DNA of 64,000 bases. Source: Glaucostegus cemiculus (taxonomy: Eukaryota). This document shows positions 1-64,000 of this stretch, in pieces. Below the pieces are notes generated by a model. That model saw only the letters and a list, made by a program, of their open reading frames with translations, ran no database searches and was not told where the DNA came from. The number at the start of each line of letters is the position of its first letter. Positions within the stretch are counted from its first letter, which is position 1. Where the stretch lies: positions 1-64,000 of the forward strand of contig CDPCPM010000062.1 of NCBI GenBank assembly GCA_976551045.1, given 5' to 3'. The translations under genes were made by a program, and so were the position numbers.

Positions 1-233
1 GGCGTTGTCTGTCATAATTCATGCTTCTGCCTTTGGGAAAACAGCCTGACGTGCCAAGGAGGGAAAAAAAAAGAGGGGAGGAAAAAAGAAAAGAAACAAA
101 ATATAAGGGCAGAGTTTTGATGGAGTTCGGACAACTTTTTCTTTTGCGAATTTCCCCACACCTAGAGAGAGAGAGAGAGAGGAGGAGGAGAACTACTTTT
201 GGCTTCGCAGGTTCTGGGCTTCAACCTCTCGTC
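1..233 (+). other. rarb: 3' part of the RARB (beta2-type) 5'UTR, with upstream ATGs at 21 and 120
   Basis: Directly upstream of ATG 234. Blocks TTGTCTGTCATAATTCATG, ACGTGCCAA, GGGCAGAGTTT-GATGGAGTT and CCACACCTAGAG match my recollection of the mammalian RARB2 leader (not aligned computationally). The promoter and its RARE would lie upstream of the window. Confidence 0.8.
164..190. repeat. (GA)n/(GGA)n microsatellite in the 5'UTR
   Basis: Seen directly. Confidence 0.9.
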
Positions 234-391
234 ATGTTTGACTGCATGGATGTTCTCGCAGTCAGTCCCGGGCAAATGCTGGATTTCTACACTCCGAGCC
301 CGTCTTCTTGCATGGCTCCAGGAGAAAGCTCTGACTGCATGCTTCAATGGACTGACACACAGGGACTGGCAACAGAAGCCCAGCACTCAAT
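234..391 (+). CDS. rarb: Retinoic acid receptor beta, isoform beta2 first coding exon (A region), with an apparent 1-bp insertion at 314-315
   Basis: [27 protein letters not shown] in one frame, then [25 protein letters not shown] in the next frame, matches the RARB2 N-terminus ([53 protein letters not shown]). Phase-1 donor T|GTAGGT at 391/392. Confidence 0.95.
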
Positions 392-458
392 GTAGGTTCT
401 CTTTATTATTGTTCTTCATAATGCATATGGTAGAAAACGCTGCGTGTCCGCTTATCTT

Positions 459-494
459 TCTCCCCCCCTCTCCCTCTCTCTCTCTCTCTCTCTC
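459..494. repeat. (CT)n microsatellite
   Basis: Seen directly. Confidence 0.9.
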
Positions 495-703
495 TGATAT
501 ACAACCCTCTTCTCTTCCCTGCTCTGTCCTCAGACATTGCACCGAGGTTTGATCTGTTGTGCTGGGCATCAGTGCTTTGCCGTGGATAGTGACAGCGGTG
601 TGAAAAGTAACTGGATACTTTTGCCACTTCAACACTGGCGTACGCATCTTTACATAGTGTGCCGAGGAATGCGGCTGGTAAACAGTGGCACAAGCGTTAA
701 GGT

Positions 704-728
704 TAGAGAGAGAGAGAGAGAGAGAGAA
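704..728. repeat. (GA)n microsatellite
   Basis: Seen directly. Confidence 0.9.
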
Positions 729-3700
729 ACACACACAAAACTGGAAATGAAACACTCACTCTCTCGGTTTCCCCGTTTGAAGGTTGCAAGCGAGCAGGGA
801 GCCGAGAGGTTGCCCCGTGTCTGGCTGGACAGGGCTTCCAATAAATCTCCATCAGTTCCTCCTTAGCTGTCTGTCTTCAGCAGGGAGAGAATTTACAGCG
901 GTTCTTTTCCAAGTGTCACTCTCGTTCATTCATTTCCACCGGTTGTTATTTCCATCTTTAATGTAATCGCCTGAATGGTATTTCAGCAGAATAAGTACAA
1001 GAGTCTGGCTCTGTTCGCGGTGTGTGGTTTTATTTTTTTTTTCCCCCTGCGAGGTGAAGTGGCTTTTCACGATCGTGCTGCCGTCTCTTGTAAACATCAA
1101 ACATTGTTTTAGTTTAAAAAAAAACATTTTTTGAGGAGAAAACAAATAAAGACTTTACCTTATCAGAAACATCGTTTCTGGGCTGGTAAACGAAGAATTG
1201 CGGATGAAAGATTAGCACAAAACAATCAAAGAAATGGCCAAACCCCTAACATCAGTTATAAACGTGAGAAAATAGATTCTTAAAATGATTTTAGCTTAGT
1301 GCTTCTCTCTGAGTGTTATTTTCATTAAGATTGGGCAGTTGCGCACATCCTTAATTTGTCGAATAATATTTTCATTGTACAGACGCCTCGTTTATTCACA
1401 TCGAAGTATTTATCATTCGACTTTCTGTTCGGCAGCCTAGTGCCATAATGTCCCAAGCTGTAATTGCGATTTTAGTTTCACCCGCCAACACAAAAGCCCG
1501 TCATCGATTTTTTAAAGAGTATTTTCAGTTTATTTTTGATGTGTTTTTTTTAATGCGAATTGAGAAAACATAATGTTACTATACATATAGCATTCAGGGA
1601 AACGCTAGGCGATTAAATGATGGTTTTATTTCAGCCATGAATAAGGAGCAGCTACGGTACAAAAGCAGATCATAGAGGGTAAATCTGGAGGTAATATTGC
1701 CCCGGAATAGCAGTGACCACAGACCTTAGTATTTCCTGGTTTGCTGTTCCTCATTAAGCACTTTGTGGCTCTGTGTTTATTAATGGCTAGCAGAGACGGC
1801 AGATTGATTGCATTGACCTGCCAGCATCTCTGAAAACCTTTTTTCATTGTGCCAGTGTAATGAAAAGGAGATTGAGAGAGCTGACAATACTAAGGTTTTA
1901 GTAATGTAATAATGTTGTAAGAGACACCTTAAATTACCTGTTTGATGTACATTCAGCAATTTCAGCTGTTAAAGGAAAAAAAATCAATCCATGGTACAGT
2001 AACTTGTCCCCTGTGTACTGCTAACAGCTGTGCGCTGCTTTTCTTAAGCACTTTTCACTTCAAAGTTTTATGGGCAAATCTCAGTGTCTTTTGGGGTTTA
2101 ATTAAGTTATTACAATGAAAACCGATGCAGATATAACTCAATTCCATTGCAGTTTTAGTGCAGGAACACTGCTTGCTTGTATTGTGAGGTTCCTCAGGTC
2201 AAATTATTAATTCATTGTGCTTTTATAACTACTTAAGCATGATTACTCACCTATTAAGCACTGTCTATAACTAAGATGGCACTGGCATCTTTTATAAATG
2301 GAACACAATCTGTTCTGATTTAAGGTAAACAGATAGTGTGCAGGAGTGCTAGCAAAAAGTATTGAATGTTGCTGCCTTAGAGAAGACAAAATTTAATTGT
2401 TTTTATCTATAACTGAGGTGTACCTTTCCCTACAAGTGCTGTGCTTTAATCATTAATTTGTCAAGAAATAAATAGATTTAAAAAATATTGTCCAAAAGGA
2501 AGGTATGCATTTTTTTTTTCCCCCTCAGTACTTTTCAATGTTGCTCAAAATATCTCCACTAGGAGGTGTGTGACCCAGCCTAGGTGACACTCCCTCTTGG
2601 TAGGTAAATGTTTGATTTCTGCCTGGTAACTCCCCATGGTACCAATGTTGAGATCATGTATTTGGCATTTAACTCCCAGGTGGTAGACAGCTTATGGCCA
2701 ATGAATCCCTAATCTTCAGTCTGTTTGTGGCTTCAAAACAATGTGCTGCATCAGCATAAAGTGCTTAAAAATAAGAGTATAACAAGAAATTTCATTTTGT
2801 GTCAGCATGTCTAAATGTTTTCTCTAATCTTATCCATGTAAGAGGGACATACTGATTTATATGGGAAATAGTAATAGAAATCATCATCGATAGATGGATT
2901 AAATTAAATGAGCATTCACATTGCTAGAATGAGCATACATGTTAAAAAAATTGTTTCTTAGATAGTTATCTGCCACTGATAATGAGCATATTTTACATTG
3001 AAAGGGGAGACGTGGAGATGTTTTCAGCACATAGCTCCTCGTTCTGGCATAAATCATTCATCGTCGCTGTAATGAATATTGAACAGCAATAATATTTCTA
3101 TTCATTATTAGCACTTCCAAATCTTGTTTTTTATTAGGGCAAATATTAAACTATTATTAATAAATGTATCTTACTACTAACTTTAAAAAGTTAAATCCAA
3201 TTTTGAATATTGATAAACATTTTTTAAAATAACCAAAGACTGTTGGTTTCTGCGCCAGTGTGAATGTGAATAATATGCCATATTTGTGGAGTCTTAAACC
3301 ACTTCCTGATCCTACTGCTCACTTCCCCACTTAATAAGTTTGATTAACATTATAACATATTCGTGCAGACATTAGGCTCAATGACTTTAAGCATGTGATG
3401 ACAAATGAAGTAGCAATTTGAGAATGCAGTATGAGAAGAAGATTTCAAAATATAATCTTGAAATACATGAGAATTTAGTTTAGTTTTACAGATTATATTT
3501 TAAGTTTCTAGGACAGCTGTTTTCCACACACAGTTTAATTCATCAGTTCATCGTCATCATATTGACTGACAAATTGTTAGTTGCATGATTATAGGAGCCT
3601 TAAAATGGAGTGAGGAAGCAATTTCCAATGTTGTGTAATTGTAACAGCAACTTGGTATTCATCAGTGTCACATCCCACTGCATTTAATCTGGGATATGTA

Positions 3701-4059
3701 ATGGTACTTTGAAAGAAAGGTTTAATTAAGTAATGTAGCACTGGTTTTGTTCAAGCCGAAATGAGGCAGGATTAATGCAAGAAGTGATTGTCGTGATGAG
3801 TCACTTTAGGGGCTCTCTGTTCGGGGGGTGCATGTGCTATAATCGTGTCCAAAAACCATGGTTATAGTCAGGCCATAGAGAAACAGCCCTTTGGTCTGTC
3901 ATGTTCTTGCCAACCATTGTACTTACCTATACTAGTTCCATTTACTTGCAAACAGTCTTTTCAAAAAAAAAAATCAGGGTACTGATTGAACATTGGTATT
4001 TAATTATAAAAATGCTGTGAATTTGTTCCTGTTAGCTAGACAGTAGGAGCCGTAACTAA

Positions 4060-4900
4060 CCATAGAATACTCACCACAGTGATTTTTTTCCTGACTTGAT
4101 GTATCAAAAGCAGATGTTGATGGTGCAATGGACCAGTTGTTGGTCACAGTAAAAGTTGCAACAAAGATAAATTATAAGAAAAGAAATAGGTGTTTGTTTT
4201 GCATGTTAAAATAAAGTTTTTTTTGAGAATACTTCATTCACTGGTTGTGCTCATCAATGACAGGGCCAGCAGTGGCTCCCGAAACAGTGATGGTGAACTG
4301 CCTTTTTACAATAGTGCAGTTCTTGTGATGAACACCCTCCAGATGTGCTGTTGCATGGGAAATACCAGGACCTTGAACCAATCTCAGGAAGGCATGCTGA
4401 TACATATCCAAGCAGAGAGAACGGTATCTGCTTTGTTCTTCCAGATAGTTGATTCAGGAAAGGATCTCAAAGAAGTTTGAAGAGTGCATCTTGTAGATAG
4501 TATACATTGTGGCCATATTGTTTTGATGGTGGAGAGACCAACTGTTTGGGGCAGTGAACTGGTGCCAGTTAAGTGACTGATTGGTACTTGGTTGAGCTGC
4601 ACTCAGTGTTCAACCAAGTCAACTCCAGAGCATTCCATCACCTTCTCAGCTTGTGCTTTATAGGTAGTGTGAAAGGTTTGGAGCATAAAGTCAGTCACTA
4701 GTCACAGAACACCTAGCTTCAGAGCTGGTCATATTTGGCAGATCAAGTTAATTTTCTGATCAGTTGTGACCCCAGAATAATGGTAGTGTTGCTGTGTGTC
4801 AAGGAGAGATGTTGAAGGGAGGTGGTTGGGTTCACTCTTGTTGGCGATGACCTTTGCCTGAATGTCACTTTTTACTTATCGGCCAAAGCTTGTCAAGTTG
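4060..4900 (-). mobile_element. Old, degraded LINE fragment (CR1/L2 group)
   Basis: Reverse-complement similarity to the better preserved copy at 52555-53030 (e.g. AGAGCATTCCATCAC vs GCGATGGAATGCTCT). Confidence 0.55.
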
Positions 4901-5247
4901 CTGACAGATTTCAGGGCTCAAACCAATATTTTTGTGACGTAGAAGAGGAACAGGGGCTTGAAGTGCAATTGTGTTAACCAATAAACGTTTCTTATTTCTC
5001 CTGGTTAGTGGAGCAGGCTTTTAACATCTTATTCCAGAACAAGTTCAGAAGCTTCATAATTGAAGATGCTCTGGATGGAAATAATTGTATTATTTAGTCC
5101 ATTGTGCTGCATTTTGATTATTTAAAATGCAAACTAAATGATTTTGTTATACATCCTAAAATTACACCGCTGTTTCTTTGTAAGATGACAAAAGAGGAAA
5201 AAAGGCATGTCTTTCATCGTTTCAAAGCTCGCTCACTCTCTGCAATG

Positions 5248-5875
5248 TTGGTCTTGGTTTATTATTGTCACTTGTACCGAGGTACAGTGAAAAGCTTGTC
5301 TTACAAACCAGTCGTACAGGTCAATTCATTACACAGTGCAGTTACATAGTTAGTACAAAGTGCATTGAAGTAATACAGTGAAAACAATAACAGTACAGAA
5401 TAAAGTGTCACAGCTACAGAGAAAGTGTAGTGCAATAAGGTGCAAGGTCGCACAAAGTAGAATGTGAGGTCACAGACCATCTCATTGTATAAGGGAACCG
5501 TTCAATAGCCTTATCACAGTAGGGAAGAAGCTGTCTTTAAATCTGGTGGTGCGTACCCTCAGGCTCCTGTATCTTCTACCCAATGGAAGAGGAGAGAAGA
5601 GAGAATGTCCCGGATGAGTGGGGTCTTTGATTATGCTGGCTGCTTCACCAAGACAATGAGAGGTAAAGACAGAGTCCAAGGAGGGGAGGCTGGTGTCTGT
5701 GATGCACTGGGCTGTGTCCACAACTCTCTGCAGCTTCTTACGGTCCTGGACAGAGCAGTTGCCATACCAAGCCTTGATGCATCCAGATAGGATGCTTTCT
5801 ATTGGTGTATCGGTAAAAGCTGGTGAGAGTCGAAGGGGACAAACCAAATTTCTTCAGCCTCCTGAGGAAGTAGAG
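5248..5875 (-). mobile_element. Non-LTR retrotransposon 3' fragment (Rex1/Babar-like, 'WYGNC...LQRVV' family A)
   Basis: ORF 5482-5847 IESILSGCIKAWYGNCSVQDRKKLQRVV...LPLGRRYRSL; tail AATAAACC. Near-identical copies at 53030 and 56486. Confidence 0.85.
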
Positions 5876-6824
5876 AAATTTGGTATGTTGCCACCAAGTT
5901 TATAAATTGTGTAAATATTTTGCATGCTGTGAAACTAGAACAATTGTTGATTGTACACTAATGGTATTTGATTGAAAATTAGGTGTTGAAGTCTCAAATG
6001 ATTCCAAAATAAAACAGGATGAGGCTTTATGACGTCAGTATCAGGCTGCATTTGCACAATCACTGGAGCACACTAATGTGTGACAGGAACACTTTGGACC
6101 AATGCTATAGTTACAGTCTAAGTGCTCAATGGTACTTTCAGTTCATTACTTCTAATTACTCTAATTGTGGACAGCAATCACCATTAATTCACCCTCGTGT
6201 TATTTAACAAAGTCACAACCAAAGTTTGTGAGGACAAAGCTTTTTACAACACACATGAATGATTTCCACAGCTGAAGTGGACACAGCATGGAAATGTGAT
6301 TGATCCACCACTTTGCTTTATTGGAATTATTGACAATTCTAGTGTTATATTAAGATTATAGAAATGCATTGGGAGGCATTTACTATACCATCAGCCACCT
6401 TATTTAAGAATCTTATTTGTATCCTGAAGTTTCAGAGAATTAGCCAGGTTGGAGAAGCCACTGTTCAACATATAGGGATAATTTGTAATAACATATAGAA
6501 CAGCTCAGAGTGAATAAAGAGTGGCCACAGGAGCTGGGTACATTGACAGGGCTATCTGAGATTAAAGGCAGGTTATTTATGGCTGCTTCAACAATTTATA
6601 AATTATTGACAACTAAAGTTAAAGGCTCAGGTATTTTTTGATGCAAGATTCTTTTACTGTAGTTCCTAATTTAACACTTGCTATATATCAAAACGGCTCT
6701 GGAGCTATGAAGATTGCCGCTAATTCCAGTCGTCACTCGGCTTCCTTTGAAATGTTTAAGATTTTTAATAGCACTTGCTAGTTACATCTTACACAGTCCA
6801 ATAACATTGATATAGTAAATTCAG

Positions 6825-6994
6825 TAGGCCCTCTCCAGGTTACGATAGGGTTCTGTTCCTGAGAACTGTTCATGAACCGCAATATATCTCAATAAAAACA
6901 TAGGCCCGCCAAGGGCAACACATAGTTAAAGTAGGCTGGTTTTCCCAAACACTCACTAGAGTGTACAGGCTGTTTATAACCTGGAGAGGACCTG
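6825..6994. mobile_element. MITE, Tc1/mariner (Tigger-like), ~170 bp
   Basis: Terminal inverted repeats TAGGCCCTCTCCAGGTTA / TAACCTGGAGAGGACCTG (16/18 match), followed by TA on the right side. Confidence 0.7.
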
Positions 6995-8147
6995 TATGTG
7001 ATTTTCTTTTAACAAAATAGATGATGCACTACTTGCCTTGCTAATTTGGACATAAATATTTTTGTTAAAAAAGTCATTGCACTAAAAATTTTAATATATA
7101 TCTTTAGGTTAAATTGCACATATTTCAGATGTGATTATCAATATGACATTCTGTAGAAATGTGATAACAGGATACTTTTAATGTTAAGTCCCAAAATCAA
7201 GACTTCTGCAAGGCAGAAAGGTGAACATTCATTCACTGGGATGAAGTAAGCCCCATATTAATTTCTTATGATACTTGTACAAAGTGATAGGAGTTATATG
7301 ATGAAAAGGTGGATTGGCTTTCCAACTTCTTATAATTTCTTACTGATGAATTAAAAATGTAAGCATGCAAGGACGGACAAGGAGTACTCCACATTATGAA
7401 TTATATATTTTCTTACCACTCCTGTCTTTTGATGTTTATCAATTCAAGCTGCAGACCATGCCTGTTTGGAATTAGCCTTACTAGCAGGATAACAAGTGTG
7501 ATCAAACGGAGCTCCTTCCAGGACTGACAGACTGACACTGTCAATTGAATCAGAGCAAAGCAAGAAATGCCACCACTAGCATTGAGCAGAGCTGAGCATC
7601 AGACTTTTTGATTAATAACACAGTATATGGAAACGTACTGTCTCTAGTCTGACACTTTGGAGTGCCCTGCAAGGGCACACAACTTCACCTTTTGTCTTTC
7701 CATTTTTTTTTCCTGGAAAATCTCCTTCCATTTGATTTCTAATTTTTTTTAAACTTTGTTTTGTTTTCCCAAGTCAACCACCCACATCAAAACATTCCTC
7801 TTGCCGGGGGTTGGTCTAAACCATCAACTCTTTCACAGACTTCACTATGTATTTGCCTGACACACTTTCTCGGAGATGATGGCCTCAGCAATGTGGATAA
7901 TTATTTTTTTCAGGGCCAGTTTTTTAAATGTGTTCTCAGAACTACCATTCTCCCCACCACTCACTCTCTCTCCTCCCAACCCAGTTTCCCATCCGGATCC
8001 ACCAGCTAACTATCCCATTAGAGACTGGAAAATGTGCGGCCGTGTGGAAGTCTGAACACAGCCATTTCCAATGCTACATTTCAAGCTCTTTCTCCTGGAT
8101 CAGGTTGCTGTTGCTGTTGCTGTTTCTGTGGCCATCACAGAGCTACT

Positions 8148-8205
8148 TAGAACATAGAACACTACAAGCACAGTACAGGCCCTTCGGCCCACAATGTTGT
8201 GCCAA
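8148..8205 (-). mobile_element. CR1 LINE 3' tail
   Basis: TAGAACATAGAAC...ACAGGCCCTTCGGCCCAC, the reverse complement of the CR1 3' ends elsewhere in the window. Confidence 0.75.
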
Positions 8206-8691
8206 TGTTTCCAGCTGGCATACCTGGTGATGTGATCCCTAAAGTCCCTTTCTTGAATAACATAATCCCCTTCCAAACCTTGGACAATTCTGTAAATGTT
8301 TACAGTAATGTTTTTTTACTTGCGTAATTATGGCACTCATTTAATAGCCAAAATATACACAAAATAGTAAGACAATTTTGTTCATTGCCATAGGTGTCAA
8401 GTGGGCATCATTTTTGACAACTGTTGTATCAACTTTCCAAGATTAAGTTTTGTTGTTAACACTTAACTGATGCATGCATGATCGGAAATTAGCAGGTGTT
8501 TTGTGACACCGATTCCTGTTGGCTCTTTTTGTCAGTTTGCTTTTTGGTCAAAGTTCTGAGTTGCTAATAAAGGTAGTTTTGGAGGCCTGTTGCAGACACC
8601 TGTTTCACAAACTGTTCGGAGCCATGTGTCACAGAGAGCCTAATCCCAGCAGTACTGAACAGTCAGACCTGGGTCAAATACACAGACTGAA

Positions 8692-8708
8692 GGGTCATTG
8701 GCAGTTCA
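8692..8708 (+). promoter_or_regulatory. Consensus DR5 retinoic acid response element
   Basis: GGGTCA-TTGGC-AGTTCA; both half-sites match RG(G/T)TCA with a 5-bp spacer. Function is inferred. Confidence 0.65.
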
Positions 8709-9056
8709 CTGTGTCCGATCTGGCAAGTAGCAAATCCCTCCCTCTTAAAGAGCATTAGCTCCTTCATTGCCTGCTCAGAAAAGAAAATTGACATCCTCCC
8801 AAGAAAAATGTAACTTGAATAGTTTGTGAAATTATAAGCTTGGTTTACAGTGTCAGATTGAAGCATGGTGCTCCATCAAGGCACCTAGACATGAAATTTA
8901 TAGTGAATGAACTAACAGGATTTGTGCAGTGATAGGGTATGGTAAATGAAGATATGTTGTGAGAGCTGACTGCTTTAATTAGTCTAAGATTCTTTAAATA
9001 TTTTAGGTTAAACATTTTTATTCAAACTTTTTTGTTGTTCTTTTTATTGTTACTTA

Positions 9057-9490
9057 AGGCTCAATTGATAGAAGTCACCTCGAAGTCAGAAGGTGAAGGG
9101 TTCAAGTGCCTCTTTAAGTCGAGCACTAATGATGCCGTACTGAAAGAGAGTGTGTTGTATTGTTAAATGGCACTCTTTGAATTCAGTGTTTATTGAGAAT
9201 GGCTTTTACATCAGTTGATAGAGCTGTGATATGATGACATCATTCATTCCATGTGCTCCTGACTATTTGTTCAAGTGGTTGTTAAAGATTCCCCAGCTGC
9301 TATCAGAAGAAGAGTAGGGGGTCCCCCTGACGTTCTCCCTGAAAACATTACTAAAAAGAGATTTATCATTTCTTTCAGTAAAATCTTCTGCTTAAAATGG
9401 CTATAGTGTATCCCTGATTAAATGTAATCATAATGAAAAACTAATATTGCTTATGTGATGTTTTGAAAGACTTGAGAGATATGATTAAGC
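9057..9490 (+). mobile_element. Old tRNA-head SINE with Deu-domain-like core (SacSINE1/AmnSINE-like)
   Basis: A-box-like GGCTCAATTG, B-box-like GGTTCAAGTGCC, core TAAAGATTCCC...GAAGAAGAGTAGGGG; related copies near 10630-10890 and 42635-43318. Confidence 0.6.
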
Positions 9491-9799
9491 TGTACTTAAA
9501 TCCTTTTTACCTTTATGAAAATGATCCTTAGAATGCCATATTAATTGCTCAAAAGTACATTGATACATTTGTAAAATTTTGAGAAACACCTTTATATAAT
9601 ATGGTAAAGCCATGACATAACACTTTGGGTGTGGAATTGTGTTTGGATGAAGTTTGTGTATTGAAAAACTGTTTTGCTCGATTTCATTGCTCTGAAATTC
9701 TTTGAGACCCGTTAATCCCACAAAGAGACCACAGTTACCATGTTCAGATTTCTGCTGGTTTTATAATCTATGCCCCAGAATTACAAGAGCAGTACGATT

Positions 9800-10090
9800 A
9801 TGGTACAACTTTATTAAAAAAAAAACATTGTACTGTGCAATTCTGGTCACCACACCATAGGAAGGATGTGATTGCACTGGAGAGGGTGTGAAGGAGATTG
9901 ACTGGGATGTTGCTGATCAGGTGGTGAATGCAGGTACTCTCATGACATGGAAGAAGTCTCGAGACAGGGGTCTGAATTGCCAAGGTGTAGAATGCTATGA
10001 ACCAAGTGTTGGTAAATGGGATTAGCGTGGTTAGATATTTGATGGTCAGCAAGAATGTGGAGCCTGTTTCTGTGCCGTATGATTGTGACT
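9800..10090 (+). mobile_element. Degraded CR1 3' fragments
   Basis: YCAILVTT/FWSPHHRKDVIALERV-type sequence (TTCTGGTCACCACACCATAGGAAGGATGTGATTGCACTGGAGAGGGTG). Confidence 0.7.
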
Positions 10091-10332
10091 TTTCACAGAC
10101 TAGAAAGATTCCTGGTCTGATCCCTGATCTGCATTGAATTAACTGTTTTCTGGCCAAAGTGTAGTGGGTCTACAACTTGCATTACCTTAATGAAAACACT
10201 CATTGTTGCTACAAGGGTGTTGGTTAAATTTGTCTGCCTGGATAACTCCTTGAAAGAGCCAGCACAGATTCAGTGTGCTGAATAGTCTCCTGTGCTGTGA
10301 TTCTAAGATGTCCTGCAGTAATTTGTGGACAT

Positions 10333-10592
10333 TTTATATTTTTTATATTTTATATTTGATTTACAGCATGGTAACAGGCCCTTTTGGCCCAACGAGTCCA
10401 CGCCGCCCATTTTAAACCCCCAAATTAACCTACCTGTACGTCTTTGGAACATGGGAGGAAACCGGAGCACCCGGAGGAAACCCGCGCAGACACGGGAGAA
10501 CGTACAAACTCCTTACAGTCAGCGACAGGAGTCGAACCCCAATCGCTGGCGCTGTAACAACGTCGCGCTAACCGCTACGCTATCGTGCCGCC
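10333..10592 (-). mobile_element. Young tRNA-derived V-domain SINE (HE1-like) with CR1-like tail
   Basis: Minus strand: A box TAGCGTAGCGG, B box GGTTCGACTCC, V core GGGTTTCCTCCGGGTGCTCCGGTTTCCTCCCA, AT-rich tail; CpGs retained. Confidence 0.9.
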
Positions 10593-10929
10593 ATAATCTG
10601 GAATGTCACTCATATAATAGTGATTGAGTGCAATCTTGTCACTGCTGTTGTCTGGCAGAAACTGTCTATCCTGTAGATGAACCCATGATACGATTTGAAA
10701 AATATAGAGTTCTTCCTGGAGTCATACCTGACATTTATCCCTTAATAGTGTAAAGATATAATCTAGTCATTTATTGGTGCCTGTATTAGCTGCCATGTTC
10801 CCACAGTAAGTGCAAAAAAAAAGTATTTGTTGAGTGTACCTTGGGATGTTCTGGAGACATTAGTGATACCATGTTCATAAAATGTTTGTTCTTATTTCAT
10901 AGGAGGTGTAGCTAAGTATCTAATGATGG

Positions 10930-11115
10930 TGACACAAGAGACTGCAGAAGCTGGAATCTGGAGCAACAAACAAAATGCTAGAGGAACTCAGGTCAGGCAG
11001 CATCTGTGGAGAGAAAAATGGGCAGTCAACATTTCAGGTTGAGACCCTTCATCTGGAGTGGCCATTTCCCTCCACAGCTGCTGCCTGACCTGCTGAGTTC
11101 CTCCAGCAGTTTGTT
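10930..11115. mobile_element. Penelope-like terminal-repeat hairpin insertion with 14-bp target-site duplication
   Basis: GTATCTAATGATGG at 10916-10929 and 11116-11129; internal ~55-bp inverted repeat; hammerhead-like motif on the minus strand. Confidence 0.7.
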
Positions 11116-11934
11116 GTATCTAATGATGGCCCTTGGAAAGTGAGCATGATGAATCCTGGTAAAAACAGTGAAGTTAAAATGAATGAGCATAGTCAGCCAG
11201 TGCAGTGATAATCATAAGCTAAGTTTATTGGTGAAGATCACAACTGTTTGGGGCACAAGACTTTTGTTCTGAGGTAGCTGAGTGGATTTTCTGCTTTTCA
11301 CCCAGTCAGATCAGAAACTGGCTGAATCTTATACTCATTGATTTTGATGGAATTGAATACGAGATGGTGTCTCGATGGAGAATGAATCTGCAATGCTAGT
11401 TTTAGCCCAGAGCATCAAGTTGAAAAAGTGACCCAGCAATAATGAAGAAAGAAGGGATCAGAAGAGAAAGACAAGTGGATAAGTGAAATTTATTTTCTGA
11501 CCAAGAGTTAGAAATCCTATACATATTGGCAGTGTAGATAAAAGGGATTTTTTAAAAAAAAAAGTTCTGCAAATGTTTACTGCTTTTTAACCATGTGACC
11601 TTCCTTGCTAGTGCAGAATTTGCACGCTGTTTGTGTTGACGACAATGTGATGGGGCAACTGCTGTAAGCGTACACTGCTTACATTTTTCCTCAGCCTTGC
11701 CAGAAAGAGCAATACTGCTGAAGTTTAAGGAAGGGACATACAAAAGTCATTATTAATGTGCTGAATAACTTTCCACTGGCTCAGTTTTGCTGACAGTAAA
11801 GGTCTAATGAGCTAAAAGCCTTATTTCCACTGACATTAAAACTGTTACCTGCCTAAGGCAAAGAATCCACAGATACAACCATCAAAGCCAAATGCTTTGA
11901 GCTTCATAATGGCAAATATACTTTAAGGTCTTTA

Positions 11935-14330
11935 TAGAACATTACAGCACAGTACAAGCCCTTTGGCCCATGATGTTGCGCCAACATTTTATCCTGATCT
12001 AAGATCTATTTAACCATTCTCTCCCACATAACCCTCCATTTTTCTATCACTTGTGTGTCTATTTAAGAGTCTCTTAAACATCCCTAATGTATCTGCCTCC
12101 ACCACCTCTGCTGGCAGTGTGTTCCATGCTCCCACCACTAAAAAAAACTTGCCCCTGACATTAGAACATAGATACCTACAGCACAATTCAGGCCCTTTGG
12201 CCCACAAAGCTGTGCCCCCCATTAGACATTGTTGCTCTGGGACAAAGTCTGACTGTCCACTTGATCTATGCCTCTTATCATCTTGTACACCTCTGTCAAG
12301 TCACCTCTCATCCTCCTCTCCAAAGAGAAGAGCCCTAGCTTGCTCAACCTATCCTCATAAGACCTGCTCTCCAATCTGGGCAGCATCCTAATAATTCTCC
12401 TCTGCATCCTCACCAAAGCTTCCACATCTTTCCTCTAATGAGGGGATCAGAACTGAATGCAATACTCCAAGTGTGGTCTAACCAGAGTTCTACAGAGCTG
12501 CAACATCACCTCACAGCTCTTGAACTCTACCCCGACTAATGAAGGCCAGCACACTGTACACCTTACCAACCCTATCAATCTGCATGGGAACCTTGAGGAT
12601 CTATGGTTGTGGACCCAAAATCCCCATGTTCCTCCACACTGCTGAGAGTCCTGCCATTAACCTTGCATTCTGCCTTCAAATGCGATCTTCCAAAGTGCAT
12701 CACTTCATACTTTTCCAGGTTGAACACCATCTGCTACTTCTCAGCCCAGCTCTACATCCTAATCAATTTTCTGTTGTAACCTACAGCAACCTTCTACACT
12801 ATCCACAACACCACCAACCTTTGTGTCATCTGCAAACGTACTAACCCACACTTCCACATCCAAGTCATTTATAAAAATCACAAAGAGTAGGGATCCCAGA
12901 ACAGAGCCCTGTGGAACACCACTGCTCACTGACCTCCAGGCAGAATACGCTCCATCTATAACCACACTGTCTTCTATGGGTGAGGCAATTCTGAGTTCAC
13001 ACAGCCAGGTTTCCCTGGATAACATGGCTCCTGACTTTCTGAATGAGCCTTCCATTGAAGAACCTTATGAAAGGTCTCACTAAAATCCATGTACACCCCA
13101 TCCACTGCTCTACCTTCAATGTGCTTTGTCACATCCTCAAAATTTCCAGGCTCGTGAGGCACAACCTACTCCTCACAAAGCTATGCTGACTGTCCCTAAT
13201 CAGCCTGTGTCTCTCCAAATGCCCATAAATCCCATCACTGAAGTAACACTCACTGGTCTGTAATTCCCAGGGTTATCCCTACTTTTCTTGAAAGGAGGAA
13301 CAACAATTGCCATCCTCCAATCATCCGGCACTACTCCTGTGGCCAGTGAGGACACAAAGATCATCACCAAAGGCTCAGCAATCTCTTCCCTTGCTTCCCA
13401 TAATAACCTTGGATATATCCCATCTGGCCCCAGTGACTTATCTATCCTAATGTTTTTCCGAAAGTTCCAGCATATCCTCTTTCCTGACATCGACAGGCCC
13501 TAGTGTATCAGCCTGTCATACGCCATGCTCACAAACGTCAAGGTCTCTATCTCTCTCTGGTGAATACTGAAGCAAAGTATTCATTATGGTCCTCCCCTAC
13601 CTCTTCCAACTGCAGACATGTTTCCTCTTTTATCCTTGATCAGTCCAACCCTCACTCTAGTCATCCTCCTATTCTTCCTTTCACATCCACAGAATCTCCT
13701 GTCTGCCCCCCTTACTATGGAATCCCCTATTACTACAGCTCTCCTCTTCTCTCCCCTTCCCTTCTGCACCATACAACCAGGCTCAGTACCAGAGACCAGG
13801 TCACTGCAACTTTCCCCTAGTAGGTCATGTCTCTCCACCCTCCCCCCCCAACAACAATATCCAGAGCAGTATCCTTGTTACTGAGGGGAACAGCCACAGG
13901 GATACTCTGCACTACCTGCCTAGTCTCCTACAGTCACCCAGCTACCTGTATCCTGCAGCTTACGAGTGACTGCCTCCCTGTAGCTCTTATCTATGAACTC
14001 CTCATTATCTCATAGGAGCCAAAGGTCATCCACTTGCAGCTCCAGTTCCCTAACACAGTCTGTAAGGAGCTGCAGCTGGATGCACCTTGTGTAGATGTAG
14101 CTATCAGGGAGACTGGAGGTCTCCCAGAACTCCCACATCTCATAAGGTGAACACACCACTGACCCCCTAACTACTCTAGCCTGGCAGTAAAAGAAAAATC
14201 AAAGAGAGAAAGAAACTTAACAGAGACTTCACTTTGCTGCCTCTCAGGTCAGGGCCTCAAGTGCTCCACTCTGACCCTAGTCTACTCCAACACTGGCTGC
14301 TCCACTTATACCTACTGTCCTTTTATTTGC
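11935..14330 (-). mobile_element. Internally deleted CR1 LINE (ORF1 esterase remnant, ORF2 RT remnants, 3' tail)
   Basis: AVVIGDSIVRGADRRFCG (SGNH-like ORF1), KSLGPDGIYPRLLWEAREEIAEPL, SGVPQGSVLG...FADDTK, LGLFSLERRMRGDL; TGTTCTAT tail; a second CR1 tail is nested near 12161-12220. Confidence 0.9.
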
Positions 14331-15357
14331 TGCTGTTAATTGGCCAATCAACTACTAACAATTTGCAAATGTGCCACTTTTAGACTCTTGCAAGATGAAA
14401 CTCACATGCACATGCACAGAGTCTCTACGCTTTTCAAAGCTCCTGTTCCAAATCTCCTTATTGCTCATCATTATGTTGGCATGTTATTCTCACATCTTTG
14501 ATACTGTGATAAAGCTGCAAACTTCAGCATGCAGCTAAAAACCACAACATCTATAAACTTCAGATGAAGAGTTTTGGTAGCACCTTTGTTAAATGCTGTT
14601 TTTTTCTCAAGAGGTAATCTATTATAAGGCTGACCTACCATCCACTGCTCCCTTGTCCATCCTGCTGTTGACTAAAAGAAAAAGAAAACATATCATTTCA
14701 CTAGTGCGTGAATTTGATTACCACAGATATCGATGGACACATTGAATGCCAGTAGTTGCCACTCATGGTCCCAATGCACCCACCCACAGTTAATTTTTCT
14801 GGATGCAGACAATAAGCTGAACCTCTGCGTATGACAACCATCCTGCGAGATGGGACAGAATCCACGTCGGAATTGGGCTCGGGCATCATATCTGAAATTC
14901 GCATTTCCACAATGCTCTGAATGCCTTTGATAACTTAACAGTTGTCAAAGGCTTTTGTACATTTTATAAATGTCTCTGATAGTCAAGTGATTAAAAACTA
15001 AAAGAAAAATAATTTTACTTAAAAACAATAAATACTGACAAATAGTTAGACTTAATTTATTTTAATGTGCCTGTCTTTTTCCATGAGATCAATGATCGTC
15101 TTCAAGCCAACTTCTCATCTCAGCCCAAACTGCTGTATCACTGGACACATTGAGTTATGCAGCAGAACAGACCGTCAGGAGTGTGGCGTCTGACTTCCAG
15201 CTCGTGCCTGAGTTCTTCCTTTCACTAAGCACAAGTGGAGTTCTGAATGGTAGTGAGTCGGAGCCTTCACTCACCAGTCAGCATGATGTGGCCCAATATA
15301 TTTAATCAGAAGAATGAGGTGTTTTGTCATAATTTATTCTTATCAGTAAAATTAATG

Positions 15358-15393
15358 CACGTGTGTGTGTGTATGTATGTATATATATGTATG
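15358..15393. repeat. (GT)n/(GTAT)n/(AT)n compound microsatellite
   Basis: Seen directly. Confidence 0.8.
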
Positions 15394-15800
15394 TTTAGAT
15401 ATCTGGCAAGAAAGTAGAGGAATTCTAATATTCTTCCAGTCAAGTTCCACTGATCAGCTTCACCTGCAGGGAGTAAACTACAAGCTCGCTGCTGCTGCCA
15501 AACAACAAATTTCACGGCTAATGTCAGTGATAATAAACCTGATTTTGATTCTGATTTCCCCATTATCTGCAAAGAAATGGCAAGAAGTATCAGAGTGAAC
15601 TTAATCACCATGCTACTAGTGCTTTAAATGGAAGTTAAATTGATAGCTTAATTTTTAAATGCACTTGCAATAACATGCAAATTACTGTTCTCTCTGGCAA
15701 CACTGTGGTACCAGCACGATAATGCAGAGGTGAGCAGAAGATATATGCAAAAATACCACTTAATGAGCTTAGCAATGTAAAATGGGCTGAGCTGGCTATG

Positions 15801-16700
15801 GAATCAGAATCAGGTTCGTGATCACTGACATACGTCATGAAATTTGTTGTTTTGCGGTAGCAGTACAGTGCAAAGACATAAAGACCTAAAAATTACTATA
15901 AGTTACAAAAATAAATAGTGCAAAAGAGAAACAATGAGGTAGTGTTCATGGGTTCATGGACTGTTCAGAAATCTGATGGTGGAGAGGAAGAAGCTGTTTC
16001 TGAATCGTTGAATGTGGGTCTTCAGGCTCCTGTACCTCCTCCCCGATGCTAGTAACGTGAAGGGGGCATGTCCCGGTGGTGAGGGTCCTTTTATGACAGA
16101 TGCTGCATTCATGAGGCACTGCCTCTTGAAGATGTCCTCGATGGTGGGGAGGGTTGTGCCCATGATGGAGCTGGCTGAGTCTACAACCCTCTGCAGCCTC
16201 TTTCGATTCTGCACATTGGAGCCTCCATATCACGTGGTGATGCAACCAGCAGGAATGCTCTCACCTGTACATCTGTAGAAATTTGCAAGAGTCTTTGGTG
16301 ACACCAAATCTCCTCAAACCACTAAAGAAGTAGAGCTGCTGATGTGCCGCCTTCATGATTACATCAATGTGTCAGACCCAAGGTGGATCCTCTGAGATGT
16401 TGACACCCAGGAACTTGAAGCTGCTCACCCTTTCCACCGCTGACCCCTCAATGAGGACTGGTGTGTGTTCTCCCAACTTCCCCTTCCTGAAGTCCACAAT
16501 CAGTTCCTTGGTCTTGCTGACGTTGAGTGCGATGTTGTTGTGACAGCACTCAGCCAGCCGATCTACCTCATTCCCGTACACCACCTCGCCATCTGAGATT
16601 CTGCCAGTAACATGACTGCGTGGCTCAGCACAGTCATCGGCAAATTTATAGATGGTGTTTGAGCTGTGCTGAGCCACGCAGTCATGAGTGAAGAGAGTGT
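15801..16700 (-). mobile_element. Rex1/Babar-like LINE 3' fragment (family B, GATTCT tail)
   Basis: NTIYKFADD, LNVSKTKELIVDFRK, VERVSSFKFLGVNISED, LQRVVDSASSIMG; tail CTGATTCTGATTC. Confidence 0.85.
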
Positions 16701-17099
16701 TGATGGGTTCTGAGAGAAATTAGGACTAAAGATGCAACCAAAGTTTACACACCACATCGCCAGTTCAGGAGACATGGGTACAGTCCTCTCTGGAGGACCA
16801 AGCCACCAGTACACAGTTGATAAAGGAAACATCAGAGGTTGTTACAGAGATGATCATTGCAGGATTAAATACATCAGAAGTGGAAGAATATCTGTATGAA
16901 ATTGTTAGACTTGAGGAAAAGTACCAAGGTGCAAAGTGGGAAAAAAAATAAGGGTTAAAAAAAAAGGTTGACTGTAATTACACACAATGGTTTTAAGATC
17001 ATAAGAACATAATAAATGGAAGCATGAGTAGGCTATAAGCTACTTCGAGATTGCTTCTCCATTTAATAAGGTCACATTGGATTCTGTACCATGTCCAAT

Positions 17100-17850
17100 T
17101 TGGAACTGGAATTGGTTTATTATTGGCTCATGTACCAAGGTACAGTGAAGAACTTCTCTTGCATACTGTCCATACAGACCAATTCATTACACAGTGCATT
17201 GAGGTAGTACAGGGTAAAACAATAACAGAATGCAGACTAAAGTGTTACAGTTACAGAGAAAGTGCAGTGCAGGTAGACAATAAGGTGCAAGCTCAAACGA
17301 GATAGATTGAGGTCAAGAGTCCTTCTGATCGTTCTAGGGAACTGTTCAATAGTTTTATAACAGTAGGATAGAGGCTGTCAGGCTTTTGTATCTTCTGCCC
17401 AATGGGAGGGGGAGAAGAGAGAATGTCTGGGGTGGGTGTGGTTTTTAATTATGCTGACTGCTTTACCAAGGCAGTGAGAAGTGTAGACAGAGTCCATGGA
17501 GAGGAGGCCTGTTTCTGTGATGTGCTGAGCTGTGTCCACAACTCTCTGCAGTTTCTTGCAGTCCCAGGCAGAGCAGTTGCCATACCAAGCCATGATGCAT
17601 CCAGATAGGATGCTTTCTATGGTGCATTGGCGAGGGTTGATGGGGACATGCTGAATTTCTTTAGCCTCCTGAGGAAGTAGAGATACTAGTGACCTTTCTT
17701 GGCCGTGGTATCTACGTGGTTGGACCAGGACAAGCTATTGGTGATGTCCATTCCTCTGATCTTGAAGCTCTCGACCTCAGCACCATTGATGTAGACAGGA
17801 GCACGTGCACTGCTCCCCCTTTCTGAAGTCAATGAGCATCTCTCTTGTTG
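17100..17850 (-). mobile_element. Rex1/Babar-like LINE fragment (family A), apparently nested in an older CR1-like relic spanning ~16995-18450
   Basis: MAWYGNCSAWDCKKLQRVVDTAQHIT; REMLIDFRK. Confidence 0.8.
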
Positions 17851-20800
17851 TGGCTACACCTCTATATCCTCTGACTCCCTTTGTGTCTAAAAGCATTGAA
17901 CACAAGTGAGCACCCACAGCACCCCTATGTCTAACCCCCAACCCGAGGTAAAGATTTATAAAAATACACAATTTTTGGCATTTTTTTTCTCATTCTAAGT
18001 GGTTGACTTCTTGTCCTGGGAACCTCTCGGGATCTATCTTGTCAGTCTCCTGCAGAATCTGGGCAATAAGATCATTTCTCTTCCTTCTAAATTCTAGTGA
18101 GCTAAGGCCAATCTCTCCTCATTGGACAACCACCTTATTCTAGAGAGTAATCCAGTGAATCAATACTATACTGACTCGGAGGCAAATATATCCTCCTTTA
18201 GGTATGGAACCCAAAATTCCTCACAGCAGTGTACTTCAAAAAAAAGTCTAATCAAAGCTCTGTGCAATCTCCTTGAGTATCTACTCCAACCTCCTTGCAA
18301 TACAAATTGACTTACTGCATCTCATGAATCAAAAATCAGGATTCTGCCATGCACCAGTGTTTGCTTTTCAGCATTTAAAAATTATTTTGCTGTCCTTTCT
18401 ATTAAAGTGAATACTTTCACATTTTCTAATATTATACTCCATTACATTGCACTTAATTAATACCTCCATCATTTATACCTACTGCCGAGACAAATTGTGT
18501 TACTATGCAAATCTATGCATAAGGCCATAAAATGTTAGGTCTTTATTAATGAAATTGCAAAATTGCACAAGGTTTTTCAAACCGTAAAAATACAGTGATG
18601 TTACATCAGAGCTAGTGCACCAAATGATTACATGTTCAATACGTATGAATCAGAATCAGATTTATTATCACTGACTTATGATGTGAAATTTGTTGTTTTG
18701 TGGCAGCACTACAGTGCAAAGACAGGAAAATTATTATTACCACTAACTCCGAGCGACTATAATTAATTGTTACCACTATTTAGTTATTACCTCTAATTCA
18801 GAGTAACTCACCTGACTGATCTGCATACCACTACTAAAAAACCATGCCATGGCACGGGAATTAATTCCTCCACGAGAATCTTTGTTTTGGTATTGGTTTG
18901 AAACTGTGCAGAAATAATAACCTAATCCAAATGGCCACATAACTTCCTTTCTTAGAAGGAAGGAATTTCTTCAAGAAGGCAACTAAACCAGATGTGGGAT
19001 AGGTGAGTTTCGATGAAAAGATATGCCAAATAATTTTGGGAGAAACGGGGAGGGATTATTATGCAAATTGTAAAAGTAGGGACAGGCCATCAGTGGATTG
19101 CGTGCATTCAGTAAATTCCTTTTTGCTTGATGCATACCTACATTTCTTCCTTGTTCCTTCAGTGGATAGAATTGAAAGTGATTATTTAGTATCATTCTGT
19201 GTTATTAAGCCTCTGCAACTTCCTCTCTACTCCCCAGACTTCAGCATACCGCACATCGTGAGACCACTGTGGCAACACCATTAGTTGGTTTGCCCCATTT
19301 TCTAAAACTCCCTGCATAATCCCTCACACCTCTTTGCCTTTGTCCCAATCTATCAATGTCTTTTCTGTGCATATCTCTTAAATTAACTTTTTAGTCCTGC
19401 CTTTCCTATGGCAACAGTAGGTTTCAGGCTTTTGGATGGTGCAGGTATCTCCAGCTCCAGCCTGGAAATAGCTCAGTGCACAAATGTTCATTTCAGTGGT
19501 CACCTGCCCAGCCACTGACAGTGCAATACGTCCTCTCCTTTGAGGTTGCAGTTGTGACTGCAGCAGTGGGTAAGGATTTGCTATTTTACTATAGATGTTT
19601 TGCATATTGTTTCTGGATGAGGTTCAAGCAGGAGAATTGTTCCAGGTAAGTATAGTTGTTTTAAGAACCTTCCTTTTCTTCCCCTCTCTTCCAGTAGGGT
19701 AGTGTCTACTAACACGTGCAAGTGTTGGAACAATGGGTGCATACCAACCTGTTCTCTATAGACTTTATAATGTTGAACCCAACAATTGGTGCTTGTTGAA
19801 TCACACACAGCCAGAAGAAAACAAACAGCAGCTAACTTGCAAATACTATCCTGGTTGATCACTTAAAATTATACCGTGTAGGCTCCTTCATACTGTTGAG
19901 TGCCTGTTAAACTGGAGGGGCCTGAGATGAAGCATTAAGCTCCACAGTGGTACTGTTGCTATTAAATCAATGTTGTCCTGTGACTGTTGTCATGATCTGC
20001 CTGCTCTGTTTGTGTTCAATGCATCCACAACAACTCACCTTCAATTGTATAGATGCACAGCACATTCTTTACTTTTATACAAGTGACATTCAAAGAATGT
20101 GCATTGTTGAACTAAATTTCAGGCCAAATCTGTCTACAAAATACAAAACAGCACTAGGCCACAGGAAGAATATTCTGGCTTGAACTTGATTTGAATTTCT
20201 CTTCAACTGATAATTACAGAAAAATAAATTTGGAGGTTCCTTGAAAGTGGCCATCAGTTTTTAGCTAGGATTGGAAAGTTAATTGGGTCATGGGAATAGC
20301 ACAACTTAAATTCAAATTAAAACAAAGAATTGCTAAAGTTTTTTCCTGGATTGATAAAAAACAGACTTGTTCTGATTCTGAAGTCTTGAATTAAAAATAG
20401 GGCTGCTTTTGTTTCCTAACTTGAGGTGTCTTATAAATAAAAAGCAGTATTGAATATACACTGAGGTATGTCGCAAATCTGTTCCTAATTACTTGTACTT
20501 TAGTTGAACTTTAGCGTTTCCTTTGACATACTGCCTAATGTATGCGAACTGCGTGTCTTTTTCTCCAACAGTGAATTCATAAAAAAAAATCCTGTCTGAC
20601 TTCTTTCTGTGCCAACAAAAACGAGGAATATCAGAACGTTTTGACCAAATGCAACATTTTCTATATACTCTAATTAAATAAAATTGCTCTTTTCCACATG
20701 AGGTTTGCAGCTTAGTACTCAAAACTCCCCCTGGGTCTGTACAGGAAATGCCTTTTGCTTTACAACTTCTTTCTTTTCTGGAGACTATATTGTTTTCTTC

Positions 20801-22790
20801 TTTCTTTGTTCCTTTTCTTCTTCCCCCCCTTCCCCCAATTTTTCACTCCTTTCCAGAAAGTGCTAACTCTTGTTGGGCGCAATTCTGTGGACATGAGCAG
20901 CTGTTGTACAGCATTGTACCTAGGTGTTGGGGAACTCCACTTGGTCACACCACTCATTGGATAATGAGGTACAGATCCCGATTGCTGTCCAGTAATAATT
21001 ATTAAGTCTGTGCAGATATCAACTGACAAGCATAGTTCCCGCCATCTGTCCTCCTCCAACCTCCACTGACTTCCTCTACTCAGACCCCTCACCCAAAAAG
21101 TCTGATGGCAGTTTTGACTCATTCTCGAAGTGGGACCACTTGGATGAGTAAACAGTTGGTCCTTATGAAAGCAAATTGCAGAAAAAAGATGGTTTCTTTG
21201 AGAGGATGGGGGAAGACAAGTGAAGGGGGAAAAGAAATGAAGTAATGTTTATCAGAAGGTTGTCAACAACAGTGACCTGTTGTCTGATAGGATATCTTAC
21301 TGTAACAAAATCTCTTCATCCAATAAGATAGATGACCTTTTAAAGAAATCATGCATAGGTAGTGCTTTGTTTACTGAGCTATTGTTTCATTTGATCTGTA
21401 GATGAAATATATTCAGGTGCATTTAATTGAACATAGTGCATGTTGATACTGCACATTGTCATAATTACTTAATGTCAAAAGAATATTGTTTTTAAAATGA
21501 ATGAATTCCGATTTTGGGTTGATATAATTGAGGTGTAAAAGGAGCTTTTGCAAAGGGAGGATAAATTGGCTCCTCCCTTGCATTCAGAAAGTATAGGCAT
21601 CTTTGTGCTGGTTTTCTTTGCATTAGGAGTTCTATTTTGTTTGAGAAATTGCATGCAAGTGTATAAACCTTTTGTCCACATTTCCTTCAACTGCATTCAA
21701 TGGTTCCCTGCAGTGCTCTTGCACACAAGTACATATATGGCAATTAAAACATGGAAACAGGCCATTTGGCCAAAGCAATCTTTATCAGCTTGCACTTTTC
21801 ATGCCAGCAAATGTTCTTAATTATGTTTAACTGCTTATACCTGTTCATCTCCTTTTTCTTCATGCAGCCATCCATTACTATCTTCAATGTTGACATAGTT
21901 TCTGCCTTAAATACCTGTCAAGATAATGAATTCCATAATGGCAGAATGATCATGCACAAAGGGCTTTCTCCTACCCTCAGTTCTCAATCTCTTAAGCATT
22001 TAAACTTGTGAAGCACAAGGGCCAAGCAACCAGGACAATTGCCAGAATTTGTAAGGGCTCCACTAAGTTCAGTGGTTGTAGACATCATCAAGGGTGTGGT
22101 TGGGTGGGAAACAGGAAGCTATATTGCCTTAGATTATGCCCAGACCACTCATCTAATATCCTTGCTAATCACGTATCTATACCCCCTCAGTCTTAATATC
22201 ATATAATCTGGTTTTTTTCTTTAACCAAATAAATATTTGCACGCACTTATACAAGATGGCATTCTGCATAGATTAACAATATGTTCCCCAAAAGTCCTTG
22301 TATCTTTTCTATACAGCATGGGGCCCAGTAACTAAGTTCTTATTACGATTTACAGATACTACTTATATTCTGTAGCTCTTGCGATGTGTATGATTCTATC
22401 AGCTCTTTTACGTACAAATTAGTCTGATATGCTACGTTTACTGTGCTGTGACTTCAGGGTTAAAATTCAGTTTCCTTTTCAAGTGGATTTTGAATACTCT
22501 TCTTGAAATTTGTTATTGACCTGCCTCCACCATCCTTTTTGAAAGTGTATTCTTGCACTGTCACTTTTTAAACTAACATAATCCATCATAGGAAAACCAA
22601 AAGAAATTCTAATATGGGAATTCAGCCATTTTCTGAATATTATAGCATGAAGAACTTGCCTTGATATATAAATGTTACTGTGATCTCTTAACATGGCATA
22701 ATATTGTTTTGTGTTTCTACAAATAGTTTCATGATCTTCAAAGGGGCATTGGCATTATAGTTATATGAGGTCAAATCATTTTATGCTAAT

Positions 22791-23395
22791 TTGGGCATTG
22801 CGTACAGGAGTTGGGGCATTATGATGCAGTTGTATAAGTCGTTGGTGAGGCCACACTTGGCGTACCGTGTACAGTTTTGGTCACCCTGTTTTAGGAAAGA
22901 CATGGTTAAACTGGAAAGAGTGCAGAAAATATTTACGAGGATGTTGCCAGAACTAGAGGGCCTGAGTTGTAGGGAGATGTTGCCAGGCTAGGTCTTTACA
23001 GTCCTTGGAGCGTAGGAGAATGAGGGGTGACTTTATAGAGGTTTATAAAATCATGAGGGGAATAGATGAGGTGGATGGTAACAGTCTTTTCCCCAGGGTA
23101 GGGGAATCCAAAACTGGGGGGTATAGATTTAGGGTGAGAGTGGAAAGATTTAAAAAGGACCTGAGGGGCAACTTTTTCACGCAGAGGGTGGTGAGTATAT
23201 GGAACAAGCTGACAGAGGAAGTGGGTGAGGCAGGTACAATGATATCATTTAAGAAGCACTTGGACAGGTACATGGAGGGGCGGGGCTTGGAGGGATATGG
23301 GCCGAATGCAGGAAATTGGGACTAGCTGGGTGGACACCTCGGTCGGCATGGACTGGTTGGGCCGAAGGGCCTGTATCTGTGCTGTATTGCTCTAC
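22791..23395 (+). mobile_element. CR1 LINE 3' fragment
   Basis: LYKSLVRPHL...QFWSP, ERRRMRGDFIEVYKIMRG, FFTQRVVSIWNKL; GGCCGAAGGGCCTG 3' hairpin. Confidence 0.9.
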
Positions 23396-24399
23396 TACAC
23401 ATGAAGTGAAGGATGTCAGCATTAAATGGAGCACTTTTCAGAGATTCATTTGTTAGCAACAAACATGACCAGATCCAGAGTGAATCTCTTATTTGTTAAC
23501 CATGGATGCTCCTGTATTCTACTACAACTTTTGTTCAAGTTAACACAAAACATTGTGTAGAGTTGGCATGAAAATTACATTCAAAAACAGCTACATTTGA
23601 ATGCCCAGATGGGTGGCTTAATGCCAGAGGATTGCTCCAAAAGCTCTAGTGTAGGAACTAAAAGTCAATAAGCATGCACAATATAGTGTCTCTTGTGACA
23701 GCCTGACTGCGTTGTATTGGTCCTGTAAGTGCTCAGGCTCTCGAAGCCATGCATAGAAGCTAAATATGTATAATGTGCCACTGCACTTCCACAAACATAA
23801 ACAAGAAAATCTCAGTGGCACTATGTAAAGCTAATGTAATCTCCCAGCACGAATGAAGCAATTTTGTTTGGTTTTGCCAATGCTGGTCATGTGTTTGCAA
23901 CAAGGTACATGGCACCTTTGGAACCAGAACAAGCAAGCCTCACCCATTATTTAATTAGATCACAGCAGATCTAATTTCTGAATAGCATACCCCAGTAAAT
24001 CTTCCAATTCCCACACATCTCTGAGAACAACATGTACCAGTTTGAAGATAATTTTATGCCATGGATCCAGATCCATGAAAAGTTGAGAGAAACTCATTTA
24101 ACCAAGAATCCTTTAGTCATCTGAGAGAAGCCTTTCATCCCATCATAATGGCTGGATTTGAGCCCAATGATAAAAGCTTAGTGGAGACACTTGAGATATT
24201 TGTGTGCGTGTAGGGAGAGGAGAAGCAGCAGGTGGGAAAGTAAAGCCTAGTCAGATTAAATCCTTTAGAAAATTGCTTTTAATCTCTATCTCTGTCAATG
24301 TCTCACAGTATTAATGCATTTGGTTATGGTAATAAGTGGAGCCTGTCAGTTCTACAAGAACAAGTTCCATGATTAGAGACCAACAAGTAATTTTTCTGA

Positions 24400-24982
24400 T
24401 GGATCCAGAGGGCATGGCTGAAGTACTAAATTAATCTCATTCTGCACCAGGAAAGAAGGTGCTGCTGGAATCTCAGCAATGGAAAGTGTAACTGGGATTC
24501 TGGATGAGTATAGAAAGGTTAGCTGCACTTCAAGTGGATACATCTCCTGTTCCAGGTGGCTTGCATCCTAGGTTACTGAGGGGAGGAAATTGCAGAGGCC
24601 CTGGCCATAATCTCCTGAACAGAGGTGACTTGATAGAGGCGTGCAAGATGATGAGAGGCATAGATCGAGTGGACAGTCAGGGACTTTTTCCCAGGGCAAC
24701 AATGGCTAACACAAGGGGACATAATTTGAAGGTGATTGAAGGAAGGTATAAGGGGGATGTCAGTGGTAAGTGGGTGTGTGGAATGCACTGCCGGCAGAGG
24801 TTGTGGGGGCAGATACATTAGGGACATTTAAGAGACTCTTAGATAGACACATGAATGATGGAGAAATGGAGGGCTACGTGGGAGGGAAGGGTTCGATAGA
24901 TCTTACAGCAGGATAAAATGTCAGCACAACATTGTGGGCTGAAGGGCCTGCACTGTGCTGTAGTGTTTTATATGTTCTATGA
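24400..24982 (+). mobile_element. CR1 fragments
   Basis: SPVPGGLHPRLL; RGDLIEACKMMRGIDRVD; TATGTTCTATG tail. Confidence 0.8.
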
Positions 24983-25099
24983 ACATTTATTGATTCAAAA
25001 ATGTGTCAGAGGACTGGACAAAATGAAATAACACACCTTAATCCAAAAAAGAGCATAGGCATCATTCCATTACAAGGCAGTCAGTTTGACCTTGGTTAC

Positions 25100-26960
25100 A
25101 TAGACACAGAATCACAGAGCTGTACAGCACAGAAACAGGCCCTTTGGCCCACCACATCCATGCCAGCCAGTATGTCTATCTACACTAACCCCTTTTGCCT
25201 GCATTAGACCTGTATCCCTCAGCTTCTTTCCTATCCAAGTCCCAATTCCTTTCAAATGTTGTCATTGCATCTGCCTCTCCCCTCCTTGTATGGGAAAACC
25301 TGTCTCTCAGATCTCCCCTCTCACCTGAAACCTTGCCCCCTCATTTGAGACTCCCCTGTCCTGGGAAGAAGATTCTGACCATTTATTCCATCTGTACCCC
25401 TCATATAAGGTCACCCCTCAGCTTGCTGCACTCCAATGAGAACAAACCCAGCCTATCCAATCTTTCCTTGTAACTAAAGCTCTCTATTCCGGGCCATATC
25501 CTGGTACTTCTCTTCTGCACCCTTTCTAAAGCTCCCACATCTTTTCTGTAGTGTGGCAGCCAGAATTGCACACAGTGCCCCAAGTGTGGCTTGGCGACGT
25601 TTTGTACAGCTGCAACATGACATCCCAATTCTTATGCTCAATGCCTCGACCTCTGAAGGCAAGTGTGGTGAATGCCTCCTTCAGTGCCCGTGTCGCCATT
25701 TTCAGGAAACTCTAACTTGTACCCCAAGGTCTCTCTGTACAGCTCCTAAGGATCCTGCCATTTACTGTATATGTCTTGCCAATATTTGATATCCCAACTG
25801 CATTATGTCATACCTGGCTGGATTAAATTCAATCTGCCACCACTCTGCCCAACTTTCCTGGTGATCTGTGTCCTGCTGTATCCTTAGACAACCTTCTTCG
25901 CTACCTACGACTCCCACCAATTTTTGTGTCATAGCAAACTTGCTAATCAGACCTCCTACATTCTCATCCGAATCACTTATGCATATAACAAACAGCAAAG
26001 GTCCCAGCACCAACCCCTGGGGTGCACCACTGCTTACAGACCCAGTCAGAAAAGCAACTCTCTATCCCCACCCTCTGCCTGCTATCACCGTCAAATTTGG
26101 ATTATGTCTTACCATCACACCTTGGAGCCCATGTGCTTTAATCTTCTGGACCCACCTACTGTGCAGGACCTTGGCAAAAGCCTTGCGAAAGTCCATGTCT
26201 ATAACATCAACTGCCCTGCCTTCATCAACTTCCTTAGTTAACTCCTTAAAACACTAAATCAGATTTGTGAGACAGGAGTTCTCCTGCATAAAACTATGCA
26301 GAGTCCCCCTGATCAGTCGCTACCTTTCCAAGTGAACACAAGTCCTGTCCTGGAAGATTTTTTTCCAATAATTTCCCTACTATAGATGTAAGGCTCATCG
26401 GCCTATGGTTTTCTGTCTTACCCCTACTGCCCTCTTTGAATAAGGGAACAGTTGCTCCTCTCTAGTCTTCCGCTACAACTCCGAGGCTAACAAAGATGCA
26501 AAGATCTCCATCAGAGCCTTGGCAGTCTCCTCCCTTGCTTCCCACAGAGTCCTAGAATAGATCCTGCCAGGCCAGGAGATTTTCCATCATAATATGTGCC
26601 AATATTTTTAACACTTCCTCCTTGACAGAAACATGTTCCAGAATGTCAGTATACTCCTCCCTTAACTCTCCATCCTCCTCCTTAGTGAATACCAATGAGA
26701 AGTACTCATTCAGGACCCACTCGTATCATCTAGCTCCACACACAGATTTTCCCTTTGGGCCCTGAGGGGACCTTCTCTTTCCCTCCTGCTTTTAATATCA
26801 TTATAAAAGGTTTTGGGATTCTCCCTAATCATGCTTGCCAAAGCCGTTTTATGTCCCTTTTTTGCCCTCCTAACTTAAAGTTCTCTCAGATATCCGCTAT
26901 GAGCTTGCAAGGACTCATTTGATACCAATTATCTAGACCTGACAGAAGTTTTCTTCTCAC
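25100..26960 (-). mobile_element. CR1 LINE ORF2 relic (~1.9 kb)
   Basis: VLGPLLFVICISDSDENVGGLISKFA, PHLGHCVQFWLPHYRKDVGALERVQ. Confidence 0.85.
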
Positions 26961-26974
26961 CTTCTTGGTGGTGG

Positions 26975-27425
26975 GCAAAGTTCTCGAAATAGTAATCGGA
27001 CAGAATTAGCAGTCATTGGACAGTAGGGACTGGTTGGAGACTGTCAGCACTGATTTGTTAAAGGTGACTCTTATCTAACTGACAGAATTTTTGGACAAAG
27101 TAGCGGAAAGGACTGATGAGGGGAGTGCAGTTGACTTCGTAGATATTGGCTTCCAAACTGAATATTATAAGTTGGCAAATAATTGGCATGCTCTTTCATG
27201 TAGAGGGTGGTGAGTATATGGAACAAGCTGCCAGAAGGAGTGGGTGAGGCAGGTACAATGGTATCATTTAAGAAGCACTTGGATAGGTACATGGAGGGAC
27301 GGGGCTTGGAGGGATATGGGCCGAACGCAGGAAATTGGGACTAGCTGGGTGGTCACCGTGGTTGGCATGGACTGGTTGGGCTGAAGGGCCTGTATCCGTG
27401 CTGTATTGCTCTATGACTATGATCT
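26975..27425 (+). mobile_element. CR1 fragments, including a 3' end near-identical to 23180-23395
   Basis: Shared GAGGGTGGTGAGTATATGGAACAAGCTG...GTGCTGTATTGCTCTA. Confidence 0.8.
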
Positions 27426-27524
27426 ATAATTTTCTTGATAATAAGGTTGGAATAAGAGTCTACAGCAGTATGGACATAAAATTTGCCCAGTTACAGGATA
27501 CAGTAACAGTGAAAGGAAATTAAA

Positions 27525-27630
27525 ATATGGAAAAATCTGGAAATTCTCAGCAGGTTAGGCAGCGTTGATGAAAAGAGTAACTGAGTTAATATTTCAGGTT
27601 GAAGCCCCCATCAGAGCTGTGAAAGAGAAA
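27525..27630 (-). mobile_element. Penelope-like terminal repeat relic
   Basis: CTGGAAATTCTCAGCAGGTTAGGCAGC...TTTCAGGTTGAAGCCCCCATCAG, similar to the 10930 element; an oppositely oriented copy lies at ~28900-29020. Confidence 0.5.
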
Positions 27631-27659
27631 ACAAGTTTTATAGAGCTACAATGTTATCT

Positions 27660-28240
27660 GTGAGTAATGCTGCAACTCTATAAGACTCTGGTTAGACCAC
27701 ACTTGGAGTGTTGTGTTCAGTTCTGGCCGCCTCATTATAGGAAGGATGTGGAAGCTTTAGAGAGGGTGCAGAGATTTACCAGGATGCTGTCTGGATTAGA
27801 GAGCATGTCTTATGAGGAGAGGTTGAGTGAGCTAGGGCTTTTCTCTTTGGTGGATGAGCGGTGACTTGATAGTGGTGTATAAGATTATGAGGGGCATAGA
27901 TAGAGAGGATAGCCAGCACCTTTTCCCCAGGGCATCAATGGCCAATACCAGAGGACATCCGTTTAAGGTGAGATGAGGAAAGTTTCGGGGAGATGTCAGA
28001 GGTAGGTTCTTTACACAGGGATTGGAGGATGCCTGGAATGCACTGCCGGGGGTGGAGTAGTGGCTGATACAACAGGGACATTTAAAGACTCCTAGATAGG
28101 CACATGGATGTAAGAAAAATAGAGGGTTATGGGCTGTGTAGGAGGGAAGGGTTAGATTGACCATGGAGTACGTTTATATAGGTCGGCACAACAATGTGGG
28201 CCGAAGGGCCTGTACTGTGCTGCACTGTTCTATGTTCTAG
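27660..28240 (+). mobile_element. CR1 3' fragment
   Basis: MLQLYKTLVRPHLECCVQFWPPHYRKDVEALERVQ; TGTTCTATGTTCTA tail. Confidence 0.9.
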
Positions 28241-28339
28241 GTAAGTTAGCTCTTAATAGCAGAGAAGATGGGGCAATTGTACAGGACAAAGGGAATATCT
28301 CTAACAGGGTGAGGCTAAGGTTGCCATGGTGATAAGCTG

Positions 28340-30650
28340 TTAATGAATCCATCCTTTCAATAGCTTAATGAGGGCAGTTAGGGAGGAAGAATACAAACAA
28401 AGAGCCACATTAAAGCTGAGAAATGCAAAAAAATCTGTAGGAAATGCCCAGCACATTGGAGGAAAGCGAAAAGTTGAATTAATATTACAGATGGAGAACT
28501 TATGGCAGAATTGGCCACAATTCCCAAATAACAAGATGTGGAGAATAGCAGTTTGTTTTTCAAAATGGAAGGACATGCACAGTGGATCTCAGTACTAAGA
28601 CCACTGCTTTTAATACATAGTAATGAATTGGACCTGGATGTATAGAGGCACAACTTCCAAATGCTCAAACTTGTCACAAAATCTGGAGGTGTAGTGAACT
28701 GTGAGGAGGATAGTAATTAACTTCAAAGCCACATCAACAGGTTGATGGAATGGCTGATCTTGTAACATTTGCAACTCTGGTACCTGGGCACCATCCCCGG
28801 GTCGGATGCTGAGAAATGTGAGATGTTAAACTTTGTAGTAAGAATGAAAAGAAGGAACATAAACCAGGTGTATTCCCTTTGTCCTGTCTGTCCCTCCCCT
28901 GTCTTTTCTGCAAATAAAAAAACTGTCTCCCAGTTATGATGACCTATTATGAATGTTAATTTTGTTCCTTTTTTCCACAGATGCCGCCTGACTTGCTGAG
29001 TGTTTCCAGCATTTTCTGTTTTATGACATAAAAAGACGTAAAATAACATGGAACATAGAACACTACAGCACAGTACAGGCCCTTCAGCCCACAATGTTGT
29101 GCTGACATTTGATCCTGCTCTAAGATCTAGCTAACCCTTCCCTCCCTCATAGCCCTACATTTTTTCTATCTTTCATGTGCCAGAAAAGTTGCCAACATTA
29201 CAAACCTGCCAACGTTAAAAAGTTTAGAAAACTTTAGGACAGGTACACAGATTAGAAAGGTTTGGAAGGATATGCACCAGACACAGGCAAATCGGATTAG
29301 CGTCGACAGGCTTCTTGGTCAGCATGGACAATTTGGGCTGAATCGCCTGTTCCCATGCTGTGAAACTCTATGAATCTATAATAAACTGGGAGGTCATAAT
29401 TCTAAAAGGGACACAAGGGTTTGTTGAAAATAGGAGAACAAGTTGAGAAAGTGCTTAAAAAGGTATAAAGGATCTTGGGTTTATAAATATTGGTATTTGT
29501 TTATTATTGTGACTTGTACCAGCGTACAGTGAAAAACTTGTCTTGCATAGCATTCGTACAGGTCAATTCATTACAAAGTGCAGTTACACTGAGGTAGTAC
29601 AAAGTACATTGAGGTAGTACAGGTAAAAACGATAACAGTACAGAGTACAGTGTCACAGCTACAGAGAAGGTGCAGTGCAAAATAAGGTGCAAGGTCACCA
29701 CATGGTAGATAGTGAGGTCAGAGTCCGTCTCACTGTATAAGGCAACCGTTACCGTGGGATAGAAGCTGTCCTTAAGCCTAGTGGTACATGCCCTCAGGCT
29801 CCTGTATCTTCTACCTGCTGGAAGAGAGAAGAGAGAATGACCCAGGTCGGTGGGGTCTTTGATTATGCTGGCTGCTTCACCAAGGCAGCGAGAGGTAAAG
29901 ACAGAGTCCAACGAGGGGAGGCTGGTTTCTGTGGCACGCTGGGCTGTGTCCACAACTCTCTAAAGCGCAAGGAAGCTATGAACCATAATGAAACCTTGGT
30001 ATGGCCACAGCTGGAATTCTGTGTCCGGTGCTGGCTGCCACAACTGAGGAGAAAGTTGAAGGTTTTGGAGATGGTGCTCAAGGCATTTATTAAAATGATT
30101 CCAAAGATGAGGGGCTTTAGTTGTGTAGATAAGCTGGAGAAGCTGTTGTCATTTTCCTGTTTGGTCCCCTTGTAGAATTGTGACTTCTGGCTTTATTATA
30201 GATTCATTGAGTTGTACAGTATGCGGATAAGCCCCTCAGCCCAACTCATCCATGCCAATCAAGATGCCTGCTCAGGGTGATTCCATTTGCAAGGGGATCT
30301 GATAGAAGTATATAAAATTATGAAGGATATTTACAGCAGAGATGGAGAAAAATTATTTCCATTGGTGGAGAAGTTTGGGAATTAAAAGAACATCGAATGA
30401 GGGTGATTGGCAAAAGAGCACAAGGATTTTTTTATATTAGCGACGGTAAGGGACTGTGGTGAACCACTGAGTTGCTAGTGGAGATGGATTCATTGCAGCA
30501 TTGGAAAGGGAACTGGATAAGTGTCTGAAAGGAAAGAATTTGCAGAGCACTGGAAAGAGAGTAAGGCAATGTGACAAGCTAAGTTGCTCTTGCAAAGAAT
30601 CAGTATGGTACTGATAAGCTGAGTGGCTTCCCACCATGCTACAACCACTC
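28340..30650 (+). mobile_element. Old CR1 relic broken up by younger insertions
   Basis: Collinear degraded ORF2 pieces (28340-28860, 29390-29488, 29960-30160, 30290-30650), e.g. TLVWPQLEFCVRCWLPQ. Confidence 0.6.
29489..29960 (-). mobile_element. Rex1/Babar-like LINE 3' fragment (family A)
   Basis: DTAQRATETSLPSLDSVFTSRCLGEAASIIKDP...RRYRSLR. Confidence 0.85.
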
Positions 30651-32256
30651 TGCAATTCAGTTTCTGTTTGTTGTTCCTCGTGGAAATGTTTCAGTCCTGT
30701 GCATTAATACAATATTAGACTTTTATTTTTTCATATTATCTATGTATATTTCATTAATGGGTCACGTAATATTAGTAATCCTTTATAGCTGTTGAGTCAT
30801 TGTTTATTCAAGTTTTTAATTCTACTTTTTGCACCTTCCACTGTCTGTATCAGACTAAGTGTAGATCTAGTGATGGGTTGCTGGCTCACTCAGATCATTC
30901 AGTTTGTCTGTAACCACATCTTGACCTTTCTATGACTCAATCATGTCAACTCTCCTCTCATTCATGCTATTGATTTTCCATCTTTATTCTCCCATATTGC
31001 AGCAATAAAGCTCAACAAAAACTTCAGGAAAATCCATCCACTTCCCTCCTTCTGTAACAGTGCAGGCCTAACTGGATAAATCCAGATTGAGTACTGACAG
31101 CTGACCAATGAATTTAGCAATGAGATTAGTGGGACATCACATTTCTTAGTTTATGTCTTGCTTTTGATGTACAATCCAATAGACTTTGAAATGTGATCTA
31201 AATTACCAGTTGGATGTTGTAAGTTTCTTGCTAGTAAAACTACATTACCATCAAATTCCAAATCAGTCAAGTACATTGTAGACCTCAGACATTCCACGTA
31301 ATCTATTCCCAGTGCCCATTCTTCCCTTTTAATTATATTTTCTAAATGGCTTTACTTTTAAGTGAAAGTAGAAGTGTTGAAATATGGTGGAAAGGGGACA
31401 TCTATATTTCTGTGTAAACCACCTGTGATTCTTAAATGTGATACGAGCGGCTAATATGATTTTGTATAATTATTTGAACCGGAGTATCAGAAATAAAATG
31501 CAATAGAATTATTCTACTTTGTGACCTATTTAAATAGTCAAACATATTATTGTTTTTTTGTGCTATCTTTATTCCAGTTAAAACACATTATGTAGTTTGA
31601 GAACAGATTTTTATTTATTTGCTGCACTTGTTTGTACACCTTTAGCGTTTATATTTCTATCTGAATGATCGGTATTAATTTACATCTGATTCTGCTGAAA
31701 ATTAATTGTTAGTCATATTGAAAGCAAACACAGGATTAGACAGCAGAATATTATTCTTGTTCAGAGTCGACCATTCCCTAGGTCTAATACACCAAAACAG
31801 AGGAAAGATTGCTGTACTTTGTCTCAACAATGTATTTTAAAACTTACCTTTGACTGCATCTGCACAACCTTTTGGATTTCTTACATCAGTCACTATTATA
31901 ATTGGTACCACCAATTACTGTTGAATTGTAAACTGTTGTGTGCTCATACTTGTTGAGAACATAAATTTATTCACAGTGGAACCTGACTGTGCTTTGTCAT
32001 GTCTCCCTGAGTTGAATTTAATACGTTGGTGAGAGAGGTGAATGGGTTGGGTGCAACTTTGCCAAGCCCGTCAGTTCCCACTCAAAATACCTTCAAATCT
32101 TTAAACCAAAGAAATGGCAACATTTCAGATATGTAGCTGAGAGAGTCATCAAGAGTAGTAGTGTAATGGAGACTGAGATTTGCCACCCATCCACATCATT
32201 CACAAGTCCCATAGATTTGTGGCATAGATTTTGGGTGCAAGCTGTCAAGTGAGTTA

Positions 32257-33255
32257 AGGTTGGCATGTGGCAAGGGTAATGTCACAGTGATTATGGGGGA
32301 TTTCAATATGAAAGTGGACTGGGAAAATCAGGCTGGTACTGGACCCCAGGAAAAGGAGTTTGTGGAGTGCCTCCGGGATGCATTCTTGGAGCAGTTAGTC
32401 CGTGAGCCGACCAGGGGGAAGGCTATACTGGATTTAGTGCTGTGTAATGAGCAGGATTTGGTAAAGGAACTTGAGGTAAAGGAGCCATTGGGCGGTAGTG
32501 ACCATAATATGATAAGTTTTTATCTACAATTGGAGAGGGAAAAGAGCAAAGAGGGATTTAGGAGTATGTGTGCATCATTCACTGAAAGTGAATGAGCAAG
32601 TACAGCAGGCAGTAGCGAAGGCAAATGGAATGTTGGCCTGTATTACAAGGGGAATTGAGTACAAAAGCAAAGAGATTCTTCTGCATTTGTACAGGGCCCT
32701 GGTGAGACCACTGCTGGAGTATTGTGTACAGTTTTGGTCTCCGGGATTAAGGAAGGATATCCTGGCTATAGAGGGTGTGCAGCGTAGGTTCACAAGGTTA
32801 ATTCCGGGGATGTCAGGACTGACTTATGCTGAGAGGTTGGAGAGACTGGGTTTGTACACGCTAGAATTGAGAAGATTAAGAGGGGATCTGATTGAGACTT
32901 ATAAGATTATTAAAGGTTTGGACAGGATAGAGGTAGGAAGTATGTTCCAGATGTTGGGGAAATCCAGGACCAGAGGGCATGAGCTAAGAATTAAGGGTAT
33001 GCCATTTAGGACAGAAGTGAGGAGAAACTTCTTCTCACAAAGGGTGGTAAATCTCTGGAATGCACTGCCTCAGAGGGCAGTGGAGGCCAATACACTGGGC
33101 ACTTTCAAGGAAGAGTTAGATAGGTTTCTTATAGATAGGGGAATCAGGGGATATGGGGACAAGGCAGGAACAGGTTATTGATCAGCCATGATCTCAAAAT
33201 GGCAGAGCAGACTCGAAGGGCCGAAAGGTCTACTTCTGCTCCTATTGTCTATTGT
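32257..33255 (+). mobile_element. Young CR1 copy: endonuclease piece joined to the ORF2 C-terminus
   Basis: VIMGDFN...ILDLVLCNE...LGGSDHNMI (APE endonuclease), then a stop-free 203-aa stretch LYRALVRPLLEYCVQFWSP...FFSQRVVNLWNALP; CTATTGT tail. Confidence 0.9.
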
Positions 33256-33930
33256 CCCCTCATGGTTCATAGTGCAGCCAGGGCAGATTGCATTGGGTTG
33301 TTCATTCCAGCCCCTAAAAACTATTCAGATTTGGTTTGTTTGCTGTAAAGTTAATTGAAGTTCCAGAGAGAAACACTGAAGGTAAAGTTCCTGTATTTTG
33401 AACTCTAGCACCAATATTTGGTTCTATACAGTGAGCACAGAGTCCATTGAAAATAGTTTCAAAGAGGATATGTGATGTCCTCTTCTTTCTCAGGAATATG
33501 TCTTTTGGAAAATAATGAAAATATTAGGTCAGATAAATTAGAATACACTTGTAGAGAAAAACAATGTCATCGGAACTCTACTTACTGAATCTAAAAATGC
33601 CACTGGATTCGTTCTCTGTGTTTGAAGGCCAAGTATTGGCACAGCTGCGATGGGTTAATTGACTAATTTCCGGACTTCAAATTTGGTGACATGAATATGG
33701 AGGTGCATTGATCAGACCGCTTCAGGAATTAACTTAGCTCCACAATATTGAGATGCTATTCTGAACGGACAACACCCAGTTCTCTTGGAATGTGCTGGAG
33801 GAGAGTTGTTCTACTGTTGTAGAACAGCAGTGTTACCCACTGCATCACTGAATCTTGGCATTTTGCCTAATTAACCCTATAAGGACAGTCATCCTATTCC
33901 ACTGCCTCTAAGGGGCCATTTCCATATTGA

Positions 33931-34422
<492 letters not shown>

Positions 34423-35399
34423 TAAAAAGAACGGCCACAGAATTACATTCTGCAACTGTACACAGCCTAAAAATCTCTCATCACCTTAAATGTAGCTTGG
34501 GAATGAACTAAGGTTCCCTCCTATAAACTCAGTGATATCATCTGTTAAATTAGGGCTACTTTCCATTTCATCCCACAATAGCCATTGTGCTCTCCAGCCT
34601 ACTCTGCAGTGGATTTCCAATGCTTGTTTAACAACTAAGCACGTAACAACTAAGTTCATTCGGACAATGCTAAATTAAAACTGTCTGAAAAGGAAGGTAG
34701 GTAAGGTGTAGGGCACGTTTTTGCTTCTGTGTGGCTTAACCATTCCTGTCCACCTGTGCCGTATAAAGGGAGCTGTACGTTATATCTGAGTGAATGTATT
34801 TTTTTTGGCATTTGTTATGCCTTTATTTGAAGAATCATGGAATATTCCAGCACAGGAATGGAAATTTACATGAATGGAATTGGTATCTACACTGAAATAT
34901 CAGGGTGCTTTGGAAAAATCACTCAGTTATTTTTCAAGCAAGAATGAGCTAGGTGAACACTTCGCTCATTTATACTGTACTTCAGAGCTTCATGACCAGG
35001 GAAAGGAAACCCAGTCTCCACCAAATGGAAACCTAGGCAGCTTTTCTCAAGAGTCTAAATAAAGCAACGAGTTTACACAATAACCCGTTTATGGTTTGTT
35101 TTTCACGTGCAAAAACAAATAGATATGCATTCAAATTTTAGAAAGTACAAAGGGTGCATCCCTGATTAAATTAATTGTCATAACCTGTTTTACAAAGAAT
35201 TATACATGTTGTGGCAGCATCCAACTGCTCCTTGAATGAACCCAGATATATTTTCTCTACTGCCATTCCAGGTATTGATCGCAATCTTCAAGAAGAAATA
35301 TTTTGTGCCATGAGTCTGGAATTCGTCTTTTCTCAGTGTATGCTGTTGTCACATTACATGCATTTTATTCTAGTTACTACCTCCTGAAGGCCTTTTACA

Positions 35400-36250
35400 T
35401 TTATCTTGAAGCTAAATGTTCAAATTTTTCCAGCCTTTCCTCATAAGTCATTACCAGGGATTGTCCTCGTGTTCCTTCACAGTTCCAAGACCAAGATATT
35501 TCCTGAGTGTCTCAGTAATAATAGTAATTCTAAGCGTACAGTTGGGTAACACCGAAGTCCCACCCACTTTGACATGTCAGATCTACCATCTATTGACCAT
35601 GATGGTGTTGAAAACAAAAATACAAAGGTTTTCAAAGGTGAAAATATGTCCATCTCTTGTGCATGGCACAGCCCCTCCTGTATGGACACACCGTGCTGAG
35701 TGGGTGCATAAAGAAGAGTCTGTGCCGTGTACGCTGCTTGTAGAATTCACCTATATTGACGTCAATGACACCGAATTTTGGAAGCTAGTACAATGAGCAG
35801 CTATTACATTGTGAAGCTAATAGGCATTTATTTACATCCAAAACCATTTACTATGTTCTTAATTCTTGTACTTGTATGTCCAAGATAGTACATCTGTCTG
35901 CATTGAATTTTATTTGATATCATTCTAACCATTTGTGATTATTATCTAGGTTCTTTTCAGAATCCTTGGCTGCTTAATTCACTTCTACCTCCACTGTGGA
36001 ATTATTTGTTAATTAAGGTCATTTTACTGTAATATTGAATCAAGGCGGTTTATGGTGATCAGAAGCAACAGGTGTCCTCACAATGACCTATGGAATATTC
36101 CACTCAGTACATCCGTTAACTCCTTCAATTCATATCCATTGTTTCCTTTCTTTTGGGAAATACTTATTCACCTTTAAACTCCATATATGTAAAAATTAAA
36201 CATCAAAACACCATCTAGTGTTTCACTTAATAAAGGTCTGCTGCTCTTAG
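35400..36250 (-). mobile_element. Very old LINE relic (CR1/L2-like)
   Basis: Weak: CCAGCCTTTCCTCATAAG (reverse reads YEERL) and a PQGSVLG-like trace near 36070-36095. Confidence 0.4.
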
Positions 36251-39200
36251 TGATTTTCAACCAAATCAAATAATTTATAATATTATGGTTAAATCTGATA
36301 CTCTCTTGCTCTTCCCTGCCTGCATTTGTCAATGCCTATTTTTGTTTTAACCATGAGTGGTGATGATCTCCAGCTTAGCTTGGCTTGGAGCTCTTTCCAA
36401 GGGCAAAGTCTGCCATATTGCAATACTGTGAGCTTCTAGAGCTCCGTCTGCACCGTTAGGTCGGTTTTTAGATGGTTCATCTGTGACAACCTGCAAAGAA
36501 TCCATATTTGCTGAATTATTTCACATTCTGGATAGTGGAGACAGCATCAACCCATCTGGTTCCTGAAATTCTGGTGAGTGAAATTACAGTTTCTTTAAAA
36601 AATACTTTTCAGTTGTCCATGCTTGATTATTTTGGCATGACCATTAATTAATTCTTGGTTCAGTTTCTTTCATATTGCTAAATGTTATGAAGTTCACAGA
36701 ATGGTCAGAATTACTTTTAAGAAATGCCTCTTTTTTATCTTTGTAGATGGTGACTCCTCATACCACTTAAAGCCACTTATGCACCCTAATCTGCTTGTCC
36801 TTGGAAGAGCAGATCTGGAGCACGATTGCATCCTACAGACTGGTGGTGGGGAATTTAATCTTCACACTGTCGGGACATGTGAGAGGACTTTCCACCTCAC
36901 CTCTTCTGGAGCTGGAGGGTCAAGTTTCCCAGTCAGAGTCGTCCGTTCCTGGTCCTTCACGATTCTCAGCACACAGCCACACCACTGGAAACAAGAAGCC
37001 AACTTGAATCTTTAAAGCACTGAAAAAAAAATGCCGCCTTCATTGTGCAATCTGGTTTCATGTGGATGGATGTCCACATTTCAACATCGTACACAATTTG
37101 CTTGATACAGCTGATTGATCTGATGGCTCTGTGGTGAATCCCCAGAATCTAGTAAACCTGTGCTTGCTCCTTTGGTTTGTAGGCATCAGGGCGTGCCTTA
37201 GTATTGGCTAAACATGAATTCCCACTGTGGTCAATGTGGCAATTTATTTAGGATAGTAATCTTGTAGGGAGGTGCATAGGATCTGCTCAAAGATCAGAAC
37301 CCAGTTTGTTGCTAATTGTCTAAACAGATAATGCTAACAATATAAGATGTATTTTCACTGATTGGAAAAGTCATCAAAATGTGCCACCAAATCGAATCAG
37401 GTGGAAGTTTCCATGCATGGACTTGCACCGAGTATTTCATTCATGTCTGTAGATACATCCTTTAATTAACTCCCTTTTTTATTCCCTTTTAGTGGTTAGC
37501 CACAAGTCCATTTGAATAATTGTTGGTAAGAAAGTTTGATATTTTGTTTCAAAAGAAGCTTAGTTTACTGTCTTCAAGAAAATTCTGCATATGTAGAAAT
37601 GAAATTTGAAATAAAAAGAAAATATGCAAAACATACATCTCTGGAATGGAGTTCTGTGGACTCTCTCAACTCCTCTGAAGCCCAGTCAGTAACAGCCATA
37701 GAAAGATAGTGTAACCGTCGTTTTATTTGCATATACTTGAAATAGACTTCTTTATCTGGAGCCTTGTGTGGATATTTCACTGTTTTTTATCACTGCCCAG
37801 CCACTTTGTCTCTTCACTGCAATGATCAGCTGCAGTTTTATTGAAACCACTGTAAACATGGAGCATGTTACCTTTCCAGCTCCTATAGAAGCCGTAAAAT
37901 CATGCAGAATAGAAACAGGCCATTTGGCCCAACTTGTCCACACCAACCAGTGGGCATGTTTCTGTATTAAGTTCCATCTCCCAGGCACATGGTCCATACC
38001 CTACGAATTCTTATTAAAATGCTTTGTTGCAGTTGCTGGTAAAAAATTTTTTGCTGCATAGACTACTTTTCTATCATGGAGCTCCTGATATTTGTTACTA
38101 TTAACAAAGTATTTTCCATGTGTGATTTTTATTACAGATCCATAATTCTGCTCTGCTGCAACATTTTTACCATGTGTATTATCAAAATGATTTATTGCTT
38201 TGTATTACTTTAATCTGCATGATTCATGATAACATGAGTGAGAGGGGAGTTCTCATTCCCTTTCTGAACTGAATTGCATTGGGCATATTAAAATAATAGT
38301 GCAGAATCAATAAATCATTAAGCAATTGAAAATGCTATTATCTTCCTGAGCAACACAAGATTGAAATTCCCAAGTCTGAGCACATCTGTGTACATCTAAA
38401 GGTTGATTTGGCTTCTGTACATTGAAACGGAGTTTAATTTCTTCAGTAAAATGGTACCTTTGTAAACTATTACAAAGCATATTGAAAACAGCCTTATAAT
38501 CACAGCTTTTGCCCTGAGCATTGAATTAAATGGAAGCAGGGGAAAAATACTATTGTAGTTTCTTCATGAGCAATCATAATATGCTCACTTCACTTTGCAA
38601 ATTCTCTCATATCTTAAACAATAATTAGATACATTGATTTCAAGCAATTTATAAAATAAAACTGTAGATTTAACTTGAACTATGGGGCGGTGAAATAAGA
38701 GGTATAAAGTACTAGATATGCCAGACTTATTAATTGGGCTTAACTATTATAATTGGTTACATTGATGATCTTTTCCAGGACCAATAATTGTTAACTATTG
38801 TGATAACCTATTAAGTGAATATGGGGGACGTGACATTTCTAAAATAATCTTGCTCCCCATGTTTGATTGTTCTGTGATCCCTTGTTTTCATCAAGTGATG
38901 TATAAAAAATCTCATGATTTTTGTCTTACAGTGTACTAATGATTTGCTTTCAGTTTACCTTTAATATCGTCTAGTCTTTGCTAAATACAGTTCCTTCCTG
39001 GCTACCTTATAATTCTCAAGAGCCCTGTTGTTCAAGGCACCCTCTAAAGCAGTTTTGTTTGGGAGTTGCCAAGTGTGCTTTATAAATGCTTTCTATTAAG
39101 GGATCCCCGAGCAATGCAAATTTCATCAGAGGTTGTCATGCACAAGTCCATTTTATAATGGGATAATGTTGTATTGTGAAGATGGTGTGGTTTTTTGACT

Positions 39201-39386
39201 CTGTGTATCAATTACAAAGATGGCTGCTAAAAGGAACAGGAAATAATTGTGATCTGTTTCACAAAAGAAGCTAGCAGTGCCCCTATTAAGGTTTCTGAGA
39301 ACTTGTGTTGTAATAAATTATCTATGAGTAGATTTCAATGCTCCTCAGTTTTGCCTCATTTCACAAATTAAAGCACTTCCTGGTGC

Positions 39387-39450
39387 TTTGCATGATGTTT
39401 GATGTTTGCATGATGTTTGCATGATGCATCACATGATATTTGCATGATGT
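39387..39450. repeat. Imperfect tandem repeat of TTTGCATGATG
   Basis: Four full units plus partial units seen directly. Confidence 0.8.
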
Positions 39451-40854
39451 GAGTACACCTGTTTCCCGCTTCATGTTGACCGTTAATTGACCAAGGTATA
39501 TTGTGATTCTATCTACCACCAGCCCCCCTTCCTACCAAACTCCTCAGTCTTCACCCTCTGATCTGATACTGAACACCTTCTGCAATTTGAATGTTCGTCA
39601 CTGTGTACCACTGCAAAGTGAGTGGCGGTTACATGGACAGAAAATAGTTGTTAAAAAGATGCTAAGGGCTTTTCAAAAGCGGCAGAAAAGTGACTTCATG
39701 GTCTTTGTAGTGGTTTTTGAAATCCTAGTGCAATGACTCTTGAACAATGCCAGTATTGTTTGTGGCAGAGAGGCACTAGTGCTTTGGCAGATTCTGCTGT
39801 CTGTTAAATTCTTGTTGCTAGTACTTGCACTGAAAAGACGACATTCCATTGCCAGCGGTGTGCTTACTAGGTTTTTGGCAAGTGCTGAAATGGGTAGGAC
39901 AGTTGCCTAGGGCTTTTTATTGGCAAGAACAGCAAGCTGTAGAATGTGAAAGGCATTGGTGGCATTTTAATGGCACTTAAGACAAACCAGTTTATGTGGA
40001 TAATTAAAACTGTAATGGTGCCACACTGTCTGCCTCTACTGAGGACAAGGAATGGGAACAAAACAGAAGCTAGAGGAAGTTTTTTAAAAAAAAAGCAACA
40101 GTGCTGAGTCCCCAGCATTGTCACAGCCGAAAAATTGTGATGCAGTTGAAGCGCCATCAATGCTAATTGAGGAGTTTCTTGGTTTCCCTCCAGTATTACA
40201 GACAGACGTCATAATATTCATGGCAGACTATTAACCCTTTTAAGTATCTCTTGCCTTTTGAAGCATTGTAATGCTGCATCTCACAGAATAGAATTGGACT
40301 ACAGTACTGCCAGACAAAGTGCTTTCAGAATCACAGAGTCACTGCTTATAGCACAGAAGGCTGCCATTCAACCCTGGTGTCTGTGCTGCTTCTTTTGTTA
40401 AGGCAACCAAGAAATACCACTGCCCTGTTTATTCCCTGGAGCCCTGTCTCCTTTGCGCCAAATATTTCTCTACACTTCTGTTAAGAGACAGAATGTTGTC
40501 AGCCTTGAATGATGCCTGTGGCAAACATTCCATACTTCAGCAATTCTCTGCACACAAAAAAAATGATCCTCATCTCAGTCTCTCAAGTTTTAAATTGATG
40601 ACCTCTCAAATACCCTTCTGGCACTCTCTGGGAAATAGTCCAGCACCTCACATCTTTACTTTGTCATTTTTAGTATAAACGTGGCAAACTTGCAACATTT
40701 ATTCTCTGTGGATGTGATGCCCTTTTTTAAAAGAAATTCTCCAAATGCGCCAACACCAGTTGAGTGGCCAGTTAAGTTCTAAAGCAATTTATGATCACTT
40801 TGCTTCCTTACTCACTGCTTCATTGTGTAAGACCCTAAATACTGGTAACATTTC

Positions 40855-41012
40855 ATTGTAATATTTACCTTTGTTTTTACCTGTACTACATCAATGCACT
40901 CTGTGCTACCTCAATGTAACTGCACTATGTAATGAATTGACCTGTACAATCGGTATGCAAGACAAGTTTTTCACTGTACCTCGGTACAAGTGACAATAAT
41001 AAACCAATACCA
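40855..41012 (+). mobile_element. Rex1/Babar-like family A 3' tail
   Basis: AATGAATTGACCTGTAC...GTGACAATAATAAACCAATACC. Confidence 0.8.
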
Positions 41013-42634
41013 AATGCACTTAAGGTATCTGTAACCACAGTTTTTACTCTCCCTCTGTGTCCTTGAGCACATTCCACTGAATATGTCCTCCATTGTTACC
41101 TATCAGAAGTGGGTTGTCTAACACTTCCTAATTTTTTCTCTACCAACAAACTGCTTTCTCTGCCCTCTCGATAGTTTTATTTTATAGACTTTTCAGAGCA
41201 TTAAGTATAGCTTTAATGTAATTTGCTAGTTGTTGTTTTTTCCTGATCCATTCCAAGGAAAGGGTGTTGGACATTGGAATGTCTCAGTATCAGATAGAAT
41301 GCTATAAGGCTATCTTTCACCAGAGGTTTAGTATTTCAAATGATGTTTCTGGGACTTTTAAATTTAGATGACTGTAAAATGACCAAGCACAAAAATTTAA
41401 TTGAATTATGTACTTAGATTATCTCCAAATTAATTTTCCACACTGGATGTTCATTGTAAAAGCAACATGAAAAGCGAGACCAACCGAGTATAAGATGAGG
41501 TAGTGTGAAGTAGTCTTGCCATCATGGATACTGCTCAAATGTTAATCATGATTCTTTACGGAACAATTCTCACTCAGAAATGGATAGCTGGGCTATCAAG
41601 AAACATATTTAGTGAGTGGGGGAAATTGAAGAGGTTAGCAAAAAGAGGTAAGGGGAAGAGAATAAAATCTTACTCAAAACTGAAGATATACCTGAAAGGC
41701 CTGTTAACCAGTTTAGCTTGAATGGGCTTCCACACAAATGAACAGGGAGATCTGGTTTAAGTACCAAACAAAGGCTGACCCTTTCATGCATTGTTGGTAT
41801 CTTCTTTTGATTCTATTATGCAAAAAGAATGGTAGATACAGTGGTGAGGAAGCTGGTACACAATAACCTTTGTGCACTTTGTACCATAGCTGAAGTCATT
41901 TGTGTAAATATTTTTGTCCATCTTAGAAAAGTTACAATACCCATCAGAGTACATGCAAAACAGCTGTTGAGCCATTTGTTTTACTTCATGCCCATTCATG
42001 TGAGCGTACTTACCATAGAACCAAACAGCACAAAACAGGCCCTTCGGCCCACCAAGTTGTGCCGTCCTACAAACGTCTACTCCCTCAGCTGGCATGGAGC
42101 TCACTATTCAAATCTCTCTGGTGCAGTGTTTCTTCTGTGTGTGCTAGAGTGTAGCTCACCTGTGTATCAGTGTCCTCACACTCACTCACACACACTTCCC
42201 TCCAACCCTGTTTTAAAGAGATGAGATTCAGGTTTCAACACACCAGGCTATCAGTCAAAGTCACTGTGATCTCATGTGTGACTGCAAGGCTTCCAAACAT
42301 TTACCTTAGCTAAGCCCCAGCTGTTTGCAGAGAAAGAAATAATTCCTGTCTTTTAGGATTGTACACAGTATGACACAGTGGCCTGAACTGCTTGATATAT
42401 TTTATAAATTTTAATTTACTAATGAACACGCCAAATCATTATGCTCATCAGTCTGGTTCAGACTGCCAGCTTGCACTGGAGAGAAAATGCTGCTCTACCG
42501 AACCTTCCAAAAGTGCAACAAATTTAGCTGAGACAAAATTCCCGTTTTAATTCAGTCAGATTTGTATTTGGTTCAGAGTGAAGTCAATGCAGTCCCCGTT
42601 GCCGTGAGACAATGAGAATCTGCCTCTCATTTGA

Positions 42635-43318
42635 AAGAGAAAAGCTTGCTTACATGCTGTGGTTTTCGTGACCTCAGGGATCTTTCAAATCACTTTGGAG
42701 CTAATGACAAATCTTTGAAGTGTAATTACTATTGAAATGAAGAATCATGGTAGCCAATTTGCCCAGAGCATCTCCACAGATACCAATGAGTTGAACTGTA
42801 AGATATTTTGTTTTGGATGTTCATTGATGAATAAATACTGCCCCTTACACTGGAATACCTTCACAATTTTAAGTCTGCTGAGAAGGTAAACATTGCCTCA
42901 GTTTAGCCTCTCGTCAGAAAGATCATACAACCACTTGACACAGGCCTTGCTACATGACTCTGGATCAGTGGTTCTCATAGTTACGTGGCTCTGAGACCAC
43001 ATTCACAGTCATCATTAATCAAGCGAGCCATGCCCTGTGTACCACCCCACTGAACATGTGTGTACAGCCATCTACCAGAGAAATACATGTGATTATTCAA
43101 AGAATATTAATTGATTTTTAACCGGTGGCCTAATCTTAATCATGTATAATGAGAAATGCAATAACCTTTCTTACAGAAATTGGAGGTCTTGATGAGCCAC
43201 AAGCCACCCTTCGCCTGTGGCCTGAGTATCACTGCTCTCGATTTGTGTGTTGAAGTCTTTGGAGTCAGCTTTGACCCAGAAGCATCTGATTCAGAGCTCA
43301 GTTTGCTAACACTGAGCT
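42635..43318 (-). mobile_element. Old Deu-domain-like SINE interrupted by a MITE
   Basis: Minus strand starts GCTCAGTGTTAGCA...CTGAATCAGATG...GGGTCAAA and is collinear with 9057-9490. Confidence 0.6.
42966..43234. mobile_element. hAT (Charlie/MER5-like) MITE, 269 bp
   Basis: TIRs CAGTGGTTCTCA / TGAGTATCACTG; 8-bp TSD CTCTGGAT (42958-42965) / CTCTCGAT (43235-43242). Confidence 0.75.
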
Positions 43319-44969
43319 TTGAGGAGAGAACAAAGATTGAAGAACTTTCTTTAAACTGCTGAACTAATTGCTGCAGCCGTCATTCTCTGTTGTCTGCATT
43401 GTTTCAGTGCAGTATCTCTATTATACTTAGCACACAAATTTGACGTATGCAGTTCTGTTTTTAAATAATGCATCTGGTAAATTGCTTTTGTGCTCATGGT
43501 TCTGTGTATCACTTTCCACTTTCTTTACCAAGATAACATTTCAACTAATTAAGAATTAAAAATAAGCTGCTCAATCTTGTCAATGGTGAAAGTATAAGTA
43601 ATATGGTAGACCACATTCTGCACTATTAATTTAAGCAGTAATTGAAAGTTCCATATTTCTGAATCTGATAACAACCTCTTACTGCTCATGAATGATTGAT
43701 CAAATATTTAAAAGGTAATAGCAATGTTTGCCAAGCTCCTGCTTCAGTAGTAAGATTTGGTTCTGTGTCAAAGGCCTCGTGGTGTGAGCTCACAATTTCA
43801 ATAGAGGGAGATGGATCTACACCAGGGACCCCACTGCCCCCATAAAATGAGTTCATAATCTCAGCTGTACTCAGATATTACATGTCCTCCGTTCTAGATT
43901 ACATCTGATAATGGAAAAAGCAGTTTATCTGCGGATCTGTGGGGTTTCTTTTGTTCACCAAGGGCATAGCTTGAGACCAAGAGGAACAACCACTTGCATC
44001 TGTCTAGTACCTTTGAAGTAACTATATGTCCCAAGACATCTTCCAGGAGAGTTATAAGATGCCAAATCAAGGAAGATTATTGGAACAGATGCCTAAAAGC
44101 TCAGTTGAAGAACTAGTTTAAAGTTAAATGTGGATTATTATGAGTCCTTAAGAACCGGTCTCAACACAGCCATTCATTAATTCACTTAGACATGGAGATT
44201 CAAGTGAACACAACATTTATTTGTGGCCTTTTGTCCTCATCTGAACGACAAGCTTGGTGCAAGTCACGTTACGAGATATAATGATGTGACTCCGTCTCAC
44301 CTATCTTGCCACAACACTTTACCTAACAGTTAACAAACATACTGTACGCCTTTGAAAAGGAAGTGAACAACACTGTACAAACAGATAAACACATTTCCAA
44401 TGGAGGCTTATAAACACTGAGAAGTGAACACAGCCAATTTGTAAATATATGCTTAGATATATCCAAGCACAAAACTGTAAATTTGTTTACAGTTCACAAA
44501 CTTATATACATAATTATACTCCTAGATACATTGCAATTTCTTTATTCTTTGGAAATCTTATAGCGTCCCTTTGCCCTGTATCTTTACGTTTTCTAGAACT
44601 TCCAGTAGACTGCATCCCTGATCTATACCAGTTATATACTGTTTGATGCCCTTGCAGACATTTGTTTCTTCAGCTGCTTCCGGAGAAACCTGCCCATCCA
44701 GGGCAATAATTGCATTTTCCCCACATCATGGACCACTTCTGTGCTCTCTATACTCCAGTGTAGACTCATTCAGGTCTGTCTGTTCTGGTGCTGCTCCTCA
44801 CCATTCAAAATCTCGCAGACCTACCTTTCCTGCACAGCTCTTCTGCACTGCTCTCCCTTGCTTTGGCTTGTAGTCCTCATGTCTGGTTCCCTTCTGGAGA
44901 GCATTCCTTCGGCCCCTGCCTTTGTCATGCTTACGGATGCACCTTGCAGTGTTAAACCAACCTCTGTCT

Positions 44970-45567
44970 CATTGGAGCGTAGGAGAATGAGGGGAGATCT
45001 TATAAGAGTTGTATAGAATCATGAGGGGCATGGATAGGGTGAATGCACACTGAGAGAGGGGAGAGATTTAAAGTTTTTTTTTAGAGTTTATTTACAGCGT
45101 GGTAAATTTTTCGGCCCAACGAGTCCGTGACGCCCATTTCAAACCCCCAAATTAACCTACCCGTACGTCTTTTAGAATGTAGGAGGAAACCAGAGCACCC
45201 GGAGGAAACCCACGTAGACACGGGGAGAACGTACAAACTCCTTACAGTCAGCGACGGGAATCGAACCCCGATCGCTGGCGCTGTAACAGCGTCGCGCTAA
45301 CCGCTACGCTATCATGCCGTTTAACAGGAGCCTGAGGGGCAGTTTTTCACCCAGAGGGTGGTCTGTACATGGAACGAGCTGCCAGAGGAAGTGGTTGAGG
45401 CAGGTAGATTAACAACTTTTAAAAGACACTTGGGCAGGTGCTTGGATTAGAAAGGTTTAGAGGGATATGAGCCAAATGCAGGCAAGTGGGGCTAGTTTAG
45501 ATGGGCATCTTGGTCTGCATGGACCAGTTGGGTTGAAGAGCCTGTTATCATGCTGTATGGCTCTACT
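44970..45567 (+). mobile_element. CR1 3' fragment carrying a nested SINE
   Basis: SLERRRMRGDLI; sequence resumes after the SINE; TTTAA is duplicated at 45067 and 45320. Confidence 0.85.
45072..45319 (-). mobile_element. Young V-domain tRNA SINE
   Basis: Near-identical to 10333-10592; A and B boxes intact. Confidence 0.9.
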
Positions 45568-47069
45568 ACCTGCCTTATGTCCCAGTGCTGATCCCAGAAC
45601 CTCATGGATCCCTTTCTCCACCTGCAACTGGACAACCCCAGGAGCTGCTGGATCAGTGACTCACTGTCCTCCGGGACAGATGGTGTACCCAGACCTTGCT
45701 GTTTCAGTGTCCCTCTTCATAGAAAACCTTCAGCTTTGTGGGCCGAAGGGCTGTAGGTGTTCTATGTTTCCAGCTGTGCATGTGGTCCCAGGCAGCCATT
45801 TTGTGAACTTTGCTTTCCACACCTTTACAGGACTTCGGTTGCATTTGTTGCAACTTAGAGCAAGTAGCCAAGGCTCATACAAACATGGCACGTACCAGGA
45901 TGACCTTTCTGAAGAGTACTGCTTGACAGTACACAAGTGCTCCATTTGTTTGATTGGTCATCCTTGCCACTTCCATTTCAAATCTAATATGAGTTTCTTG
46001 ATACAAACATATAAATTAGGAGCAGGACTAAGCCATTTGGCTCCTCAACCTTGCTCTGCCATTTAATAACATCGGGGTTGATCTCAATTTGCCCTCAATC
46101 CATATTCCCATCTATCCATGGTAATTTTTCACCCCCCCTTCCATTTCTCCACTTTTAACATAAAAGTAATCAGTGACTCTGCCTCCACCCCCTTTAAGAG
46201 AGAATTCCAAAACTCTGAGTTTCCTCCCTTTTTATTTGTAGTCACACTAACTGTTGTGTCTCCACTCTTTAGTCTCTTCAAACGAACTGTTGTGTACCTG
46301 TTCTTGGGTCTTGTCATGTTTACACCCTGGAGACGCTTTGGTTCCCTTGGTCGTGCTGACTGTGCTTCCCACTGTTTCACTCTCATTCATTTCATGTGCG
46401 TTATCACAAGGTACACATATCCCAGCTTTCTGTCCAGATCAATTTGGGAATAGAGCATTTCCAGAATTTTATCATTCTTTTGTCCTTTTTCAGACCTCTG
46501 CACCTTTTCTCAAGAGTCAGGTTCGTCACAAGAATTGGGAACTTTCAAATGTCCACGTTCACCTTTACTTAGGACCCAGATGCTAAAACTGGATGGCTGC
46601 TCATATCCTGTATGGTTGACTATTCTGAACAATTAAGCTTGCCATTTGTTCAGTAGAATGTCCACCACTTGTGTGTGTGCCTGTCTCTGCAGAGCTTGTC
46701 ACAGTGTCTGTGCTGTGGTACTTTTTACTACCTTCATACCCTCTATGCTGCTGACTTCACTCAACTGGCCTGGGTGTGTGTCCCTCACCTCCCTCTCATT
46801 GCGTTCAATCAAAGGCAAAGTAAGTGATTCTCGAGGGAAACACTTTGCCTTTCACCAAGTTCCCTTGGCACCAAGCAGAGCTGAAGTAGAATATATTTAT
46901 CCCAAAGCCCCTAATCCAGTGCCTGCTCAGTGTTGGTTAGGGTTTCTGGACAGAGTCTGATACAGTTATCAGCATAGGACTTCCAAGTTACCTTGAGCCC
47001 CAGAGCAACCATTCCTCCTTGTGTTCACAATACTTCTCCAGAGTGTGTGCATAATAGGATGTGCTCTCA

Positions 47070-47395
47070 TCTCCCCCGTTTCATTGGGCAGAAAATACAA
47101 AAGCCTGAAGCACGTACCACCAGGCTCAAGGACGACTTCTATCCCACTGTTATAAGACTATTGAATGGTTCCCTAGAATGATAAGATGGACTCGTGACCT
47201 CACAATCTACCTTGCTATGACCTTGCACCTTATTGTCTGCCTGCACTGCACTTTCTCTGTAACTGACACTATTCTGCATTCTGTTATTGCTTGACCTTGT
47301 ACTACCTCAATGCACAGTGTAATGAATTGACCTGTATGTATGGTATACAAGACAAGTTTTTCACTGTACTTCAGTACATGTGACAATAAAGCAAT
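47070..47395 (+). mobile_element. Rex1/Babar-like family A 3' fragment
   Basis: ARTTRLKDDFYPTVIRLLNG; AATAAA tail. Confidence 0.85.
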
Positions 47396-48101
47396 TTACC
47401 AAATTTAATTCACCCATTTACTTTCCATTAGCAGGATTTGTGCAAAGTTTTGCCTGTGAGTGTCCCATCCCCATTACTTGCAACCTGCCCCAGTAATCGC
47501 ACATACCATGTCCTGATCCTTCACTTTAACAGTGGTCGTGCAGTCCTTTGTCATGCCGTCATTAGTGGTATGGATACTGCCCAACAGGAACTCCTCAGCA
47601 CTGTTATTAAGTTCATCTAGATTCTCTGGGTCTCCTAAGTATCACATATATTCCTCTTGTTCTCTCCACCTCCACAACTTAAATCACACTTTTCATCTCC
47701 TTTTCAATTCTGATGAAATGCCATCGACCTGTTAACTCTGTTTCTCACTGCTTAACCTGCAGCGTCTCTTCAGCATTTTCTGCTTTTATTTCTTTATTTG
47801 AGGCATTGGATTTTCAACTGAACTGCAAGCCTGGTACAAACCCATAAAATATAACCATATAACATTTTACCTACAGACAGCAGAAACCTACCAGCCTTAA
47901 AGTAGGAACTTTTGTTTCGGCTGACAGGCATAGACCACAATAGAGACAAAGAGGGGTTTAAGAAGTCCTAATCAGCTATCAGTGGTGAGTTGAAAAATGT
48001 GGAGTGCACAAACGGCACAGAACCTTGTAGAGGTTATACAGATAGGCCTTCGAAGGATTTGAAGACAGATGAAAATTTTAACACTGAGGCATTTACCTTC
48101 A

Positions 48102-48316
48102 CGAACTGTGCAGTTTGACAACAATAAATAACATTATATCATTTGCAGTAATGTGTGAATAGATTGCAGTGATCACACTGACTTCACTGCAGTTATTTAT
48201 TGAGAACTCAATACAAGGCATCAGACACATTAGCATGCAGTATTAATCCAATCAAAAATCAATCGTCTTGCAGCAGCATTAGAGTAGATGGAACATTTCA
48301 GAAAACAGTAGTGGTG
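48102..48316. repeat. Left arm of a diverged inverted repeat
   Basis: Reverse complement of 49690-49918; core CTCAATACAAGGCATCAGACACATTAG...TTAATCCAATCAAAAATCAAT. Confidence 0.85.
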
Positions 48317-48499
48317 GGTAAGAGGGATGGGTGAACAAAACTTGGTGTTCACCAAGACGTGGGCAGCATCTCCCTGATGTTCTGCCCTGCGCCACTATTC
48401 TTTCTATAATTCAGTTGTTGAGCTTTATTCTTTTGCCACATTAAATGGTAACATGATATATTTCTAGACAGTGGGAGTACCTTTAAGTTTGGTATAATG

Positions 48500-48587
48500 C
48501 ATTAAAATGGTCTGCTCTTTCAAAGCTCTACGTAGGCATGCAACATTAAAATGGTCTGCTCTTCCAAAGCTCTACGTAGGCATGCAA
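48500..48587. repeat. 44-bp tandem duplication (43/44 identical)
   Basis: CATTAAAATGGTCTGCTCTTYCAAAGCTCTACGTAGGCATGCAA x2. Confidence 0.95.
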
Positions 48588-49689
48588 CTTGCGGACCAGA
48601 AACAAAAGCTGGTTTTCAGTCGTTTGTTTTTCTGCTGGAACTCGTTCCTGATATTCATAAATCACTGTCAGGTCATCCTGATTATGAATTTCTCACAGAA
48701 GGGGAACAGATGCAATTCCATGCCAAGAATTTTCCCTGGACAAGTTCAAAAAGAAACGCCCAGCGTTAGTAAATTAGTCATCAAGTATTTTCTTGTCTCC
48801 TACCACTCTGTTTACAAGGTTTCTGCCTCCCTCCATGCGCAGTGTCGATATGGATTCTGTCATCCAACCTTCATCTAATTTAAAGCTCTTCAACTGTGTA
48901 GCAAGTAATTTTTCAAATAAACAACATGATGCCTCCAGTTTTATTATAACATTAAATAAAATGCTCTTACTAATCCATTTATACAGAGGTCCCCAGAAAA
49001 TCATCCTCAGTCTGCAGTGCTAAACACACAATATAATTGTGTCAGCATTTTGAATTCTGCCTCTGAAATATATTGCATGGAATCAATGTAATGAAATTTG
49101 GAGCCAATGTACAACATGTTGATAGAAATAGTACATTTAGTGGTATTGCCCTGAAATTTGTTGTTTTGGCAATGGTGTTTTCAAGTTTTGGAAAAGAAGT
49201 CTCCTACAAGAGACAGAGCTCGCTGTATGAACTTTATTAAAGACAGAGATCATTGCAAGTCCCAGAAATACTCAGCAGGCCAGGTAGAATCTGTAGGAAG
49301 GACTTGAAATACTGATTCTGTTTTACTGTATATTTTTGTCTAGAAATTCAATCACCCTAACTTATTTTGGAATGAAATGCAGTAATGGCTATTTCTGATC
49401 ATTTCATGTCATTGTGCAAATTTAACTGATCATCTCCCTGGCATTTGTGATGTGGTGTTTGTATCAGTGGTGCATGGGACAATGCCATCCCTCATGCATT
49501 GCTCTGTTTGGAACCGCATGGCAGGTGCGCTAGACTTTTGAGGTATTTCTGTTTGTGTTCCAGATTTCCAGCATCTGTGGCATTTTGTTTTCCTCTGTGG
49601 GCTTGAGTTATGTGTTTTATTGTAGGCCACTAGATCTCCTTGTTTATCTTTCACATAGATTCAGTTCCAAATCACTGAAATCCAATGTT

Positions 49690-49918
49690 CGCCACCTCCT
49701 ATTTCCTAAAATTTCTCACCTACTGCAACCCTGATGAAGGGAAATTGATTTTTGATTGGATTAACAGTGCATTCTAATGTGTCTGATACCTTGTATTGAG
49801 CTCTAGATAAATAACACTTACTGTTTTCCCGCAGTAAAGTCAGTGTTACCATTACAATCCATTGCCAAGTCACTCCAAATGTGTTCAGTTATTTATTGCC
49901 ACCTAACTGCACAGTTCT
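49690..49918. repeat. Right arm of the diverged inverted repeat
   Basis: ATTGATTTTTGATTGGATTAA...CTAATGTGTCTGATACCTTGTATTGAG...AACTGCACAGTTC. Confidence 0.85.
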
Positions 49919-50871
49919 CAGAGATCAAGATCCAATTTCAATGCACCACAAGGTGGAGTTTAGATAGGTTTCAGAATGTTTCAAGTGGGATTTAATGCAT
50001 TTTTTTTTAATAAGTCATTGTCATTGTAGACTCTTCTAATGCTCCATTTAAACTTGTCCTTGAAGAGCATCGCTAAAGGATCTTCATTGACTCTGGGAAT
50101 AATCCTTAGAGTAAATAAATAGACTGGGCTCTCAGTCTGATGGACAGTTTTTATTCTTTATGATCTGCATAAGTATGACACTGATATATCACCACAAAGC
50201 AACCACAGGTACTTTTTTATTAGGTGGATATAAATGGCTCCTTCACTGGCAATCTTATTGATGATTGACTCAAGTGAAAATAAAAGATTACACCTGTGCA
50301 TGTGAACGTATTTACTGCTGCCCATAGCATCACAGTTATGGTGCAGCTTCAATTAATAGCCTATTGAAGTGTCAAGTACTATTCACAGGTCAGCTGTGTG
50401 TATACTAAGAATCCCAAAACTCTAGTAGTTTGACCCGCAAAGAAAAAATTCATTGAATGAATTAACAGCTATTGAGGGTACAAAATATCTGAATTTACAA
50501 CTGAATATTTATATTTAAGAATTGTTCAGCACCCATAATTAAAGCTCTTTGATTTGACACTACCTGCCATCCTATGACAAACGCGATGATTTCTGTAACC
50601 TGCTGTGATAAGCATCCCCAAATAGCACAATATTTTAAAACTGTTTACATTCTATGAGACTATTTTAATTGGTGCTATTAATAAATTTTCCTGATAAGTT
50701 AAACCTTTTAAGATGTCATAAATAGTGCTGTCATTAATTGGATTAATGCACAGTATCCATTTATATTGTCAGTGCAATGCAGCTGCTGCAGAAATTTTTC
50801 CAAAGTGCCCATGCTGATAAAATAATGTGGCCAGAGTACTAATGTTAATGTACTAAAACTGTTGATCTTTT

Positions 50872-51362
50872 CAGAATCGAAATCAGATTTATTATCACTG
50901 TCTTATATGATGTGAAATGTGTTGTTTTGTGGCAGCAGTACAGTGCAAAGACATAAAATCTATAAATTACAAAATAAACAAATAGTGCAACAAAAAAGGA
51001 ACAGCAAAGCAGTGTTCATGGGTTCCTAGCACTGTTTAGAAATCTGATGGCGGAGGGGAAGAAGCTGTTCCTGAATCGTTGAGTGTGGGTCTTCAGGCTC
51101 CTGTACCTCCTCCCCGATGGTTGTATGAAGAAGAGGGCATGTCCCGGGTGGTGAGGGTCCTTAATGATGGATGCCTCTTGAAGATGTCTTCAATGGTGGG
51201 GAGGGTTGTGCCCGTGATGGAGCTGGCTGAGTCTACAACCCTCTGCAGCCTCTTGCCATCCTGCACATTGGAGCCTCCGTATCAGGCGGTGATGCAACCA
51301 GTCAGGATGCTCTCCACCGTACATCCGTAGAAATTTGCAAGAGTCTTTGGTGACATGCCAAA
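50872..51362 (-). mobile_element. Rex1/Babar-like family B 3' fragment
   Basis: Highly similar to 15801-16310. Confidence 0.85.
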
Positions 51363-51714
51363 TGATTGATTAATGATTGATGAAATAATATTGCCTGTGG
51401 AAAGACAAATATTACTTTTTAATGAAGCAAGAATGACCTAGGGGAAAACACACCTATGGGGTTGGCATTCATTGTGAGTAAAGAAATGGAAACCTTTACG
51501 TGTGTCTGAACAGAAATAAACTAATATTAAGTAATCAACCGTTGTTTCATGAAGGGCTGCTCTGGCTAAAATATTTTTTTCTTTGAGGATGTGACGAGGA
51601 AGCTAGAGAGGGATAAGGTAATAGATGTAATATATTCAGCTTCAGTAAAAGTAATAAAACATTTCCACCTTTGTGGAAAATTGGTAACTTGGCCATATGA
51701 AAGGCACGATATTG

Positions 51715-51920
51715 GGCGGCACGATAGCGTAGCGGTTAGCGCGACGCTGTTACAGCGCCAGTGATCTGGGTTCGATTCCCATCGCTGTCTGTAAGGAGTT
51801 TGTACGTTCTCCCGTGTCTGCGTGGGTTTCCTCCGGGTGCTCCGGTTTCCTCCCACATTCTGAAAGGCGTACGGGTAGGTTAATTTGGGGGTTTAAAATT
51901 GGCAGTGTGGACTCGGAGGG
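51715..51920 (+). mobile_element. Young V-domain tRNA SINE, 3' truncated
   Basis: TAGCGTAGCGG, GGTTCGATTCC, V core; ends in a (GAAA)n(GA)n tract. Confidence 0.9.
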
Positions 51921-51949
51921 CAGAAAGAAAGAAAGAGAGAGAGAGAGAG

Positions 51950-52350
51950 AGTGAAAAGCGTGTCTTGCATACCGTCCATACAGATCAATTCATTACACAG
52001 TGCATTGAGGTAGTACAGGGTAAAACAATAACAGAATACAGAGTAAAGTGTTACAGTTACAGAGAATGTACAGTGTAGGCAGACAATAAGGTGCAAGGTC
52101 ATAATGAGGTAGATTGTGAGATCAAGAACCCATCTTATGGTACTAAGGAACCAATCAATAGTCTTATAACAGCAGGATAGAAGCTGTTCTTGAACCTGGT
52201 GGTACGTGCTTTCAGGCTTTTGTATCTTGTGCCCAATGGGAGAGGAGAGAAGAGAGAACGTCCAGGGTGGGTGGGGTCTTTGATTTTGCTGGCTGCTTTA
52301 CTGAGGCAGCGAGAAGTGCAGACAGAGCATGGAGGGGAGGCTGGTTTCCG
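51950..52350 (-). mobile_element. Rex1/Babar-like family A 3' fragment
   Basis: Similar to 17140-17520 and to the reverse of 47070-47395. Confidence 0.8.
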
Positions 52351-52554
52351 TTAAATACTTCAAGTAAAAATTTGTGGAATAACCTCACAGTGGATGTTTA
52401 ACTCACTGACTAATAGAAACCAGAGGGTAGGCAGGGTAGTGATAGCAGATTATCACATCTGGGAAAAATGTTACCAAGTAGATCCCTCAGCAATCTGTTT
52501 GGGACATTTTGGTTAAACATACCAGGTCTATCTCTCTAGAAACTAAACTGAAAT

Positions 52555-53030
52555 AGCCATATACACAATGTGGCTACAAGAGCATGTCAGAGGCTGGGAA
52601 TCTGTGGCAAGTAACTCACATCCTAATTCTCCAAATCCTGTCCACCATCTACAAAGCTTAAGTCAGGAGTGCGATGGAATGCTCTCCATTTGCCAGGATG
52701 AGTGCAGCTTCAATGACATCCTAGAAGCTTGACACCAGACAGAACATAGCTGCCCGCTTGACAGGCACCCCATCCACAACCAGTCACTCACTCCACCCCC
52801 GACGCACAGTTTGTACCGCCTGCAGGATGCACTGTGACAGCTCACCAAGACCTCTTGTTCAGCTCCTTCAAACCCACCACCTCTACCAGCTAGAAGAATA
52901 AGGGCAGCAAAAGCACGGGGGATACCATCCCCTGGAAGTTGCCCTCCAAGCTACACACCATCCCAACTTGGAAACACATCGCCATTCCTTCACCGTCACT
53001 GTGACAAAAACCTGGAACTCTCTGCCTGTC
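52555..53030 (+). mobile_element. LINE ORF2 C-terminal relic (CR1/L2 group)
   Basis: Degraded ...ILWQVTHILILQILSTIYKA*VRSAMECSPFARMSAAS...KLDTRQN... Confidence 0.65.
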
Positions 53031-53695
53031 CTGGTCAAGTCATGTAGATGCCACAGCCAATAAAGCTCACCAGTGCCTCTACTTCCTCAGGAGGCTAAAG
53101 AAATTTGGTTTGTCCCCTTTGACTCTCACAAACTTTTACTGATGCGCCACAGAAAGCATCCTATCTGGATGTATCATGGCTTGGTATGGCAACTGCTCTG
53201 CCCAGGACCGCAAGAAACTGCAGAGAGTTGTGGACACAGCTCAGTGCATCACGGACACCAGCCTCCCCTCCTTGGACTCTGTCTTTACCTTTCGTTGTCT
53301 TGGTGAAGCAGCCAGCATAATCAAAGACCCTTCCCACCTCAGACATTCTCCCTTCTCTCCTCTTCCATCTGGTAGAAGATACAGGAGCCTGAGGGCACGT
53401 ACCACCAGACTTAAGGACAGCTTCCACCCCACTGTGATAAGGCTATTGAACGGTTCCCTTATACAATGAATGGCCTCTCACCTCACAATCTACCTTGTTG
53501 TGGCCTTGCACCTTATTGCACTGCATTTTCTCTGTAGCTGTGACACTCTGTACTGTTACTGTTCTTAACTGTACTACATCAGTGCACTTTGTATTAACCC
53601 AATGGAACTGCACTGTGTAATGAATTGACCTGTACAATTGGTGTGCAAGACAAGTTTTTCACTGGACCTCGGTACAAGTGACAATAATAAACCAG
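53030..53695 (+). mobile_element. Rex1/Babar-like family A 3' fragment
   Basis: MAWYGNCSAQDRKKLQRVV...IRLLNGSLIQ; AATAATAAACC tail. Confidence 0.9.
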
Positions 53696-53773
53696 TTTAC
53701 CTATACTTATTGACAGAATTTGATTGCTAAAATTAGTCAGTAATCCCATCGCTTTTGTACCCTGCATCAATGA

Positions 53774-54130
53774 GGGTGGTGCGGTGGCACAGCTAGTCCA
53801 GCTGCCGCCTCATAACTCCAGCAACCCCAGTTCAATCTGACCTCTGGTGCTGTCTGTGTAGAGTTCGCACGTTCTCCGTGCATTTCCTCTAGGGTGCTCT
53901 GGTTTCCTCCCACATCCCAACGGCTTGCGGGTGGGAAGGTCAATTGGCCATTCTGAAGGTGCGTGACAGAACCTGGAAGGAGTTCACAAGATCACAAGAC
54001 AAGGGAGCAGAAGTAGGCCATTCAGGAATGGGGAGAGAAAATGAAGGGTGACAAAATAGACTGAATGAGGGCTTGATGGTTGGTACGGACTCAATAGGCC
54101 AAAAGGCCTGCCTCCTGTATGTCTCTATGG
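53774..54130 (+). mobile_element. Older V-domain tRNA SINE (HE1-like)
   Basis: TGGCACAGCTAG (A box-like), AGTTCAATC (B box-like), GGGTGCTCTGGTTTCCTCCCACATCCC core, CR1-like GGCCAAAAGGCCTG tail. Confidence 0.7.
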
Positions 54131-54524
54131 CCATGTGACAATGGTGGAAGGTGAACCACCTCTATTTGTTCTGCAGTTTCCTGTATTCCTATGGAATGTA
54201 GCTGCCCCAGTGTACTAACTTTTGCATGGAATACCACTTAATATATATAGCAGCACCAAGGCAATCTGACAGGAAGTCCCCAAGACCCTTCCTGAACTGG
54301 AAGGAAACTTTTGAGAAGTATTTACTCTTCTAAGAGAGCAATTTATTGGTATGTTAAAGACTATCAGTCCTCTCTTGAGATCATGTGAAGCTTTTTAAAG
54401 GGAAGTATGTTTGTGTGTGCCCAGGAACTTAAGGCAGACATGCCCCTTGATATGAAGGTGGGGACAATGGAAAGTCCAATGAAATTAAAAGCTCTGTGAA
54501 AATTGTTTGGTCATGGCATACAGG

Positions 54525-55290
54525 AGGCTTACAGGAGTGAGGTAGATCAGCTGGTTAAGTAGTGTTGAAACAACAACCTCGTACTCAGTATCAGCAAGGC
54601 CAAGGAACTGATTGTGGACTTCAAGGAGAGGAAGTCAGGAGAACACACACCGGTCCTCATTGAGGTGTCAGCAGTGGAAAGGGTGAGCAGCTTCAAGTTC
54701 CTGGGCGTCAACATCTCAGAGGATCTATCCAGGGCCCAACACATTGATGCAATCATGAAGAAGTCATGCCAGTGGCTCAACTTCATTAGGAGTTTGAGGA
54801 GATTCGGTATGTTTGCAAATTTCTATCGATGTACGGTGGAGAGCATTCTGACTGATTGCTTCGCTGCCTGGCATGGAGGCTCCAATGAACAGGATTGCAA
54901 GAGGCTGCAGAGGGTTGTAGACTCAACCAGCTCCATCACGGGCACAACCCTCCCCACCATCGAGGACATCTTCAAGAGGCAGTGCCTCAAGAAGGCAGCA
55001 TCCATCACTAAGGACCTACACCACTCGGGACATGCCCTCTTCTTGTTACCACCATCAGGACAGAGGTGCAGAAGCCTAAAGACCCACACTCAGTGATTCA
55101 GGAACAGCTTCTTCCCCTCCGCCATCAGATTTCTGAACAGTCCATGAACACTGCATCATTATTCCTTTTTTTGCACTATTTATTTATTTTTGTAATTTAT
55201 AGATTTTTATGTCTTGCACTGTACTGCTGCTGCAAAACTACAAACTTCACCTCATACATCACTGATAGTAGATCTGATTCTGATTCAGAA
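54525..55290 (+). mobile_element. Rex1/Babar-like family B 3' fragment
   Basis: ORF 54614-55096 VERVSSFKFLGVNISEDL...FYRCTVESILT...LQRVV; GATTCTGATTC tail. Confidence 0.9.
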
Positions 55291-55690
55291 ATGCTTGATC
55301 CTTCAATTCCTTAGAATTTTGGACCTTTGATTTCGTACTAACAAAAGGGATAGTCAGGGCATTGCCAGTTTCTTCTGTGCAGAAGTGTTAAAATGTTATG
55401 TTAGCTTTGTACCCCAGCAGGAGTGCAGTAGCTATCAGCTGTTCGGTACATTGTCCGTGCCCGCACAGCCTTTACTCAGTGGAGCAGAAAAGCGCCTGAA
55501 GACCCAGACCTTGGATCTGGCACAAAACACAAAAGCAAAGCCAGCACATATCTGCTTCTGAGACCCGGACTACAGCAGCAGGCACCCCTAAGTTCCATGG
55601 AAGTACAAGCAAATCATTGTCCTCTCCCAGGCCAGGATCCCCACACCAAGGCAGCTGCATTGAGCATCCGCATGCCCGGTTGGAGATTCC

Positions 55691-56337
55691 ATAGGACTTT
55701 CCGAGTCCATAGGACGCTCAAGGCGGCTGCGCAGGTTGACTCTGTGGTTAAGAAGGCATATGGTGTATTGTCCTTCATCAGTCGCGGGATTGAACCTAGG
55801 AGCTGGGAGGCATTGCTTCAGTTATATAGGTCTCCACTTGGAGTATTGTGCCCAGTTCTGGTCACCTCACTACAGGAAAGATGTGGAAGCCATTGAGAGG
55901 GTGCAGAGGAGGTTTACGAGGATGCTGCCTGGAATGCGGAGCATGCCTTATGAGAGCAGGTTGCGGGAGCTCAGCCTTTTCTCCTTGGAGAGAAGGAGGA
56001 TGAGGGGGGACCTGATAGAGGTATATAAGCTGATGAGGGGTATTGATCGGGTAGATAGTCAGAGGCTTTTCCCCAGGGCTGAAATGGTGGCCACAAGAGG
56101 ACACAGGTTTAAGGTGCTGGGGAGCAGATATAGAGGAGATGTCAGGGGAAAGTTTTTTACTCAGAGAGTGGTGAGTGCGTGGAATGGGCTGCCAGAGATG
56201 GTGGTGGACATGGAGCTAAGTAAGATAGAGGGCTATGGGAATGCCCAGTAATTTCTAGGGTAGGGACATGCTCGGCACAACTTTGTGGGCCGAAGAGCCT
56301 GAATTGTGCTGTGGTTTTTCTATGTTCTATGTTCTAT
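55691..56337 (+). mobile_element. Young CR1 3' fragment
   Basis: HLEYCAQFWSPHYRKDVEAIERVQRRFTRML...; (CTATGTT)n tail; GATTCC flanks both sides (55685, 56338). Confidence 0.9.
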
Positions 56338-56485
56338 GATTCCTGAAACAGACGTCCTATTCCATGTTCTATCACAGAAGGGATTACCGAGTACGTAGAG
56401 GGAAGGATTCAACAATGTGCTCAAAGCTTCCTTCCAGCACCTCCACTGACTCTTGGGAATCTCTGACCCATGGCTGCTCAAAGTG

Positions 56486-57225
56486 GTATTGGTATTGGTT
56501 TATTATTGTCACTTGTACCAAGCTAGAGTGAAAAGCTTGTCTTACAAACCGATCATACAGGTCAATTCATTACACAGTGCAGTTACATAGTTAGAACAAA
56601 GTGCATTGAAGTAGTACAGTAAAAACAGTAACAGTACAGAATAAAGTGTCACAGCTACAGAGAAAGTGCAGTGCAATAAGGTGCAAGGTCACATAAGGTA
56701 GAATGTGAGGTCACATGTATAAGAGTACCGTTGAATAGTCTTATCACAGCAGGGAAGGAGCTGTCTTTAAGTCTGGTGGTGCGTGCCCTCAGACACCTGT
56801 ATCTTCTACCCGATGGAAGAGGAGAGAAGAGAGAATGTCTCGGATGAGTGGGGTCTTTGATTATGCTGGCTGCTACACCAAGACAACGAGAGGTAAAGAT
56901 AGAGTCCAAGGAGGGAGGCTGGTGTCTGTGATGAGCTGGGCTGTGTCCACAACTCTCTGCAGCTTTTTGTGGTCCTGGACAGAGCAGTTGCCATACCAAG
57001 ACATGATACAACCAGATAGGATGCTTTCTATGGTGCATTGGTAAAAGCTGGTGAGAGTCAAAGGGGACATACCAAATTTCTTCAGCCTCCTGAGGAAGTA
57101 GAGGCGCCATTGAGCTTTCTTGACTGTGGCATCTACGTGGTTGGACCAGGACAGGCTGTTGGTGATGTTCACACCTAGGAACTTGAAGCTCTCCACCCTC
57201 TCGAACCTAGCACCATTGATGCAGT
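56486..57225 (-). mobile_element. Rex1/Babar-like family A 3' fragment
   Basis: ERVESFKFLGVNITNSLSWSNHVD...YFLRRLKKFG...WYGNCSVQD; (ATACCA)n tail. Confidence 0.9.
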
Positions 57226-57651
57226 GTGGAAGGTGTTGAAAACCTCGAGTCCATGCATCAGGAGCCGACAGAAACCCCGTATAAGTACCAGAAGGAGCAC
57301 AATGCCTCACAAACTACCCACTCTGTGAGAACCACATTGGTCTCATCAGTTGGTCTCATCATCAAGCAGAAATGTCAACAGTGTCACATTAAAAATAAAT
57401 CATGGCATTACCAGTTTCTTCTGCACATAAGTATTAACATGTGTTTTAGCTTTGTACCACTGCCAGTCATCTTCAACACCAAGGGGCTGACGCAGAAGGA
57501 AAAGGAGAAAATTGACAATGAAACTGGGCTTTGTGGAGTCAGTTTCTTTGGTGCTGTAGAAGTTATTTGATTACGGTTTTGTCTGAGTTGGAAGTGCACA
57601 TTATTAGCACAACTCATTGTGCTCACCACATTGGATAGCATGGTATTGTGT

Positions 57652-58002
57652 AAATAGAGTAATACAGCACGGAAACAGGCCCTTCAGCCCAACTGGTCCA
57701 TGCCAACCACAGCATCCTCCCTGCTAGTCCCAGTTCTCCACAGTTGGCCCATAGCCCTCCAAGCCCCTCCCCCCACATGCCTAGCCAGATGCCTCTGAAA
57801 TGTTGCAGTTGTACCCATCTCAACCACTTCCTCTGGCAGCTCATTCCAGGTACTCGCCACCCTCTGTGTAAAGGAGTTACTTCTCAGGTCTCTTCTAAAT
57901 CTCTCCCCTCTTGTATCTGTGTCCCCTAGTTTTAGACTCCCCAACTCTGGGGATAAGACTATGAACCTTATCCATACCCCTTATGATCTTATAAACTTCT
58001 GT
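57652..58002 (-). mobile_element. CR1 3' fragment
   Basis: TEVYKIIRGMDKV, FTQRVASTWNELPEEVV. Confidence 0.85.
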
Positions 58003-61000
58003 GAGGTTTGGAATGATGGAAGGATGAAAATTAGGCAGATAGTGACAGTAGTTCCTTGTGATCTTAATTTGACACAAACCCATCTTAAATGGGCCACAGT
58101 GATCCAGCTAATGTCATGTGGCAGCTTGGAAACCTGACATTTAGCAGCAGTCCATCCCCTGTACCAATTCCCTGCCAACCTTGGTTATTTAAAGGATCTC
58201 AATAGCCTTCCATATGGTCTGTGGTTGAGTTGAAACTTGGTCCGTTCAAGCAGACTTTTGTTGTGTGTTCGAGTGAGGAAGTAACATGCTGCTGACTACA
58301 TAGAGATGCTGTGCTGTGGCGGAGCTTGAGATTCCCAGTTATCTCTTAAGTCATTGCTATTCCTTGAGATGGAAGGTGCATTGATGATCATTTTGCTGAT
58401 CGGGAGAAGGGGGAGTGGTGGAGATCCTTGAATCAGGACCACAGGAAATGATTGAGCCGAGCCCAGGCTTGCTGCTGGCTGCTGACCTGCCACTGTGCCT
58501 GTCTGATTGCCACTATGCCTTTTTTGCCTGTGAACTCAGATCAGATGTGACAATCCAATGAATTTAAGCATAATACTGATCAGAAGAAAAGGAACCAATA
58601 AAGATTCCCCTGGTAACTGACTAGGGAAGAGCCCAGTACTGAACCCCCGCCTGCCATGCTGAATGTGTAAAGAAGTCCTCTTCACCAATGTCAGTCAGAA
58701 GGTCAAATCCCCCTGATTGAGATTTAGCACGTGGATAGAATGAGTCCCCGTCTGGTCAGTATGGAATCTTCTTGGAGTTGGACTGCTTGTGAATACAGTT
58801 CATAACAATTAGTATGTTCCATTCAACCAAAAGGCTGGCAGGGGACCAACAATCAACAAGCACTGTGAGGGAACATTGAAACAAACTTTGAAGGGAGTTC
58901 AAGAAAGCATGAAACTGTTGTAACAGGTGATGTCTTTGCAGTTAGATCAACTAATGTCTTAAGACTTGTAGTGAAACCTCTTGTAGCAGCATGGGTCGTG
59001 GATAACCATAAACCAGCTTCAAGCATTAGTTTCACTTTTTTTTCCCCAAGCAGTCTGAAATAAGATGTTAACAACAATCTCGTCAGTCACACAGAAGAGT
59101 GACACAGTAATTGGGGATGACAATTTACAAATCTACGCTGGTGCTGAAACTGCTGTAACTGCTGCATTGACAACATTAACCACAAGAACTTGCAGCATCA
59201 GATATTTCATTGGTTGTCTCACTGAGCATGTGAGAACAGGATTTAAGGCAGAGTGAGGGAGATCAAGGAGATGTGTATGGAGGTCTATAAGGATGGTGAA
59301 GGAGGTTCCGGAGATTTGGCTGAGGTGGCTGAAGCTTTTGTCACTCCTGGTAGGATAAAGGATGACGAGGAGCTGGATAATATACCAAGGTCAGAAGACC
59401 ATACGTTATGTGGTTAGGATGTAAGATTGGAAAAAGTTAGGATTAAGACAAGGAGAACCTGAAGATACGGACAAGAATTTTAAATATTTTGAGTTAGCAG
59501 TTGTGCCGACAAAGATAGGGAAAATATGAATGGACTGAACTTGGATAATGAGCTCAGGACGGTTGGACAAATGGGAGATTACTGAGGAGGACATTGCGGA
59601 AATCGAATCTTCTGGTGACACAAAAAAAACCTCAGCATCAAAAGTAGGCGTTGCAGAAAGAAAAATAAATGTTCTTTCTTCCACCTCTGTTCAAAACCTG
59701 GTTTATTATGATAACATTTCTGTATTTCTACATGTGTTGACATGTGGAACAGCACATCCCACTGCATATGGCATCAGCACCCACTGATTCATCAAGGAAT
59801 CTCATTACTTGATGTTTTAAATAAAATATTCTTTTCTCTCAATAGATTGTCAGCTGCTACCTTAAAATTACAGAATAACTGGGTAGAACATACTGTACAC
59901 AGGATAAAGAGCCCCTGTGTTTAAAAAGCACTGTGTAATTTTCACATTCATATCATAGAACGGGCACAAGAATAAACCTGTAATTTTAGCCTTCTGATCT
60001 CACTCATCCATTCTGTTTAATTATAAGCGCCGCCAGTCTGCTCAACTGGTGCAGCCTGCTTATTACTACAATCAATTGCTACGCTGCTGCTCAGTAAAAG
60101 TCATTGCATTGTATCAAAATAAGCATGCTGTACACATTGTGCAATTGGTTATCATTCTATTTCAAATTAAAGGGGAAGGTAACCTTTCCACATTGTGAAG
60201 CCTCTGTCTTTCCTGCACCAAATAGCAGTTCCTTTAGTTTTTCTGCCCTATGCCATGGCTTGGCGGAACGCTTTAAACATATTTTGTAATGCGTTGAATG
60301 TTAAACAGAAACTATACTTGATGCAGCTGTTTCTAAATATGCCTGCAAATCTGCCTGCAATGATTACAGTTTAGCATGGTCATTTCTTCTTGCTGATCTA
60401 TTTAATTTTCCGAACAAGCATGGTACACTGATGCAACATCAACTTCAAGAATTTGTTGTCTTTATTCCAAATGAAGTGATGTAGTTGCCTCCACTTCTGT
60501 TGTTTTCTCCTCTTTTAATTCTCATCCAGCTCTGGTTAAATGAATCGGTTTGTGAGCCTCTTTTCTGGCAGTTTGTACTTACGCTATGTTTTAAAAGCTT
60601 TTTTAGGTAATTTTCTTGCTGAGCTATTTTTACTTCAAATTTAAACTTTAGGTGTTGATTATTACATCTTCTTTGCAATGAATGTAAGTTGAATACATGT
60701 TTACTTCATAATAACTGCATTATTAAAGAAGTACACATGTACATATGTCAGCCTGGTACTGATTAATGTTGCTATAATTTAGCATTCAAATCGTAAGCCC
60801 AAGGCTAATGATGTTTAATTTTTTTTTTCATATTGACAAAAATTAGACTATTTGTTAACCAGTTTGTAAATCTAGAGTCTAGAAATTACTGTTGACAATA
60901 TTACCAAATGAATCGTTAGTGCACATTTATGAAGATCTCCTGTCAACGATTTTAGGCAACAAGATAAATGATTCAAAATAAACAGCTGTTCATATCTTCA

Positions 61001-62145
61001 TCAGATTTCATTGTACTGAGCTTCTGCTAATACTCCAAGCAGTAATTTATGTACTCAATTATCTAACTTGTTGGAAATGTCTGGTCTAGTTTACCAAGGC
61101 AATTGATAAGAATTAAAACTTCATTTGAATCTCACACCTATTTGAGTCATGCTGTAACTTTTGTCTTTTTATACAGTGTATGTTTTCATACTCGTTTTCT
61201 TTCCTTCATAACCCTTTCCTGAGAGACACAGTAAGGCTATAGGTGGGCTGTACATCAATGAGCAGACGACCTCAACGTGTGAGTGAAGGCAGTTTTTCGT
61301 TCTTAAGTGAAGGTGAAACCTTTCTAGCAGCCTTGTGACTTTGGGATTCAAACCCAGAATCCACTGATAGTGTTTCACAAATTACTCGTAACTAGTCATT
61401 TTCTGTTAGAATAATGAAGTCAGAATAGTTCCAAATTGGATCTAGCTCTAAAGTGGTAACAACTATTTGATGCTAAAGCTGTCACGTATAAGATTTATTG
61501 TATTGTCATTTTAGAAATTTCTTTCCTGACTAACATAATAAAATAATTTGGAGAAAAATTGCACGAGTAAATGTGATACATTTGGAAAATTTAGTCATAG
61601 TGCATGATTTTCTGACCATTTACCAGAAAGATTGGAAGATTGCATATAATACTGACAAAAAATGTTAATGCATGCTGCTGATGGGCATGGCTCTCTGCCA
61701 GAAGTATGGGATTACTCCTCATAATGTCCCCAAACTTCAGAGGAAATTGTGGGTAAAATAAGGAACATGATACAGAGAAAAAAAAAAATCACAGCCCCCT
61801 GAATAAAAACTTGTGCTGATCACACTTGTTTTAAACTCTTCAGGCTTTTTAATTGACTAACCAATTAAAAAAAGAACCAGCCGCTTGTAAAGAATTATTG
61901 TGCCGTTGGCCAACCTATCATGTGTTTTTGTGAATTCAGTTATCATAACCTTGTCAGGTGCCTGGTTGAGGAGGAACAGCCAAGTTGAGGGAGCTGGGTT
62001 AATCAAGAGTGCAGAATTGATTGTGGTATTTTTTTTGTGTGCTACGAGGTTCAAATGGCATCCACAATATACTTGCACACGTGCCTGCAGTGTGAACCGG
62101 TTGCCCTCAGTATGATCATATTTGTAGGTTCCCTTCTATTATGGT

Positions 62146-62853
62146 ATGAATAAGAGAAGGAGTAGAGAGCACATAAAGCAGAACATGTTATTGGAAGAGG
62201 GAGAAGGTCTCTCAGTGGAAGGCTACATCAGGGAGCAATCCCACCATCTAAACGTCAGCAAGGAACAAAGCGTGAGATGTCTGTGTTTCCCTAAGCACAC
62301 TCTTCCTGAAAATGTCCACCTGCTGAAGGCACATCTGCATCCCCAGAACAGGGCATGACTGTATCACCAGTGGCTTTCCAGGTGAGTGTGGTAAGGAATT
62401 AGTTATGTCTCTGGCTTCTTCCATGAAGGAACTGGAGATGTTTGCAGCATCTCACCGTGTTTCATCAATTGTTGAATAAAACAGGTGACCGATGCTCTAT
62501 TCATTTTATCCTCTCTTGTCAGGGAACAGCAGACAGAGAAGACATACAGCTTTCTGAGGAATGCAATTTCTCTGTGGTGCAGAGTGCTATTGACTACATG
62601 CATGTAGCTTCATAGGCACCCGGTCTAAGCCATCTCGTGTCCTGGAACTGAAAGGAATTTAATTCTGTTAAAATGTAGCTGATGAGTGAAATGAATTGTG
62701 CAAGTCAGCATGAGGTATCTTCCTAAGCTTTGGTGCTATAGTTCTGAAGCAGTCCACTTAGTCAGCTCCCATTGAACCAACAGAGTAAGCAAATGAGTGG
62801 CGAAGGGGCAACCAGAGCTGTCTGCTGACAACCCTTGGATGACTCTGGTGCAC
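62146..62853 (+). mobile_element. PIF/Harbinger transposase relic (HARBI1-like DDE), stop- and frameshift-disrupted
   Basis: Ordered remnants HLNVSKEQSVRCLCF...HLLKAHLHPQ, VSGFFHEGTGDVCSIS, KQVTDALF (62479-62502), VQSAIDYMHVA (62577-62609; cf. GAIDCTHV), N*KEFNSV (cf. NRKGFHSL), EWRRGNQSC..WMTL (cf. WLLGDKGYP..WLMTP). Confidence 0.8.
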
Positions 62854-63342
62854 AAAACTTGCATAAATGGAAAGGATAAATTCAGCAAAAACTACATGGC
62901 CATATGAAATTTGCCGGAGCAGATTTTGACTGTGCTGTGTGTGTCTGTGCCTTCATTGAACCTGGTTTGAATGTTAGTGTTCTAGTTGTAGTTCTAGTGT
63001 TGTAGTAATCAAAGTGCTGGGCCAGTGCTGCTTGTACTGCTGTCAGATCTGCTGCATCAACCATGAGGAGCTGCTCCAAGTTTGAGTAAGACTTTTCCAT
63101 CGCATCCACACTGGAATGTGGGTCCAAACTCTGCACAAAGGCCAGTGCCACGTTGGTGCCAGACTTCCTGATGCTGTTTGACATTAAACATTGGCTTCCT
63201 GGCAGATTCCAAATGCACAATGCACTTCTTTGTCCATCTCCTTCGGCCTTCTTGTGTATGTTGGACAGAGTGAGGTCTCGGCTCTCAGTCGAACCTCTGC
63301 ATCTGAACTCATGTATAACATCACCCACTGTTCTGCTGATGT

Positions 63343-64000
63343 GGTGAGGGTGAGGTGAGGGTGAGGTGAGGGTGAGGTGCGGCGAGGGTGAGGCGAGGGT
63401 GAGGGTGAGGGTGAGGGTGAGGTGAGGGTGAGGTGAGGCGAGGGTGAGGTGAGGGTGAGGTGAGGGTGAGGTGAGGGTGAGGTGAGGCGAGGGTGAGGTG
63501 AGGGTGAGGTGAGGGTGAGGTGAGGCGAGGGTGAGGTGCGGCGAGGGTGAGGTGCGGCGAGGGTGAGGGTGAGGGTGAGGTGAGGCGAGGGTGAGGTGAG
63601 GGTGAGGTGAGGGTGAGGTGAGGGTGAGGGTGAGTGTGAGGTGCGGCGAGGGTGAGGTGCGGCGAGGGTGAGGTGAGGCGAGGGTGAGGTGAGGGTGTGG
63701 TGAGGGTGAGGTGAGGGTGAGGTGAGGGTGAGGGTGAGGTGAGGGTGAGGGTGAGTATGAGGTGCGGCGAGGGTGAGGTGCGGCGAGGGTGAGGTGCGGC
63801 GAGGGTGAGGCGAGGGTGAGGTGAGGGTGAGGCGAGGGTGAGGTGAGGTGAGGGTGAGGTGAGGGTGAGGTGAGGTGCGGCGAGGGTGAGGGTGAGGTGA
63901 GGGTGAGGTGAGGGTGAGGTGAGGGTGAGGTGCGGCGAGGGTGAGGTGCGGCGAGGGTGAGGTGCGGCGAGGGTGAGGTGAGGGTGAGGGTGAGGCGAGG
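63343..64000. repeat. G-rich tandem array of GGTGA/GGGTGA/GGCGA/GGTGC units, dominant 11-bp unit GAGGGTGAGGT; continues past the window end
   Basis: Seen directly; at least 658 bp. Confidence 0.97.

Follow-up and report, generated by a model that had tools for sequence, protein, structure and literature searches.

Two promoters (beta1/3 and beta2/4) serve the gene for retinoic acid receptor beta (RAR-beta, gene RARB) in mouse and human, and their alternative first coding exons are joined to one common exon, as described in PMC2797528; the same arrangement is found in the ray Glaucostegus cemiculus, and upstream ATGs are present in the beta2 leader of the ray as in that of the mouse (PMC2200052, PMC2120959). 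In human, loss-of-function alleles of RARB are associated with syndromic microphthalmia (Srour et al. 2013/2016, as presented in PMC7027867). The ray gene as assembled resembles them in that translation would end short of a full DNA-binding domain, likewise a loss of function, but the human alleles described there lie in the DNA- and ligand-binding domains, common to all isoforms, whereas the putative frameshift in the ray would affect only transcripts from the beta2 promoter. A different kind of precedent comes from long-read sequencing, where published work names miscounted run lengths as the chief error of HiFi data and describes dropouts at A/G-rich low-complexity tracts (PMC7545148; bioRxiv 2021.07.02.450803). 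The locus studied here is like the cases in these two reports in that a one-base run-length change produces a coding frameshift and in that the break lies beside purine-rich and G-rich low-complexity DNA; it differs in that the run concerned is one base long and that the published cases are human HiFi data.

The window analyzed in this work is the first 64 kb (64,000 nt) of contig C62 (CDPCPM010000062.1; 4,936,195 nt) of the assembly GCA_976551045.1 (2.85 Gb, 1511 contigs). Close to its start we found a beta2-type first exon of RARB with an MFDC-type A region and a phase-1 donor, as expected except for one extra base (Table 1). Positions 305-325 read TTCTTGCATGGCTCCAGGAGA and contain TGC ATG GCT CCA GGA. 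An earlier note, made from the sequence of the window, had claimed that an extra G at 314-315 breaks the conserved CMLQE and that both halves of the exon are conserved nevertheless. Our analysis confirmed both claims: the coding part, which begins with ATG 234 and is followed by the GT donor at 392, measures 158 nt instead of the 157 nt (52 codons plus one base) required by the beta2-type isoform of sawfish RARB (XP_051872947.1, here P0005), and tblastn aligned residues 1–27 of P0005 to 234-314 and residues 28–52 to 316-390, both with 100% identity and in different frames. The register offset across 314-316 is exactly one base in all seven stored records tested. The paralogous first exon on contig C77 has 157 nt with CMLQ unbroken, and CM[LV]Q occurs in 140/140 of the MFDC-start proteins compared (from a total of 149), although as annotated proteins these are selected for intact frames. 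The note was also right about the two reading frames, as translation revealed: the ATG-234 frame, joined to the acceptor at 34025, gives 98 residues and then ends at TGA 34161-34163, and ATG 250 is now in frame with the zinc finger and with all downstream exons. The extra G is real in the assembly file and likely absent from the animal.

Table 1. Features of the beta2-type first exon of RARB and of the sequence around it (positions in the window)
Feature	Position	Strand	Remark
Truncated 5' leader of the beta2-type exon	1..233	+	Position 1 is the first base of C62
GG where five cartilaginous-fish records imply GGG	122..123	+	P0150, P0008, P0129, P0011, P0012; deduced from peptides, not DNA
Beta2-type first exon, coding part	234..391	+	158 vs 157 nt; RNA depth of relative A goes to zero after ~391
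ATG normally out of frame, from the conserved Met-Asp-Val codons	250..252	+	In frame with downstream exons only via the extra G
GG where relatives have a single G; +1 frameshift, likely a consensus error	314..315	+	Second G absent in 4/4 runs of relatives
Splice donor GTAGGT of the first exon	392..397	+	Identical hexamer at the end of the paralogous exon on C77
First common exon, intact; encodes the B region and the beginning of zinc finger 1	34025..34173	+	149 nt, bounded by AG/GT
TGA ending the shifted ATG-234 frame after 98 residues	34161..34163	+	10 nt before the next junction

The gene is RARB (NR1B2) with both promoter types, and the extra G is its sole lesion. Its seven downstream exons (C62:34025-177458) are all bounded by AG and GT and join to one open frame, with the same exon phases as in the sawfish, and the encoded protein is identical to P0005 in 27/27 residues before the break and 380/380 after it, i.e. 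in all 407 residues compared. A protein search returned 133 matches among 140 candidates, and the 120 listed are mostly led by cartilaginous fishes; the QKPSTQ stretch is that of rays and skates, not of sharks, and points to a batoid. A type II topoisomerase gene (PF00521 matches at C62:237367-243821, minus strand) lies tail to tail with RARB, a linkage that we take as a synteny rule for this gene; the paralogue on C77 is TOP2-linked as well, and topoisomerase linkage alone has no power to separate beta from alpha. The exons read ELATK, ILRI and ERVIT, which we take to lie at helix positions H3, H5 and H11, respectively, so that the pocket residues are Ala, Ile and Val. According to PMC4821253, the Ala/Ile/Val pocket is the beta signature among RARs. 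The beta1-type first coding exon was found intact on contig C321, and a motif scan of the window for additional RAR exons gave only two chance matches. The picture is not that of a unitary pseudogene or of a loss in this lineage, with one lesion, 7/7 downstream exons intact and 0 changes in 407 residues.

Compared with P0005, the ray gene has, beside the extra G in the first exon, an in-frame insertion of 9–10 residues in the F region encoded by the last exon (C62:177202-177458). A cassette exon of 30 residues between the DNA-binding domain and the hinge (C62:83539-83631) is present here; annotations of several sharks and rays treat it as optional. In the TOP2-linked paralogue at C77:3376514-3376676, probably RARA, there is a second first exon, which begins with MFDCMDVL as in beta2 and keeps CMLQ; this exon may be near the ancestral "isoform 2" N-terminus.

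A comparison with related species, which the earlier note had suggested as a check, gave a single G throughout. The run search with positions 190-700 listed 23 runs, the best with a word share of 0.28 and none at half, RNA runs included, which says nothing about expression, and no read of G. cemiculus or of the sequenced individual was recovered; four runs from three organisms (A, B and C) were compared with the window over this interval, one of RNA (X21) and three of DNA (X1, X7 and X10). The second G is missing in 4/4 of them (2/2 RNA reads in X21 and one contig in each of X1, X7 and X10), and the missing G at 314 is the only indel between the relatives and the window in 190-454. The three DNA runs have 9 substitutions in common relative to the window, and at 589-599, within a stretch of intron 1 that is otherwise conserved, the window is about 12 bases shorter than organisms A, B and C; because of these differences the runs are probably from other species and inform about the ancestral state only. 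The single G of the relatives thus shows the ancestral state, not that of this animal. Two of the substitutions fall within the exon, at 266 and 269; they are silent third positions in the normal frame and second positions in the ATG-250 frame, where they would change residues, which weakly favours the normal frame. The RNA reads of relative A span 190-391 and have zero depth beyond about 391, consistent with the donor. Among the stored proteins, a spliced, batoid-like transcript record (P0150) that was called in the ATG-250 frame matches the window up to RARLLA and then switches frame as for one G, so its translation would also imply a single G. Across the RARB N-terminus, P0150 and P0151 have a +1 frame that stays open for 184–214 residues, probably by chance; in the window, stops interrupt this frame.

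The extra G sits 314 nt from the start of C62. DNA searches with positions 1-200 and 200-420 of the window matched nothing beyond the window and the C77 paralogue, with no overlapping contig or second haplotype. The beta1-type exon is oriented toward position 1 of C321, from which it is 192 kb distant, and this end of C321 is formed by a G-rich minisatellite (C321:1-912, 912 nt, about 45 copies of a 21-nt unit) that reaches the contig end and contains 21 non-overlapping motifs of four G-runs. The array, which would lie upstream of the putative beta2 promoter, is the likely cause of the assembly break. Neither C321:1-20000 nor positions 1-5000 of the window contained a DR5 element, and the beta2 promoter was found on neither side, which suggests that the break falls at this promoter. 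We infer that position 1 of C321 faces position 1 of C62, and that the gap between the two contigs contains the beta2 promoter, probably with its RARE. At the other end of the window, another G-rich tandem array (63343-64000; GGTGAG-type units, period 11–16) lies in intron 2 and extends past the window end.

From the site at the contig start beside a gap, the relatives without the second G and the intact remainder of the gene, we conclude that the extra G is very probably a homopolymer miscount, at a contig end where coverage is likely thin, and not real biology. According to this explanation a G would have been miscounted as GG, a run-length error of one base, and the true gene of the animal would likely encode a normal RAR-beta2. 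Read depth at the start of C62 would then be low, and the reads would be of a long-read type with run-length miscounting as the main error. The surroundings agree with such an error, since the run-length change is found at a contig end, positions 56-115 are 92% A+G and the facing contig end is a G-rich array; a run of a single base is, however, less error-prone than a long one, which counts against it. The earlier note had also favoured a consensus error, and this judgement is upheld by the contig end, the relatives and the otherwise undamaged gene, but not by the argument from the leader that accompanied it (see below). As an error, the extra G would be an issue of curation only: automatic annotation would call RARB broken or choose a wrong start. 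At this break, the assembly also lacks the beta2 promoter.

The assembly is not generally frameshift-prone, and a high background rate of errors was not observed. Titin-like, Frizzled and RARB coding frames from the assembly interior, together about 43.6 kb, contained 0 breaks, which gives an upper bound of about 7e-5 per base; the length was taken from stop-to-stop frames, which slightly overstate the coding length, and covers the assembly interior, not contig ends. The titin-like locus on C33, a name suggested by its dense fn3 array, has unbroken frames of 5750, 1969, 1014, 712 and 614 codons, and seven Frizzled loci are single frames of 443–652 codons; three other loci among the 15 matches of the Frizzled search were left out, being split like multi-exon genes. 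The GPCR family was rejected as a gauge of the error rate: its 147 matches were all stop-free, but scoring was limited to these top 147 among 13,343 candidates, a selection that favours intact genes. Since the interior is accurate, the case for an error leans on the position at the contig end. A toy calculation with assumed priors gave odds of error of 0.14 for a rate of 1e-5 and a prior of 1e-2, and 0.61 for the same rate and a prior of 1e-3; with the single-read rate of 1e-3 and a prior of 1e-3 or lower, also assumed, they were at least 0.99. Low priors are favoured, because human RARB has a pLI of 1.00 (PMC6892198) and real null alleles should therefore be rare.

The accuracy of the interior (0 breaks) also speaks for a genuine and recent frameshift allele, probably heterozygous, in the animal that was sequenced, although we regard this as unlikely. 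The mRNA of such an allele would likely be lost to nonsense-mediated decay, with RAR-beta supplied by the other allele and by the beta1 promoter, whose type of exon is intact on C321. The TGA lies 152–854 nt upstream of the later junctions (and 10 nt before the next one), which fits nonsense-mediated decay with its 50–55 nt rule, and a recent allele would likewise show no decay of the frame and be missing in relatives. Rarb-null mice are described in PMC6892198 as having only reduced growth and locomotion defects, so that a carrier animal is plausible. The null allele requires, however, that a rare allele of a constrained gene happens to lie within 314 nt of the contig start, a place where one would expect errors to accumulate; moreover, the searches with 1-200 and 200-420 detected no second-haplotype contig with either allele, and another possible G-run discrepancy is situated only 190 nt away, at 122-123. 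Heterozygosity for such a null allele, if real, would be a curiosity confined to one animal.

A fixed change of the lineage, in which the normal beta2 start was lost and the receptor is made from ATG 250 by leaky scanning or by a restart at Met113, is not plausible, since the old frame before the break shows no decay (27/27 residues unchanged and both substitutions silent in the normal frame), and we consider it highly improbable. The ATG-250 form would carry a new N-terminus of 22 residues in place of 27 residues conserved across jawed vertebrates, and the Met113 form would lack zinc finger 1. It is true that the ATG-250 frame continues through every exon, that initiation in the mouse beta2 leader, under the control of five uORFs, is already complex according to PMC2200052 and PMC2120959, and that the shark isoforms P0136 and P0143 are annotated from MVYTCH, which corresponds to residue 113 here, the next in-frame Met. 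The context of ATG 250 is weak, however (T at -3 and T at +4), it is preceded by ATGs at 234 and 246, and no GT or GC donor beside 392 would restore the phase; the poor start context and the substitutions that are silent only in the old frame both argue against rescue by leaky scanning. The peptide from ATG 250 gave 11 matches among 12 candidates, each only over the common 55%, and no isoform starting at this position was found by the peptide search or in the protein collection. Nor is the lesion one that relatives share, as would be expected for gene loss: the G is absent in the 4/4 runs, and 0/4 shifted open frames have an exact match in the 15-billion protein collection, where blanks are weak evidence, given that annotations favour intact frames and that the species seems poorly represented. 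The receptor from ATG 250 that the earlier note offered as a fallback is thus possible on paper and finds no support, having a weak context and no record with that N-terminus. Only a fixed change would be of broad interest, as a case in which a vertebrate has naturally lost or rewired a highly conserved isoform of a developmental receptor, and as a natural test of the function of the beta2 A region, encoded by the exon of the retinoic-acid-inducible RAR-beta2, but the evidence runs against it.

A genomic GG that is corrected during expression, by programmed ribosomal frameshifting or RNA editing, would account for the conservation on both sides of the break. We found no slippery run in 305-325, and the relatives, with their single G, need no correction, so that this explanation appears extremely improbable; to our knowledge, there is no precedent for such a correction in RAR genes. 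A literature search, which had most subscription papers outside its scope, likewise brought up, among the papers listed, none on a frameshifted or lost RARB gene in a ray or any other cartilaginous fish.

The case for a consensus error had earlier been argued also from single-base insertions in the leader, relative to the mammalian leader. There are no indels at 190-233 compared with the three relatives, and the sole candidate for a private difference, at 122-123, is a missing G, not an insertion. When the leaders of sharks and stingray are translated conceptually, the frame changes repeatedly relative to the window, and even from shark to shark; leader indels therefore do not show errors. The GG at 122-123 fits two other records, P0021 and P0030 (snake), and judging from the peptides this site may be a second G-run miscount or a real change of the lineage. 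The leader contains the purine-rich tract at 56-115 and a GA microsatellite, and it has two upstream ATGs, at 21 and 120. Both of these ATGs share the frame of ATG 234 without an intervening stop; this frame depends on an A-rich tract and the GA microsatellite, both variable between species.

Follow-up and report, generated by a model that had tools for sequence, protein, structure and literature searches.

The DNA analyzed here (the window) comprises the first 64 kb of contig C62 in the 2.85-Gb genome assembly of the ray Glaucostegus cemiculus. It holds the start of a retinoid receptor gene, RARB, read on the forward strand: the first coding exon of the beta2 isoform (RARB2), a long first intron, and the next exon. 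Within that intron lies a perfect DR5, set in a single-copy block that appears to be modestly constrained among close relatives. The features referred to below are as follows.

235 to 391, + strand: coding part of the RARB2 first exon (MFDCMDV...), with the donor GT at 392
392 to 34024, + strand: RARB2 first intron (33.6 kb), with the DR5 located 8.3 kb into it
8140 to 8205, no strand assigned: fragment of a high-copy repeat, the nearest repeat, ∼490 bp upstream of the DR5 and outside the element
8463 to 8976, no strand assigned: single-copy block that appears modestly constrained (26 differences and 0 gaps in 514 bp in the relative X8)
8643 to 8857, no strand assigned: least-changed core (the relative X1 has 4 listed differences, none of them in 8729 to 8838); bounds set post hoc, scan p = 0.16
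8656 to 8670, − strand: one-mismatch half-sites TGAACA (8656 to 8661) and AGACCT (8665 to 8670), from a motif scan
8671 to 8676, + strand: third perfect half-site, GGGTCA, 15 bp 5′ of the DR5, at chance level (p about 0.12)
8692 to 8708, + strand: perfect DR5 in gene orientation, with the 5′ half-site GGGTCA, the spacer TTGGC, and the 3′ half-site AGTTCA
34025 to 34173, + strand: next RARB exon, encoding the B region and the first zinc finger (Pfam zf-C4, E = 4e-9)

Homologs of the exon at 34025 to 34173 are mostly named RAR-beta, including a stingray protein (P0117) at 98%. A search with P0117 scores the C62 exons beyond exon 1 at 80 to 98% and those of a paralog on contig C77 at 58 to 88%; where the C77 paralog differs, C62 has the residues of a primate RARB protein (P0109). 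The top matches of the C62 LBD-hinge exon are solved RAR-beta structures, narrowly ahead of RAR-alpha. Because the exon scores, the P0109 residues, and the structure matches favor RARB, the C62 gene is, by sequence comparison, RARB; the C77 paralog is, on the same grounds, most likely RARA. An earlier note on this DNA had placed the DR5 in an intron of RARB, and that assignment is confirmed, the intron being the first of the beta2 isoform. Searches with the RARB exon and the full RARB protein returned only two RAR loci (C62 and C77). Among the scored candidates of these RARB-query searches there was no clear exon set for RARG, which may reflect an assembly gap or a limit of the search. The first coding exon of RARB2 contains one extra base, at 314-315, that puts it out of frame with the stingray and other RARB2 proteins. 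This base is probably an assembly slip; if it is real, the beta2 protein would be lost, which would undercut any self-induction via beta2.

The motif GGGTCA-TTGGC-AGTTCA is read directly from the + strand at 8692-8708, exactly as first described, and consists of two RGKTCA half-sites in direct orientation with a 5-bp spacer. It is the sole RGKTCA direct repeat with a spacer of 0 to 10 in the 64-kb window and the sole perfect DR5 in C62:1-184000. The extra half-sites that had been reported at 8656-8676 are likewise all present, two of them with one mismatch on the minus strand and one perfect; the two at 8656-8661 and 8665-8670 together form an imperfect minus-strand DR3, and 8665-8676 reads as an imperfect ER0. 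Triplets of perfect half-sites within 40 bp occur only twice in 184 kb of C62. The earlier note described a half-site cluster, but its density is at chance level, both for a third perfect half-site within 25 bp (p about 0.12) and for a trio of half-sites, each allowed up to one mismatch, within 36 bp (p about 0.12).

The setting was also said to be unique and free of transposable elements, and within the limits of the searches this is so: a genome search that skipped very common words found no match to 8400-9000 other than itself, and the DR5 with 150 bp on either side matches only itself in 644 kb of genomic DNA compared. A repeat-borne response element of the Alu-DR2 type was rejected on the single genome match and on the unrelated flanks of the second exact copy of the 17-mer described below. 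Rfam models gave 0 matches to 7400-9800 at E ≤ 1, and a structured noncoding RNA was rejected. One of the nine one-mismatch DR2s in the 64-kb window (AGGTGA-AG-GGTTCA, 9091-9104) lies in single-copy DNA 400 bp 3′ of the DR5. Low-complexity tandem repeats occupy the end of the window (about 62900-64000).

Across the 2.85-Gb genome, RGKTCA-N5-RGKTCA occurs 9,407 times, or once per 303 kb; a reversed-motif control occurs 9,222 times, so there is no genome-wide excess of DR5s. The rarity first claimed for the motif, about one per 500 kb, is right as arithmetic for a uniform base composition (524 kb), but the motif is commoner in the real genome. At the rate of one per 303 kb, at least one DR5 would arise by chance in any given 10 kb with a probability of 0.03; the figure is 0.10 for this intron, 0.19 for the 64-kb window, and 0.44 for the 177-kb RARB gene. 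At least one perfect DR5 was present in 20 of 100 shuffles of the window. By these counts, support for the DR5 being more than chance is weak. The exact 17-mer recurs once, at C54:33591673, with 0.57 copies expected by chance; with unrelated flanks and that expectation, this second copy was rejected as a paralog. Inspected by eye, the long frames in the 60 kb around it all look repeat-like or featureless. Perfect DR1, DR2, and DR5 motifs lie within 21 kb around the same copy (C54:33570583-33591689).

Twelve runs from five other organisms share 13 to 40% of the sampled 31-mers of 8540-8860. Relatives were compared over 7400-9800 using X1, X8, X9, and X10 (4 of the 18 runs listed; X7, with a share of 0.13, X2 through X6, and X11 through X18 were left out), and they show 92 to 95% identity. 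X1 spans 8208-9800 as a single contig (90 differences, 20 gaps), X8 spans 8463-8976 (26 differences, gap-free), and X9 spans 8181-9224 (78 differences, 13 gaps); X10 shares words with the region but leaves 8291-9019 uncovered and is not counted as evidence. The X8 block differs at 26 of 514 positions (5.1%), compared with 108 of 1,301 (8.3%) in the five other nonrepeat pieces listed for this relative (Fisher p = 0.01), and has 0 gaps against 24 in those pieces. Ten differences are listed as common to X1, X8, and X9, and none of them falls in 8643-8857 (p = 0.004, for bounds chosen post hoc). The alignments suggest that a block of about 200 to 500 bp is under modest constraint among close relatives. 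A second slow intronic stretch lies at 7400-7750, where three relatives show 4.2 to 4.8% differences.

Both DR5 half-sites are intact in X1, and among the differences listed only the spacer base 8698 is changed inside the DR5. X1 is the sole relative readable there, and at background divergence the probability that all 12 half-site bases stay intact is about 0.5. Over 8540-8860 the X1 list seems to be complete, since the word share that it predicts is 0.30 and the share observed is 0.33; X8 and X9 must carry further differences in the core because their word shares (0.40 and 0.33) fall below the 0.67 expected without such differences. The comparison of X1, X8, and X9 gives no sign of constraint centered on the DR5. 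Depletion of X1 differences has p = 0.47 within 25 bp on either side, 0.19 within 50 bp, and 0.03 within 100 bp, and the X1 scan statistics are nonsignificant (p = 0.12 and 0.16). Over 8470-8870, the interval drawn in the earlier note, X1 has 17 differences in 401 positions compared with 73 in 1,192 (p = 0.10), and changes specific to X1 are not depleted in the core (4 of 215 vs. 5 of 299; p = 0.69). The longest run free of listed differences, 8729-8838, lies 3′ of the DR5, which falls outside it. Cross-species alignment, which had been proposed as a check on the element, thus yields a modestly constrained block and half-sites that are intact in X1 (p about 0.5), but also an upstream half-site (8665-8670) that is degraded in X1, where 8669 C>T adds a second mismatch.

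RARB2 self-induction is textbook positive feedback of RA signaling, and standard RA reporters are built on its promoter RARE. In this assembly the RARB2 promoter is absent where C62 begins, nor was it located anywhere else. The mouse promoter-RARE 17-mer has 0 matches in the assembly, a looser promoter pattern identifies only the RARA2 promoter across the assembly, and nothing in C321:1-200000 resembles the RARA2 promoter. Contig C321 carries the RARB1 first exon, about 192 kb from the contig end, and starts in a G-rich minisatellite (low-complexity tandem repeats at C321:1-900). These repeats probably explain the contig break at the RARB2 promoter, and the promoter itself probably lies in the gap between C321 and C62. 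With the RARB2 promoter missing from the assembly, the promoter RARE, which would be the “first” element, is assumed for this species, and the intronic DR5 can be called a “second” element only on that assumption. Three further perfect DR5s (C321:35047, 59819, and 119377 [minus strand]) lie upstream of the beta2 exon, in the 192 kb that separates the RARB1 exon from the end of C321, the one at C321:35047 being single-copy in the DNA compared. Since these three are in the upstream RARB intron, the DR5 at 8692 is not the sole candidate. A perfect DR1 lies in a later RARB intron (C62:84087). In all, 376 kb of the locus contain four DR5s where 1.24 would be expected (p = 0.04), a mild hint of locus-wide enrichment.

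The RARA2 promoter on C77 has a perfect DR5 with a 3′ AGTTCA half-site (G000:C77:3375896). An imperfect DR5, GGGTCA-TTTGA-AGGTTA, lies 31 bp before it, and the layout includes a TATA-like run (C77:3375865-3375912). The same two-DR5 layout is found in the mammalian RARB2 promoter. The ray RARA2 N terminus resembles that of RARB2 (MFDCMDVL...), which suggests that RARA2 may retain the ancestral form. In 200 kb of RARA there is no perfect intronic DR5, and in 160 kb of the RARA locus nothing resembles the flanks of the DR5 block better than E = 0.06. An element common to RAR paralogs since the vertebrate genome duplications was rejected on the comparison with RARA, which is without a matching intronic element in these stretches. 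By eye, TGAAGGGTCATT, the 12-base stretch that surrounds the 5′ half-site (8688-8699), is identical to C77:3375861-3375872, around the imperfect upstream DR5 of the RARA2 promoter; this identity probably reflects chance or a common flank preference.

Mouse Rarb is described as a direct RA target in the available portions of two studies (PMC7259794 and PMC3091300), the latter of which reports ChIP-seq binding at the Rarb RARE (Mahony 2011, PMC3091300). As far as the accessible text of Berenguer 2020 (PMC7259794) goes, its Rarb entries are a promoter DR5 and an upstream DR1 only, an RA-regulated H3K27ac peak extends about 4 kb into Rarb, and the final spacer base is a purine in 10 of the 12 DR5s of Table 2; the ray spacer ends in C. 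The accessible part of Mahony 2011 (PMC3091300) gives DR5 spacing as the RAR-preferred geometry and counts at least 150,000 good DR2 or DR5 matches that are unbound in mouse. RAR/RXR ChIP-seq in mouse F9 cells has one peak at mm9 chr14:17407797-17408297, taken as the promoter, and no other at chr14:17.37-17.41 Mb among the peaks listed in the portion of the data covered, with ∼0.6 kb of start positions outside the search (Chatagnon 2015, PMC4446430). This interval represents one cell type, and its coverage of mouse intron 1 is estimated from the ray intron size. Looking up the site in ChIP-seq data, another check that had been suggested, therefore bears on a mouse F9 proxy interval and not on an aligned site; it returned the promoter peak, but no intronic peak among those listed. 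No mouse counterpart of the DR5 block was found. The 17-mer has no match in the literature text in either orientation, and the available portions of PMC7156344, PMC11808460, and PMC13274254 contain nothing on the DR5 at 8692-8708. No intronic RARB RARE was found in the literature searched, a scope outside which fall the Lalevee 2011 catalog of conserved DR5s and the Mahony 2011 supplements; either could list a mammalian counterpart.

We tentatively read the DR5 in the RARB2 first intron as a working RARE in a small intronic enhancer that would add to RARB2 self-induction, a candidate to which we give somewhat less than an even chance. An RXR/RAR dimer would sit on the DR5, co-repressors would be swapped for co-activators on the arrival of RA, and the bound complex would contact the beta2 promoter about 9 kb away, so that the intronic element would add to the positive feedback of the promoter RARE. 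The polarity on such a site places RXR on the 5′ GGGTCA and RAR on the 3′ AGTTCA. What we observe is the motif, its position, its host gene, its single-copy setting, and modest local constraint; that the receptors bind it, that it responds to ligand, which promoter it targets, and that this species has a promoter RARE are what we infer. The working-RARE reading is favored because a perfect consensus lies 8.3 kb from the first exon of a gene whose mouse ortholog is a direct RA target, in single-copy, modestly constrained DNA, and because the X1 change listed within the DR5 falls in the spacer and spares the half-sites. The low chance of a DR5 in any given 10 kb, the 31-mers shared with five other organisms, the likeness to the conserved mouse Dhrs3 and Tshz1 DR5s, and the pairing of RAREs at other genes also speak for it. 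It is weakened by the lack of a genome-wide DR5 excess, the roughly even chance of 12 intact bases, the missing RARA counterpart, the promoter peak standing alone in the mouse F9 interval, the position of the invariant run off the DR5, and the stretch at 7400-7750, which changes as little as the block. Further points against it are the many unbound DR2 or DR5 matches in mouse, the lack of an intronic DR5 among the Rarb entries of Berenguer 2020, the C at the end of the spacer, and the nonsignificant X1 tests on the earlier note's interval, close around the DR5, and in the core. The proposal of a second autoregulatory RARB element is thus partly supported: its gene, motif, and single-copy setting stand and the block shows modest constraint, but the motif is commoner than stated, the half-site cluster is at chance level, and the mouse proxy interval shows no intronic peak among those listed. 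The probabilities that we attach to the readings are judgements, raised by the closeness of an RA-target promoter and by the constrained block and lowered by the base rate and the empty mouse interval.

The DR5 may instead be a chance match, one of about 9,400 neutral DR5s that was noticed because its host is RARB, with the slow block reflecting local variation in mutation rate. We consider this somewhat unlikely: a genome count equal to the control, the probabilities for the intron and the gene, the 20 shuffles, the second 17-mer with its unrelated flanks, and the X1 scan statistics all agree with it, but the gap-free 514-bp block with fewer X8 differences (p = 0.01 for substitutions), a core without listed common differences, and the nearby RA-target promoter do not. 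COUP-TFs bind direct repeats of various spacings, and the block could be a constrained intronic enhancer that works chiefly via the 110 bp on the 3′ side of the DR5. The DR5 itself would then be incidental, or would be read not by liganded RAR but by another nuclear receptor, such as COUP-TF or RXR with a different partner. The exclusion of the DR5 from the difference-free run and the mixed geometries upstream (the imperfect DR3 and ER0) would fit such an enhancer; the spacing of exactly 5 between two perfect half-sites is instead the RAR-preferred geometry, the upstream geometries are at chance level, and we regard the account as unlikely. A working RARE could also serve a promoter other than that of RARB2, either RARB1 (>190 kb upstream, with its first exon on C321) or a neighboring gene. 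Long-range intronic RAREs are common, and Berenguer 2020 (PMC7259794), in the part available, assigns RAREs to genes by TAD; no other start is nearly as close as the beta2 first exon, however, and we rate this account as highly improbable.

A broader form of the working-RARE reading, which we hold to be quite improbable, is that the DR5 marks an ancient jawed-vertebrate intronic RARE enhancer that would set the gain of RARB2 self-induction together with the promoter RARE and would have been kept in tetrapods outside F9 cells or lost in mammals. If so, it would have been overlooked since work focused on the promoter element. A second intronic RARE, if real, would provide a tunable input to the RARB2 feedback loop and a testable element for comparing RA wiring between rays or sharks and mammals. 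Even then it would add no new mechanism, second or distal RAREs being known for Cyp26a1, Dhrs3, Cdx1, and the Hoxb genes.

Among known elements, the closest in gene and isoform is the betaRARE, the DR5 of the RARB2 promoter (mm10 chr14:16575513-16575529, PMC7259794), which shares with the ray candidate the DR5 geometry and the 3′ AGTTCA but has a different 5′ half-site and spacer. According to the available text, the betaRARE, a proven enhancer that is occupied in ChIP-seq, sits at the transcription start, whereas the candidate ray DR5 lies 8.3 kb inside intron 1 and not at the beta2 start next to a TATA box. The RARA2 promoter of the same genome likewise has a perfect DR5 with a 3′ AGTTCA at a RAR gene, but that motif is promoter-proximal, just 5′ of the TATA-like run, and the RARB motif is intronic. 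The same half-site pair occurs in the mouse DR5s of Dhrs3 (GGGTCA TTCCA AGTTCA) and Tshz1 (GGGTCA TTCAT AGTTCA), whose first two spacer bases are also those of the ray DR5 (PMC7259794, Table 2). In the portion of that study available, conservation of both extends from mouse to reptile or frog, and both fall within RA-regulated chromatin peaks; conservation of the ray block, unlike theirs, is seen only among species that are 92 to 95% alike. The intronic cRE5 of Dhrs3, as described in the accessible part of PMC11808460, resembles the ray DR5 in lying away from the promoter near an RA-pathway gene. RAREs often act in pairs kilobases apart, as at Cyp26a1 and Hoxb (PMC13277393, available portion); synergy is demonstrated for those pairs and proposed for ray RARB2, and the model is the same, a second RARE kilobases from the first and acting in synergy with it.
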